Assembly (NCBI GenBank): GCA_047973165.1
Contig: JBKEBM010000071.1
Coordinates: 1-55,051 of the forward strand
From: Chthoniobacterales bacterium
Lineage (GTDB): Bacteria > Verrucomicrobiota > Verrucomicrobiia > Chthoniobacterales > JBKEAD01
DNA: 55,051 nucleotides
Direction of reading: 5' to 3'
Shown: in pieces, positions 1-55,051 of the stretch
How the letters are laid out: every line of letters starts with the position of its first letter
How positions within the stretch are numbered: the first letter of the stretch is position 1
The notes under the pieces: generated by a model
The model's input: only the letters and a program-made list of their open reading frames with translations
Told to the model about the DNA's origin: nothing
The model's database searches: none
Translations under genes and position numbers: made by a program

Positions 1-280
1 GCAGGTCATATTTCCACTCCAGAAAAAGATATAAAATCAGGCCAAGCAAGCTGCCAAAACCATAGCTCAGAGCCCAGATTGAGAGCAAAAAATAACCCGG
101 CTCCCGCTCATAAGCATACCCACAACGCGGACAACCATCCAGCGGAGTCGTCCAGTCATTTATACCCCGGGTTTTGAGCAGGGGCAAAAAAATCGGTGAA
201 ACTCCGCACGTCGGGCACTTCCAAAACAAGGCCCGACGCAAATACAAAATCACCGTCTTAAAATTGCGCTCAAATTTCAT
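1..280 (-). CDS. DUF983-like small membrane protein with zinc-ribbon motifs; start codon in window, 3' end runs off the left edge
   Basis: Manual translation from ATG at 280-278 gives MKFERNFKTVILYLRRALFWKCPTCGVSP...DGCPRCGYAYEREPGYFLLSIWALSYGF. It has two CxxCG motifs followed by a hydrophobic segment, the pattern typical of DUF983. It is absent from the ORF track because no stop codon lies in the window. Confidence 0.55.
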   Translation of the reverse strand, partial: MKFERNFKTVILYLRRALFWKCPTCGVSPIFLPLLKTRGINDWTTPLDGCPRCGYAYEREPGYFLLSIWALSYGFGSLLGLILYLFLEWKYDL

Positions 281-326
281 CTGATCTGTGCAACTATGCA
301 GCCCGTCCTCCCCGGCGTCAATCGCC

Positions 327-486
327 ATAAAGGCACACCCGGAAATCTGCTTTTCGGCAGAGAGACCGGACAAAATTTTGGAGACAAGGCGAAACGATAC
401 CCGCCGGCCTTGTTCCAACGGACATTTTTTCAACGTCGTCTCCAGGATTTTGAGCAACTCTATGCTAAAAATGAGGTTTTCGAGTG
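327..486 (-). repeat. Conserved ~160-nt non-coding element, copy A (homologous to 22599-22760 on the opposite strand)
   Basis: Manual alignment with the reverse complement of 22599-22760 shows long identical runs such as acacccggaaa, caaaattttggaga, aaacgata, ggccttgt, ttttcaacg, gtctcc, ggattttga and aaaatgaggttttcg. Substitutions fall evenly on all codon positions and there are 1-nt indels, so it is not coding. Confidence 0.8.
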
Positions 487-491
487 TACCC

Positions 492-941
492 TTAAACTCG
501 TAAATTTTCCAGTGCCTGGCGCATCTCTTCCGGAAGCGGCATTTTGGTGAGTTTATTTGTGTTTGGGTCCAGGGCCACATAAACCGTCGTAATTTCTCCC
601 TCTGCAGCGAGATTGGTAATGCTGCGCTCAGCTTCTTTAAAAATAAGGAAGCGATAACGCAGGCTGCAATTACGAGTTTCCTCAACGTGCAGACAGACTT
701 CGATTTTCTCCTCAAAGCGTAGTGGCCTGGTGTAGTTGCAGGAAACTTTAATACGCGGCCAGCCGAAGTGTTGAGTATCATCCACTTTGTAAGCATTGGT
801 TCCGCAGGCCCGGAGCATGCCATGCTCCGTCGCTTCGACATAGCGAAGAATATTCGTAAAATGCACGATGCCCGCCATGTCAGTCTCTGCAAACTCAATA
901 CATCGCTCGTGAGCAAAATGATAAAATTCAGGAAAATCCAT
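492..941 (-). CDS. Acyl-CoA thioesterase, 4HBT/YbgC-like hotdog fold
   Basis: 149 aa, ATG start. The N-terminal motif ERCIEFAETDMAGIVHFTNILRYVEATEHGMLRACG is typical of the 4-hydroxybenzoyl-CoA thioesterase family. Confidence 0.8.
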   Translation of the reverse strand: MDFPEFYHFAHERCIEFAETDMAGIVHFTNILRYVEATEHGMLRACGTNAYKVDDTQHFGWPRIKVSCNYTRPLRFEEKIEVCLHVEETRNCSLRYRFLIFKEAERSITNLAAEGEITTVYVALDPNTNKLTKMPLPEEMRQALENLRV

Positions 942-1137
942 AACTCAAAAAACAATCGGAAAAGCACTCCGGCAATTCAAAACGCTTTCAGGAATTATTT
1001 TTATGCCTTACTGAACTGCCAAAATATAACTCTGCACCAGGTCGCAAAAAAATTTTTTCTCGCTCTTGCTTCTTTTCTGAAAACTCGTTTATATAGCTGC
1101 TTCAAATCAATTCTTTAACTTAATAACCATCTAAAAA

Positions 1138-2445
1138 ATGATCAAACCACTCCTGGCGGAAGCCGCAAATAACGAAGCCGCTGCTCTCAGCACTGCCGCA
1201 ATCGAAGGCTCAAAACACGCAGTAAACCAATCCTACGATGCAACTCTCGGTGCGCTCGACAGCGTCGGACGCTGGCCCATCATCAGTGATATTGCAAATC
1301 TCCTCGGCCCTTTCGCCAAATATGTCGGTGCCTTTTTGGTATTCCTGATCGCCTGGAAAATCATCTGCCCTGTTGTTCGCGGCGCAATCATCTCAGCCCT
1401 CGGAAAAACAAGCTGGGATGAAAAACTCTCCGAATGGGTAGGAAACAAATCGGCCAATCCCGCCAGAGGTATAGCCCAGTTTTTCTACTACCTCCTTCTC
1501 CTGTTCTTCGCTGTATTATCCCTCGACATTGCAGGGCTGAATGACGTAACAGCTCCGCTCCAGGGAATGCTCAATCAATTCCTCTCCTTCATCCCCGGCC
1601 TGGTTGGAGCCTCGCTCCTCCTTTTCATCGCCGTCTTTGTGGGACGAATTGTAAAAAACCTGATTGCAACTTCTCTCAACGGTCTTCGTCTGGACGAGCG
1701 CATCGGCTCCAGCGAAGGAACTACTCCGGTCAGTAATGCGATTGCAGGTGCCGTCTTCTGGCTCTTCATCCTGCTCATCCTTCCTGCCGTTCTGCAGTCG
1801 ATTCAGTTGGGTGCCATTGCCGATCCGATCATCGCCATCGTCGGAATGATCACCTCCTCGATTCCGAACATCATTCTTGCTGCCGTCCTGCTTGCAATCG
1901 GCTTCCTCGTTGCTGAAATCGCCCGCAAGCTTGTCACAAATGTCCTCGTTGCAATTGGCGTTGATGCCTGGCCATCGAAAATCGGTCTGGACATTCCATC
2001 CTCCGGTCCTCGCAGTGTTTCAAATATCACGGGCTATACGCTGATGGTTAGTATCATCGTCCTGCTCGCCTCTACTGCGATAAACACCCTGCAAATCGGC
2101 CTTCTCGAAGAAGCCTCTCGCGGTTTTGTTACGGGATATTTCCGTATCCTGCTGGCCGTTCTGATCTTCGGAGCCGGCCTGCTTCTCTCGCGCTGGGCCT
2201 ACAGCAACCTGTCCGATAAGAACGCACTGCTCGCACAAGTCGCCCGCATCGTCATCCTTGTTTTGACAGCCGTTGCCGCAATTCACCGCTCACAAATCAT
2301 TCCGCCGGAACTCGTAAAACTTCCTTACGACGCCTTCATCATTGCTGCTGCAGTCGCCCTCGGACTCGGTGGTGCTGTTGCCATCGGCATCGGTGGAAAA
2401 GATACCGTCGCTCGCATCCTGAACCGCTGGTTCCCAGGATCCTGA
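1138..2445 (+). CDS. Polytopic membrane protein made of repeated conserved TM-helix modules (as seen N-terminal to MscS-like channels); no channel domain visible
   Basis: 435 aa. It contains about five similar hydrophobic helices, each followed by a basic amphipathic stretch, for example FLVFLIAWKIICPVVRGAI, LLLFIAVFVGRIVKNLIATSL and LLAIGFLVAEIARKLVTNVL. Confidence 0.5.
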   Translation: MIKPLLAEAANNEAAALSTAAIEGSKHAVNQSYDATLGALDSVGRWPIISDIANLLGPFAKYVGAFLVFLIAWKIICPVVRGAIISALGKTSWDEKLSEWVGNKSANPARGIAQFFYYLLLLFFAVLSLDIAGLNDVTAPLQGMLNQFLSFIPGLVGASLLLFIAVFVGRIVKNLIATSLNGLRLDERIGSSEGTTPVSNAIAGAVFWLFILLILPAVLQSIQLGAIADPIIAIVGMITSSIPNIILAAVLLAIGFLVAEIARKLVTNVLVAIGVDAWPSKIGLDIPSSGPRSVSNITGYTLMVSIIVLLASTAINTLQIGLLEEASRGFVTGYFRILLAVLIFGAGLLLSRWAYSNLSDKNALLAQVARIVILVLTAVAAIHRSQIIPPELVKLPYDAFIIAAAVALGLGGAVAIGIGGKDTVARILNRWFPGS

Positions 2446-2470
2446 GCCTTTCAAAAAAGTAACTCTTTTA

Positions 2471-2510
2471 AAAAAAGCCTCCGATGTTTTTTACGTCGGA
2501 GGTTTTTTTA
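2471..2510. terminator. Bidirectional intrinsic terminator hairpin
   Basis: aaaaaag-CCTCCGA-tgttttttacg-TCGGAGG-ttttttt. The 7-bp GC-rich stem is flanked by an A-run and a T-run and sits between convergent genes. Confidence 0.8.
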
Positions 2511-3554
2511 TTTGTTGTTAACCTCCACCCGCTGTCCGGTTTGCAGGCTTTGTGCGACGGCATCTACGACGCGCATGTAGTTTACTCCATCCTGAAAGGT
2601 CGGATGCGGACGTTCATTTTTCGGATTCCGCACTGCATCAATAAAATCTGCCTCAACTGCCCAGGGGCGCTCCCCCTCGACCGGTGACTCAAATGTCCCG
2701 GCTTCTCCCTCCGCCGACAACAGAGCAATCTGGTCTGCGGAAAAATTAAATTCCAGAGTTCCGTTGCTTCCCGTGAGTCGGAGTAACTGCATTGGCGGAC
2801 CTATATGGACATTTGAAAAACGCAGATTACAAATTTGTTTCCCGGTTGGAGTTTTTAAGTCTCCCAAAACATCGAGCTGATCCGGGATATCGACTGTTAC
2901 ACCCCCAATTTCTGATTCGAAAATATGCCCCTCAGCAAATACTGAATCAAATCTTCCAAACCAGCGCTGCAATACCTCCACATAAATCCCCAGAGCCATT
3001 ACATTATTGCCGCTGAATTTTCGGAGTTGTCTCCAGTGTGGCTTTGATGCTGCCTTTGCAGGCGGATTCCCCAGGCTGAAAAGTTCAAGGTGCCGCAGTG
3101 CTCCGATCTTTTTTTCAGCCAGCAGTTTTTTAAAAAAGAAATCTTTTTCAAGTCCCATTGGAGGTGGGCAAAGCATCGTAACCAAGTCGGGATTTTCTCT
3201 GGCAGCAACGAGCATTTTTTCCGCCTCTTCCCCGTTGCAGGCCATACGTGCCTGACAAAAAACATGCTTTTCGGCGGCCAGTGCCGCCAGCGTAATCTCG
3301 CAGTGCATGTAAGGAGTCGTGCCGATCCAAATAATATCTACATCCGGCAGATCAATAATTTCCCGCCAGTCGGCATAAGCCCGGGCTTCACTCAGACTTT
3401 CTTCCGCAATAAATTTCTCCGCACTGGCCAGGGTGGAATTTGCAACAGCAGAAATTTTAATACCCGAAATTTTCCGCAGGCCCGGAAGATGTCGTGAACG
3501 AACGATACCGCCTGCACCTATAATTCCGATCCGAAGAGGTGGCGATGAACTCAT
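2508..3554 (-). CDS. Gfo/Idh/MocA family NAD(P)-dependent oxidoreductase
   Basis: 348 aa. It has the N-terminal Rossmann motif LRIGIIGAGGIVRSRHLPGL and starts 3 nt after the hisA stop. Confidence 0.85.
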   Translation of the reverse strand: MSSSPPLRIGIIGAGGIVRSRHLPGLRKISGIKISAVANSTLASAEKFIAEESLSEARAYADWREIIDLPDVDIIWIGTTPYMHCEITLAALAAEKHVFCQARMACNGEEAEKMLVAARENPDLVTMLCPPPMGLEKDFFFKKLLAEKKIGALRHLELFSLGNPPAKAASKPHWRQLRKFSGNNVMALGIYVEVLQRWFGRFDSVFAEGHIFESEIGGVTVDIPDQLDVLGDLKTPTGKQICNLRFSNVHIGPPMQLLRLTGSNGTLEFNFSADQIALLSAEGEAGTFESPVEGERPWAVEADFIDAVRNPKNERPHPTFQDGVNYMRVVDAVAQSLQTGQRVEVNNK

Positions 3555-3557
3555 AAA

Positions 3558-4277
3558 TTACTCGCTTAAAATTTCACGGAGCCTGCCCGTGATGTGACCG
3601 TCGTAAAGAGCCTTGCCGATGATTGCACCGTAAAGCCCTTCGATCCGGTTCAGGCGTTGCAGGTCCCCGGCGCTCGAAACGCCGCCGCTGGCAATTACCT
3701 GACAGGAAATTTTTGAAACCAATGTTTCCATTGCATCAAAATTTGGTCCCTTCAGCATCCCGTCGGTCGAGATGTCTGTGTAAATTACCGTCCCGACACC
3801 GCAGTCCTCAATTTCCTTTGCAAAGTCCAAAGCATCCAGCTTTGAGTCCTGTTGCCAGCCGTGGGTTGAAACTTTCCCGTCCCGCGCATCGATCCCTACA
3901 GCCACTGCTGCCGAGCCGAATTCCTTCACCGCTTCGCAGACAAATCCGATCGATTCCGCAGCACGCGTTCCGATGATCAGTCGCGTCACCCCGGCCTCGA
4001 CGATGCGGGTCGCCGCAGACAAATCCCGAATTCCTCCGCCAAGTTCACAGGGAATCGAAACGGACTGCACAATTTGTTTCACGCAATCCAGGTTGGCAGA
4101 CTGGCCGGAAAAAGCGGCATCCAGATCGACAAGATGCAGCCAGTCCCCGCCTTCCCTGGCCCAGCGCTGCGCAAAGGAAACCGGGTCTTTGGAGTAAACC
4201 GTTTTCTGTTCGGGATCGCCCTGGCGCAGGCGAACGACCTCGCCACTCATTAAGTCAATTGCCGGAAGTAAAAGCAT
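3558..4277 (-). CDS. hisA: ProFAR isomerase HisA
   Basis: 239 aa. MLLLPAIDLMSGEVVRLRQGD... plus GGGIR and ASGGV motifs, following hisH. Confidence 0.9.
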   Translation of the reverse strand: MLLLPAIDLMSGEVVRLRQGDPEQKTVYSKDPVSFAQRWAREGGDWLHLVDLDAAFSGQSANLDCVKQIVQSVSIPCELGGGIRDLSAATRIVEAGVTRLIIGTRAAESIGFVCEAVKEFGSAAVAVGIDARDGKVSTHGWQQDSKLDALDFAKEIEDCGVGTVIYTDISTDGMLKGPNFDAMETLVSKISCQVIASGGVSSAGDLQRLNRIEGLYGAIIGKALYDGHITGRLREILSE

Positions 4278-4283
4278 AAAAAA

Positions 4284-4937
4284 TTATATTTCGTTTACAA
4301 AATTTCGCAGCATGTCGAGGCCGACACGCTGACTTTTTTCGGGGTGAAATTGTGTTGCCCAGAGCCGATTCCGTCGGATACTTGCCGCAAAATCCACCCC
4401 CGCGTAGGAACAGCGCGTGGAGGTGCAGTCCGCATCTTCCTCCGACAGCTCGGGGTAGTAGGAATGCACAAAATAAACATGCTCGCCCGACGAAATATTT
4501 TTCAAAAGTGGGTCCTGTAACTGCACGAACTCCAGGGAATTCCAGCCCATGTGCGGCACCCTGGCTTCCCCATGAGGAAAACGCCTCACACTTCCGCGCA
4601 GGATTCCCAGGCCGGGCACCCCGGGAGATTCTTCGCTGCTTTCAAACAGTAATTGGTAGCCCACACAAATCCCCAGGAAGGGACGGCTCTCTGCGATCCA
4701 GTTTACAACCGGAGCCTCCAGTCCGGCTTCACGAAGATTCAGAGCACAGTCGCCAAAGGAACCCACACCCGGCAAAACCAAGGCATCGAAATTTTCAATC
4801 TCAGACGGGTTTGAAATCACAGTGGCTTCTCCGCCGCTGACAAGAAGCGCATTTTCAACACTGCGCAAATTGCCGCGTCGATAATCCAGAATGCCGATCT
4901 TCCGGGACCGCTTCGTTTTTTTTACCTGGGCCACCAT
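4284..4937 (-). CDS. hisH: Imidazole glycerol phosphate synthase, glutamine amidotransferase subunit HisH
   Basis: 217 aa. Class I GATase motifs LPGVGSFG, GICVGYQLL and FHPEKS. Confidence 0.9.
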   Translation of the reverse strand: MVAQVKKTKRSRKIGILDYRRGNLRSVENALLVSGGEATVISNPSEIENFDALVLPGVGSFGDCALNLREAGLEAPVVNWIAESRPFLGICVGYQLLFESSEESPGVPGLGILRGSVRRFPHGEARVPHMGWNSLEFVQLQDPLLKNISSGEHVYFVHSYYPELSEEDADCTSTRCSYAGVDFAASIRRNRLWATQFHPEKSQRVGLDMLRNFVNEI

Positions 4938-4946
4938 GTGAAAAAA

Positions 4947-5537
4947 CTACAGCAAGCCCTTCGTGCTTGGCACGGTATCGCCCAGGCGCACATCCCGACT
5001 TGTTGCGAGGTCAAGCGCACGCGCAAGAGACTTAAACATCCCTTCGGCAACATGGTGAGCATCTCTGCCCTTCAGCACATCGATATGGAGATTCATCCCG
5101 GCATTGGCAGCGAAGGCGCGAAAAAACTCCTCCATAAGTTGAAAGGAAAAAGCACCTATCGGGTCCAGGCCTTCCGGCGCATTATAGGAAAAATAATTGC
5201 GTCCGCTCAGGTCCACGACGGAACGAATCAGTGCTTCGTCCATCGGGACATAAAAAGTTCCGTAACGGGTGATTCCCATTTTCTGACCGAGAGCTTCGGT
5301 AAAGAGTCTTCCAAGCACGATCGCTGTATCTTCGACAGTGTGGTGAAAATCCACATGCAAATCTCCCTTTGCTTTCAGACTGATGTCAAAAAAACCGTGA
5401 CGGGTAAACAGTTCAAGCATGTGATCGAGAAAGCCAATTCCGGTTGAGACTTCGCACTGGCCGGTGCCATCGATGTTGAGTGAAGCATTTACCGTGGTTT
5501 CGGTTGTGGTGCGTTCGATTTTAGCAATGCGTTTCAT
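4947..5537 (-). CDS. hisB: Imidazoleglycerol-phosphate dehydratase, monofunctional HisB
   Basis: Motifs RTTTETTVNASLNIDGTG, GFLDHML and HHVAEGMFKSLARAL. The track start at 5543 is a TTG; the ATG two codons downstream at 5537 is preferred. Confidence 0.9.
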   Translation of the reverse strand: MKRIAKIERTTTETTVNASLNIDGTGQCEVSTGIGFLDHMLELFTRHGFFDISLKAKGDLHVDFHHTVEDTAIVLGRLFTEALGQKMGITRYGTFYVPMDEALIRSVVDLSGRNYFSYNAPEGLDPIGAFSFQLMEEFFRAFAANAGMNLHIDVLKGRDAHHVAEGMFKSLARALDLATSRDVRLGDTVPSTKGLL

Positions 5538-5629
5538 AATCAAATTGAATCGCTCCGAAGATTACCTGGTCAGACAAACACGTCCAGCGCGAAGTCAGGA
5601 ATCGAATCATGTAAAATACCTGGAGCATT

Positions 5630-6181
5630 TTAGAAGCTCTGCTCAGGAATCAGAGTTTCGAGAAGTTTTTTACGGCGCAGATGTTCCTCGTCGCTCAGGA
5701 CCGATACCATCGCATTTCCGGAAATTTCCGGAATTTGCACCCATGATCGGCAGCCTCCATGACGGCGTTCCAACTGCAGGCGACAGGCAGGCTCCAGTCG
5801 GTATATTCTGACGAGAGCAACGTGAACTCCTGGTGCCTCAGCGTAGGCGAAACGCTCCTCCAGGACGGAATCATCCCACACATGAAAATCGCGTAAGGCG
5901 TGGAGACGCTTGTGGTCTGTCACTACGCGGGACCATTCCAAAGCAGCAACATAGCGGATGTCACAGTATCCTTCTTCCTGCGGCGGCAGACTCGTGGCAG
6001 GCGGGAGAATCGTTTTTTGAATCTGTGCATGAAACCAGGTCGGGAAGAGCGCAAACTCTTTTTCTTTAAAAGAAAATCCGTCGCGTCCCTCAGCAATCCC
6101 ACCTTTTCGGATGATGATGCTTTGCCGCCCGCTGCCGAGAGCGTCGCAGATGATGGCCCATTCTTTGAATCCGATATTCAT
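5630..6181 (-). CDS. DUF1802 family protein
   Basis: 183 aa. The N-terminus FKEWAIICDALGSGRQSIIIRKGGIAEGRDGFSFKEKEFALFPTWFHAQ matches the DUF1802 consensus as I recall it. Confidence 0.7.
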   Translation of the reverse strand: MNIGFKEWAIICDALGSGRQSIIIRKGGIAEGRDGFSFKEKEFALFPTWFHAQIQKTILPPATSLPPQEEGYCDIRYVAALEWSRVVTDHKRLHALRDFHVWDDSVLEERFAYAEAPGVHVALVRIYRLEPACRLQLERRHGGCRSWVQIPEISGNAMVSVLSDEEHLRRKKLLETLIPEQSF

Positions 6182-6241
6182 TTTTTAAAGACTCACACGG
6201 AACTTGCCTTTTTCTGTTACACGTTCATCGTGCGCGATGCA

Positions 6242-6949
6242 ATGTTTCATCGATTCGATCCGCATGTTCACACCTGGTTTTCGGTGGATGCTGTCAGCCG
6301 TCCGGAGGAGATTATCCAGGCGGCAAAGGCTCGCGGCCTGAGTGGTATCGCCCTCACCGACCATGATTCCTGCAAGGCGAGCGAGTATTGCCTGCAGGCC
6401 GGGCTCATGCGTGAAGACGGGGCAGCCGTGGAGGATTTTTTACTGATTCCTGGTATCGAAGTTTCGACGGCAGAGGGGCATTTGCTTTGCTACGGAGTTC
6501 GCTTTGACGGTGCCAGGCGAAAGGGGAAACCAGCAGCGGAAATCGTTGAAGAGGTGCAGTCACTGGGCGGACTTTGTATTCCGGCGCACCCCTACGACGG
6601 ATGGCGAGCAGGCATTGCCGAAAAGGTAATGGACACCCTGCCTCTCTTCGCTGTGGAAACTTTTAATGCCGCTGTCACTTCCAAAAAATACAACGAAAAA
6701 GCAAAAGACTACGCGGAGAAACGTGGACTCATAATGACCGCCGGAAGCGATGCACACCACGCCAGTGCCGTCGGCACCGCTTCAACCGGACTGGAAATGG
6801 AAGCTCTGACAGTCGCCGAATTTCTGCGTGCTTTGCAAAGAGAAACCCAACGAGAAGAAAATTACCTGGCCTTCAAAGAGTCCCTGAAAAAACATGTCGG
6901 GAATTTTTTACGGATTCTGAATCCCGGACCGAAACCGAGGATTGATTAG
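6242..6949 (+). CDS. PHP-domain metal-dependent phosphoesterase (TrpH/YcdX-like)
   Basis: Motifs FDPHVHTWFS...GIALTDHDS...GIEVS...IPAHPY...GSDAHH. An internal ATG at 6242 is used, because the longer track ORF from 5900 overlaps the DUF1802 gene and that extension looks non-protein-like. Confidence 0.8.
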   Translation: MFHRFDPHVHTWFSVDAVSRPEEIIQAAKARGLSGIALTDHDSCKASEYCLQAGLMREDGAAVEDFLLIPGIEVSTAEGHLLCYGVRFDGARRKGKPAAEIVEEVQSLGGLCIPAHPYDGWRAGIAEKVMDTLPLFAVETFNAAVTSKKYNEKAKDYAEKRGLIMTAGSDAHHASAVGTASTGLEMEALTVAEFLRALQRETQREENYLAFKESLKKHVGNFLRILNPGPKPRID

Positions 6950-7698
6950 TGCAGCTCGTAAGCCAGGGCACTAAGACAAAAAATCGCTGCGGTTTCTGAA
7001 CGCAGAACGATGGGGCCAAAGGAGACGGGGATGAATCCGGCTTGCGTGGCAGTCTGCCTTTCGTTCGGAGAAAAATCTCCCTCGGGTCCGACAAGCATGG
7101 TTGCCTGAAAAACAGACTCACCTGGCAAATGGGCCTCGATTTTTGAATGAAGCTGCGACTTGAAAGGGAGCGCATCGCTGCCGAGCGACCCCATAAAATG
7201 ATACCCTGTTTCAGATTCTGCGCGGCAAAGGTAATCTGCGAGGCTGCAAATGGGCAGCAACTCAGGTAGCCAGTTCTGGCCGGATTGCTTGCAGGCGTCG
7301 AGGAGGACATCGCGCCATTTTTCGAGTTTCTTTTCGCCTTCCGCTGCGTCGAGATGGATGACCGTTCGTTCTGAAAGCAGGGGTTGAATACAGGCTACAC
7401 CAAGCTCAACGGATTTTTGAATAATCAGGTCCATATTTTTTCCCTTGGGAATCGCCTGAGCGAGGGTGATTTTTGCGGGGAGCTTCGGACTCACTCGCGG
7501 CGGATCAAGTTCCAGCTCGACCGCATTTTTTGTGATTTGCAGTAAACGTGCGGCGGCGGCTTTTCCTCGTCCATCGAAGATCTCTATTTGCTCCCCAACT
7601 TTGTGGCGCAGGACTTTTGCGCAATGATGAGATTCTCTTGGATTCAGGCAGACCGGCGTTTGCTCCCAGGATTCAGGTTCGAGAAAAAAACGGTTCAT
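6946..7698 (-). CDS. rsmE: 16S rRNA (uracil1498-N3)-methyltransferase RsmE
   Basis: 250 aa. MNRFFLEP...HHCAKVLRHKVGEQIEIFDGRG and a C-terminal LVGPEGDFSPNE...LGPIVLRSETA motif. Confidence 0.85.
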   Translation of the reverse strand: MNRFFLEPESWEQTPVCLNPRESHHCAKVLRHKVGEQIEIFDGRGKAAAARLLQITKNAVELELDPPRVSPKLPAKITLAQAIPKGKNMDLIIQKSVELGVACIQPLLSERTVIHLDAAEGEKKLEKWRDVLLDACKQSGQNWLPELLPICSLADYLCRAESETGYHFMGSLGSDALPFKSQLHSKIEAHLPGESVFQATMLVGPEGDFSPNERQTATQAGFIPVSFGPIVLRSETAAIFCLSALAYELH

Positions 7699-8591
7699 TT
7701 GGAAATGGTCTTCATATAATCGTCCATTGCTGCCTTCCAGGAGCGAAGGGGAACGTCGGTAGCTTCGATAAATTTTGCAGGGTTCATCGCGGTGTGTGGC
7801 GGACGCGGGATACGCATTTGTTTCAGATCGGTCAGGCGAATGGGCTTGAGAGATGGTTTTTTGCTGAGGATACCCGCTTTGACGGCACTGCTTAAAATCT
7901 GTCCGGCGTAGTCAAACCAGGAGACCGTGGGGTGCTCGGGGTCGGCATTGCATAAATGGTAAAGCCCACCCGGCAGTTTTTTCTCGATTGCAGCAGCAGT
8001 GGCAGCCGCAAGATCGGGGGTGAAGCTCGGGACGGAAAATTTATCTTCGATTGCTTCGAGAGGCTGGCCTGCTTGTGCGCGTTGAAGAAATTGATTTACA
8101 AATTGCTTGCCGTCCTGATCCGGTCCGAAAAGCCAGGAGACTCGCAGGGCCAGATGGTTCGTATCCGCTGCGAGCACGAGGCGTTCGCCGGCCAGTTTGC
8201 TTTGTCCGTAGGTCGATTCCGGATTGGCGGCATCGATTTCCACGCGGGGCATTTCGGATTTTCCGTCAAAAACGTAATCCGTGCTGTAGTAAATAAACCG
8301 TGCTCCCTGCTCCGTTGCTTTACGAGCAAGGAGCTCGGGTGTTTCGGCGTTTACGACGATGGCACTTCGTGGTTTGTCTTTGCATCCCTCCAGACTAGTC
8401 ATGCCGGCTGCATAGAGGATGATGTCTTCCGAGGTCAGTTGTATTTTTTCGATGGCTTCGGCGACGGCATTTTTATTTTCCAGATCGACGACGCTGCGAT
8501 TCCAGCACAGGAGTTCGACATTTTGTGTGGAAAAAAATCGTTCCAGCGCAGCTCCGAGCCGTCCTTTATTTCCGACGATGAGGACCTTCAT
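7695..8591 (-). CDS. rfbD: dTDP-4-dehydrorhamnose reductase
   Basis: MKVLIVGNKGRLG Rossmann start and a YGQSKLAGE catalytic YxxxK. The ATG at 8591 overlaps the rfbB stop (ATGA). The track extension to 8633 is not needed. Confidence 0.85.
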   Translation of the reverse strand: MKVLIVGNKGRLGAALERFFSTQNVELLCWNRSVVDLENKNAVAEAIEKIQLTSEDIILYAAGMTSLEGCKDKPRSAIVVNAETPELLARKATEQGARFIYYSTDYVFDGKSEMPRVEIDAANPESTYGQSKLAGERLVLAADTNHLALRVSWLFGPDQDGKQFVNQFLQRAQAGQPLEAIEDKFSVPSFTPDLAAATAAAIEKKLPGGLYHLCNADPEHPTVSWFDYAGQILSSAVKAGILSKKPSLKPIRLTDLKQMRIPRPPHTAMNPAKFIEATDVPLRSWKAAMDDYMKTISK

Positions 8592-9586
8592 GAAGGCAGG
8601 GTCTGAAGCAAATCTTTGCGCTTGGGTTCCCACCAGTCACGATGGGTCTGATACCACTGCAAAGTCTCCTCAAGGCCAATTTTGAAATCATAATTTGGCT
8701 TCCAGTCCAGCTTGCGGGAGAGTTTTTCACTACTAATAAAGTAACGTCGATCATGTCCTCGACGGTCTGTAACGTGCCGGATTAACGACTCAGGCTTTCC
8801 GAGTTTTTGCACGATTTGCTTAGCAAGTTCGAGATTGCTCAACTCGTGTCCGGCAGAAATATTATAAATTTCCCCGGCTCGTCCCTCCAAAAGAATTGCT
8901 TGCAGGGCGCGACAATGATCGTGCACATGCAGCCAGTCCCGACGCTGCGCTCCGTCTCCGTAAACGGGTAACGAGTCGTCCGAAAGTGCCTGCGTAATGG
9001 CTCGCGGAATGAATTTTTCCGGATGCTGGAAGCTGCCGTAGTTATTCGTGCAGCGCGTAATAATGACCTCCTGCCCGTAGGTTTTTGCAGCCGCCATCAC
9101 CAGAATATCCGCAGACGCCTTGCTTGCAGAGTAGGGCGAGCTTGGGTTGAGCGGTGTATTTTCCGTAAAGGGAGCTTCTCCGCTGTGGTCGCCGTAAACC
9201 TCATCGGTTGAAATTTGTAAAAATCGCTTCACCTGAAATTCACGGCAAAGCTCCAGCAGCACATTCACGCCCATGACGTTGCTATGCACAAAATTTTGTG
9301 AACTCAGAATAGAGCGATCTACATGGGACTCGGCGGCGAAATTGACTACGGCGTAGTATTTTTGCTTTGCCAAAATTTCCCGCATTGCACTGGCGTCGGC
9401 AATGTCTGCCTGAAAAAACTCGTAGCGATCTCCAAAGTCCTCTGCCACGCCGGATGTATTTTCGACATTGCCCGCATAGGTCAGAGCGTCCACATTAGTC
9501 ACAAGCAAAGGTTGATAATGGCCCAACAAAAAACGGACAAAATTACTACCAATAAAACCGCAGCCACCTGTAACGAGAATTCTCAT
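8588..9586 (-). CDS. rfbB: dTDP-glucose 4,6-dehydratase
   Basis: MRILVTGGCGFIGSNF, STDEVYG and YSASKASAD motifs. The internal ATG at 9586 is used. The upstream 125 codons of the track ORF are antisense to the neighbouring YkgJ-like gene. Confidence 0.9.
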   Translation of the reverse strand: MRILVTGGCGFIGSNFVRFLLGHYQPLLVTNVDALTYAGNVENTSGVAEDFGDRYEFFQADIADASAMREILAKQKYYAVVNFAAESHVDRSILSSQNFVHSNVMGVNVLLELCREFQVKRFLQISTDEVYGDHSGEAPFTENTPLNPSSPYSASKASADILVMAAAKTYGQEVIITRCTNNYGSFQHPEKFIPRAITQALSDDSLPVYGDGAQRRDWLHVHDHCRALQAILLEGRAGEIYNISAGHELSNLELAKQIVQKLGKPESLIRHVTDRRGHDRRYFISSEKLSRKLDWKPNYDFKIGLEETLQWYQTHRDWWEPKRKDLLQTLPS

Positions 9587-9613
9587 GCGCAAACTCATAG
9601 CAGAGGAGATACG

Positions 9614-9946
9614 GTGGCCGCAACTCGCAAGGTATATTATCAATGCCAACGCTGCACAAATTGCTGCAAGTGGCCGGGCCAGGTAAAGCTCACCGACAAC
9701 GACATCCGACAAATCTCTGCCTTTCTCGGACTCAGTGAACAGGAATTTATCGATAAACATACCCGCCTGCAAACCAGCCGTCGTGGTCTCGCCCTGCTCG
9801 ACAAACCCAACGGTGAATGCGCCTTCCTCGATGGACGCGACTGTGCAATCCAGCCCGTGAAACCCCAGCAGTGCAGCGGATTTCCCAACGAATGGAACTT
9901 CCCCGGCTGGCGGGATATTTGCGAGGCTGTGGAGGTAACGATTTGA
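9614..9946 (+). CDS. YkgJ-family cysteine-cluster (putative Fe-S/zinc) protein
   Basis: CQRCTNCCKWPGQV...ECAFLDGRDCAIQPVKPQQCSGFP. A GTG start at 9614 is proposed because aggaga lies a few nt upstream and it avoids overlap with rfbB. Confidence 0.7.
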   Translation: MAATRKVYYQCQRCTNCCKWPGQVKLTDNDIRQISAFLGLSEQEFIDKHTRLQTSRRGLALLDKPNGECAFLDGRDCAIQPVKPQQCSGFPNEWNFPGWRDICEAVEVTI

Positions 9947-9954
9947 GAAAGTGC

Positions 9955-10419
9955 ATGTCATCTTTCCCGTATCACGGCCTGTTTGCTTTCGCGGCTTTTT
10001 TGTTCCTACATACGGTCACCCCGCTTTTTGCTCAGTCCAAAGCCGAGCTTGAGGTTTTCCGACTCGTCAATCAGGAACGTGCGAAAAAGAAACGTCCTCC
10101 CCTTGTCTGGGATGAAAGTCTCGCCCGGGCTGCTCGATACCACGCCGCCGATATGGCAAAAGACGGTTACTTTAAGCACGCTTCTTTTGATCGAAAAAAC
10201 GGAAAGCTTGTCCGAGTCGAACGCACCTTCGAGCGCATCGCACGTTTCGCAAAAAATCCCCGGGCTGAGAACATCGCCGTGGGGCAGATTTCACCTCGGC
10301 AGGTCATGGCGGGCTGGATGAAATCCCGAAGCCATCGAAACAATATCCTCTCTCCCTTCAGCACCCGCATCGGTGTCGCTTTTGTAAAAGGCTACTGGGT
10401 GCAGGACTTCGGAAAGTAA
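9955..10419 (+). CDS. Secreted CAP/SCP (PR-1-like, YkwD-type) domain protein
   Basis: Signal peptide MSSFPYHGLFAFAAFLFLHTVTPLFAQS, then VNQERAKKKRPPLVWDESLARAARYHAADM...GWMKSRSHRNNIL. Confidence 0.8.
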   Translation: MSSFPYHGLFAFAAFLFLHTVTPLFAQSKAELEVFRLVNQERAKKKRPPLVWDESLARAARYHAADMAKDGYFKHASFDRKNGKLVRVERTFERIARFAKNPRAENIAVGQISPRQVMAGWMKSRSHRNNILSPFSTRIGVAFVKGYWVQDFGK

Positions 10420-10423
10420 AACA

Positions 10424-10445
10424 GAAGACAGGGTCTTTTTTTTGA
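10424..10445 (+). terminator. Short intrinsic terminator
   Basis: gAAGAC-agg-GTCTT followed by a T-run of 8, directly after the CAP-domain gene. Confidence 0.5.
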
Positions 10446-10473
10446 TTATACTTTCCGGCAAAGTATCAACGGC

Positions 10474-12441
10474 TCACGGTTTTGTTTTAAGAAAAGCCTG
10501 TATGTCGAACGTATTGAGCGAGCCGGGAACATAGCGAGCGACAATGCGGTCCAGGGTAGGGTCCATCCCGGGAAGTTGGGCCGTAACTTCAAACAGGGGC
10601 GAGTGCATGGTGAGTGTGAACATTTGCGGATGAAGTGTCGCGGCAGCCCAGGGGTTGCCGATGTTCAGATAAAGCGGGAGACCGCGTTTGTCTGCTTCCT
10701 GGAGGGTTGAAATAAATTCGTCCAGGGTGCGAATGCGGATCATGTGCGGGTCGTAGAGCCAGGCTGGTGTATTGAAGCTGGCAGTGAGAACTTTTTCGTA
10801 ACCCGGATAGTTGGGCTGCGTAGTGGGTCGTGTGAGGAGAACCGATTCGCGCATGGGCTGGAGAGGTTTTGTGAGCAGCCACGAGCGAACTGGTGTGGTG
10901 AAGTTCCAATAAAAAATAATAAAGGCCAGGCAGGCGACAGCGGGGACAACGGATGACCAGCGAAAGCGTTGAAAAGGAAGAGCGAGCGCATCAAATCCAA
11001 GTGCGAGCAGAGCAACGACGGCTGGAAGGGTGTAGATAAGATACCATTCGAATAAAAAAGTATGCTGTAAAGCGGCCTGAAAATAAGCAGCGAAAGGTGG
11101 CAGAATAAAAATAACAAGTGTCAACGCAGCGAAGTATCCGCGTGAGAGAAGACGAAGGGCACCGAGACCGATCAGGGTCAGCGCACTGTAAACCAGGCTT
11201 GTAAAAATCCATGGGTGAGCCGTCATCAACGCGTAAAGCTCAGGTTGCACGGAAGTCAGGTCTTTGGATTTAAACCAGGCAACTCCGCTGAAAAGGAAGG
11301 AGAAAAAATTTTGCAGCCACCATGTACCCAGTGGGAGAGAGCCCCTGGTTTGCTCCAGGTAAGCAAGCATCTGCGGAACACAGGGGAGGTAAAACCAGAT
11401 AAAAAAGAGACCAGCTACTGCATTTACAAAAAACCAGCGGCTAAAAACGATACTGCGTGTATCTTTTAAACTTCGGGAAAAAAGAATGGTGGCGAGTGCG
11501 AGGATATTTATGGTTGCAACCGTAAAAAGCAGGCCCGGATAGGCGTAAAGCAGGGCAAACTCAATGAGAGCGAAAGCAGCCCAGTGTTTCCAGCGCGAAT
11601 GTCGAAGCGCATACATCCAAAAAATAAGCAGGAGTGGAAAGAGGCATAGCACAAGAGAGTAACCACGCGCCTCGCTGGCATAGCGAATATGCCAGGGGTG
11701 AACCGCCAGCAACCATGTGGTAATGACGGCAGCACGTGGAAAGCCGAATTCTTTTAGCAGGAGAGCTAGTGCCGGCAGCGCAAGGATACCAAAAAGGTAT
11801 GCCGGAAAACGAAGCGAAAATTCGCTGTAAGGTTTTTCGGGAGAAGTAAGGCCAAGGGTATTCCAGACGTTGAAGTTAAAGCGTGCGAGGATGCTATACA
11901 GGATATGGTTATTTGGCAGTTTATAGCCATGAAGTGTGCTCTCCCATTTCACGGTCCGGAAGCTCACAGGAGAATCGATTTGATCGGAGTTGTCGGGTTT
12001 AAATTCTCCCTGAACAAAGCGGCGAAGTGTGTAATGTTCGTCGTCCCAGACACTGAAATCGAGTCGCTGATATCCCTGAAAGGCTGTCAGAAACATGGCA
12101 ATGCCAATGAGTGGCCAGAACCAGCGAGGCGATTTTTCAGAAAGTTTGGGTTTGGTTGCGAGGGGCGGAAGTTGCTTCGTCCACCAGGGAGAGATCAGGC
12201 CAAGGAAGAGACTTCCCAGGAGGGCAATGAGTGCCCCAAACCAACTGTAGTATTTTGAAAAATCACGGGTGCGAGCCGTCTCCGGATCAGGCCAGTGGAG
12301 ATTCCATGGTTTGGGATTTACGATCAGCAAAATCAGAAAAAAAAGGCTGATGCCCGCAAAAATCCAGCGTGCCTGGGCAGCCGAGGGAAGTTTTTTCCAC
12401 CAGGTCAGGAAGCGGGTAAAAATTTCGTGAAGTTTTGTCAT
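10474..12441 (-). CDS. Large polytopic membrane protein, GT-C-fold (PMT/ArnT-like) glycosyltransferase candidate, paralog 2 of a tandem pair
   Basis: 655 aa with more than 10 predicted TM helices. An acidic first-loop motif FSVWDDEHYT resembles the DE motif of GT39/GT83 enzymes. It has a soluble C-terminal domain. The ATG overlaps the stop of the upstream paralog. Confidence 0.55.
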   Translation of the reverse strand: MTKLHEIFTRFLTWWKKLPSAAQARWIFAGISLFFLILLIVNPKPWNLHWPDPETARTRDFSKYYSWFGALIALLGSLFLGLISPWWTKQLPPLATKPKLSEKSPRWFWPLIGIAMFLTAFQGYQRLDFSVWDDEHYTLRRFVQGEFKPDNSDQIDSPVSFRTVKWESTLHGYKLPNNHILYSILARFNFNVWNTLGLTSPEKPYSEFSLRFPAYLFGILALPALALLLKEFGFPRAAVITTWLLAVHPWHIRYASEARGYSLVLCLFPLLLIFWMYALRHSRWKHWAAFALIEFALLYAYPGLLFTVATINILALATILFSRSLKDTRSIVFSRWFFVNAVAGLFFIWFYLPCVPQMLAYLEQTRGSLPLGTWWLQNFFSFLFSGVAWFKSKDLTSVQPELYALMTAHPWIFTSLVYSALTLIGLGALRLLSRGYFAALTLVIFILPPFAAYFQAALQHTFLFEWYLIYTLPAVVALLALGFDALALPFQRFRWSSVVPAVACLAFIIFYWNFTTPVRSWLLTKPLQPMRESVLLTRPTTQPNYPGYEKVLTASFNTPAWLYDPHMIRIRTLDEFISTLQEADKRGLPLYLNIGNPWAAATLHPQMFTLTMHSPLFEVTAQLPGMDPTLDRIVARYVPGSLNTFDIQAFLKTKP

Positions 12442-14495
12442 TCGTTAGGCGAGGTTTTGGAGTTGCTTCCAAATTTTTTGGACCAGGTGATGGGGCTGAG
12501 GTCAGCGTTAGGAATCGAATCACTTGCGGCTTTGAAGGCAGCAAAATCAAATTTTTCAAGAGCATGCGGGTGATATTTTGCCACGATGAAATCGAAGATC
12601 GGTTCGATGCTGCGATAGATGTGATAGTCGTCAAAGAGACCGTATTCATAATAGAGCCGCCAGAGCTTTGGATCACCGAAGGCGGCACTCCAGGGGTTAC
12701 CGACATAAACGTAGAGCGGTTTATTCTCAGCATCGGCACGCTGCATGAGGGCGAGGAGTTCGTCAGCACTGCCAAGCTTCCGGCAGCGCGGATCGTAAAC
12801 ATCGGGTTCGAGCCGGAGGCTTGCGGTCAGGATATTATTCTGTCCAGGAGCATAGGGGTTGAGCGTTTTTCGGGCCTGGAGCACAACCTCCTTAGCGGCT
12901 TCAATCGGGTGAGTGAGATGCCAGATTCTTGAGGGCTGTGTAAGATAAAAATACGGACCGAGAATGGTAAGTGCAACAATGCCGGGCAGGGCAGTCATGT
13001 GCTGAAGAGAGTTTTTATTTTGATTTAAAATACGGAGCAAAAAATCTCCGCCCAGGGCAATGCAGGCGACGATCCCGGGTAGCAGGTAAATGTTATACCA
13101 CTCAAACATAAACTGCCCGTTCAGCTTGGAGATACCCGTTGCAATAATGGCCGGTAAAATAAGAGTGGCAGCGATAATGCGATTAAGTGAATTGCTTCGC
13201 AGAAAATAAAAAAGCCCCAGGAGAAAAAGTGCAGCTCCGCCCCAAAGACAGAGATTGTATAAAAACGGACTGGCCGCCGCGATTTTTTGTAGTGCGATGT
13301 AGGATACTTCGGGGGAAAAACTTTTATTCCATGGAATCCCGTTAAAAAAGTAAGCGGCGGAATTGATCAGCCAGTCCCGATTCAGGTCTCCCTGTGCTTC
13401 TTCCGTGGTGAGATAAAGCTGATATTGCGGGACGAGGGGGAGGATGAGCTGGATGGTAGTGATTCCTGCAATGCTGTTGACTGTGAACCAGCGTGCGAGT
13501 TGCTGATAATTTTTTCCGCTGAAAACCTGAGTTTTGATAAGGTAAATAGCCGTCAGAAGATTTAGAATTATCAAAACATACAGCGAGCCCGGAAAGGAGT
13601 AGAGTAGACAAAATTGCGTTGCGGCAAAAGCAAACCACCAACGCCAGCGATGGGTGTTGAGGGCGCGTTCCCAGCAAAGCAGCAGGAGCGGAAGAAAGCC
13701 CATCGCGATGGCATAACCCCGGGTTTCTGTCGTGTAGCGCAGATACCAGGGATGAATGGCGAGGAGCCACGCAGCCAGAATTCCTGCAAAGGGCGAGACC
13801 TGGCGAGCCAGAAGCAGGCCAAGAAAAAAAACGCCGGCCAGGCCGCCAAGAAAGGCGGGGATGCGCAGTATCCAGTCCTCAAAATCGCGTGAGTTTTTCG
13901 AACGAAAGATGCGGGAGGTATGCCACAGAAGTTTCGCTGTGAGGCTGTTAAAAATGTGGTTGTTTGGTTTTTTATAACGATAAAGAGCATCCCGAAAAGA
14001 GGCGTTGCGAAGGTAAAATTCGCCGTCGTCCTTTTGTTTGTATTGCCCGACAATACTGCGGCGGGCGGTGTAGCGTTCGTCGTGGTTGAGGCTGAAGTTC
14101 ATGCGTGGAATTCCTGTTACTGCGAGAAAAAGTGTCGCAGCAATCAGGAAAGTCCAACACCAGCGAGGAAGGGAATGCGCGTGTGCCACCTGGAAAAGAA
14201 GCTCTGTTTTTTCCGGAATCCAGAAACGAGCACTGAGCGCAAAAAGAACAAGAATCGGTAGATTGATGAGGGCAGCCCACCAGGCCCAGGTTTTTACATA
14301 ATCTGCAACACTGGGATTGACCTGGTTGACGTTCCACGGTTTGTGAGCGGCGAGCATCCAGACAAAAAAGACCATGGCTGCCAGGGCAAAAACGATTTGA
14401 AAGCGGCGTGCGATGGTCAGCGACAACCACCAGCGCAGAGCCCTGCGGGTGGTTGGCAGCTTAGTATCTGTGGGCGTGTCAGAAGAATTTTGCAA
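12438..14495 (-). CDS. Large polytopic membrane protein, GT-C-fold glycosyltransferase candidate, paralog 1 of a tandem pair
   Basis: 685 aa. It is collinear with 10474-12441: KPWNV vs KPWNL, FSLNHDERYT vs FSVWDDEHYT, AIHPWYLRYTTETRGYA vs AVHPWHIRYASEARGYS, and LYVYVGNPWSAA vs LYLNIGNPWAAA. The annotated start is TTG, so the exact start is uncertain. Confidence 0.55.
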   Translation of the reverse strand: MQNSSDTPTDTKLPTTRRALRWWLSLTIARRFQIVFALAAMVFFVWMLAAHKPWNVNQVNPSVADYVKTWAWWAALINLPILVLFALSARFWIPEKTELLFQVAHAHSLPRWCWTFLIAATLFLAVTGIPRMNFSLNHDERYTARRSIVGQYKQKDDGEFYLRNASFRDALYRYKKPNNHIFNSLTAKLLWHTSRIFRSKNSRDFEDWILRIPAFLGGLAGVFFLGLLLARQVSPFAGILAAWLLAIHPWYLRYTTETRGYAIAMGFLPLLLLCWERALNTHRWRWWFAFAATQFCLLYSFPGSLYVLIILNLLTAIYLIKTQVFSGKNYQQLARWFTVNSIAGITTIQLILPLVPQYQLYLTTEEAQGDLNRDWLINSAAYFFNGIPWNKSFSPEVSYIALQKIAAASPFLYNLCLWGGAALFLLGLFYFLRSNSLNRIIAATLILPAIIATGISKLNGQFMFEWYNIYLLPGIVACIALGGDFLLRILNQNKNSLQHMTALPGIVALTILGPYFYLTQPSRIWHLTHPIEAAKEVVLQARKTLNPYAPGQNNILTASLRLEPDVYDPRCRKLGSADELLALMQRADAENKPLYVYVGNPWSAAFGDPKLWRLYYEYGLFDDYHIYRSIEPIFDFIVAKYHPHALEKFDFAAFKAASDSIPNADLSPITWSKKFGSNSKTSPNE

Positions 14496-14574
14496 GGTGG
14501 TCTAGTAGTTTTGTGCTGAAACCCGTTCCGTCAACCCTTTCCTGAGTCGAAGATATCAGGAGGGTGGGGGGTGC

Positions 14575-15717
14575 TCAGCGAGGCTTAAAGAGTTTCTTAA
14601 CAAACCAGGAATACCAGGCGAGGGCATTTTGCGCGATGGGCTGCTCCACGAAGTGATAGGAAAAATAAGAAATAAAAACGGTAATAGTCAGGGTAACAGA
14701 AGCCCAGAGCCAGGAGTAATCTTTGGGTGGGTAGCCTGCAGCTTCAAAACCAGGGCGCAGCAGGACCATTATAAATAAGTGATAAACAAAGACGCCGTAG
14801 CTGATGCGTCCGAGAGTGATGAGCCAGGGGCGCTTCAATGTCCAGCCCAGGAGACCCTTCCAGCCAGGCATGGTGCCGAGGACGATGTAGGCTGCACAGA
14901 TTGCCTCCAGCAACTCGACCGAGGAGTCAAAAATATATCCTGGTTCGTAAATACGTATCCAGCGGTTTAAAAACCAGATGGCGAGCACGAGAATTGCCAA
15001 ACCTGCTCCACGCCATCCTGCTGGCAGGGTTGGCAGGCCACCGGAGGATCGTTTTAACCATGCAAGCAATCCGCCGATGGCAAAGGAATCGAGTGAAGCG
15101 GGCAGCATGACCCAGCGGATGAAGGGAGAGACGCCCATTTGAAAAGTAACCAGGCGGAATCCCCAGGCGACGAATACCATCACAAGCAGTGCCCATGGGA
15201 AATAGCGGCGCGGCAGGAAGAAGACGACGAAGGGCCAGACGAGGTAAAACTGCTCCTGCGCTGCGAGTGACCAGAAGTGGGCAGTCGCACCGGGCCAGTA
15301 GCCGAGTTTCAGGGTGAGAAAGTTGCTGATAAAAGTGAGATGCCAGACCCAGTAATCGACCACATCCTGAATGCCGACGACATAGCCGATGCCGAGTGCG
15401 AGGAGAAAGGCAGGTGCCAGGCGCAGGATGCGCCTGCGGTGAAAGTCGCCCATACTGGCAGCAATGGATTGGTTTGTCTCAAGCTGCCTGGCACGCACAC
15501 TCCAGAGCGAGAGGGTGATGAGGTAGCCGCTTAAAACAAAAAATAATCGCACCCCCATTTGTCCCCAGTCGAGCCAGGGGGGGACGTGGATGGCGGCGTG
15601 ATGGAAAAAGACCATCAGAATGGCAACTCCGCGAAGTCCGTCGAGTTGAGGCTGGTAGCTCGATTTTTTGGTTGTCGGTGTGCTTGCGGGAGGGGGAGGG
15701 GCCGGCGGTGTGCTCAT
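14575..15717 (-). CDS. Acyltransferase family 3 (OafA/OatA-type) integral membrane O-acyltransferase
   Basis: 380 aa. LDGLRGVAILMVFFHH motif followed by about 10 TM helices. No SGNH extension. Confidence 0.8.
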   Translation of the reverse strand: MSTPPAPPPPASTPTTKKSSYQPQLDGLRGVAILMVFFHHAAIHVPPWLDWGQMGVRLFFVLSGYLITLSLWSVRARQLETNQSIAASMGDFHRRRILRLAPAFLLALGIGYVVGIQDVVDYWVWHLTFISNFLTLKLGYWPGATAHFWSLAAQEQFYLVWPFVVFFLPRRYFPWALLVMVFVAWGFRLVTFQMGVSPFIRWVMLPASLDSFAIGGLLAWLKRSSGGLPTLPAGWRGAGLAILVLAIWFLNRWIRIYEPGYIFDSSVELLEAICAAYIVLGTMPGWKGLLGWTLKRPWLITLGRISYGVFVYHLFIMVLLRPGFEAAGYPPKDYSWLWASVTLTITVFISYFSYHFVEQPIAQNALAWYSWFVKKLFKPR

Positions 15718-15736
15718 TTTCTGGCAGAAGTTTCCT

Positions 15737-16675
15737 TTACGGAGAATCCTCCGGAACTTTTTTTTCGGGTGGCACTTCTTTTGGAAGAGTGTCGATGGTC
15801 ACTTCGCAGGGAACAAAACGAAGCGCGGGTGGAACGTCGAATATGTCGGGATCGTCGGGCGTTGAAAGGGTGACCAGGACTAAGTCGTCCGGAAGCTGCC
15901 CGGCGGCATCGACGCGGGCTTCGAAGCGAATTTTTTTTCCGTTTATTGAGAAGGAGCAGCGAGCCGGAGCTCCCCTAAAAAATGCATCTGTAGTCGCACT
16001 GTGAAAGAGTGCTTCAATGTGCAAACGGGGTGGGGGAGGCGGGGCTGTCTGTGCCGTCTTGTCCGATTCCTGGGGTTGTGCTGCCTGGGACTCGGGCAGG
16101 GTGCCGCCTGCCTGGCGGAGGAGTTTTTCCAGGTGCTCGATGCGTTGGGTCATTTGCAGGTAAATTTTTTTGCGTTGTTCGGGTTCGCCTCGTGCGCTTT
16201 GCATCTGGCCGAGGTGAAACTGTGCCTGGGCGAGTGATGCGCGAGCGGAGATGTAAGCACTCTGTATTTGCGAGGCCGCCAGGGGGTCGAGAGCACCGGT
16301 TTCGACGAGTGGCATGAGGCGGTCGTAGCGTTCCTGAGCAAATTCAAAGTTGGTTTGCTGTTCTTTGACCATGGCAACAGCGTCTTCGACTCCCTGGCGT
16401 GTTTCCTGAAGATGGGACATGTTTTGTGCCAGTGAAAGCTTTGCTTCAGCGAGCTGATCCTCCAGCAAAAGGTGGACAAGAGTATCCCGTGGGTCGTTGG
16501 GTGCTTTGCTTTCCGCAGGTGATTCAGCGACACTTTGTTCGGGTAGGATTAAAACGGCATCGCGTGTCGAGTGGGTAAAACTCAGGTAGTTTTGACGTGT
16601 AAACCATCCGCCAATCACGGCTGCAAGAAGCAGGGCGATGACGATCCATTTGCCTGTGCCGGAGGATTTGCTCAT
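15737..16675 (-). CDS. Membrane-anchored coiled-coil protein, distantly HlyD/membrane-fusion-like
   Basis: An internal ATG at 16675 gives MSKSSGTGKWIVIALLLAAVIGGWF (a single TM). This is followed by a long heptad-like region (LAEAKLSLAQ...ARASLAQAQFHLGQMQ), a PPPPP linker and a beta-rich C-terminus. Confidence 0.45.
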   Translation of the reverse strand: MSKSSGTGKWIVIALLLAAVIGGWFTRQNYLSFTHSTRDAVLILPEQSVAESPAESKAPNDPRDTLVHLLLEDQLAEAKLSLAQNMSHLQETRQGVEDAVAMVKEQQTNFEFAQERYDRLMPLVETGALDPLAASQIQSAYISARASLAQAQFHLGQMQSARGEPEQRKKIYLQMTQRIEHLEKLLRQAGGTLPESQAAQPQESDKTAQTAPPPPPRLHIEALFHSATTDAFFRGAPARCSFSINGKKIRFEARVDAAGQLPDDLVLVTLSTPDDPDIFDVPPALRFVPCEVTIDTLPKEVPPEKKVPEDSP

Positions 16676-16680
16676 AAAAA

Positions 16681-17712
16681 TTAATGTCCGGGAAAGGTAA
16701 GCAGGTGGGCAAAATTTTTGCCGGAGGCAGTCAGGCGAGGTGCACTGCGGGAGCCTGTCACAAGTCCTCGCGAGAGATGTTTGAGAGCCTGGGGTGCGGA
16801 ACCCACCCAGCGGACACGCGGCTCGGCAACGCGCTGAGTTCCAGCACGGGCTTGCATCGGAATGAGTTGTTCGCTGAAGGTGATAGTCCATGCGGCCGGG
16901 TTGGCGACTTCTCCGGAGCGGACGAGCCAGGGGTAGTTGCGAACGAGTTCAAAATCCGGTCCGTTATTTACAGTCAGCTCAAACATGGGTTTTTGCGATG
17001 CTGCGATGAATTGCGGGATGCTTAAGTTTGGCTTTTTGCGAACTGCACGAAACAAGTCTGTCGGGTTCATACCGAAAAGGTTGCGTCCGTTAAACTGGCC
17101 GTGTTCGTTTGTTCCGCGTGCGTAGGTGTCGTGCCAGTCGGGGAAATTTGAGTTAAATTTCATGCAAAATTCGAAATGAAGATGGGCCCGTGTGCGGTTG
17201 AGTCCTCTGCCTGAATCGCCGAGGATACCGAGTGTGTCGCCTTGTTTTACACGTTGGCCGGGTTTGACTTTTATGGAGGCCAGGTGTGCGTAGAGAGAGT
17301 AATAACGGCAACCATCGAGCAGGTGTTCGACGACAACATAGCGTCCGTAATTGCTTTTGGCAGGGTCAGCAGAGGTATGAACAACTTTTCCTGCCGCCGC
17401 AGCGCGAACGGCATCAAGCGGAACTCCGTTGCGGTCGCGCCGAAGAGGTTTTATGTCGATGCCTTCATGAAAAGCACGGTAGTAAACTCCGGAGGCGCCA
17501 CGCTGAGGGCCGCGGACCAGCCCGTAGGTTCCCCCCTGCCAGGGTTTGCTTTTTTTTCCCTCAAAGTCGCGATCCACATACATGTAAAATGCAGGCTTGT
17601 CGGTGAAGATAGTGTGATTGTCGGTTGGCAACTCCAGCCAGGCAGCAACTGCCGCAGGGGTCGAAGCGGCTGTCATGATGAAAATAAAGGAGCGAAAAAT
17701 GGTCGGGAACAT
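16681..17712 (-). CDS. M23 family (LytM-type) metallopeptidase
   Basis: 343 aa with a signal-like N-terminus. Catalytic motifs FHEGIDI (HxxxD) and AHLHFEF (HxH), plus YSLYAHL and GDSGRG. Confidence 0.85.
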   Translation of the reverse strand: MFPTIFRSFIFIMTAASTPAAVAAWLELPTDNHTIFTDKPAFYMYVDRDFEGKKSKPWQGGTYGLVRGPQRGASGVYYRAFHEGIDIKPLRRDRNGVPLDAVRAAAAGKVVHTSADPAKSNYGRYVVVEHLLDGCRYYSLYAHLASIKVKPGQRVKQGDTLGILGDSGRGLNRTRAHLHFEFCMKFNSNFPDWHDTYARGTNEHGQFNGRNLFGMNPTDLFRAVRKKPNLSIPQFIAASQKPMFELTVNNGPDFELVRNYPWLVRSGEVANPAAWTITFSEQLIPMQARAGTQRVAEPRVRWVGSAPQALKHLSRGLVTGSRSAPRLTASGKNFAHLLTFPGH

Positions 17713-18314
17713 CAGGGTTTTTTCCTGGAGGTGGATTCGGCGGCGGAGAGTTCAGCAGCAGCTTTTTCGGCGGCAGCCTGTGCGGCTTTGGTTTTGCGGT
17801 GCTCTTCGTAGATGATGCGATCCTGCCGTTTGCGTCTGCGTGTTTGATCCGGAGTTTCACCGATGATAGCAAAGCGCTGGCCGAGCTTCATAACCTCCAG
17901 GTTGGTGAGACCGGATGGGATGACAAGAAGACCGTCACGCACGGGGCGATCAATGCGCAGTTTTACCACGCCACGTCCGTCAACCAGGGCGACAAGGTAG
18001 CTGTTGAGCTCAGTGCTTGTGACATTTTCGACAGTATTTCGTCCGTGTGCTCCGAGCTGAAAATATGCTCCGTGAGTGCCGTCCGGAGTCGGAAAAGCAT
18101 AAAAGCCCTGGATATCTCTTTCGGTTACGACAGGCATTTTCTGGAGTGAAACGGGCTCTCCGTTAGCTGTTTTACCCCTTGTAACAAAGGGGTCCTGGTC
18201 ATTTGACCCTGCAACCAACTGAAAGCGGACAGTGACGGACGAGGGCTTTAAAGTTCCGGCGACAAAGATCAGTGCCACCACAGCGGGAATACATTTCAGG
18301 CGATTTAACTGCAT
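17712..18314 (-). CDS. Secreted/periplasmic hypothetical protein with a lysine/alanine-rich C-terminal tail
   Basis: 200 aa. Signal peptide MQLNRLKCIPAVVALIFVAG. The core pattern ...LVALVDGRGVVKLRIDRPVRDGLLVIPSGLTNLEVMKLGQRF loosely resembles SecD P1-head-like domains; that is a weak inference. Its stop overlaps the M23 start by 1 nt. Confidence 0.4.
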   Translation of the reverse strand: MQLNRLKCIPAVVALIFVAGTLKPSSVTVRFQLVAGSNDQDPFVTRGKTANGEPVSLQKMPVVTERDIQGFYAFPTPDGTHGAYFQLGAHGRNTVENVTSTELNSYLVALVDGRGVVKLRIDRPVRDGLLVIPSGLTNLEVMKLGQRFAIIGETPDQTRRRKRQDRIIYEEHRKTKAAQAAAEKAAAELSAAESTSRKKP

Positions 18315-18378
18315 GTGAAAGAGTCTAGCGATGTTCTTCGTATTTGCAACCCGGCGTAAAATTCTTTATGAAACTCAC

Positions 18379-19101
18379 ATGCCAACATTTGCGAGAATTT
18401 TTACCATTTCGATTTGCCTGACGGTTTCCGGTTTTCTGTTGCCGCTTTATGCGCAGGAAAATGTGAGCAACGCTGAGTTGAGACGTATTGTCGTCGAAGA
18501 GCTGGGAGACGGAGCGACGGTTTATGATGTGATTGATTTGCGGCGCCCGGATGAGATGAGTCCGTTTTTTGTCGATCAGTCCCTTGCGTATTATTATACG
18601 ACGGAGGAGGGGAAGGAGGCTTTGTTGTCCCGTTCGGTTGCCAAATATCCCTCGACGACAACTCCGGACAGTACCGATGTTTATGTGAAGAAATTTTTTA
18701 CCGGCCTGTTTGATTCGGTGCAGTTGGGTCCGGCGGACCGCTCTTCGCCATCGACCCTCGTTGTGGAACCTCAGAAATTTGTTTTGGCAGATCGCCGCGA
18801 GATCAGCGTGACTTTTCAGGTGAAAAATACGACACGGAATCTCGTTAAGCTGAATTTTAACACCGGACAGCGCTTCGATGTGACCATCCAGGATGCTACG
18901 GGACGGGTGCTTGAACGCTGGTCCGACGACAGGGGTTTTGAGAAATCTGCGGGAGTTGTTACAATCAATCCGCGTGAGTTTATTCAGTATTCGACTCGTA
19001 TTCCGACACGGGAACTCAAGGCAGGAGAGACTTACTACGTGGAAGCCAGCCTTGCGGATAACCCGGAATTTAAAGCTATCCAGGAAATTAACCCGCGCTA
19101 A
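18379..19101 (+). CDS. Secreted protein with a C-terminal BsuPI-like (intracellular proteinase inhibitor fold) domain
   Basis: An internal ATG at 18379 gives the signal peptide MPTFARIFTISICLTVSGFLLPLYAQ. The C-terminal pattern ISVTFQVKNTTRNLVKLNFNTGQRFDVTIQDATGRVLERWSDDRGF...INPREF fits the BsuPI domain pattern from memory. Confidence 0.5.
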   Translation: MPTFARIFTISICLTVSGFLLPLYAQENVSNAELRRIVVEELGDGATVYDVIDLRRPDEMSPFFVDQSLAYYYTTEEGKEALLSRSVAKYPSTTTPDSTDVYVKKFFTGLFDSVQLGPADRSSPSTLVVEPQKFVLADRREISVTFQVKNTTRNLVKLNFNTGQRFDVTIQDATGRVLERWSDDRGFEKSAGVVTINPREFIQYSTRIPTRELKAGETYYVEASLADNPEFKAIQEINPR

Positions 19102-19238
19102 AAGTATAATTTTTACTTGACCTTATCCGGCTATTGTTGGATTTGCGTCATAGCGTTGGCTGATTTTTAAGAAAAATTTGTTGCTAAAAAAGCAGCTACT
19201 AACTAAGCACCATTCCAAACAATAACCTATTATTTAAC

Positions 19239-19481
19239 ATGTCAGAAAAATCCATCGAAGAAAAAGTAAAAGCAATCATTGTAGATCAGCTCGGCGTTAA
19301 CGAAGAGCAAGTCACTCCGGCAGCCAGTTTCATTGAAGACCTCGGTGCAGACTCTCTTGATACCGTTGAATTAGTTATGGCTTTTGAGGAAGAATTCGGC
19401 GTTGAAGTTCCGGATGAAGATGCGGAGAAACTTCAGTCCGTCGGCGATGTAACCAAATACATTGAAGAACGCGCCAAGTAA
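19239..19481 (+). CDS. acpP: Acyl carrier protein
   Basis: 80 aa with the canonical phosphopantetheine site [20 protein letters not shown]. Confidence 0.95.
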
Positions 19482-19501
19482 TCTAACTTTTCCATTTTTT
19501 T

Positions 19502-19548
19502 AAAGCAGAGCCGCTGGTGTTTCAGAAGCACCAGCGGTTCTCTGCTTT
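19502..19548 (+). terminator. Long hairpin downstream of acpP (terminator-like)
   Basis: AAAGCAGAG-CCGCTGGTG-loop-CACCAGCGG-tt-CTCTGCTTT, an 18-bp interrupted stem. The U-tract is weak. Confidence 0.6.
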
Positions 19549-19629
19549 AAGTCCTCCTCGGACATCCCGACTTGTAAAATTCATAAGGGTTTCTTAGTTT
19601 GCCGACTCGCCCTCAGCCACTCGCATGAG

Positions 19630-21123
19630 ATGAAATTTTCTGCTTTTTTAGAATCCGCTCAGAGATTTTCCCGATACTGTACGAATCATTCTCTTTCCCA
19701 GGTGCTTGTGTTTCAGCGGTTAAAAAGTCTTCGTGCCTGGCTCCTGTATCTTCTGGCACTGCTGATTCTGGCTGCTGTGATGCTTTCTCTTGGCTGGCAG
19801 CTCGCCCCGCAGATTCGCCCTGATCCGGACAGCTCGGACCAGGGTGCTTACGCTTACCTTGCCAGGCAGATGAAAGACGCTGCCTGGCCTGCTGCCACGG
19901 ATGGAGTAAGAAATCCACTCTTTCCCTGGCTGACGGCTAAGTTTGTGGAGCCGACGTTTAAAGAACACTCTGAAATTGCGGCTTACATGATTCCAGGAAA
20001 ACGCTTCAATGCAGCCCTTGCTACTCTGATCTCTCTGCTCATCGGGCTACTTGCGGCATTTTATCTGCCTCCGCTTCCGGCCTGGAATGTGGCGGCGGTC
20101 AGCGGTCTGGCCTGTCTTTTGCCGATCGCATCTTACTTTGGAGCTGAGCCGCTTTTTTACGGACTTAATTTTGCAGTGTGGTTCCTGGGGGTATGGCTGC
20201 TGCTGAGAAATCCGATTTGGGGTTACGTTTTATTTGGAATTTTTGTTGGCTTTGCTTACCTGGCAAAGCCCTCCACGACACCTTTTGTAGCACTGTTTAT
20301 CTGGATGTCGTTACTCCGGATTGTTTGCTGTTACATCCCGTCTTTGCCATCGGCACTGCGTGCGCTGAACTGGAAACCCTGGCGTTTTGCGGTGGGGATT
20401 TTGCTCTTCGCTCTCATCCAGGGAGCAATTATTTTGCCCAGGTGCTTTTATGCTGAAGAGCACTATGGTGATCCGTTTTATAGTGCGCCGAGCAAGTGGT
20501 TCTGGATTTCTGAATGGAGTATGGCCTATCCGAAATACCAACTCGTTCGGGAACAGGACCTCGCAAAAATGAGTGAGGACGAGCAGCCCACACCTTCTAA
20601 TTTTATCAAACATCACGGCTGGAGTTTTGCCTGGTGGAAGCTGGGTAACGGTACCTTTGTGCGTCTCCAACAACTTATTATTCCGGAGGAGACTTTTCGC
20701 AAAAAGGTTGAAAAAAGAGGACGCCCTCGCAAGGTTCTGCTTCCGTTTCGTGGCATGTATTTGGGAAGCTCGCTTATCCTTATGCTCATTTTGCTGGGCT
20801 TCGTACTTGCAAAAAAACGCTATGACATGCTGGGACCCTGGGCTTTTCCTTTTGTTTTTATTCTGGGTACTTTTACAGCCTACACTCTGGCCTATGGCTG
20901 GTTTCTGGGAATCGGTCCAGGTCCGCGTTACATCATGTCGATGTATATTCCTCTCTTTTTTTTCAGTATGTTTGCGGCGTATTTTCTGCGTCGAATTTCT
21001 GCGGATACTACTTCGGACAGCATTTATCTTCTGGCCCAGATAGCCCCTCTGGCCTTCATCGTTCCTCGGCTCATCAGTCTGTTTCTGCGTCCCGAGTGGG
21101 AACGGATGCTTTACGCTTTTTGA
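19630..21123 (+). CDS. Polytopic membrane protein, ArnT/GT-C-like glycosyltransferase candidate, paralog 1 of a second tandem pair
   Basis: 497 aa with many TM helices. First-loop motif SSDQGAYAYLARQM...ATDGVRNPLFPWLTAKF. Confidence 0.5.
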   Translation: MKFSAFLESAQRFSRYCTNHSLSQVLVFQRLKSLRAWLLYLLALLILAAVMLSLGWQLAPQIRPDPDSSDQGAYAYLARQMKDAAWPAATDGVRNPLFPWLTAKFVEPTFKEHSEIAAYMIPGKRFNAALATLISLLIGLLAAFYLPPLPAWNVAAVSGLACLLPIASYFGAEPLFYGLNFAVWFLGVWLLLRNPIWGYVLFGIFVGFAYLAKPSTTPFVALFIWMSLLRIVCCYIPSLPSALRALNWKPWRFAVGILLFALIQGAIILPRCFYAEEHYGDPFYSAPSKWFWISEWSMAYPKYQLVREQDLAKMSEDEQPTPSNFIKHHGWSFAWWKLGNGTFVRLQQLIIPEETFRKKVEKRGRPRKVLLPFRGMYLGSSLILMLILLGFVLAKKRYDMLGPWAFPFVFILGTFTAYTLAYGWFLGIGPGPRYIMSMYIPLFFFSMFAAYFLRRISADTTSDSIYLLAQIAPLAFIVPRLISLFLRPEWERMLYAF

Positions 21124-21133
21124 TTTTTAAAAA

Positions 21134-22594
21134 ATGCTGTCACGCCTGCTTCCCATTTTGAAACGGTTTGCCGACGGTCTGGCAGCAATTGCTTCTGCGC
21201 GAGTTCAAAGTAATGTGTATATTGCTGCAACTTATTCTCTGGCGACGATACTGAGCCTGCTTATTTTTCTCCTGGTTGGACTACGTCTTGTCGAACAAAC
21301 AAACCAGGACTCGCTGGGTTCGGACCAGGGTGCCTATATCCGCCTGGCACAGGAGCAGCAGGCTGCCTGGTATCCCTTTGCGACGGATGGTTCGCGTAAT
21401 GGATTCATCTCCTGGATCACTGCAAAAATCAGTGATCCCACAAGCGATACTTTTTTTATTTCTGCCAAAAGAACTAATATTGCGGTGGCGGCATTAATCA
21501 CTCTGGGGATGGCGATTTATTTTGGACTTCAGTTACCGGCTTTGACTGCGTGGAATCTGACGATATTGAGTGGTTTCGGCGCACTCCTCGGAATCGGAAG
21601 TTTTTTTGGCGGCGAAGTTTTGCTCTACGGAAGTTTTTTTGGATTTTGGGTATCGGCAATTCGTTTTTTGCAAAAACCAGCCGTGACACCGGCACTGTTT
21701 ACCGCTTTTTTTGCCGCTGCTTCCTACCTTGCAAAGCCCTCTGTTGGCCCCGCTTTGCAGATGCTTTTCGTTTTTTGTATCGCGATTATTTTTCTGGCTT
21801 TTTTTCCGGGGTGGAGTCGTCGATTTTTTAATCCGAAGGACTGGTTTTACAAAAAGTCTCTTGCTCCGCTTTTGGTTCTTTTTGTGTTATTTTTCGTTCT
21901 GACTGCCCCGCGTGCCTGGGACTCCTGGAAAAAATTTGATACTCCTTTCTACAATATCGGTAAATACACTTTCTGGCTGGACGACTGGGATTCCGGCTAC
22001 CACTATCTTGGTTTGTTTCGTAAGGATCGCATAATGGAAGTTGACGAAAGTATCCGTCCGACTCCGCAGAGTTACTTTGCCAGAAACGGTTTTAGCGGCG
22101 CATGGAAACGCCTTCAGACAGGCGTCAGCACCCGGCTGCAGCAGTTTTTTCTCCCGGAAAAAAAAGTTAAACTCTTCGCTCCCGAACGCAAAGGAGAGCA
22201 TCGAGTTCTCCTCACTCACCGCGGATTTTATATTAGCCTGCTGTTCTGTACACTGCTGGCACTCGGTGCGTCGGGAATTATTTTTAAAACACTGCCCGCC
22301 GTTTCGATATGGTGCACACCCGCACTTTACGCAGGGGGTTGTTTTTTTGCTTATCTCCTGGCGTTTGGATGGTTCCTGCCTGTCGGTCCGGGGCATCGTT
22401 TTATGATGATGTTTTACATCCCCCTTGCCTGGACGGCGGTAGTGGCATCAGATATGGTGGCGCGTTCTTTTAATAAAAAAGAACCCCTGGCTCTGCTGGC
22501 ACTAACCCAGCTTTTCATCACGATGTTGTTGGTGAGTCGTCTTTGGGTGCTCCGGATGACACCTCAATTCGGTGAGATACGTTTTACATTTTAG
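21134..22594 (+). CDS. Polytopic membrane protein, ArnT/GT-C-like glycosyltransferase candidate, paralog 2 of the second tandem pair
   Basis: 486 aa. It is collinear with 19630-21123: GSDQGAYIRLAQEQ...ATDGSRNGFISWITAKI, YLAKPS in both, and GPGPRYIM vs GPGHRFMM. Confidence 0.5.
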   Translation: MLSRLLPILKRFADGLAAIASARVQSNVYIAATYSLATILSLLIFLLVGLRLVEQTNQDSLGSDQGAYIRLAQEQQAAWYPFATDGSRNGFISWITAKISDPTSDTFFISAKRTNIAVAALITLGMAIYFGLQLPALTAWNLTILSGFGALLGIGSFFGGEVLLYGSFFGFWVSAIRFLQKPAVTPALFTAFFAAASYLAKPSVGPALQMLFVFCIAIIFLAFFPGWSRRFFNPKDWFYKKSLAPLLVLFVLFFVLTAPRAWDSWKKFDTPFYNIGKYTFWLDDWDSGYHYLGLFRKDRIMEVDESIRPTPQSYFARNGFSGAWKRLQTGVSTRLQQFFLPEKKVKLFAPERKGEHRVLLTHRGFYISLLFCTLLALGASGIIFKTLPAVSIWCTPALYAGGCFFAYLLAFGWFLPVGPGHRFMMMFYIPLAWTAVVASDMVARSFNKKEPLALLALTQLFITMLLVSRLWVLRMTPQFGEIRFTF

Positions 22595-22598
22595 AGCC

Positions 22599-22760
22599 CA
22601 CCCGAAAACCTCATTTTGAGCACAGAGTTGTTCAAAATCCCGGAGACGGCGTTGAAAAGATACCCGTTGGGACAAGGCCAACGGCTATCGTTTTGCCTTA
22701 TCTCCAAAATTTTGTACGGCCTTTCTGCGAAAAGTAGGTTTCCGGGTGTACCCTTTAGTT
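22599..22760 (+). repeat. Conserved ~160-nt non-coding element, copy B (inverted relative to copy A at 327-486)
   Basis: It fills essentially the whole convergent spacer between the stop at 22592-22594 and the pgsA stop at 22763-22765. By manual alignment it is roughly 85% identical to the reverse complement of copy A. Confidence 0.8.
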
Positions 22761-22762
22761 TA

Positions 22763-23332
22763 TCAGCGTTCGTCAATGAGGTTGCGATGACGCCACAGGT
22801 AGGCCAGGCCGGAATACAAAGTCAGTGCGGTTGTGCCATAAACCAAAAAGGCCCCGACTTTATTCCACGCAAACTGATACCAGCTTGCGTTCGTGGAGGA
22901 CCAGTCTCCCACTGCAAGTAAAAGCAGAAAAAAAATCGCAGTAACCATTTGCCAGGCCGTTTTGTGTTTCCCAATTTTTTCGGCGGGCAGTACGACGGAT
23001 TTTGCACTGGCCAGGGTGCGCAGGCCGGTTATTAGAAATTCCCGACTGATGATTACAATGACCGCCCAGGCCGGCATTGCTCCTTTTTCAGTTAAAATTA
23101 TGAATGCTGAAGCCACGAGGATTTTGTCGGCTAGCGGGTCCATCAGTTTTCCGAAATCCGTAATGAGGTTTCGCTGCCGCGCAATTTTTCCGTCCAGGTA
23201 ATCCGTCAACACCGCAATCAGAAAAAAAACCAGTGCAAAGGTGCTGCTTTTCGGCCATTGGAGCGTCAGGGCAGCCACAAAAAACACCGTCACAACAAGA
23301 CGGCTGAGAGTGAGCTTGTTCGGTAAATTCAT
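22763..23332 (-). CDS. pgsA: CDP-diacylglycerol--glycerol-3-phosphate 3-phosphatidyltransferase
   Basis: 189 aa. NKLTLSRL start and the CDP-alcohol phosphatidyltransferase motif DYLDGKIAR...G...DPLADK. Confidence 0.9.
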   Translation of the reverse strand: MNLPNKLTLSRLVVTVFFVAALTLQWPKSSTFALVFFLIAVLTDYLDGKIARQRNLITDFGKLMDPLADKILVASAFIILTEKGAMPAWAVIVIISREFLITGLRTLASAKSVVLPAEKIGKHKTAWQMVTAIFFLLLLAVGDWSSTNASWYQFAWNKVGAFLVYGTTALTLYSGLAYLWRHRNLIDER

Positions 23333-23456
23333 TCAGTATCCGGAAAAATTCTTAAAAGAGACTTAAAAACTATAACTACAAAAGTCCATTGCATTCCACG
23401 CCCCAAAAAGCATACGCTGCCGCTCCGCATTTATTAATTTAAAACTACAAGCATCT

Positions 23457-24875
23457 ATGAGCACAAATGATATTGGTTTAGTTGGTCTCGCCGTAATGGG
23501 AGAAAACCTGGTTCTCAACATGGAAAGCAAAGGCTTTTCCGTAAGCGTTTACAACCGCACTACAGCCGTCACCGAAAAGTTCGCTGCAGGGCGCGGAGCC
23601 GGAAAAAATATCTTTGCTGCAAAAACGCTCGAAGAATTTGTCGGCTCCCTCAAACGTCCGCGTAAAGCCATGATCATGGTAAAAGCAGGTGCCCCGGTTG
23701 ACGCGGTGATCGAGCAACTCATCCCTCTGCTTGAACCAGGCGACGTCATTATCGACGGCGGCAACTCTCTCTGGACCGACACCCAGCGGCGTGAAAAATA
23801 CCTCCGCGAAAAAAATCTGCACTTTGTCGGCTGCGGCGTCTCCGGCGGCGAGGAGGGTGCCCTCAAAGGTCCGTCCATGATGCCAGGCGGCTCTCAGGAT
23901 TCCTGGTCTGCGGTTGGTCCGATTTTTCAAAGAATTGCTGCGATTGTGGACGACGAACCCTGCTGTCGCCACATGGGGCCCGACGGAGCCGGGCATTACG
24001 TCAAGATGGTTCACAACGGTATCGAATACGGCGACATGCAGCTTATTTGCGAGGCCTACGCAATACTAAAAAATGTTCTCGGCCTCTCCGCCCAGGAACT
24101 TCACGAAGTTTTTGCCGAGTGGAACAGTGGCGAACTCAACAGCTACCTGATCGAAATCACCGCTCACATTTTCACAAAAACGGACCCCGAAACCGGAAAG
24201 CCTCTCGTCGATGTTATCATGGACAAAGCCGGACAAAAAGGCACCGGCAAGTGGACTGTCGGCCATGCCGTCGAAATGGCGGTTCCTCTTTCCACCATCA
24301 GCAGCGCTGTCGAAGCACGCATCCTCTCCTCATTAAAATCCGAGCGCGTCGAAGCCGCTAAACAACTCGTCGGTCCCGCTTCTGTTAAATACACGGGCGA
24401 CAAAAAGCAACTCATCGACGCCGTTCGCGATGCACTCTACGCCAGCAAAATCGTCAGCTATGCCCAGGGCTTTGTGCAGCTCGGTGCTGCTGCGAATGAA
24501 TACGGATGGAAATTAAACTTTGGTGATATCGCTACCATCTGGCGTGGAGGCTGCATCATTCGTGCTCATTTCCTCAACCGCATCAAGGAAGCCTACGAAG
24601 CCGATGCCGATCTGAAAAACCTCATGCTGGCACCTTTCTTCCGCGACATTCTCACTCAGTCGCAACAGTCCTGGCGCCTGGCCGTCACCACCGCCGTCAA
24701 CCACGGCATCCCGGCACCTGCTTTCAGCGCATCACTCGCTTACTACGACAGCTATCGCTCCGCCACCCTGCCGGCAAATTTACTCCAGGCCCAGCGCGAC
24801 TTCTTTGGTGCTCACACCTACGAACGCACCGACAAACCTGAGGGAGAATTTTTCCATACCGAATGGCTGGATTGA
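23457..24875 (+). CDS. gnd: 6-phosphogluconate dehydrogenase, decarboxylating
   Basis: 472 aa. IGLVGLAVMGENLVLN, GGNS..DT, HYVKMVHNGIEYGDMQLI and GTGKWT motifs. Confidence 0.95.
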   Translation: MSTNDIGLVGLAVMGENLVLNMESKGFSVSVYNRTTAVTEKFAAGRGAGKNIFAAKTLEEFVGSLKRPRKAMIMVKAGAPVDAVIEQLIPLLEPGDVIIDGGNSLWTDTQRREKYLREKNLHFVGCGVSGGEEGALKGPSMMPGGSQDSWSAVGPIFQRIAAIVDDEPCCRHMGPDGAGHYVKMVHNGIEYGDMQLICEAYAILKNVLGLSAQELHEVFAEWNSGELNSYLIEITAHIFTKTDPETGKPLVDVIMDKAGQKGTGKWTVGHAVEMAVPLSTISSAVEARILSSLKSERVEAAKQLVGPASVKYTGDKKQLIDAVRDALYASKIVSYAQGFVQLGAAANEYGWKLNFGDIATIWRGGCIIRAHFLNRIKEAYEADADLKNLMLAPFFRDILTQSQQSWRLAVTTAVNHGIPAPAFSASLAYYDSYRSATLPANLLQAQRDFFGAHTYERTDKPEGEFFHTEWLD

Positions 24876-25018
24876 ATATCGGCTGAAAAGAAAGCTCCGC
24901 CGGAAGAGGCTCTTTTTTGTTCAGGAGTTTCCGAATTCGTCTCTTACAGATTTATGAAAGGATGCTGCTTGCTTCGCGGCTGATTTTCTGTTGTCTCATG
25001 TTGCTCCTCTTTTAAAAA

Positions 25019-25669
25019 ATGCCAGGCGAAAACAAAATAAACGAAGTCGAACCAACACCGCTCGAACAAGCACGCGCCCACAAAAATCCGCTTCGCAAAC
25101 TCTACTTCTGGACCCTGCACTGGGCAAACACCCGCTATGCTATTCCCGCACTCGCGGCACTGTCTTTCATAGAGTCGTCCTTTTTTCCTATCCCGCCGGA
25201 TGTCCTCCTCATGGCCATCTGTTTTTCCTCACCGAAAGTGTGGTTTCGCGCCGCTCTCTGGTGCACAATAGCATCCGTCGCCGGCGGCGTCCTCGGCTAC
25301 TATATCGGCTGGGGGTTATGGGAAACTGTCGGTCAGCCCATTGTCACTTTTTACCACGCCGAAGACACAATGAACCACGTTCAGCAGTGGTATGAAACAT
25401 ACGGCTTCTGGGGAATCCTCCTCGCGGCAATTACACCCATTCCCTACAAAATTTTCACCATTGCATCCGGCATGCTGAGCTTCAGCCTCTGGCAACTCAT
25501 TCTCGCCTCTGTCATCGGTCGCGGCCTGCGCTTCTTTCTCGTGGCCGGCCTCATCCGTGCGGGTGGACCAAAAATAAAACCCTTCCTCGAAAAACACTTC
25601 GAACTCGCGCTTGCTGCAGGCACTATCGTCGGCATCATCGGCTTCCTTGCCATCAAATTTCTGGCATGA
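25019..25669 (+). CDS. YqaA/DedA (SNARE-associated) family membrane protein
   Basis: 216 aa. ALSFIESSFFPIPPDVLL motif. Its stop overlaps the next start (ATGA). Confidence 0.75.
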   Translation: MPGENKINEVEPTPLEQARAHKNPLRKLYFWTLHWANTRYAIPALAALSFIESSFFPIPPDVLLMAICFSSPKVWFRAALWCTIASVAGGVLGYYIGWGLWETVGQPIVTFYHAEDTMNHVQQWYETYGFWGILLAAITPIPYKIFTIASGMLSFSLWQLILASVIGRGLRFFLVAGLIRAGGPKIKPFLEKHFELALAAGTIVGIIGFLAIKFLA

Positions 25670-26298
25670 ACGTGAACCACCCACTGCGCTCTTTCCTCAG
25701 CAGCCTGGGAAATACCCTCCTTGCTGGAGTCGCCGTCGCCGTTCCGCTGATCGTCACGATACTCCTGCTGCGAGTGGCCTACCTCGCGGTCAACAACGTT
25801 ACGGCACCCATTTTCAAAGCCCTTGGCCTCGACTGGCCGGGAATCGGCTTTGCCTCCACTATCATTCTTGTCCTGCTGCTCGGCATCATGGCCCGAAATG
25901 TTCTTGGTCGCAAAATTATCCAGTTTATTGACAGCATTTTTTTAAATGTTCCCATCATCTCACAGGTTTACGGCGGAGTGAAGCAAGCTCTGGAATCCTT
26001 TAAATCTCTGAAAACAAAAAAAAGTTTTAAAAGCGTCGCCTACATCGAATACCCCAGCGAAGGCTGCCGCCTCATCGGCTTCGTCACCGGCACTCTAAAC
26101 GACCCCGCCATCGGTCAGGAAATGACGACCGTCTTCCTCCCCACCTCACCAAACCCGCTCACCGGTTTCGTCGTAGCCATACCGAGCGACAAAGTCATCG
26201 AAAGCGGCCTTTCCCTCGAACAAGCCAGCAAAGTCATCGTCTCCGCCGGCTTAGTCTCTCCCACCCTCGCCGAATTCAAAACAGCCGCCCACGGCTAA
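25666..26298 (+). CDS. DUF502 family membrane protein
   Basis: 210 aa. An N-terminal TM pair and a conserved ...GFVTG...VFLPTSPNPLTGF motif. Confidence 0.7.
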   Translation: MNVNHPLRSFLSSLGNTLLAGVAVAVPLIVTILLLRVAYLAVNNVTAPIFKALGLDWPGIGFASTIILVLLLGIMARNVLGRKIIQFIDSIFLNVPIISQVYGGVKQALESFKSLKTKKSFKSVAYIEYPSEGCRLIGFVTGTLNDPAIGQEMTTVFLPTSPNPLTGFVVAIPSDKVIESGLSLEQASKVIVSAGLVSPTLAEFKTAAHG

Positions 26299-26359
26299 TA
26301 CAAATCAAGTGAGAAAGTCTAGATTTTTCAAAGAGGTGGTATCAGAGGGGCACTTTGCA

Positions 26360-27031
26360 CTATCGCGATGATTTTCGTAGGGTGCTGGCCGGAAGTTCGC
26401 CGAAAAGCTCTTGATAATATCCCGAAAATCTTCCCATATGACGAAACCCACACTGAGAGGCAATGGCTTCCACAGTGAACTTTTTGTTTTCGGGACGGAG
26501 TAGTAGATTCCGCACGCGGTGCAGGGCAAAGCATCGCGTCCACTGGCCAGGACTCATGCCAAAAGCCAGTAAAAATTCTCGCTGCAAAGTGCGTGTCGTA
26601 GTCCCGGAAGCGAGGGTGAGGTTTGAGAGATTAAAAGGTTCGCTGAAGTTGGATTGAAGAAAAGTGTCGGCACGCTTGAGAATGGTTTGTCTTCGCTGCC
26701 AGTCAGCGCGTGTCCGGGAGGAGTTGTCTCTTTGAAAACTCCTGAGCATCTGCACAATGGTAATCAGGATCGGCTGGATCATGAGAATTCCGGTGGCGGG
26801 GTGCGCCCAGAGCATACGAACCATTCGATCAAGTTCAAAGCGTTCTTCGTCACTGAGAAGGAAACTGGTGATATGTTTCCACGGCAAATCGATCTCGCAG
26901 CCCAGCTGTTTTCGAGCGGCGGCTTGAAGTTGCTCCTCATCGAATTCGACGGCACCCTCTGGAGCGAACAACCTGCGTATTCCCAGATATTCTTTGCCTT
27001 CGACCGGATCAAAACCCTTGCGCCGCAACAC
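26360..27031 (-). CDS. AraC-family HTH transcriptional regulator, probably 5'-truncated
   Basis: C-terminal double HTH: LSNLTLASGTTTRTLQREFLLAFGMSPGQW...IASQCGFRHMGRFSGYYQELFG. The first ~28 codons (26948-27031) are antisense to the HAD-hydrolase remnant, so the annotated N-terminus is likely fortuitous. Confidence 0.6.
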   Translation of the reverse strand: MLRRKGFDPVEGKEYLGIRRLFAPEGAVEFDEEQLQAAARKQLGCEIDLPWKHITSFLLSDEERFELDRMVRMLWAHPATGILMIQPILITIVQMLRSFQRDNSSRTRADWQRRQTILKRADTFLQSNFSEPFNLSNLTLASGTTTRTLQREFLLAFGMSPGQWTRCFALHRVRNLLLRPENKKFTVEAIASQCGFRHMGRFSGYYQELFGELPASTLRKSSR

Positions 27032-27703
27032 CCCGAGTGGAAGGAAAAAGAACCCTTTGCCTCAGTCCTCAAAGGCGATATGAAAGGAGTGGCTGCTTCA
27101 GGAGAAAAAGGCCTCCTGGAAATCGTCGCCGCCACCCACGTGGGTATGAGCACGGAAGAATTTGAAAAAATCGTGGAAGATTGGATCACCACCGCAAAGC
27201 ATCCAAAAACGGGCAAGCTTTACACCGAGATGGTTTATCAACCGATGCTGGAACTGCTCGCTTATCTGCGTGCGAATGGATTTAAAACATTCATCGTTTC
27301 TGGTGGCGGCATCGAGTTCATGCGTCCGTGGACTGAGCGTGTTTACGGTGTTCCTCCGGAGCAGGTAGTGGGTTCCAGCGTTAAAACCAAATACGAACTC
27401 AAAGACGGAAAACCCGTGCTCACGCGTCTCCCCGAAGTCGATTTCATCGACGACAAAATCGGTAAACCAGTCGGAATCAATTCGCACATCGGGCGACTCC
27501 CCATCGCAGCTTTTGGAAACTCCGATGGCGATCAGCAGATGCTCGAATGGACTCAGGCTGGCCACGGTGCCAAGCTCATGATGCTCGTTCACCACGACGA
27601 TGCCGAACGCGAATGGGCCTACGGACCGAACTCCAAATTTGGCACCTTCAGCAATTCTCTAATGGAGGAAGCTGGAAAAAATGGTTGGACGATAATAAGC
27701 ATG
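26948..27703 (+). pseudogene. HAD-superfamily hydrolase remnant, truncated at both ends
   Basis: Good HAD-like sequence from DGTLW through FIVSGGG, FGNSDGDQQML and HHDDAEREWAY to GWTIISM. The nucleophile Asp of DxDGT is replaced (EFDGT). There is no signal peptide or N-terminal region, and the frame runs into unrelated sequence after ISM. Confidence 0.65.
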
Positions 27704-28163
27704 AATGGGAATTTGCCGCTCGCGGTGGCCTAGACGGCAAGCCCTACGTCTGGGGAGACGAATTCAAACCAAATGGCAAATACCAAGCCAACACCTTCCA
27801 AGGGCATTTTCCGGATAAGAACACAAAAGAAGACGGCTTCGCTATCATTGCACCCGTGGCAAGTTTCCCAGCAAACGGTTACGGTCTTTTTGACATGGCA
27901 GGCAATGTATGGGAGTGGTGCGGGGACTGGTGAAACTTGACAGCGTAACAGAAAACCCACAGGGGCCCGACTCATCCTACGATCCTTCAGAGCCAGCTGC
28001 TAAAAAATGCGTCATCAAAGGCGGAAGCTTTCTCTGCACCGATCAGTATTGCACCCGCTATATGCCGGGTGGACGCGGAAAAGGGGAGATCATGACCGGA
28101 CTCAATAACCTAGGTTTTCGCTGTGTAAAGGATGCTTCAGCACAAGAAAAAGAAACCCCATAG
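27700..28163 (+). pseudogene. Formylglycine-generating enzyme (FGE/SUMF1, sulfatase-modifying) family remnant, 5'-truncated and frameshifted
   Basis: HEWEFAARGGLDGKPYVWGDEF...GYGLFDMAGNVWEWCGDW, then a stop at 27931. The domain continues in another frame as ENPQGPD...VIKGGSFLCTDQYCTRYMPGGRGKGE...GFRCVKD. The N-terminal half of the domain is missing. Confidence 0.75.
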
Positions 28164-28173
28164 GCCATAATTT

Positions 28174-29391
28174 ATGATGTGGAATCCCCTAAAAAGCCTT
28201 TTGTTATTCTGTCTGGCAGGTTTTTCCATAACCGCCTTGAGAGCCCAGAACGCCGCGCCAGGACACACAAGTCTGAACAAATCCATCATCAGCGATACGA
28301 GCCAGCGCATTTCTGAAACGCCGACAGTCATTGATAACGGATGGTCTTTCACCCTCGAACCCTACCTCTGGGGAATCGGATTGTCTGGGGATATCGGGGT
28401 AAAAGGGATTCGCCCCATCGACGTTGATTTCTCTCCAAAATCCGTCCTCCACCACCTAGATTGGGGCCTCATGGCCAGAGGGGAGGTTCGCAAGGGCCGC
28501 TGGGGGCTGCTCGGAGATGGGCTTTTTGCAAAATTATCTGCCGACGGAAATCCCCCGGCACCACTTTACAGGGACGCCAGTTTGAAGGTCTATCAGGGGA
28601 TGGCTTCACTGGCTGTAGCTTATCGGATTGTTGACCGCCCTCAGGGCTTTCTCGATGTCTATGCCGGCGCACGTTTCAACTACATGCAGTTTAATTTCGG
28701 AGGAGACCTGGACTCCGCTGGAATTCAGCGTGTCAGCAATGCTGCCGTCGAACGAATTGGTGGGGTCATCGACAAACGGGTCGAAGCATACCTGCTTGCT
28801 AATTCCACCGCAATCACAGCCGAAATTCAGAAAAAAGTAGCCTCTCTTGCAACCGAAAAACTCATGACAGCCGCCGTAAGTCACCAAGGGGCAATTCAGG
28901 ATTCTTTAAGTGCCGATCAGCTTTATCAGATCGTGAGCAAACTGCAAAAAAACGATGCTGCTTACAGAGAGTTCTTAGCGGCTACAGCCGAAGCAAAAGC
29001 CGCCCAGTCAAAAAACCAACTGACACCGGCAATGCAACAACGCCTTGCCAACGCAAAGAAAAAACTCGCCAAAGCGTTGGCAAAAAAGATCGAGCAGGAA
29101 TTACCAACCTCCGCCAGAGGCGACCAATGGTGGGTGGACCCGATCCTTGGACTTTGCGGGCAGATTAATTTCACACGCTGGCTTTTTTTGGCCGCCCAAG
29201 GCGACGTGGGAGGTTTCGGTGCCGCTTCCGATATAGCATGGATGGCCCAGGCCTCCATTGGAGTAAACTTTACCCGACATATCTTCGGGGAGGTAGGCTA
29301 CCGATACTTCTATATGGATTACAAAAATGACGGATTCATCTACAAAGCTTCGCAATCCGGGGTGTTTATGGGAGTCGGAGTCAGATTTTAA
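28174..29391 (+). CDS. Outer-membrane beta-barrel protein with a large alpha-helical insertion
   Basis: 405 aa with a signal peptide. Alternating beta-strand pattern at both ends and a terminal ...GVFMGVGVRF (C-terminal Phe). The central ~150 aa are Ala/Lys/Gln-rich and look helical. Confidence 0.6.
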   Translation: MMWNPLKSLLLFCLAGFSITALRAQNAAPGHTSLNKSIISDTSQRISETPTVIDNGWSFTLEPYLWGIGLSGDIGVKGIRPIDVDFSPKSVLHHLDWGLMARGEVRKGRWGLLGDGLFAKLSADGNPPAPLYRDASLKVYQGMASLAVAYRIVDRPQGFLDVYAGARFNYMQFNFGGDLDSAGIQRVSNAAVERIGGVIDKRVEAYLLANSTAITAEIQKKVASLATEKLMTAAVSHQGAIQDSLSADQLYQIVSKLQKNDAAYREFLAATAEAKAAQSKNQLTPAMQQRLANAKKKLAKALAKKIEQELPTSARGDQWWVDPILGLCGQINFTRWLFLAAQGDVGGFGAASDIAWMAQASIGVNFTRHIFGEVGYRYFYMDYKNDGFIYKASQSGVFMGVGVRF

Positions 29392-29447
29392 AACAAGCGA
29401 AAGTTCCAGCTTCTTTCGTTAAATCGTATTATTAACCCGCGCAATAA

Positions 29448-30383
29448 TTAGGCGGCATACGCAATAGATTCGGCATCGAAGTATTTTTTTACTCGTGCGG
29501 GGTTGTTGGAGAGTTTGGAGGCGACATCTTCTACGGTCGCTCGCCACTTTCCTTTGTCGCGCCGTTCGGGACGTTTAGCAAGTTCGGTTTTGAGGTTACA
29601 GTTGAGGTATTCGTCGGGATTGAGATAGGGACTGTAGCTTGGGAGGTAACGCACTTGGATAAGATTTGCGTAACGTCGCAGCCAGCGTTTGATGACTTTG
29701 GAATGATGAACTCTCAGATTGTCGATGATGACCACGATCTTGCGACCGGCGGCTTCGTGGATTAAGCCCTTGAGAAAGGTGTGGAAGGTCTGGTAGGTGA
29801 AGCTGCCTTCGTAGCACATGAAGCAGAGTTTGCCTTGGTTGGTTACCGAACTGATCATGTTGATTTTCTCGTAGCGGGCGTTGTGTTCACGCACCGGGGT
29901 TTTGCCCTTTGGGGCATATCCGCAGCCTCGGTGGTCGTGACTGTTGAGGCCGGTTTCGTCAGCCCAGTGAATCTCGGCATTCTCTTTGGCGGCTTGCTTT
30001 TTGATGGCAGGGTATTCTTCTTTGAGCCAAGTTTGAACTTTTTTGTCATCGCGTTGGTAGGCTCGCTTGATTGGTCGTTGCGGGGTAAAGCCCCATCGTT
30101 TGAGGTAGCGCCCGACTTGCCGTAGATCGAGCTTTTTACCTGTCACTTCCTCAATGAGTAGGCCAACGGCTTCGCGGGTCCAGAGAGCGAAGGAAAGTTT
30201 GAGTTGATCTGGGGTTTTTTCGATAAGATGGTTGCGAATTTTTTTCGGTTCATCCAGGAAGTTTGTGTGTATGGAGAGAAAGGGTGAGATTAAAATAGGG
30301 TGAGGCGAAAACTGAAATCGGTCGAATACCTCGGGTAGCTTTGCAACCCCGAGCTTTAGTCCCTTAAAAGTCAAAAGCAGCAC
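29448..30383 (-). mobile_element. IS630-family DDE transposase gene, 5'-truncated (HTH region missing)
   Basis: EKTPDQLKLSFALWTREAV...LKRWGFTPQRP...IHWADETG...APKGKTP...VVIIDNLRVHHSK...LPSYSPYLNPDEYLN. The ORF opens with GTG and ~45 non-homologous codons. No upstream HTH ORF is present. Confidence 0.8.
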
Positions 30384-30398
30384 AAAAAGCGCAGAGTT

Positions 30399-30728
30399 TT
30401 AAAGGGCAGAAGATTGGAGCTTAGGAAAGATAAGCCATTGATGAAGTTTGCAGCAGGTGGTGTTGAGCCACCGTGCGGTGGTAACGAAAAAAAGTAATAT
30501 CATTGCTGGTAGCCTCAATGCGCAGCACGCCAACTTAAGCGCATTATCCCGAATACTCTCGCGCAAAGGCTCTGCAAAACGCCCAATATCAAAACACCAA
30601 ACCCCCTCCATCGCCCGGGGATGCACCACCTCTGTAAGCGTCCTCGTTACCACCAAATGATCAAAATATCCCCAAACCTCTTCTATTTCTTCTGCATAAC
30701 GCGTTAGTAATTCCGATATTTTTTCCAT
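30399..30728 (-). CDS. Hypothetical ORF, possibly the 5' remnant of a gene interrupted next to the IS630 fragment
   Basis: The first ~65 aa look protein-like (MEKISELLTRYAEEIEEVWGYFDHLVV...). The C-terminal ~40 aa are Cys/Leu-rich, low-quality sequence. Confidence 0.25.
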   Translation of the reverse strand: MEKISELLTRYAEEIEEVWGYFDHLVVTRTLTEVVHPRAMEGVWCFDIGRFAEPLRESIRDNALKLACCALRLPAMILLFFVTTARWLNTTCCKLHQWLIFPKLQSSAL

Positions 30729-31088
30729 AAATCCACACTATCACATCCCTCACCTCTTGGCGCCCAGGGGATTGCCATGTTGTGGCGTAAAAACCGACGC
30801 CTTTTTTCTTATACACATGAACTTTCCGGATGAAGCAAATTCTCTTCTCGAAAAAACTCCCGAAACTAATTTTTTCTCTTTTTTACAGATTTTTTTCGTA
30901 TCATAAACTAATTGAAATCAACATATTACAAAAAAATTTCTAAATGAATATCGTTGCGCAATAAAAATATATTGCATTCTATCAAATTTTTGTATAACTT
31001 TCCAGCAGTTCATTAAGCCAGTCTCTTAAGGATCAGTTTAGTGAGCTGCGAAAACTTAATTGTTTTTTTCATAGTTAGTAGTTCGAGG

Positions 31089-31142
31089 CGGCTGTGTTTT
31101 ATTTCCTAGAGGGGGGCTTAAAGCGCAGCCGTTCTCCTTTTT
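31089..31142 (+). terminator. Orphan terminator-like hairpin inside a long non-coding gap
   Basis: CGGCTGTG (31089-31096) pairs with CGCAGCCG (31124-31131), one G-U pair, and is followed by ttctcctttttt. No annotated gene lies upstream on this strand. Confidence 0.4.
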
Positions 31143-31606
31143 CGAATGCTTTAAATTTTCTCAGCGTCCCTTCATACCAAATCTATGTTCGAGTTTAAAT
31201 ACTGACATCAAAGCGTCAGGTGTAAATCGTATGACGAAGGCGACTCCTTTACAAAAAATAGTCAAACAAGGATGACGGACTCAGCATACTACCGTGCGTG
31301 AGTTACCTATGACAAAAAAAACGGACCCAGGCTCCACAGAGTTTTTGTTGCCTGGGGAGAAGGGCGGAAGCTCTATTGTATCTTTGATACATGGGGTAAA
31401 GCCGGCGATGCCAGACGACAAAAAAGCAAATAGATACTCCAATTATTTTTTGGATCTGGTATAAGTTCGGATTGCATCACCTGAGGGATATTCGGAAACC
31501 TTTTCCCAAAAATCTTTCTCATTTCTCATTTACCACTTGCAGCAAAGCCCGCTTCGTGGCAAAACCCCTGTCCTCATTACACAAAGAAGAAAAAAATAAA
31601 AAAGAC

Positions 31607-31867
31607 ATGGCCACAACAGCTACAGCCGAAGCAGGCGATTTAAAACTGCACGATAAAGACACCGGAAGTGCCGGAGTGCAGATCGCAGTCCTTACCGAAA
31701 AAATCAATACACTCACCGATCACCTGAAGTCTCACGCAAAGGATCATTCATCCCGTCGAGGTCTTCTGAAGATGGTAGCCCAGCGCCGCCGCCTCCTCGA
31801 CTATCTCAAGCGCGTCGAAGGCAGCCGCTACAAAACCGTCATCGAAAAGCTCAACTTACGTAAGTAA
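31607..31867 (+). CDS. rpsO: 30S ribosomal protein S15
   Basis: An internal ATG gives an 86-aa protein with [50 protein letters not shown]. Confidence 0.95.
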
Positions 31868-31888
31868 GTCATTCCAAACAAAAGCCGA

Positions 31889-31914
31889 AACTGACCGCAT
31901 CCGGTCAGTTTTCT
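31889..31914 (+). terminator. rpsO-pnp intergenic hairpin (terminator/attenuator)
   Basis: AACTGACCG-catc-CGGTCAGTT followed by ttct. Its position is analogous to the rpsO terminator / pnp leader hairpin known in other bacteria. Confidence 0.65.
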
Positions 31915-31972
31915 GCTGTCAGCCCCCGTGATCATCGGGCTGACCCATCACACACTAATCCCTTATTCTATT

Positions 31973-34123
31973 ATGTCACACTCAGTCACCTGCCAAATCG
32001 GTCAGGCATCCATCACTTTCGAAACCGGCAAACTTGCCAAACTCGCCGACGGCGCCGTCCTCATCCGTTGCAACGACACTGTCGTCCTCACCACAGCTGT
32101 CTCCGCTACCACCGTCAAAGAAGGGCAAAATTTCTTCCCTCTCACTGTTGACTATCGTGAAAAAGCAGCAGCTGCCGGCAAATTTCCAGGCGGATATTTC
32201 AAACGCGAAGGCCGCCCCTCCGAAAAAGAAATTTTAACCTCCCGCCTAACCGACCGCCCACTCCGCCCGCTCTTTCCAAAAGGCTACCTCTACGACACGC
32301 AAGTCATCAGCCTCCTGCTAAGTGCCGACGGAGTCAACGACCCCGACATTCTTAGTATAAACGCCGCCTCGGCAGCCGTGGCCGTCTCCGACATCCCCTT
32401 TGCAGGACCCGTCGGCGCAGTCCGCGTCGGACGCATTGCCGGTGAATTTGTCGTCAACCCAACCCACGACCAACGCGAAGAAAGTGATCTCGACCTCATC
32501 TACGTCGGCGACGGCGAACAGGTCATCATGATCGAAGGTGCAGCCAACGAACTCCCCGAAGCTGAGTTTGTAAAAGCACTCGACTACGCAAAAGAACAGG
32601 TTCTTATCCTTGTCAACGCACAAAAAGAACTCGTCAGCCTCGCCGGCAAAGCCAAACGTGAAGCCGAACTCTTCACCGTCCGCGACGAATTCAACGAAAT
32701 TGCAAACCAGATCGTCGGCGACCGTATCGCAGCCGCCATCTATACACCCGGTAAACAAGACCGCGCAAAAGCCACCGCTGCACTTCAAAAAGAAGTCTCC
32801 GCAGCCATCCTCGAAAAATATCCCGACGCAGACAGCTTCGAAATCTCCCAGGCCTTCGAGCAACTCGAGAAAAAAGCCTTCCGTATCAGCATCCTTGACA
32901 AACAGGAGCGCTGTGACGGACGCGCACTCCACGAACTCCGCAAACTCGAATCCGAAGTCGGCCTGCTCCCACGCGTTCACGGCTCCGCCCTCTTCCAGCG
33001 CGGCGAAACCCAAGCCCTTGCCCTCACCACGCTCGCCACAGCCGAAGAAGGTCAGGAATTTGACGCCTACGGCGGCGGCGTCTCCAGCAAACGCTTCCTT
33101 CTCCACTACAACTTCCCGCCATTCAGTGTCGGCGAAACCGGCCGCTTCGGCGCCACCAGCCGTCGCGAAACCGGCCACGGTGCACTCGCCGAACGCTCCA
33201 TCCTGCCCGTCATCCCACCCGTCGATGAATTCCCTTACGCCATCCGCATCACCAGCGAAGTGATGGAGTCCAACGGCTCCACCTCCATGGCCTCCGTCTG
33301 CGGCGGCACTCTCGCCCTGCTCGACGCCGGAGTTCCGCTCCGCCGACCCGTCGCCGGAATCTCCGTCGGCCTTGTCACCGAGTATGACGAAAACGGACAG
33401 CTCAAACGCTACCACACCCTCAGCGACATCCTCGGATCCGAAGATCACTACGGCGACATGGACTTCAAACTCTGCGGCACCTCCGAAGGCATCACCGGAT
33501 TCCAGCTCGACCTGAAGCTTGCCGGCATCCCGCACAGCATTATGTCCGAAGCCGTCGAACTCGCGACCAAAACCCGTGGTGATATCCTCAACCACATGGC
33601 CGGAACTCTCTCCGGACACCGCGAGGAAATGAGCCCCCACGCCCCGCGTATCGAAACCATCCGCATCTCTCCCGATAAGATCGGAATGCTCATCGGCCCC
33701 GGTGGCAAAACCATCAAAGGTATCGTCGCCGAAACTGGTGCCGAAATCAACATCGACGACGACGGCTCTGTCCACATCTACTCCAGCATCGCCGAAAGCC
33801 TCAACCGCGCCAAAGAGATCATCCAAAATATGCTCAAAGAAATCACCGTCGGTGAACTCTACCAGGGCACAGTTGTTTCGATCAAAGAATTCGGTGCCTT
33901 TGTCGAAGTGCTGCCCGGAAAAGACGGACTCGTTCATATTTCCGAACTCGCCGACTTCCGCGTCAAACGCACCGAAGACGTTGTCAAGCAAGGCGACAGC
34001 ATCTGGGTTAAATGCATCGGTATCGACGACAAAGGACGCGTAAAGCTCAGCCGCAAGGCCGCCATGGCTGAGCGCGACGCCGAACACGGCGAAGCCACCC
34101 CGTCCGACGACGCACAGGGATAA
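31973..34123 (+). CDS. pnp: Polyribonucleotide nucleotidyltransferase (PNPase)
   Basis: An internal ATG at 31973 gives 716 aa with two RNase PH domains, KH (ISPDKIGMLIGPGGKTIK) and S1 (GTVVSIKEFGAFVEVLPGKDGLVHISELA). Confidence 0.95.
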   Translation: MSHSVTCQIGQASITFETGKLAKLADGAVLIRCNDTVVLTTAVSATTVKEGQNFFPLTVDYREKAAAAGKFPGGYFKREGRPSEKEILTSRLTDRPLRPLFPKGYLYDTQVISLLLSADGVNDPDILSINAASAAVAVSDIPFAGPVGAVRVGRIAGEFVVNPTHDQREESDLDLIYVGDGEQVIMIEGAANELPEAEFVKALDYAKEQVLILVNAQKELVSLAGKAKREAELFTVRDEFNEIANQIVGDRIAAAIYTPGKQDRAKATAALQKEVSAAILEKYPDADSFEISQAFEQLEKKAFRISILDKQERCDGRALHELRKLESEVGLLPRVHGSALFQRGETQALALTTLATAEEGQEFDAYGGGVSSKRFLLHYNFPPFSVGETGRFGATSRRETGHGALAERSILPVIPPVDEFPYAIRITSEVMESNGSTSMASVCGGTLALLDAGVPLRRPVAGISVGLVTEYDENGQLKRYHTLSDILGSEDHYGDMDFKLCGTSEGITGFQLDLKLAGIPHSIMSEAVELATKTRGDILNHMAGTLSGHREEMSPHAPRIETIRISPDKIGMLIGPGGKTIKGIVAETGAEINIDDDGSVHIYSSIAESLNRAKEIIQNMLKEITVGELYQGTVVSIKEFGAFVEVLPGKDGLVHISELADFRVKRTEDVVKQGDSIWVKCIGIDDKGRVKLSRKAAMAERDAEHGEATPSDDAQG

Positions 34124-34154
34124 AAGCGCACAGTGTCCCAAGCACGCTTCACAG

Positions 34155-34233
34155 CACAAACAGCTGCGAGGCGTGTTTGTGTTTAATACCAGGATAAAAA
34201 ATACCTGACTGAGATAGATAACTTTCAGGTATC
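34155..34233. terminator. Two hairpins between convergent pnp and the ROK kinase gene
   Basis: CACAAAC...GTTTGTG (34155-34181) followed by ttt, and ATACCTGA...TCAGGTAT (34201-34233) preceded by an A-run. Confidence 0.5.
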
Positions 34234-34324
34234 TCCTGACGATCCGGCAGGACCACTGGGCTGCTAGCCTTGCTGCTACCAGTTGGCCAGTTGGCGAGAG
34301 AGCAAGGTTTGTCTCAAAGATGTT

Positions 34325-35233
34325 TTACTTTGTCAGCAGAGCCGCACCGAAGACGCCTGCGCTATCGCCCAGTTGGGGGCGCAGAAATTTTGTCGTGAGT
34401 TGCGACTGAAAAATACGTTTATCAATTTTTTTCAGCGTCTCTGCACTATAGATTTCGTCAATGTTCCCAACCCCTCCACCGACAACAACAGCGTCGGGAT
34501 CAAGTAAATTGATCACCAAACTGATCGCTTCAGAAAACTTGTCTGTCAGTTGATTAAGCGTTGCCGCTGCGTGAAGGTTGGCACCACAACGTGCGTCCTG
34601 AACAATTTCCGGCAGACGTTTTTTCTGCTGCGAGAGAGAGGTAAAAAATTTTTCCAAAGCAGGCCCGCAAAGATAACTCTCTACTGTCCCCCGTGTTCCG
34701 TAAACCGACTCCGGTCCGTCGGGGTCCAGGACAATCTGCCCCCATTCCCCGGCAATCCCGTGACAACCATGAAGTGCCCGCCCGTCAACAACAATTCCCC
34801 CGCCGACTCCTGTGCCCAGAATCACTCCAAAGACAAGCCGGAAATTTTTTGCTGCACCGAGAAGTGCTTCCGCCAGAGCAAAACAATTCGCATCATTTTC
34901 GACAACGAGCTTACGCCCAAGAAGTGCTGAGAGGTCTTCCTGCAAAGGCTTTTCCTGCAGAGCCTGGGTATTGCTGCATTTTATTTTTCGGGTATGCGGA
35001 TCCAGCGTGCCGGGATGGCCCAGGCCAATTACGTCCGGAAGCGGAACTCCGGTTTCTTCTTCAACCTGCGAACAAAGTTTTTTTATTTGCGAAAGAATAT
35101 GCCGGTATCCTTTTTCCTGTTCGGTAGGGACACGCAGACGACAATGCGCACGCGCCGGATCATTCCTCGGCACAAGTGCTGCCTCGATTTTTGTTCCGCC
35201 AAGATCGATACCCAGCAAAAAATCTTTTGACAT
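34325..35233 (-). CDS. ROK-family sugar kinase (N-acetylglucosamine/glucose kinase-like)
   Basis: LGIDLGGTKIEAALV, GHPG, ENDANCFALAE, GTGVGGGIV and a CxCG-type zinc region. The ATG at 35233 is preferred to the TTG at 35248. Confidence 0.85.
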   Translation of the reverse strand: MSKDFLLGIDLGGTKIEAALVPRNDPARAHCRLRVPTEQEKGYRHILSQIKKLCSQVEEETGVPLPDVIGLGHPGTLDPHTRKIKCSNTQALQEKPLQEDLSALLGRKLVVENDANCFALAEALLGAAKNFRLVFGVILGTGVGGGIVVDGRALHGCHGIAGEWGQIVLDPDGPESVYGTRGTVESYLCGPALEKFFTSLSQQKKRLPEIVQDARCGANLHAAATLNQLTDKFSEAISLVINLLDPDAVVVGGGVGNIDEIYSAETLKKIDKRIFQSQLTTKFLRPQLGDSAGVFGAALLTK

Positions 35234-35244
35234 ACTAGAGGCAC

Positions 35245-35745
35245 TCAAATGCCACCCTGGCTGCTGACTACACGCTGCAACTCCGACTGAAACGCCATCA
35301 GTGCAGCCTGAGCCGGCTTATAGCCGGGAGTATCAGGATTGAGACCAAGTTGTCCCGACTGATCGAGATACCAGTCTGCTTTTTCCCCATCGGAAAAAAC
35401 GACCTTTCCGCTAACCAAAGTGCCAGGCGTCACCACCTGATCAATTGTAACCGAAACGGATCCGCCGGAAAAATCCTTCGACGGATCAGGCAACAACTCA
35501 GCCTCTCCTGGAGGTTCATTTGCTGCCTGAAAATCTTCTCCGTCAGAAATCGGCTGTGCATCCTCATCCTTCTTGGATTCCTCATCCTTTGGTGCAAGTT
35601 TCAGGTCGTCCATCAAAAGACGCGCCTCAAGATAAGTGATCGAAATCTGAAACTCCTCGCGCAATTTCGTCTGTATTTCACTCAAATCAACTCCGTCCGT
35701 AATCCATTGTCGCACGGCCTGCTGCTGCTCTTCGGTCAAATTCAT
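35245..35745 (-). CDS. Hypothetical acidic protein
   Basis: 166 aa with a clean ATG, directly upstream of and co-oriented with the ROK kinase gene. No motif recognised. Confidence 0.5.
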   Translation of the reverse strand: MNLTEEQQQAVRQWITDGVDLSEIQTKLREEFQISITYLEARLLMDDLKLAPKDEESKKDEDAQPISDGEDFQAANEPPGEAELLPDPSKDFSGGSVSVTIDQVVTPGTLVSGKVVFSDGEKADWYLDQSGQLGLNPDTPGYKPAQAALMAFQSELQRVVSSQGGI

Positions 35746-36040
35746 AGGCCTGTATCAAAGCGACACTCTCATCACTTGTCAAAATCCCTTCGTAAAATTT
35801 CGCAGCAAAAGGCTTCAAGTAAATTTTTGCATTAAAATAAAAACGCCATGTAACAGGTAAAGTAAATTCAAAAACTCCTGCACCAGCCTGGAACGAAATT
35901 CGGACAATTTTGCACAAGCGACTAATGTAAACCACATTCGATAACTTTTTACGCTAAATCATACCCTGCAAAACCAACTTCACATATGAGTAAAGCAGTC
36001 TCTTAAATCCTTAAATTTTAGTTGACTCAAACATCAGTCT

Positions 36041-36066
36041 GTGGGAGAAAGTGGGGACTTGTGGAG
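36041..36066 (+). promoter_or_regulatory. Putative MraZ operator: three GTGG(G/A) direct repeats at 10-nt spacing
   Basis: GTGGGAgaaaGTGGGGacttGTGGAG at 36041, 36051 and 36061, which is 32 nt upstream of the mraZ ATG. A TTGACT -35-like hexamer lies at 36022-36027. Confidence 0.6.
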
Positions 36067-36097
36067 AAGAATGATGATTTTTTCCAAGTTTTAACCC

Positions 36098-36586
36098 ATG
36101 GATGCAGAAAATCAAACGATAAAATCGGACAACCCATCTTCAAATGGGAAGTGTCTGTTTTTTGGTACTTTTGAGCGTGCGCTTGATACCAAAAATCGAA
36201 TTACTGTGCCCTCACAGTGGTTGCGTGGTCGGGAGTTAGAGTTCTATGTTATGCTGAATCCCCAGGCACAGAGGCGTTTTCTGATTGTCATGCCGAAGAA
36301 AGCTTTTGCGGCTATTGAAAAAGAGATTCGTGCGAGTTCGATGCCCGAAGCAAAAAAACGCATTGCGATTCGGCTCATCTACGGCAAATCCCGACTGGTC
36401 ACCTGCGATGCTCAGGGAAGAATTTTATTACCCGATGATCAGTGCTCTCAGGCCAGCCTGGATAAAGAAACCGTCCTCATCGGGAGCAAAGATCGCTTTG
36501 AAGTCTGGAACAAAAAACGTTGGGAATCCGCTGAGGCAGATGACCAGGCTATTTTCGTGGAAGCTGCAAACCTGATTGGACTCTGA
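36098..36586 (+). CDS. mraZ: Transcriptional regulator MraZ
   Basis: 162 aa. FFGTFERALDTKNRITVPSQW and a second SpoVT/AbrB-like repeat DAQGRILLP. Confidence 0.9.
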   Translation: MDAENQTIKSDNPSSNGKCLFFGTFERALDTKNRITVPSQWLRGRELEFYVMLNPQAQRRFLIVMPKKAFAAIEKEIRASSMPEAKKRIAIRLIYGKSRLVTCDAQGRILLPDDQCSQASLDKETVLIGSKDRFEVWNKKRWESAEADDQAIFVEAANLIGL

Positions 36587-36647
36587 CAACCCCCTTTTCA
36601 CTACAAATCAAAATCGAATCAAAAAGAAAAAACAACCCATCGCAGCA

Positions 36648-37643
36648 ATGAACTACCAGGACTGTGCCAGCCAGCTCTCTCCATCTTCACTGGACAACGC
36701 CTTTGAGGAAGTGGCTTACCATACCCCCGTCATGCCTGAGGAAGTTGTTTCTTTTCTGAAACCTCACCCCGGAAAAATTTTACTCGATGGCACTCTTGGA
36801 GGCGGAGGCCACACCCGGCTTTTGCTTCGGAAGGGAGCCACCGTTGTCGCTCTAGACCAGGACGCCGATGCCATTTCCGAGGTCGAAAGTCACCTTACAT
36901 CTGAAGAAGGCAAATCGCTGCGCGAACACCTGCATATAAAACATCACAACTTCAGAAATGCGGACCACGCTCTCGACGAACTCGGCATTACTCAAATCCA
37001 CGGGGCACTCCTCGATCTCGGAGTTTCATCTCATCAGCTCGATGAAGCTACGCGTGGATTTTCCTTTCAGCAGGACGGGCCGCTCGACATGCGCATGGAT
37101 CGCCGTGCTCACATAACAGCCGCAGATTTAGTCAATTCAGCCGACTTTGAAGAGCTGTTGAGAATTTTTCGCGACTACGGTGAGCAGCATCGTGCATCGC
37201 GTGTAGCCTCACGCATCATCCAGGCCCGGGAAAAAAATCCCATCCAATCAACGGAGGAGCTCACCAAAATCGTCGAATCTGTCATTCCGCGTAAAGGCCC
37301 TAGGCAACCTGCCACTCAGATTTTTCAGGCAATCCGCATAGCCGTAAACGACGAACTGCAGGCCCTCGAAGAAGGTCTCAAAAAAATCACTCAACGTCTG
37401 GCTCCCGGTGCACCCTTTGTTGTCATCTCCTTTCATTCCCTCGAAGACCGAATCGTAAAACATTTTTTCAAAGCACGCAGCCAAAAATGGCTGGACCGCC
37501 CGGAGTGGCCCGAACCTCGGCCAAATCCCGACTGCTGCTTCGAGCTTTTAACCCGCAGCCCCATGGTCGCAGGACCAGACGAAATCAGAAAAAACCCCAG
37601 GGCCAGAAGCGCAAAACTGCGTGTTGCCCGCAAAATAAACTAA
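36648..37643 (+). CDS. rsmH: 16S rRNA (cytosine1402-N4)-methyltransferase RsmH
   Basis: HTPVMPEEV...DGTLGGGGH...LLDLGVSSHQLD...SFHSLEDR. The ATG at 36648 is preferred to the TTG at 36576. Confidence 0.9.
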   Translation: MNYQDCASQLSPSSLDNAFEEVAYHTPVMPEEVVSFLKPHPGKILLDGTLGGGGHTRLLLRKGATVVALDQDADAISEVESHLTSEEGKSLREHLHIKHHNFRNADHALDELGITQIHGALLDLGVSSHQLDEATRGFSFQQDGPLDMRMDRRAHITAADLVNSADFEELLRIFRDYGEQHRASRVASRIIQAREKNPIQSTEELTKIVESVIPRKGPRQPATQIFQAIRIAVNDELQALEEGLKKITQRLAPGAPFVVISFHSLEDRIVKHFFKARSQKWLDRPEWPEPRPNPDCCFELLTRSPMVAGPDEIRKNPRARSAKLRVARKIN

Positions 37644-37647
37644 TCCC

Positions 37648-38022
37648 ATGAACACCCGACGCAATACCACAAACCCAATCGAATGCACTCGCATCGTATC
37701 CTCTGCTCTGGCCTTTATCCTTCTGACAGTCGGGGCACTGGGTTACGTTTTTCTGAAAAATCAGCAACACTCACTCGGAACAAAAATATCAAAACTCGAA
37801 ACCGAAATCAGTGAGATCAGGTCCTACAACCAGGGCCTTCAGGCAAATGTCACCCGCATGACATCACGGGCTGCCATTCAGGACAAAATGCACCAGGGGC
37901 TCATCGCAATGACTCCCATTTCAGGAAACAACATCGCACGATTCGACGCACCCGTCCTCTATGTGGACGCAGCTGAGTTTAGAAATGCCTCTGCACAAGC
38001 CCCGGAAAATTACGCCCAGTGA
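37648..38022 (+). CDS. ftsL: FtsL-like cell division protein
   Basis: 124 aa with a single TM followed by a coiled coil (KISKLETEISEIRSYNQGLQ). It sits between rsmH and ftsI. Confidence 0.65.
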   Translation: MNTRRNTTNPIECTRIVSSALAFILLTVGALGYVFLKNQQHSLGTKISKLETEISEIRSYNQGLQANVTRMTSRAAIQDKMHQGLIAMTPISGNNIARFDAPVLYVDAAEFRNASAQAPENYAQ

Positions 38023-39767
38023 AATGGAATGTCTCAACCCGAATTTGCCTGGCTGGCTGCGTAGTTGGCACCGTTTTCACGGTGTTTTCGGGGAGGCTTA
38101 TACATTTGCAGGTCGGTCAGCATGAAGCTTTCTCTCAACTGGCTGCCAAAAAAAATTCCATTCGCCAAACCATCTACGCCCGCCGGGGCAACATCATCGA
38201 CCGCAACGGAGAAGTCCTGGCCACAAACATCCCCACACGCACCGTCATTGCAGACGGCTCGCATGTCACCGACCCGAAGGCACTCGCCGAGCTTGCCGCT
38301 CCGTTTTTAAAAATCGACATGGCCGAGCTTGAAAAAGATTTTTCGAGCGACCGCAAATACATCATCATCAAAAAAGATGTGGCCGAAGACGTCGCCATCA
38401 ACCTCCGTGACGCCGCCCGCGAAAAAAAATTACCCGGACTCTATTTCGAACAAACCAGTCGCCGTATTTATCCAAACGGCAAAATGCTCAGCCACGTTCT
38501 CGGTTTCCTCAATCACGACGCCGTTGGAGTCCAGGGAATCGAGCTGAGCATGAATTCCTACCTCCAGGGTGAAAACGGTTTTCGTCACATCGAGCGCGAC
38601 CGCACCGGACGTGAACTCGCCGTTTACCGCGGCCTGGAAAGTCCCCCCAAACACGGCTACAATGTTCAGCTTTCCATAGACATGGCCATCCAGGCAATCG
38701 TCGAAGAAGAAATCGAAAAAGCCTACAGCGACCTCAAACCCGAAAGTATCTCCGCCGTCTTCATAGACCCAAATACGGGAGAAGTCCTGGCAATGGTCAA
38801 CCAGCCAAACTTCGACCCCAACGATATAAATTCGACCAAGCCCGAACAAATGAAAAACCGGGCCATCATCAGTATGGTCGAGCCTGGATCAACCTTTAAA
38901 ATTGTCCCCGTCTCAAGTGCCCTCAACGAAAACCTGGCCACTCAGAGTTCCCTGATTTTCTGTGAAAACGGGAGGTATCACTACGGAGGCCGGGTGCTCC
39001 GCGACCACCACGGTTACGGACAACTCTCCGTCCACGATGTCCTCGTAAAATCCTCAAATATCGGAGCTGCCAAACTCGCGATGATGGAGGGTAACCAAAA
39101 ATTCTACGAATACATCCGCCGCTTCGGATTCGGCGAACGAACTGGCATCGAACTCCCCGGAGAAATTCCCGGCCTTGTCCACCCGCCGCACCGCTGGAGC
39201 AAAATTTCCATCACTCGCATCCCCATGGGGCACGAGATTGCAGTTACTCCCATTCAGATCAGCATGGCCATGGCCACAATCGCCAACGGCGGTAACCTGA
39301 TGGCTCCGCAAATCGTTCGCGAAATAACAACTACGGACGGTCAGCAACTGAATACTTTTTCCCCGCAGGTCGTTCGCCGCGTTGTTCGCGAAGACGTTAC
39401 GCGAGAAGTTCGCGCCGCTCTCAACGAAGTTGTCAGCACCCGCGGCACCGCTCCCCTTGCTCACGTTGAGGGATACCAGGTCGCTGGCAAGACCGGCACC
39501 GCCCAGCGCGTCGATCCCAAAGGAGGCTATACCCCCGGAAAATACGTCGTCTCTTTTGCCGGCTTTCTCCCTGCCGACAAACCGGAAATTCTCGGTTACG
39601 TCGTGGTCGATGACGCAAAATCGCTCAACGTAAAAAATTACGGCGGCCTCGTGGCGGCACCCATTTTTTCACGCATCGCAGAACGCTCTGCACGCTATCT
39701 CGACATCCCACCCGCTCTGCCGGCTCTGCCGTTGGCAGCGGTAAACCCACAGGCTGCTCAACATTGA
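38019..39767 (+). CDS. ftsI: Peptidoglycan D,D-transpeptidase FtsI (class B PBP)
   Basis: 582 aa. PGSTFK (SxxK), SSN and KTGT motifs. The GTG start overlaps the ftsL stop. Confidence 0.9.
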   Translation: MKWNVSTRICLAGCVVGTVFTVFSGRLIHLQVGQHEAFSQLAAKKNSIRQTIYARRGNIIDRNGEVLATNIPTRTVIADGSHVTDPKALAELAAPFLKIDMAELEKDFSSDRKYIIIKKDVAEDVAINLRDAAREKKLPGLYFEQTSRRIYPNGKMLSHVLGFLNHDAVGVQGIELSMNSYLQGENGFRHIERDRTGRELAVYRGLESPPKHGYNVQLSIDMAIQAIVEEEIEKAYSDLKPESISAVFIDPNTGEVLAMVNQPNFDPNDINSTKPEQMKNRAIISMVEPGSTFKIVPVSSALNENLATQSSLIFCENGRYHYGGRVLRDHHGYGQLSVHDVLVKSSNIGAAKLAMMEGNQKFYEYIRRFGFGERTGIELPGEIPGLVHPPHRWSKISITRIPMGHEIAVTPIQISMAMATIANGGNLMAPQIVREITTTDGQQLNTFSPQVVRRVVREDVTREVRAALNEVVSTRGTAPLAHVEGYQVAGKTGTAQRVDPKGGYTPGKYVVSFAGFLPADKPEILGYVVVDDAKSLNVKNYGGLVAAPIFSRIAERSARYLDIPPALPALPLAAVNPQAAQH

Positions 39768-39771
39768 TCCC

Positions 39772-41328
39772 ATGAGACTTTCCCAGCTACTCATCAATGT
39801 TCCCGGTGCCCCCGGAGATTTTGCCAAAGACCCGGAAATCAGCGGTCTCAGCTACGATTCGCGTCACGCCAAACCCGGGCATATTTTCTTCGCCCTGCCA
39901 GGCACAAAGACCGACGGCCAACGCTTTATCGCCGATGCCATTAAAAACGGAGCAGTCGTCATCATCTCGCAAAATCAGGACGGCAAAGGCGATGCTGTTT
40001 TCATTCAGGTCCCGGATGCGCGTGAAGCCATGGCGCACGCCGCAGCTAACTTTTACGACAATCCATCCAAAAAATTAAAAGTCATCGGCGTCACCGGAAC
40101 CAACGGAAAAACAACCACTGCCTGGCTGGTCAGCCACCTCATGAAAGCAGGCTCCCAGCACTGCGGTCTGATCGGGACAATCACCTACGATCTTGGAGGA
40201 CGCCAAATCCCCGCGCCACGTACGACTCCCGAAGCACCGGATCTGCAGGAAGCAATGCACGAAATGCTCCTCTCCCGCTGCAAAGCATGTTCCATCGAAA
40301 TTTCCAGCCACGCACTCGCTCAGAAACGCAGCCACGCCATCGAATTTACCGCAGCCATTTTCACTAATCTGACCCAGGATCACCTCGACTATCACGGGTC
40401 CATGGAAAATTACTTTGAGGCAAAAACAAAACTCTTCTCCCAACTCGCAACGAGTGGACGAAAAGGAGCCAAGGCCATCATCAACAGCGACGACCGCTAC
40501 GGCCATTTCCTACTGCAAAGTTTCGACAAAAAATTAAAAATCCTCCGCTACGGACTCGGAGTCGGAAATGACTTCCGCGCAAGTAATATCCAAAGCAACG
40601 TCCTCGGCACTCAGTATCGCCTGGAAGCCAAAGGTCGGGAATATCTCGTTCGCCTGCCGCTGATCGGGCTTTTCAATGTTTACAACTCCCTTGCCGCACT
40701 CGCTGCCGTTTCCAGCGCAGGTGTCGAACTCCGCCGGGCAATCAGTGCTCTGGCAAACATCCCTCAAATCCCGGGCCGTCTTGAGCGCGTCCCCTGCAAA
40801 CGTGATTTTCAGATCTTTGTCGATTATGCTCACACCGAGGACGCCCTGGAGAATGTTTTAAAATCCCTGCGCGAGCTCAAACCCCGCCGCCTCATCTGTG
40901 TCTTTGGCTGCGGCGGCGACCGCGATAAATTTAAACGCGCTCACATGGGAAGCGTCTCCGAAAAATTTGCCGACTTCTCCATCCTCACTACCGATAATCC
41001 CCGCTCTGAAGACCCGGAAAAAATTCTGGCTGACATCAGCGAAGGTATGCGCGGCAGACATCACGAGATTATCCCCGACCGTGAAAAGGCCATTTTCCGC
41101 GCCGTGGAAATTGCCGAGGGTAAAGACATCATCCTCATTGCCGGCAAAGGCCACGAACTTTATCAGGAAATCAAAGGCGAGCGTCACCCCTTCGACGACG
41201 TCCGCGTCGCAACCTGGGCACTTAACGACAAGCCTTCTTCTCTCCCCGCAGACGAGGATGAAAAACCGAAATTTACTGAGCACGACAGCCACACACCCGA
41301 AGAAAACTCTCTTCAAAATAACACCTGA
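39772..41328 (+). CDS. murE: UDP-MurNAc-L-Ala-D-Glu--2,6-diaminopimelate ligase
   Basis: GVTGTNGKTTT P-loop and the DNPR motif typical of meso-DAP-adding MurE. Confidence 0.9.
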   Translation: MRLSQLLINVPGAPGDFAKDPEISGLSYDSRHAKPGHIFFALPGTKTDGQRFIADAIKNGAVVIISQNQDGKGDAVFIQVPDAREAMAHAAANFYDNPSKKLKVIGVTGTNGKTTTAWLVSHLMKAGSQHCGLIGTITYDLGGRQIPAPRTTPEAPDLQEAMHEMLLSRCKACSIEISSHALAQKRSHAIEFTAAIFTNLTQDHLDYHGSMENYFEAKTKLFSQLATSGRKGAKAIINSDDRYGHFLLQSFDKKLKILRYGLGVGNDFRASNIQSNVLGTQYRLEAKGREYLVRLPLIGLFNVYNSLAALAAVSSAGVELRRAISALANIPQIPGRLERVPCKRDFQIFVDYAHTEDALENVLKSLRELKPRRLICVFGCGGDRDKFKRAHMGSVSEKFADFSILTTDNPRSEDPEKILADISEGMRGRHHEIIPDREKAIFRAVEIAEGKDIILIAGKGHELYQEIKGERHPFDDVRVATWALNDKPSSLPADEDEKPKFTEHDSHTPEENSLQNNT

Positions 41329-41343
41329 AATCTGACCCGATCC

Positions 41344-42744
41344 ATGGACCCTACATCGATTCTTACTCTTGCTGACTGGTGCGACGGACGCATCGAGGCT
41401 GGCTCTGCCAGCCCTGCGGAGCTTTGTATCGACAGCATCAGCAAAGACACGCGGTCCATTAAATCCGGCAGTCTTTACCTCGCCCTGCGCGGAGAAAAAT
41501 TCGACGGCAACGATTTTCTGCTCCAGGCCCGTGAGGCAGGAGCCATTGCGGCAATTGTCGACCGCCCGGACATTTCGTCTCCGGATAAAAGTTTTCCTCT
41601 CATTCGTGTCGAAGATTCTCTTGCAGCCCTGCACTCACTTGCCAGCGCATGGCGCAAACAACTCACACTCCGCGTCGTGGGAATCACCGGCAGCAGCGGC
41701 AAGACCAGCACAAAGGACTTAATCGCCGGCGTGCTCGGCCACCGTTTTGCAACCATCAAAACAGAAGGAAATCTTAACAACCATATAGGTCTCCCTCTCA
41801 GCATTCTCCGCGCTACATCTCAGGATCAAATGGCCGTTTGGGAAATGGGTATGAATCACATCGGCGAAATTGCTCCTCTCGCCGCCCTTGCCCAGCCCGA
41901 CATCGGAGTGATCGTAAATATCGGAACAGCCCACATCGAATTTCTCGGCTCCCAGGAAGCCATCGCTCTTGAAAAAAGCGCACTCCTCAAAGCCCTGCCA
42001 CCTGATGGCGTCGCTGTCCTCAATGCCGATGACGCCTTCACCAGCCTCCTGAGTAAACAAACCTGTGCCAGCATTTTTACTGCCGGAATTCAGGGCGGCG
42101 AACTTCGTGCAGACAACATCCGCGAAGAGGAGAGCGGCATTCAGTTTACTCTCTGCCACGGCGGCGAAAGCGCACAAACACATCTGCAAACACACGGACG
42201 ACACATGGTAAGCAACGCTCTGCTCGCCGCAGCCGTCGGACTAAAAAGCGGACTCTCTCTCGAAGATTGCGCCACCGCTCTCAGCAAAGTCACCCTCACT
42301 TCAGGTCGCCAGCAACTCCGCAAAATCTCAGACATTCTCTTCATCGACGACACCTACAACGCCAACCCCGATTCAATGCAGGCCGCCCTGCGCACGCTCG
42401 CAGACGTCCCCGCCGACGGACGCCGAATCGCCGTCCTCGGGCGCATGGGCGAACTCGGTTCCTATGCTCCGGAAGGCTACAAACAAACCGGAAAACATGC
42501 GGCACAACACGCCGACATCCTGATCACTATCGGTTCGGACGCCACCGCCATCGCAGACGCCGCCCACGCAGACGGGCTACAGAAAATTTTTAAAGTTACC
42601 GATCATACCGAAGCAGTTGCCCTGCTCCGCTCCATCGCACGCCCCGCCGACACCGTCCTGGTCAAGGGCAGCCGCGCAGCCGGACTGGAACGCATCTTCG
42701 TCGCTCTCGAAAGCAAAACTCCTCACCAACCAGTTACCACCTAA
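41344..42744 (+). CDS. murF: UDP-MurNAc-tripeptide--D-alanyl-D-alanine ligase
   Basis: GITGSSGKTSTK, DDTYNANP, and position in the dcw order. Confidence 0.9.
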   Translation: MDPTSILTLADWCDGRIEAGSASPAELCIDSISKDTRSIKSGSLYLALRGEKFDGNDFLLQAREAGAIAAIVDRPDISSPDKSFPLIRVEDSLAALHSLASAWRKQLTLRVVGITGSSGKTSTKDLIAGVLGHRFATIKTEGNLNNHIGLPLSILRATSQDQMAVWEMGMNHIGEIAPLAALAQPDIGVIVNIGTAHIEFLGSQEAIALEKSALLKALPPDGVAVLNADDAFTSLLSKQTCASIFTAGIQGGELRADNIREEESGIQFTLCHGGESAQTHLQTHGRHMVSNALLAAAVGLKSGLSLEDCATALSKVTLTSGRQQLRKISDILFIDDTYNANPDSMQAALRTLADVPADGRRIAVLGRMGELGSYAPEGYKQTGKHAAQHADILITIGSDATAIADAAHADGLQKIFKVTDHTEAVALLRSIARPADTVLVKGSRAAGLERIFVALESKTPHQPVTT

Positions 42745-43875
42745 ATGCTTTACTATCTCCACTACATCGAAGCGTGGACTCGCAGCGGCGGGTTCGATTA
42801 CGATTTTTTTAAAGCCTTCAACGTTTTTCAATACATTACGTTCCGAAGCATCTGTGCCGCTATCACCGCCTTTCTTATTTCCATTCTCTTTGGGAATTAC
42901 GTCATCTGTCGTCTCATCTCCCTGAAGTTTGGCCAGCCCATCCGCAGTGCAGACGAAGTCCACAAGCTGTTTGAACTGCACGGGGCAAAAAAAGGCACCC
43001 CCACCATGGGTGGCGTTCTCCTCATCGGTTCCATGCTGATCGCCACTCTGCTGTGGAGTCGCCCGGATAATCCCTTTGTCTGGCTGGTCGTTTTCACAGT
43101 TATTTTCCTGGGATCACTCGGCTTCTACGACGATTATTTAAAGGTAAGCAAAAAAGATTCTGCCGGTATCAGCAGTCGTCTGAAGTTTGCAATGCAGTGT
43201 TTCCTGGCCGTTGTCGTCACAGGATTTTTCTTCTTCGATCCCACACTCAGTGCAAAGGTAAACGAGATTTATATCCCCTTCCTCAAGTCGCCACTCGTCA
43301 TCGGATTTGCCCCGATCATTTTCTTCTTTTACTTAATGATCATCGTCGGCACGTCAAATGCGGTCAACCTCACCGACGGCCTCGACGGCCTCGCCACAGG
43401 CTGCACCGCCACGGTCACTGCAGCCTACGCCGTCCTCACCTATGCCGCCAGTAATCTAAATGCTACCAACTACCTGCAAATTCCACACGTCGGCTTCAGC
43501 GGAGAACTCACCGTTATCTGCATGGCACTTTTCGGAGCCTGCCTCGGGTTTCTGTGGTGGAACTGCCACCCCGCACGCGTCTTCATGGGCGATACCGGCT
43601 CCCTCGCTATCGGCGGCGCTCTGGGGGTCATCGCGATTTGCTGCAAACAGGAATTGCTGCTCGTCATCGTCGGCGGAGTCTTTGTTCTCGAAGCCATGTC
43701 CGTCATTCTCCAGGTCGCCAGCTTCAAGCTCACAGGTAAACGCATTATTCGGATGGCACCTCTCCATCACCATTTTGAACTCAGTGGCTGGAAAGAAAAT
43801 ACGGTTATCGTTCGCTTCTGGATCATGTCCCTTCTCTTTGCGCTCCTTGGACTCGCCACTTTGAAACTTCGTTAA
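42745..43875 (+). CDS. mraY: Phospho-N-acetylmuramoyl-pentapeptide transferase
   Basis: KKGTPTMGG, NAVNLTDGLDGLA and MGDTGSLAIGG motifs. Confidence 0.95.
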   Translation: MLYYLHYIEAWTRSGGFDYDFFKAFNVFQYITFRSICAAITAFLISILFGNYVICRLISLKFGQPIRSADEVHKLFELHGAKKGTPTMGGVLLIGSMLIATLLWSRPDNPFVWLVVFTVIFLGSLGFYDDYLKVSKKDSAGISSRLKFAMQCFLAVVVTGFFFFDPTLSAKVNEIYIPFLKSPLVIGFAPIIFFFYLMIIVGTSNAVNLTDGLDGLATGCTATVTAAYAVLTYAASNLNATNYLQIPHVGFSGELTVICMALFGACLGFLWWNCHPARVFMGDTGSLAIGGALGVIAICCKQELLLVIVGGVFVLEAMSVILQVASFKLTGKRIIRMAPLHHHFELSGWKENTVIVRFWIMSLLFALLGLATLKLR

Positions 43876-43878
43876 AAA

Positions 43879-45201
43879 ATGAACCTTGCTGACAAAAATA
43901 CCCTCGTCTTCGGAATCGGCCACAGCGGTCGGGCCGCTGCGCGTCTGCTCATGCACGAAGGGGCAACTGTCACAATATGGGATTCCGCTCCCCGCGAAAA
44001 AATCAAAGACGTCATCGAAATCGTAACCGACCAGGGGATCGCCTGCCTCACCGGAGACGCATGGGAAAAAGATAATGCCCCTTACGATCTGGCCATCCTC
44101 AGCCCCGGTATCGAACCCACGGCAAAAGAAGTCCGCAAAGTAACCGACAAGGGAACTCCGCTGCTGGCAGAAATCGAACTTGCCTCCCGCATCAACCACG
44201 CTCCCATCGCCGCAATCACGGGCACCAACGGTAAGACCACAACCACCCTTCTGCTGGAAGCTCTTCTGCGTGCTGCCAATATCCGCAGCACCGCCTGCGG
44301 CAATATCGGCAAGCCCTTTTCAGAAGTTGTCCTCGCAACGCCTCGCGACCAGATCATCACGCTCGAAGTCAGCTCCTTTCAGCTCGAAACCATCCAGGAC
44401 TTTCATCCAAAAGTTGCCGTGTGGACAAACTTCAGTGCTAACCACCTGGACCGTTACAACAGCATCGAAGAATACCGCCAGGCCAAGGAACGAATTTTTA
44501 TCAACCAAACCAGCAGCGACTTCGCAATCGTCAATGCCCACGGACCAATACCTGAAACCAAAGCCCAGGTCCTGACCTTCGCAGCAGATTCCTCAAATGC
44601 AGACCTGAGTTTCTCAGGCAATGCAATTCATTTCCAGGGCCGCTCCATTGCGGAGGTGAAAAATCCACGCCTGCTCGGATTCCACAACCGGGAAAATTTA
44701 CTTGCCGCCCTTGGCGCATGCATCGGACTCGGAATCGAACCAGCGGACTTGATTCCATCTCTCGATCAGTTTTCACCCCCTGAGCATCGTTGCGAGCATG
44801 TTGGAACCTTCATGGGAGTCAACGTTATCAACGACTCAAAATCCACAAATTCCGACGCTACGGAAAAAGCTATCCGCTCTTTCGACTCACCCATCATCCT
44901 GATTCTGGGCGGCAAAAACAAAGGCTTCGACTTTTCGCCGCTCACCGCTCTCATTCGCAAGCGCGTAAAACACACCATCGCCCTGGGAGAAATGCGCTCG
45001 TCCATTTCCGAAACGCTGGAGCACCATGATTGCAGCGAAGCCGACAGCCTGGAACATGCTATCGAACTGGCACGTAAACTGACTGTCACAGGCGATACTC
45101 TCCTCTTCAGTCCCGGCACATCTTCCTTTGATATGTTTGCAAACTACGAAGCCCGCGGAAAAGCCTTCAAAAAACTCATCCCCAAATTTTTCTCCCACTA
45201 A
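43879..45201 (+). CDS. murD: UDP-MurNAc-L-alanine--D-glutamate ligase
   Basis: GIGHSGRAAA, ITGTNGKTTTT, and dcw position. Confidence 0.9.
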   Translation: MNLADKNTLVFGIGHSGRAAARLLMHEGATVTIWDSAPREKIKDVIEIVTDQGIACLTGDAWEKDNAPYDLAILSPGIEPTAKEVRKVTDKGTPLLAEIELASRINHAPIAAITGTNGKTTTTLLLEALLRAANIRSTACGNIGKPFSEVVLATPRDQIITLEVSSFQLETIQDFHPKVAVWTNFSANHLDRYNSIEEYRQAKERIFINQTSSDFAIVNAHGPIPETKAQVLTFAADSSNADLSFSGNAIHFQGRSIAEVKNPRLLGFHNRENLLAALGACIGLGIEPADLIPSLDQFSPPEHRCEHVGTFMGVNVINDSKSTNSDATEKAIRSFDSPIILILGGKNKGFDFSPLTALIRKRVKHTIALGEMRSSISETLEHHDCSEADSLEHAIELARKLTVTGDTLLFSPGTSSFDMFANYEARGKAFKKLIPKFFSH

Positions 45202-45223
45202 TCACCCAAACCAAAGACACACC

Positions 45224-46087
45224 ATGAAACTAAAACTAACAAAAACAGCAAAAAAGCCTGATAAAAAGGCTCCCGTAAAAATACGTGCTGCTGCATCGCG
45301 TGCCTCCAGGCGCTCACTTGCAGCATCCGAAGAAGATGAATACTACGAAGAAAGCGAACCCAATATGCGCCTGTCGCACGCCTTCATCGTTGTTCTCATT
45401 CTCCACGTCATCGCCGTCGGAGGCGTCTTCGGATTCAATACCATAAAGTCCCGTCAAAGCTCCCTGGCAAAACTCGAATCCGAAGCAGCCGCAACAGCCA
45501 GTGCCAGCACAGCAGCCCAGGAAAACGAAGACAAACTGGTATCCGGACTTCCTGAGAATATCGAGCCACCTGCACCCGTTGCTGCACAAAGCAGCATCGC
45601 CAGCACGACTCAGACATTGCCGCCGCCTCCAGCTCCCTCATCCGCTCCAAAAACCTCAAAGGCTGCGGCTGGCCAACGCACCCACACGGTCGTTGCCGGA
45701 GACACGCTCATCCGCATTGCCAGGCAGAAAGGCACTACGGTCGAGCAGCTCATGAGCACAAACAAGCTCGGAGAATCTTCCGTCATCCGTGTCGGCCAGG
45801 TTCTTATTATTCCTGATACAGCGCAGCAGGTTTCCAAACCAGCCATTGTTAAAACGACTCCAAAAACTGCATCTGAAAAAAGTATGCCGGTGAAAAAAGA
45901 GACTGCCAGCAAAGCAACGAGCAGCAGCGGAACCGTTACGGAATATGTCGTCGAAAAAGGAGACAATCCCTACTCGATCGCAAAGGAGCTGAAGGTCAGC
46001 TACACGAAATTGCTTGAGGTTAATAATATTGATGATCCGACCAAACTTCAGATTGGTCAGAAACTCAAAATTCCAGCCTCGAATTAA
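45224..46087 (+). CDS. Membrane-anchored protein with two LysM domains, encoded inside the dcw cluster
   Basis: An internal ATG at 45224 gives a basic N-terminus, one TM (LSHAFIVVLILHVIAVGGVFGF), an Ala/Pro/Ser-rich linker and two LysM repeats (HTVVAGDTLIRIARQKG...GQVLIIP and YVVEKGDNPYSIAKELK...GQKLKIP). Confidence 0.8.
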   Translation: MKLKLTKTAKKPDKKAPVKIRAAASRASRRSLAASEEDEYYEESEPNMRLSHAFIVVLILHVIAVGGVFGFNTIKSRQSSLAKLESEAAATASASTAAQENEDKLVSGLPENIEPPAPVAAQSSIASTTQTLPPPPAPSSAPKTSKAAAGQRTHTVVAGDTLIRIARQKGTTVEQLMSTNKLGESSVIRVGQVLIIPDTAQQVSKPAIVKTTPKTASEKSMPVKKETASKATSSSGTVTEYVVEKGDNPYSIAKELKVSYTKLLEVNNIDDPTKLQIGQKLKIPASN

Positions 46088-46111
46088 TCCATCTTTTACG
46101 ACTGATCTCCT

Positions 46112-47260
46112 ATGCGTCGTCACGGTATTTATCTGGCACTGATTTGCGTTTTCTTCCTGGCCGCCCTTGGCCTGGTAATGCTCTTCAGTACCAGCGCCTT
46201 TGCCAAAGACAGCCGTGGAGATATGTATTTCTTCGTAAAGCGTCAGACCATTTGGATGGTCCTCGGAATCTGCGCTTGTGTCTTCGCAGCTCTGATGGAC
46301 TATCACTGGTGGAAACGCACATGGTGGGTTTGGTTCACCGGAGCAGTCGTCCTTTTGCTGCTCTGTTTCGTCCCATCCATCGGGATGAAAATCAACGGCT
46401 CGTATCGCTGGATCAACCTGGGATTCATGGCCCTGCAACCCAGCGAGCTTGCCAAAATTGCAGCGATCTTTTTCCTCGCATGGTGGTATTCCCGCTTTGA
46501 AGACAAAACAAAAACTCTGTTGCTTGGCTTCATGGCACCGCTTGCCATCGTCGGTGTTCTTTGTGTCCTGATACTCATGGAGGTTGACCTTGGTGCCACC
46601 GCACTTATCGGTGCGACAGCCCTCGCCGTTATGTTTGTTGCCGGGGTCAATTCCTTGCTGCTCACCATTCTTGTCGGAGGCGGGCTGGGGGGGCTGATTG
46701 CTGTTGCTATGTCCATTCCCGAGCGTATGGCACGTATTACAGCCTTTATCGATCCGCAAAAATACAGGCTTGATGAGGGGTTGCAGCAGTGGCAGGCACT
46801 CATCGCCTTTGGCTCCGGCGGGCTTTACGGACTCGGGCTTGGTGAGGGACGCCAAAAAATGCTCTACCTGCCCTACGCGCATACCGATTTTATTTTTCCG
46901 ATGATCGGAGAGGAACTCGGGATCATAGCAACCCTGCTCGTCGTATTGGCTTATCTTTTCATCTGCCTCACCGGATACATTGTCGCAAGCAATGCCCAGG
47001 ATCGCTTCGGCTCCCTGCTCGGTTTCGGAGCTATCACCATTATTGCTTTGCAGGCGGCTATTAATATCGGTGTCACAACTTCGCTGCTCCCAAATAAGGG
47101 AATGCCGTTGCCCTTCATCAGCTACGGTGGCTCCAACCTGCTGGTTTGTCTTTTTATGATCGGCCTGCTCGTCAGCATTCACCGCAAAGGGCGACCAGTC
47201 GAAGAGGTTCCACGACGCGGTATTCCAAAAACCAGGAGGCGCCTTGCTGTCAGACTGTAA
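46112..47260 (+). CDS. ftsW: SEDS-family peptidoglycan glycosyltransferase FtsW
   Basis: 382 aa with 10 TM helices. LQPSELAK, TDFIF and PFISYGGSN motifs. Confidence 0.9.
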   Translation: MRRHGIYLALICVFFLAALGLVMLFSTSAFAKDSRGDMYFFVKRQTIWMVLGICACVFAALMDYHWWKRTWWVWFTGAVVLLLLCFVPSIGMKINGSYRWINLGFMALQPSELAKIAAIFFLAWWYSRFEDKTKTLLLGFMAPLAIVGVLCVLILMEVDLGATALIGATALAVMFVAGVNSLLLTILVGGGLGGLIAVAMSIPERMARITAFIDPQKYRLDEGLQQWQALIAFGSGGLYGLGLGEGRQKMLYLPYAHTDFIFPMIGEELGIIATLLVVLAYLFICLTGYIVASNAQDRFGSLLGFGAITIIALQAAINIGVTTSLLPNKGMPLPFISYGGSNLLVCLFMIGLLVSIHRKGRPVEEVPRRGIPKTRRRLAVRL

Positions 47261-47278
47261 AAAAATCAGAATTTAAAA

Positions 47279-48388
47279 ATGAAATCGTCCACTCCAATGA
47301 AAACTGTAATCGCCTGTGGCGGAACCGGAGGTCACCTTTTTCCTGGCCTCGCCGTTGCGCAGGAACTACACAGTCGTGGCAACGAAGTTCTTTTGATCGT
47401 CTCGGAAAAAGCCATCGACAGCGTGGCTCTGAAAGCCCACCCCGAGTTCAAAGCCGAGCGTCTGCCCTCGGTAGGAATGCCCTCCATTCTCTCTCCCGCC
47501 TTTGTCCGCTTCCTTCGACGCCTCTGGGAAAGTACGACCATCTGCAAACATCTTTACAAAAAACACCACCCCCGGGCTGTGCTCGGAATGGGCGGGTTCA
47601 CCAGCACTCCGCCGATTCTCGCCGCTCGTCGCCGTCGCATCCCTGCATTCATACACGAGTCCAACGCTATCCCGGGAAAAGCCAACAAATTCTCTGCCCG
47701 CTTCTGCACCAGTATCCTGCTCGGTTTTGAAGCCGGACGCAGCCACTTCCACGGACGCGAATGTATCGTAACCGGAACCCCCGTCCTCGGAAATATGGGA
47801 GCGGCAATCCCACGCGAAACAGCACTCAAAAAATTCGGCCTCGACCCTGCCAGGAAAACTATCCTCGTCATGGGCGGCAGCCAGGGAGCAAGTGGTCTCA
47901 ATCAGCTCATGTTCCGAATCGCCACACGACTGCGCGGACAAGGTATCCAGATCATTCACCTCGCCGGAGAAAAAGACGAACAACTCGCTGCAGCGAATTA
48001 CTTGCGCGAAGAAGTTCCGTCTTACGTTTCTGCTTTCTGTCACGAAATGGCGACGGCCTACTCCGCCGCGGACCTTGTGGTTTCGCGTGCCGGTGCCTCC
48101 AGCCTGAACGAACTTAGTTTTTTCGGCCTGCCCAGCATTCTCCTCCCTTATCCCTTCGCCGCCGACAACCATCAGGAAGCCAACGCAAATATTTTTGTTC
48201 AGGCAGGTGCCTCCGAAATGGTCCGCGAAGGTGATGCCAATACCGATAATTTCGCCAACATGCTACTGAACATTCTCGCAGACGAAAATCGTCGCGGCCA
48301 GATGGGCAAAGCTGCTGCCAACCTTCAACCGCGCGACGCCGCCAAACGTGTTGCCGATGTCATAGAAAGAGAGGTGGCCCGCACATGA
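47279..48388 (+). CDS. murG: UDP-GlcNAc:lipid I N-acetylglucosaminyltransferase MurG
   Basis: ACGGTGGHLFPGLAVA, GGSQGA and HQEANA motifs. Confidence 0.9.
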   Translation: MKSSTPMKTVIACGGTGGHLFPGLAVAQELHSRGNEVLLIVSEKAIDSVALKAHPEFKAERLPSVGMPSILSPAFVRFLRRLWESTTICKHLYKKHHPRAVLGMGGFTSTPPILAARRRRIPAFIHESNAIPGKANKFSARFCTSILLGFEAGRSHFHGRECIVTGTPVLGNMGAAIPRETALKKFGLDPARKTILVMGGSQGASGLNQLMFRIATRLRGQGIQIIHLAGEKDEQLAAANYLREEVPSYVSAFCHEMATAYSAADLVVSRAGASSLNELSFFGLPSILLPYPFAADNHQEANANIFVQAGASEMVREGDANTDNFANMLLNILADENRRGQMGKAAANLQPRDAAKRVADVIEREVART

Positions 48389-50679
48389 AGGTTTCTCCTC
48401 CTTTTCCCCTCAGCGAAGCACCGCAGGGTGCTCCGAAAAATATTCACCTCATCGGAGTAGCAGGCTCCGGGATGAGCGGCATCGCAAGTTTGCTTCTCGC
48501 CCTAGGTCACAACATAAGCGGCTCCGACCGTGTCGAAACCGAAGAGACCAAACGCCTCGCAAAAAAGGGTCTCAATTTTTACCTCTCTCAAAACGCCAGG
48601 AATATCGCCGGTAAAGACCTGGTAATTTACTCCTCCGCCGTCGGTAACGGCAATGCAGAGTTCGACGAAGCAAAACGTCTCAGCATCCCACTCATTCGGC
48701 GAGCCGAAGCTCTTGCCAGCCTCCTGAACTCGCGCAACGGAATTATCATGTGCGGCATGCATGGCAAGACCACCACGTCCTCAATGGCTGCCTGGGTGCT
48801 TAGTCACGCAGAGCTAAAACCTTCTCATTACATCGGTGCCGAAATCCCCATTCTCGGATCAAATGCCCGCTGGGACTCCGAAGGCGAATACTTCGTCGCC
48901 GAGGGAGACGAAAGCGATGGCACCCTCGTCAACTACCACCCCGAACACTGCATCCTGCTCAACATCGAACCCGAGCATCTCGACTTCTATCGTGACCTCG
49001 ACGCAATAGATGCTGTCTTTAAGCAACTCCTCGATCAAAACAGAGGAAAAATTATTTACTGCTCAGATGATCCTGGCGCATCGCGGCTGGCAGCATCCCG
49101 CACCCAGGCTGTTTCCTACGGACACGATCCCAACGCCGATTTTCGCATTACTGATTTGCGGCATGAATCTTTTCGTCCGCGCTTCCGTGTCTGGAAAAAA
49201 GATGAACTGCTCGGCGAAGTCGAACTCGGCGTTCCCGGAGATCACAACGCTCTGAACGCTCTTGCCGTCATTGCCCTCGGTGTCGAACTTGGCGTCGATT
49301 TTGAACCTCTGGCAAAAGCTCTCTCCGAATTTCGCGGTGCCAAACGTCGCTTTGAAACCAAATACGAAGACGAGCACAACATCATCATTGATGACTATGG
49401 CCACCATCCAACCGAGATCGAAGCAACTCTGAAAACGGCACGCAGCGGTCCCTGGCGGCGCATTCATTTGCTTTTTCAGCCTCATCGTTACACGCGCACT
49501 CAGGTATTGCAGGAGAAATTCGGCCCCTGTTTTTCCGGAGCAGATCAGACTTTTATCACAACCATTTATCCGGCCAGCGAAACTCCTATTGACGGGGTGG
49601 ACGGCAGCCTCCTCGTTGCTGCTGCTCAGCGGCATGGCAACCCTCACGTAACCTACGAACCGAACCTGGCTACTCTGCATCAGAAAGTTGGCCCAAGTAT
49701 TCAGGACGGTGATCTGATTCTCACTCTCGGAGCCGGCAACATCCACGAGGTTGCTCCGCGTATTGCCGACGATCTGGCCTGCCGTGCCAAACTCCGAAGC
49801 ATCATGGGGCCAGGAGAAATTCGTCTGCACGAACCCCTCAGCAAACACACAACTATGCGCGTGGGTGGCCCGGCACGTTTCTGGGTCGAGCCTGAAACAG
49901 AAACCGGTTTTACCGATCTTGTGCGTTACTGCTTCGATCAGGAAATCCCTTTTATGACTATTGGGCGCGGTTCCAACCTGCTCATTCGCGACGGGGGATT
50001 CCCCGGAGTCGTCGCCCATTTGGTCCGTGGAGATTTTTCAAAAATCTCTATCGATAATAATGAAATCACCGCAGGTGTCGGCGTTCGTCTCAAGCAACTC
50101 GTCGGCTTCGCACGCAAGTCCGGCCTTGGCGGATTTGAGTGGATGGAAGGAATTCCAGGTAGTCTCGGCGGCAGTCTCCGCATGAATGCCGGTGCCATGG
50201 GCAGGCAGACTTTTGAGCAGGTAAAACGCATTCGCTACTGTGACCGCGACGGGAATATTTTTTCGGAGTCCCCGGAGCAAATCGAAATTCACTATCGCAA
50301 TGTTCCCATGCTTGCTGATCACTATGCTCTCTCTGCCGTCCTGTCCGGCACGCCTGACGACGCTGAAAGCATCGATAAAAAACTCAAAACCGCTGAAGAG
50401 AAACGAAAATCCTCACAGCCGATCGCCGCGAGTGCTGGCTGCATTTTCAAAAATCCGGAATCCATTCCCGCAGGAAAACTGGTCGAAGAACTCGGTTTGA
50501 AAAATTTCGCTGTCGGAGCTGCACGAGTTTCTGACGTGCATGGCAACTTCATCGTAAACGACGGCGGTGCAACGGCAGAGGAAATCATCCGGCTCATTGA
50601 AAAAATACAAACCACAGCAAAAAAAGAACGCGGTATTGACCTGCAAACCGAAGTTCAAATCGCAGGAGAACCCGTATGA
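48385..50679 (+). CDS. murC/murB: Bifunctional fusion: UDP-MurNAc--L-alanine ligase (MurC, N-terminal ~470 aa) and UDP-N-acetylenolpyruvoylglucosamine reductase (MurB, C-terminal ~290 aa)
   Basis: A single 764-aa frame. The MurC part has IGVAGSGMSG, GMHGKTTT and DDYGHHPTE. The MurB part has LSKHTTMRVGGPA, IGRGSNLL and GSLRMNAG. No stop or frameshift between them. Confidence 0.9.
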   Translation: MKVSPPFPLSEAPQGAPKNIHLIGVAGSGMSGIASLLLALGHNISGSDRVETEETKRLAKKGLNFYLSQNARNIAGKDLVIYSSAVGNGNAEFDEAKRLSIPLIRRAEALASLLNSRNGIIMCGMHGKTTTSSMAAWVLSHAELKPSHYIGAEIPILGSNARWDSEGEYFVAEGDESDGTLVNYHPEHCILLNIEPEHLDFYRDLDAIDAVFKQLLDQNRGKIIYCSDDPGASRLAASRTQAVSYGHDPNADFRITDLRHESFRPRFRVWKKDELLGEVELGVPGDHNALNALAVIALGVELGVDFEPLAKALSEFRGAKRRFETKYEDEHNIIIDDYGHHPTEIEATLKTARSGPWRRIHLLFQPHRYTRTQVLQEKFGPCFSGADQTFITTIYPASETPIDGVDGSLLVAAAQRHGNPHVTYEPNLATLHQKVGPSIQDGDLILTLGAGNIHEVAPRIADDLACRAKLRSIMGPGEIRLHEPLSKHTTMRVGGPARFWVEPETETGFTDLVRYCFDQEIPFMTIGRGSNLLIRDGGFPGVVAHLVRGDFSKISIDNNEITAGVGVRLKQLVGFARKSGLGGFEWMEGIPGSLGGSLRMNAGAMGRQTFEQVKRIRYCDRDGNIFSESPEQIEIHYRNVPMLADHYALSAVLSGTPDDAESIDKKLKTAEEKRKSSQPIAASAGCIFKNPESIPAGKLVEELGLKNFAVGAARVSDVHGNFIVNDGGATAEEIIRLIEKIQTTAKKERGIDLQTEVQIAGEPV

Positions 50680-51593
50680 AACCCACACCCTCTTTTTCAA
50701 TTAACAACTGGCGCATCGCCGTCCTGATGGGCGGTCCCGGTGGCGAACGCGAAGTTTCCTTAAGCTCCGGCAAAGCCGTCGCAAATGCCCTGCGCAGCCT
50801 GGGTGCCCAGGTCGAAGAAATCGATGTCAAAGGAACTTCCTTTGAACTGTCGCCGGATACGGCTCTCGCCTTTAACATGCTTCACGGCAAATTTGGTGAA
50901 GATGGCGGCGCACAGACCCTCCTTGCCCAAATGGGCATTCCCTGCACCGGAGAAAATGCTGCCTGCAGCAGCCTGGCCTTCGATAAAATCCGCTCCAAGG
51001 AAAGTTTCAAAGCCAACGGCGTCCCAACACCTGCCTGGGAAATTTTAAAAGCCGGAGAGACTCCCGGAATGCAGGTTCCTTTCGTTGTGAAACCACCACG
51101 CGAAGGCTCCAGTCTTGGAATCCGTATTGCTTCCACGGAGAGCGAAGCCCGGGAAGCCCTGCAGGAGGCAGCGAAATTTGATGACGAAATCCTCGTCGAA
51201 AAATTTATCTCAGGTCGCGAACTCACCGTAGGAGTCCTGGGCTGCACCCCCTTGCCAGTCATTGAGATCGTCCCCAAAGGCGGAGTTTACGACTACAAAC
51301 ACAAATACACAAAAGGCGAAACTGAATACTTTGTTCCGGCTCCTCTCTCCGAAGAGGAAACGGCGAAAATACAGGCAATAGCAGCACAGGCTCACCTCGC
51401 ACTGGAACTTCAGGTTTACAGCCGTGTCGATATTATCCTCGGTCAGGATGCGGAAATCGGCGTCCTGGAAATCAATACCCTGCCCGGCATGACCGAGACC
51501 AGCCTGCTTCCTAAAGCGGCTGCTGCTGCGGGTACCGATTTTCCAAATTTGTGCCTTCGCATCGCCGAACTTTCCATGAAGAAATATCGCTGA
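50676..51593 (+). CDS. ddl: D-alanine--D-alanine ligase
   Basis: 305 aa. VLMGGPGGEREVSLSSG, HGKFGEDG, EGSSLG and EINTLPGMT motifs. Confidence 0.9.
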   Translation: MKPTPSFSINNWRIAVLMGGPGGEREVSLSSGKAVANALRSLGAQVEEIDVKGTSFELSPDTALAFNMLHGKFGEDGGAQTLLAQMGIPCTGENAACSSLAFDKIRSKESFKANGVPTPAWEILKAGETPGMQVPFVVKPPREGSSLGIRIASTESEAREALQEAAKFDDEILVEKFISGRELTVGVLGCTPLPVIEIVPKGGVYDYKHKYTKGETEYFVPAPLSEEETAKIQAIAAQAHLALELQVYSRVDIILGQDAEIGVLEINTLPGMTETSLLPKAAAAAGTDFPNLCLRIAELSMKKYR

Positions 51594-51603
51594 ATTTTTA
51601 CTC

Positions 51604-52533
51604 ATGCTCAAACGCTTCCGCAAACCAACTAATCGCCGAACGACCAACTCCGTTCAGATGAAACGGCGTCCGCTGGATGTCCGTGTGCGTCGTCGCACGG
51701 CACGAAATAAGCGTCTGCGTGTAATTTTCTCCTGGGTGAGAACGCTCGTTTTTCTGGTGCTTCTGACGGCCGCCAGCGTTTACTCGATGACCCTCCTGAC
51801 AAAGAAATTTTTTCTCAATAACCCCGATTACAATCTGAATCATGTTGTGATTACTTCTCAACCCATCCTCACAGCCGAGGATGCGATGAAAGTAGCGAAC
51901 CTTAAAAAGGGAACCAATATCCTGAAGCTCAACCTGGAGGAAATTCAGCATGCTATTGAAAAAATTCCTGACGTAAAGCGTGCCTCCATCCGTCGTGAAT
52001 TACCCGACGGACTCAAAATCTCTGTCCAGCTTCGTCAGCCCCTGGCATGGGTTGCCGAGGATGATACCCATGATGCTCCCCGGGTACCGGAAAAACTCAT
52101 CGCGGAAGATTCCACCATCTACAAACCCACGCGAGTGTTGTCCTCCTACTATCAGCTTCCAGCCATCTATGGTGTTCGACCCGATGCATTTGCCGAGGGT
52201 GATATTTTGCATACAGATGAAATAAAGCGAGCACTTGACCTCATCAAAACTCTTCAGTTTAAACCCGACTCGCTCTTGGTTATTCGCTCTCTGGATATTT
52301 CAAAAGGCTGGGTTTTCGAAGTCATCAACGACAGAAACACGCATATCCAGCTTCGTCCGGATGACTTCGCAACTCAACTCGACCGCCTGCAAATCCTTTT
52401 AAAAGAAGCGAAGAAAAACGGACGGGAGCTCGCAAATATCAATTTGATTCCGAAGAGAAATACACCCGTTCGCTTTGTTTTATCTGCAGCGGAATCTCCC
52501 GTTAAATTTCAAACTCCAACCGAAACACCTTAA
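51604..52533 (+). CDS. ftsQ: Cell division protein FtsQ (POTRA domain)
   Basis: 309 aa with a basic N-terminus, one TM and a POTRA-like segment (ILKLNLEEIQHAIEKIPDVKRASIRRELPDGLKISV). It sits before ftsA. Confidence 0.75.
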   Translation: MLKRFRKPTNRRTTNSVQMKRRPLDVRVRRRTARNKRLRVIFSWVRTLVFLVLLTAASVYSMTLLTKKFFLNNPDYNLNHVVITSQPILTAEDAMKVANLKKGTNILKLNLEEIQHAIEKIPDVKRASIRRELPDGLKISVQLRQPLAWVAEDDTHDAPRVPEKLIAEDSTIYKPTRVLSSYYQLPAIYGVRPDAFAEGDILHTDEIKRALDLIKTLQFKPDSLLVIRSLDISKGWVFEVINDRNTHIQLRPDDFATQLDRLQILLKEAKKNGRELANINLIPKRNTPVRFVLSAAESPVKFQTPTETP

Positions 52534-52542
52534 ACTTTTTAA

Positions 52543-53754
52543 ATGGCTAAACCACAAATCCATGTTGGCCTGGAAATCGGCACGAGCAAAATTTGTGCCG
52601 TCGTTGCAGAGACGCATCCCGAAAGACCTCTGAGAATCCTCGGTGTCGGCGAAACTCCCTCCCGTGGTGTTCGTAAAGGTGAAATTATTGATTTTTCCAC
52701 AGCAAGTAAATGTGTCGGCGAAGCACTCGATGATGCCGATGAAAAAGCCGACGTAAAAATCGAAAGTGTCTGGGCGGCTGTTACCGGAGCACACATCGAA
52801 TCGCTGAACAGCCGTGGTGCAGTCACAATCCCAAAAGACAAAGAAGAAATCGACGAAGAAGATCAAAACGCTGTCGAACTCAGTGCACGCGAGGTCAATA
52901 TTCCCTCGGGAAATATTTACCTGCACTCATTGATTCAGCATTATTACATCGATGGGCAGGATGGAATTCTCGATCCCATCGGAATGCTGGGAAACCGCCT
53001 GGAGGCTGAATTTCACATTATCCACGGTGTTGACACGCGTATACAAAATACGATGCGCTGCATTCGGGAATCGGGTGTGGCTGTCGATGATGTCGTTGTC
53101 AATTCACTTGCTTCAGCCCAGGTCGTCATTGATCAGCAACAAAAAGACCTGGGAGTTGTCGTCCTTGATATTGGTGGCGGCGTCACCGATTTCGCCGTCT
53201 ATGTCGATGGAGTGGTCCGACACAGCGGTGTTCTCACCGTCGGCGGGGACCACATTACCAGTGACCTGTCTCAGTGCCTGCGTATCCCCATAAGCAAAGC
53301 TGAAAAACTAAAGATCGCCCAGGGTTCCTGCAGCCTGCAAAACCTGATTCCCGGTGACACGATTATTCTAAAAAACGATGCGGGATTCAGCGGCTGCGAA
53401 ATCGAACGCAGTATGCTCAACGGGATTATCAACGCACGTGTCGATGAGCTTTTCAGTCTCATTCGCAAAAAAATCGAGGAAGTTTGTCCGCTCTCATACC
53501 TCGGAGCGGGCGTCGTAATCACCGGGGGTAGCAGTCAACTCAAAGGACTGGTCGATCTGGCTGGCGAGGTTTTTGAAATTCCTGTCCGCACCTCCTTCGC
53601 CCGTAATGTCTCCGGCCCGACATCTGCTTTTGAGAATCCCGCCTATGCCACATGTATCGGACTCATACGCTGCGCACAGGCCTCAAGCTCCGATCAGCAA
53701 CAGGGCTCCATGCTTGAATCCATCAAAAATATTTTTCGCTTTAAACTTTTTTAA
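52543..53754 (+). CDS. ftsA: Cell division protein FtsA
   Basis: 403 aa with an actin-like ATPase pattern (VGLEIGTSKICAVV, VLDIGGGVTDF, VITGGSSQLKG). Confidence 0.9.
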   Translation: MAKPQIHVGLEIGTSKICAVVAETHPERPLRILGVGETPSRGVRKGEIIDFSTASKCVGEALDDADEKADVKIESVWAAVTGAHIESLNSRGAVTIPKDKEEIDEEDQNAVELSAREVNIPSGNIYLHSLIQHYYIDGQDGILDPIGMLGNRLEAEFHIIHGVDTRIQNTMRCIRESGVAVDDVVVNSLASAQVVIDQQQKDLGVVVLDIGGGVTDFAVYVDGVVRHSGVLTVGGDHITSDLSQCLRIPISKAEKLKIAQGSCSLQNLIPGDTIILKNDAGFSGCEIERSMLNGIINARVDELFSLIRKKIEEVCPLSYLGAGVVITGGSSQLKGLVDLAGEVFEIPVRTSFARNVSGPTSAFENPAYATCIGLIRCAQASSSDQQQGSMLESIKNIFRFKLF

Positions 53755-53760
53755 ACGATC

Positions 53761-55051
53761 ATGCAAAAAGTCCTTCGATCCTCCACCAGTGAAGTAAAAC
53801 CCAAACTCCGTCTTGTCGGCTGCGGGAATGCAGGAGTTAAAATCGTCGATCGTATTTTTCTGGATCACTTCGGTCAGGCCGCCTGCACGGTTCTGAATAC
53901 TGACACCCAGTCTCTGACCTCTGCCGTTACAGAAGACAAAGTCCTGCTGGGTTCTCGCACGGCACATGGACTTGGTGCGGGTGCGGACCCTGAAATCGGT
54001 GCCCAGGCCTGCGAGGAGTCTGCACAGGAATTTGTTGAGCTTGCCAAAAATGACGACATTTATCTGCTCGTTGGCGGACTTGGCGGAGGCACGGCTGGCG
54101 CAGCGATGGATCAGCTCGCCCGCAGTATTCAAAATAATTCGTCTGAGAAAAAACAGGTCACTATAGCACTTGTCACTCTTCCTTTTGAATTTGAAGGAAA
54201 GCGACGTTTTGAACAAGCCCGGCAGGCTCTGCACAGACTCTATGCAAACTGCGACCTCGTTCTTGCTTTTGACAACAACCGTCTCAACGAACTCATCAAT
54301 ACCGATTCCCGGGTGCAGGAAGCTTTTCAGATTGCAGACGACACGCTCTACTCAGCCAGCACGGCCCTTGCGGCTCTCCTGGAAGCCGAAGGTCTGACCG
54401 ATATTTCTCCTGGAGATTTGATAAAATTCCTCCGCAGCAGCGACCCTCGCATTCTCTTTGGTGTTGGACACAGTTCTTCCGCCAATCGCGCCCACGAAGC
54501 AGTTTCCCGGGCTTTACGTTCGCCGCTTTTGGAAAAAGGTCGTCGCCTGGAAGAAGCCACCAGCGTGCTGGTGCAACTCTCCGGACAAGCCGATCTGAGC
54601 TATGCGGAAGTGGCTGCTGCCCTGACTGAAATCCAGCGACATATCGATGACTCGGCATACTTTGCTTTTGGAGTGCAAACGAACAGCAATGTCGTCGAAG
54701 GGCTGAGCGTGACCATCCTGGCCAGTAACAAACGCCGCACCTCCGATTCTGAAAAAATAGCAGAACCCGAATCAAAATCTGAACCAGAGCCGAAATCTGA
54801 GCCGGAACCTGAGCCGAAACCTGAGCCGAAACCTGAGCCGAAACCTGAGCCGAAACCTGAGCCAGAACCTGAGCCAGAACCTGAGCCAGAACCTGAGCCA
54901 GAAACTGAGCCAGAACCTGAGCCAGAACCTGAGCCGGAACCTGAGTTGATTTCAGCAAGACAAAAAGAGGAAACTCGCAGCGACGATCAAACCGAGTTAT
55001 TTTCGAAGGAAGAATTACCTGCTGAACGAAAAGCTGTCCCTGCCGCTGAGG
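53761..55051 (+). CDS. ftsZ: Divergent FtsZ (3' end beyond the window)
   Basis: Manual translation from ATG 53761 is open to the window end: [16 protein letters not shown]...NTDTQSL...[11 protein letters not shown]...[12 protein letters not shown]...[11 protein letters not shown]. It is not in the ORF track because no stop is present. It follows ftsA. Confidence 0.85.
54763..54945 (+). repeat. In-frame tandem 6/12-nt repeat encoding an EP/KP dipeptide tract in the FtsZ C-terminal linker
   Basis: cctgagccgaaa x4, then cctgagccagaa units. Translation: [57 protein letters not shown]. Confidence 0.9.

Follow-up and report, generated by a model that had tools for sequence, protein, structure and literature searches.

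A palindromic, TA-flanked repeat at gene ends in two Chthoniobacterales genomes, probably a MITE-type element

The window analyzed here, i.e., the whole stretch of 55,051 bp, is an entire contig of an NCBI MAG classified as Chthoniobacterales bacterium (locus tags ACK5NG_; protein MFV0415507.1 is among its products). It harbors two copies of a short repeat, hereafter copies A and B, each placed at a gene junction; a third copy (copy C) from another genome is described further below. The genes and copies concerned are the following:

2..328, minus strand: gene downstream of copy A, co-directional, cut by the contig start; no Pfam match
328..495, plus strand: copy A, including the terminal TA/TAA at both ends (three-copy alignment; nhmmer E 7.5e-59)
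492..941, minus strand: gene for a 4HBT/acyl-ACP thioesterase; the right end of copy A forms its TAA stop (Pfam PF01643, PF13279, PF03061)
21134..22594, plus strand: gene for a 486-aa membrane protein, earlier labeled 'GT-C-like'; no Pfam match
22591..22757, minus strand: copy B (three-copy alignment; nhmmer E 3.5e-59)
22763..23332, minus strand: CDP-alcohol phosphatidyltransferase (pgsA-like) gene, convergent with the 486-aa gene (Pfam PF01066, E 1.6e-42)

Within the window, blastn aligned both copies at 85.4% identity over 158 nt (E 6e-42), with spans of 327-490 (plus strand) and the reverse complement of 22595-22764, and MAFFT gave a concordant result. This matches the whole-length identity of about 85% proposed in the initial annotation, and the dissimilarity of the flanks that it described also held, those of A and B being unrelated to each other. 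With regard to the extents given there (327-486 and 22599-22760), the core does align, whereas the similarity and the dyad symmetry reach 328-495 and 22591-22757. A repeat search of the 55,051-bp window returned copies A and B as an inverted pair (145 nt, 83%), the sole dispersed repeat of note, and neither blastn nor an nhmmer profile found a further copy anywhere in the window. The similarity between A and B is real and far beyond chance. Including its flanks, the element measures 167-168 bp, with a GC content of 46-49% compared to 51.5% for the window. Copy B occupies the whole interval from one convergent gene to the other, while copies A and C lie between co-directional genes; with such neighborhoods, the element is expected to be transcribed.

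Within the region from 328 to 22757, copies A and B bracket cell-envelope genes (acyltransferase_3, M23 peptidase, acyl carrier protein and the 497/486-aa paralogues). The latter are tandem paralogous multi-pass membrane proteins of 497 and 486 aa (window 19630-21123 and 21134-22594) lacking a Pfam match, and genes near them give weak matches to PMT_2. Just a few Chthoniobacterales-like contigs yielded orthologues of the 486-aa protein, each time with a gene of ~500 aa directly upstream.

Copy C lies at 3550-3717 of a locus (L011) from MAG VLC_107 (JBKEAD010000130.1, GCA_047971915.1), another Chthoniobacterales genome, so that the known total is three copies at three non-homologous loci in two MAGs. 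It was retrieved by an exact-match pattern comprising both repeat ends, which was run over one genome per species for 185,579 species and yielded this one true relative; the window MAG itself is absent from the DNA collections searched. Copy C is 79% identical to copy A and 84% identical to copy B, and with the latter it shares a 34-nt identical run, the most conserved stretch (22641..22674, minus strand, from the copy comparison). Its surroundings are unrelated to those of A and B, with a gnd-like gene on one side and a lipoprotein/lepA region on the other, where a lipoprotein-like gene and then lepA follow on the same strand. The VLC_107 orthologue of the 486-aa protein is 68% identical, and the orthologue of the copy B site in that MAG is cut by the contig end.

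Some further features of the copy C locus were recorded. The gene downstream of copy C (2996-3560 of L011, minus strand) encodes a signal peptide with a lipobox (..VISAGC); no ATG or GTG is present between copy C and this signal peptide, and the frame is open through the element (ORF 2996..3916). Insertion of copy C may have displaced or replaced the start region of this lipoprotein-like gene. In VLC_107, the gnd-like gene has parB on one side and copy C, the lipoprotein gene and lepA on the other, whereas in four relatives (L013-L016) it is flanked by genes for an Ig-like protein and an FAD-binding protein; these differing neighborhoods place copy C at a gene-order break. MFV0416657.1 is the probable gnd-like orthologue of the window MAG, as judged only by how near its accession number lies to MFV0415507.1.

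Each copy is an imperfect palindrome over its full length, a property overlooked in the initial annotation. The reverse complement of every copy matches the family profile (E 1e-16 to 1e-20), and RNA folding of either strand gives one long hairpin, with an MFE of -54 to -69 kcal/mol and z of -4.6 to -6.5. In the three-copy alignment, 65 pairs were defined, with 92.8% of the cells paired compared to 36-54% when the partners were slid by 1-3 columns. The six termini of copies A, B and C conform to a consensus of TA followed by AGGG(Y)ACACCCGRAAAHCT, and the ends pair with each other in every fold. TA is found at all six ends and TAA at five of them; since no empty site was found, these bases may belong to the repeat rather than represent a target duplication. 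The terminal inverted repeats of the window copies are as follows:

328..355, plus strand: left terminal inverted repeat of copy A, TAAAGGCACACCCGGAAATCTGCTTTTC, which pairs with 467-495 in the folds
467..495, plus strand: right terminal inverted repeat of copy A, which holds the thioesterase stop (TTA on the plus strand, 492-494)
22729..22757, minus strand: left terminal inverted repeat of copy B (in the orientation of copy A), 5 nt from the pgsA-like stop
22591..22618, minus strand: right terminal inverted repeat of copy B, which holds the TAG stop (22592-22594, plus strand) of the 486-aa membrane protein

In all three copies, the terminal TA coincides with the stop codon of a gene, the three genes being unrelated, and each of these stop codons is made up of the TA at the flank and the base with which the repeat begins. 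They are the TAA of the thioesterase gene (494-492, minus strand), the TAG of the 486-aa protein gene (22592-22594, plus strand) and, at the right end of copy C, the TAA (3716-3714) of the gnd-like gene, which encodes an NAD-dependent 6-phosphogluconate dehydrogenase-like protein. The initial annotation had placed one end of the element 5 nt after a stop codon in both window copies: the association with stop codons stands, but the supposed gap lies within the terminal inverted repeat and, in copy B, amounts to 4 nt owing to a 1-nt deletion. The claimed equal orientation relative to the upstream gene is seen in 3/3 copies without reaching significance (p about 0.25), and a stop adjoins copy B on each side, the second being the pgsA-like TGA (22765-22763), 5 nt from the element's other end. 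The 486-aa protein (C-terminus ..FGEIRFTF) and the gnd-like protein (C-terminus ..GGHLEKQS) end in C-termini with the length and sequence pattern found in their orthologues, and a profile search of the DNA fetched for the orthologue loci L004-L007 and L013-L016 showed that the element is absent from them. On the other side of copy A, the gene at 2..328 (minus strand) has in-frame ATGs at 328-326, overlapping the TA of the left end, and at 280-278.

With regard to coding capacity, substitutions are distributed evenly among codon positions, as the initial annotation had maintained; this holds for each of the six frames, none of which has a third-position or synonymous excess. By contrast, its assertion that the single shared ORF is disrupted by an indel was not accurate, since both window copies have several frames open throughout and a gene-sense frame is uninterrupted in A, B and C alike. 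Protein searches covered two of the six frames: translation of a plus-strand frame gave no homologues among 5.8 billion clustered proteins (word-indexed search), and translation of the gene-sense frame gave none among 1.84 billion representatives (full HMMER search). Together with the lack of codon-position bias, these results agree with the earlier view that conservation does not act at the protein level. A coding role, with a small protein product of some 55-70 aa, has next to no probability: some frames are indeed open throughout, including the gene-sense frame open in 3/3 copies, but no synonymous or third-position excess is present, indels shift the frames and the two searched frames have no homologues.

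The element was also described previously as not belonging to a known RNA family, in line with an Rfam scan of the window that returned no match at gathering thresholds; the best sub-threshold hits (E 1.1 and 3.1, both to eukaryotic families) are noise. Covariation was not found in the three copies, with one compensatory pair among 65-68 pairs on either strand, an unfavorable RNAalifold covariation term and 378 of 500 shuffles reaching the observed score. G-U pairs give conflicting strand signals, given that the apex favors the gene-sense strand and the outer stems the opposite one; by manual count, the whole hairpin holds about 19 G-U pairs on the antisense strand versus 8 on the gene-sense strand.

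At its apex, the hairpin has a GC-rich stem of 7 bp, after which a T-run with interruptions follows on either strand:

401..421, both strands: apex of copy A, CCGCCGG-CCTTGTT-CCAACGG; 7-bp stem on the gene-sense (minus) strand with two G-U pairs, then GUAUCGUUUC
22664..22684, both strands: apex of copy B; 7-bp Watson-Crick stem, then a T-rich run on each strand

A terminator scan flagged the apex of copy B on both strands and left that of copy A unflagged. The apex stem of copies A and C persists on the gene-sense strand by means of four G-U pairs, which would be C-A mismatches on the opposite strand. The U-run of the apex is interrupted (UAUCGUUUU), and isolated apices fold weakly (z -0.8 to -2.8).

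Taken together, the inverted repeats, the TA/TAA flanks, the full dyad symmetry, the non-orthologous copy in another genome and the absence of covariation lead us to favor the interpretation that this element is probably a non-autonomous MITE-type DNA transposon, of a new family in Chthoniobacterales (Verrucomicrobiota). Among the three readings offered in the initial annotation, a small non-autonomous repeat fits best, a terminator-associated module fits weakly and in part, and a structured RNA lacks the covariation. Bacterial MITEs are described as non-coding units of <200 bp, A+T-rich, with inverted-repeat ends, a terminal 5'-TA-3' and a target-site duplication, whose transcripts form an RNA stem-loop through pairing of the 5' and 3' ends, and some of which have an open frame through the element (PMC2229807). 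The element matches this description in being small, non-coding, dispersed and somewhat A+T-richer, in having inverted-repeat ends, a terminal TA with a putative duplication and a predicted stem-loop in which both ends pair, and in lying within transcribed gene junctions. Transposition, target duplication, the class of transposase and an effect on RNA are what we infer.

In the proposed mechanism, the mobile unit would comprise ~164 bp of non-coding DNA, with inverted-repeat ends of roughly 22-28 nt and halves that are complementary almost throughout. A DDE transposase encoded elsewhere would bind the inverted repeats and insert the element at TA or TAA, duplicating the target, and its parent insertion sequence would be predicted to end in AGGGYACACCCGRAAAHCT. 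Duplication of TA would presumably indicate an IS630/Tc1-mariner-like transposase, and duplication of TAA what we take to be an IS5/PIF-Harbinger-like one, both being leads only. A survey of ~190 kb of DNA (the window plus 16 fetched loci) revealed neither an insertion sequence nor a transposase bearing such ends.

Removal of the element together with one TA provided putative pre-insertion sites for the three loci. At locus B, the site would have read TTT-TA-GTTTATCAGCG (also given as TTT-TA-GTTTATCA), with a native TAG 4 nt from the convergent pgsA-like stop; at locus C, CAGAGT-TA-AGAGCC would restore a native TAA; and at locus A, with CGAGTT-TA-TGGCGATTGA, the thioesterase would have been three codons longer, overlapping the in-frame ATG of the next gene. 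In all three copies, the targeted TA would have belonged to a stop codon or to one of the final codons of a gene. As the repeat starts with A or G, TA plus that base would rebuild a stop (TAA or TAG), and insertions of this kind would be harmless and hence would persist in tight gene junctions. Survivorship would thereby explain the coincidence with stop codons, given that, in tight junctions such as locus B with its 4-nt spacer, stop codons may offer almost the only TA at which insertion does no harm; with n=3, survivorship and a true target preference are inseparable. Once inserted, the element would be co-transcribed with the upstream gene and fold as a long hairpin, in which the apex stem and the interrupted U-run could attenuate read-through or protect the mRNA 3' end. 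A role as an attenuator, insulator or 3'-end stabilizer after insertion is thus a plausible prediction.

Several observations stand against the MITE interpretation. Just three copies are known, neither an empty site nor a parent insertion sequence turned up in the loci covered, and the family looks rare in public data, as judged by exact-match patterns in collections that lack the window MAG. Moreover, the identity between genomes (84% for B and C) is about the same as that within the window (83% for A and B), and the only orthologous coding region that aligns between VLC_107 and the window MAG reaches 74% at the nucleotide level, below the identity of the copies; a decaying selfish repeat alone would not predict such likeness between genomes. 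This high between-genome identity points to either recent spread or transfer, or selection on the sequence.

Selection is central to an alternative that we consider unlikely, in which the element would be a cis-acting gene-end module under purifying selection, whatever the route of its original spread, i.e., a 3'-UTR or intercistronic hairpin acting as a bidirectional terminator/insulator or as a barrier to mRNA decay. The start of 3/3 copies at a stop codon within transcribed gene junctions, the terminator-like apex of copy B on both strands, the preservation of the gene-sense apex stem in A and C by four G-U pairs, and a between-genome identity (84%, plus the 34-nt identical run) exceeding the 74% of orthologous coding sequence are all consistent with such a module. 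They are set against the lack of covariation (one compensatory pair in 65, with 378/500 shuffles equal), a whole-hairpin G-U excess on the antisense strand that makes the strand signal inconsistent, and the interrupted T-run of an apex that, in copy A, the terminator scan did not flag; furthermore, an RNA function leaves the inverted-repeat ends and the TA flanks unaccounted for. The module overlaps with the MITE interpretation, as a MITE can be domesticated. A specific version combining both, namely a MITE that specifically targets stop codons (the TA of TAA/TAG), rebuilds them using its initial base and, after domestication in Chthoniobacterales, serves as a bidirectional insulator/terminator at gene ends, seems to us improbable; if true, it would explain why copies at ~84% contrast with aligned orthologous genes at 74% across genomes.

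A REPIN-like REP doublet, moved by a RAYT (Y1/HUH) instead of a DDE transposase, would share with the element a long hairpin of two inverted halves and, like REPs and REPINs, a location between co-directional or convergent genes, and REP ends can supply the stop codons of flanking ORFs (PMC3733652). We regard it as highly unlikely, given that the ends of the element have no GTAG or CGTC tag, that its halves measure ~80 nt compared to 20-40 nt and that the TA/TAA flanks resemble a duplication. To our knowledge, RAYT-type elements make no target duplication. REPs usually number hundreds of copies, in contrast to two copies in 55 kb plus one detected in the other MAG. The inverted orientation of A and B, bracketing 22.1 kb, and a gene order upstream of the tandem paralogues that differs in the related MAG might also suggest that both copies terminate, in inverted orientation, either a 22-kb composite transposon flanked by MITEs or an invertible segment, with cell-envelope genes as cargo. 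The chances of this are very slim, because the bracketed segment has no anomalous GC content, its arms are just 83% identical, copy C is solitary in the other MAG, each copy has its own complete inverted repeats and TA flanks, and the junctions in the Logan assemblies agree with those of the window.

Several known repeat systems resemble the MITE-type element proposed here. Like ERIC/IRU (RU-1) of enterobacteria, it is an imperfect palindrome, within a range of 127-170 bp for both, that is bounded by inverted repeats and has TA at its termini, and, like ERIC/IRU, it is intergenic and would be co-transcribed and form an end-to-end long RNA hairpin, which for our element is a prediction; ERIC has been reported to change the stability of upstream mRNA (PMC2229807). 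The two differ in that they share no sequence similarity, belong to different phyla and have a far lower detected copy number in our case. ERIC is reportedly well conserved between species, which Wilson and Sharp are said to have considered a long-standing puzzle in 2006, and the element is likewise well conserved between species. In blastn distant mode, no match was obtained in 5,426 E. coli genomes, and therefore the element is not ERIC, RU-2 or BIME by sequence.

Correia/NEMIS of Neisseria and RUP of S. pneumoniae are also non-coding MITEs, 107-155 bp long, that end in inverted repeats and duplicate a TA target, and the ends of RUP link it to an IS630-family transposase; within the excerpted text of PMC2229807, no stop-codon junction is mentioned for either of them. 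Unlike our element, they are present in at least 100 copies per genome, and no cognate insertion sequence is known for the element. SPRITE shares the character of a small dispersed repeat with a terminator-like hairpin, for which a role of the attenuator/insulator/3'-end stabilizer type has been proposed (PMC10969869), whereas in our element nothing but the apex, within a far longer palindrome, resembles a terminator, with an interrupted U-run and support from the terminator scan for copy B only. A further likeness is found in GTAG-tagged REPs (e.g., SMAG), whose ends often give the flanking ORF its stop codon, which favor sites between co-directional or convergent genes, and which occur in Verrucomicrobia, e.g., in Opitutus terrae (PMC3733652). 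These REPs are nevertheless 20-40 bp long, carry a GTAG/CGTC head and are linked to RAYTs, in contrast to ~165 bp and TA-flanked inverted-repeat ends. In the literature, we found no description of a MITE family for Verrucomicrobiota.

The three copies present nothing beyond a well-described class of elements. In Chthoniobacterales MAGs, the element can mark assembly breaks that repeats cause and can serve in strain typing. Should additional copies bear out the exact match with stop codons, it would exemplify a TA-targeting element settling harmlessly in very compact genomes and would provide a test case for the ERIC-type question of why certain palindromic repeats stay conserved across species.

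Further searches yielded no other copy. The two-end pattern found no true copy in JGI metagenomes; a 21-nt internal pattern, ACAAAATTTTGGAGAYAAGGC, had no matches in genome or metagenome contigs, this stretch being variable in copy C; viral contigs, plasmids and phages showed no similarity to the element; and the repeat-end strings matched only unrelated primer sequences in full-text literature. One more match to the two-end pattern (L010, on the same contig as L012, from the Planctomycetaceae MAG SXWA01000184.1) was rejected, since its interior is unrelated and the match derives from a different, REP-like unit of 58 nt. Two direct copies of this unit, 90% identical and 123 nt apart, lie at 5290-5470 of L010; the unit is made up of a 32-nt palindrome (GTGGCCAAAGTCCATCCATGGCCTTTGGCCAC) and a small hairpin with a T-run, and represents a chance match to the pattern.

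Copy B interrupts each of two independent short-read (Logan) assemblies of this organism, with contigs ending inside it. Of the eight Logan contig ends, four fall within 22597-22700 and the other four in ordinary sequence, and one of the former stops where the preceding 30 nt are common to no known copy. No exact protein for the genes adjoining copy A was found in the Logan contigs. The breaks hint at additional copies or strain variants, and strain heterogeneity or low coverage could account for them as well.

Other observations on the window concern its composition. Around 18 tandem copies of a 12-nt unit (AACCTGAGCCGA-like) occupy 54746-54973 at the contig end, inside an ORF (54296..54958, minus strand) in which they encode a Gly/Ser-rich repeat; this tandem repeat probably explains why the contig ends there. 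At 30001-34000, a 2-kb bin with a GC content of 0.44 lies beside one of 0.58, these being the two extremes of the window.
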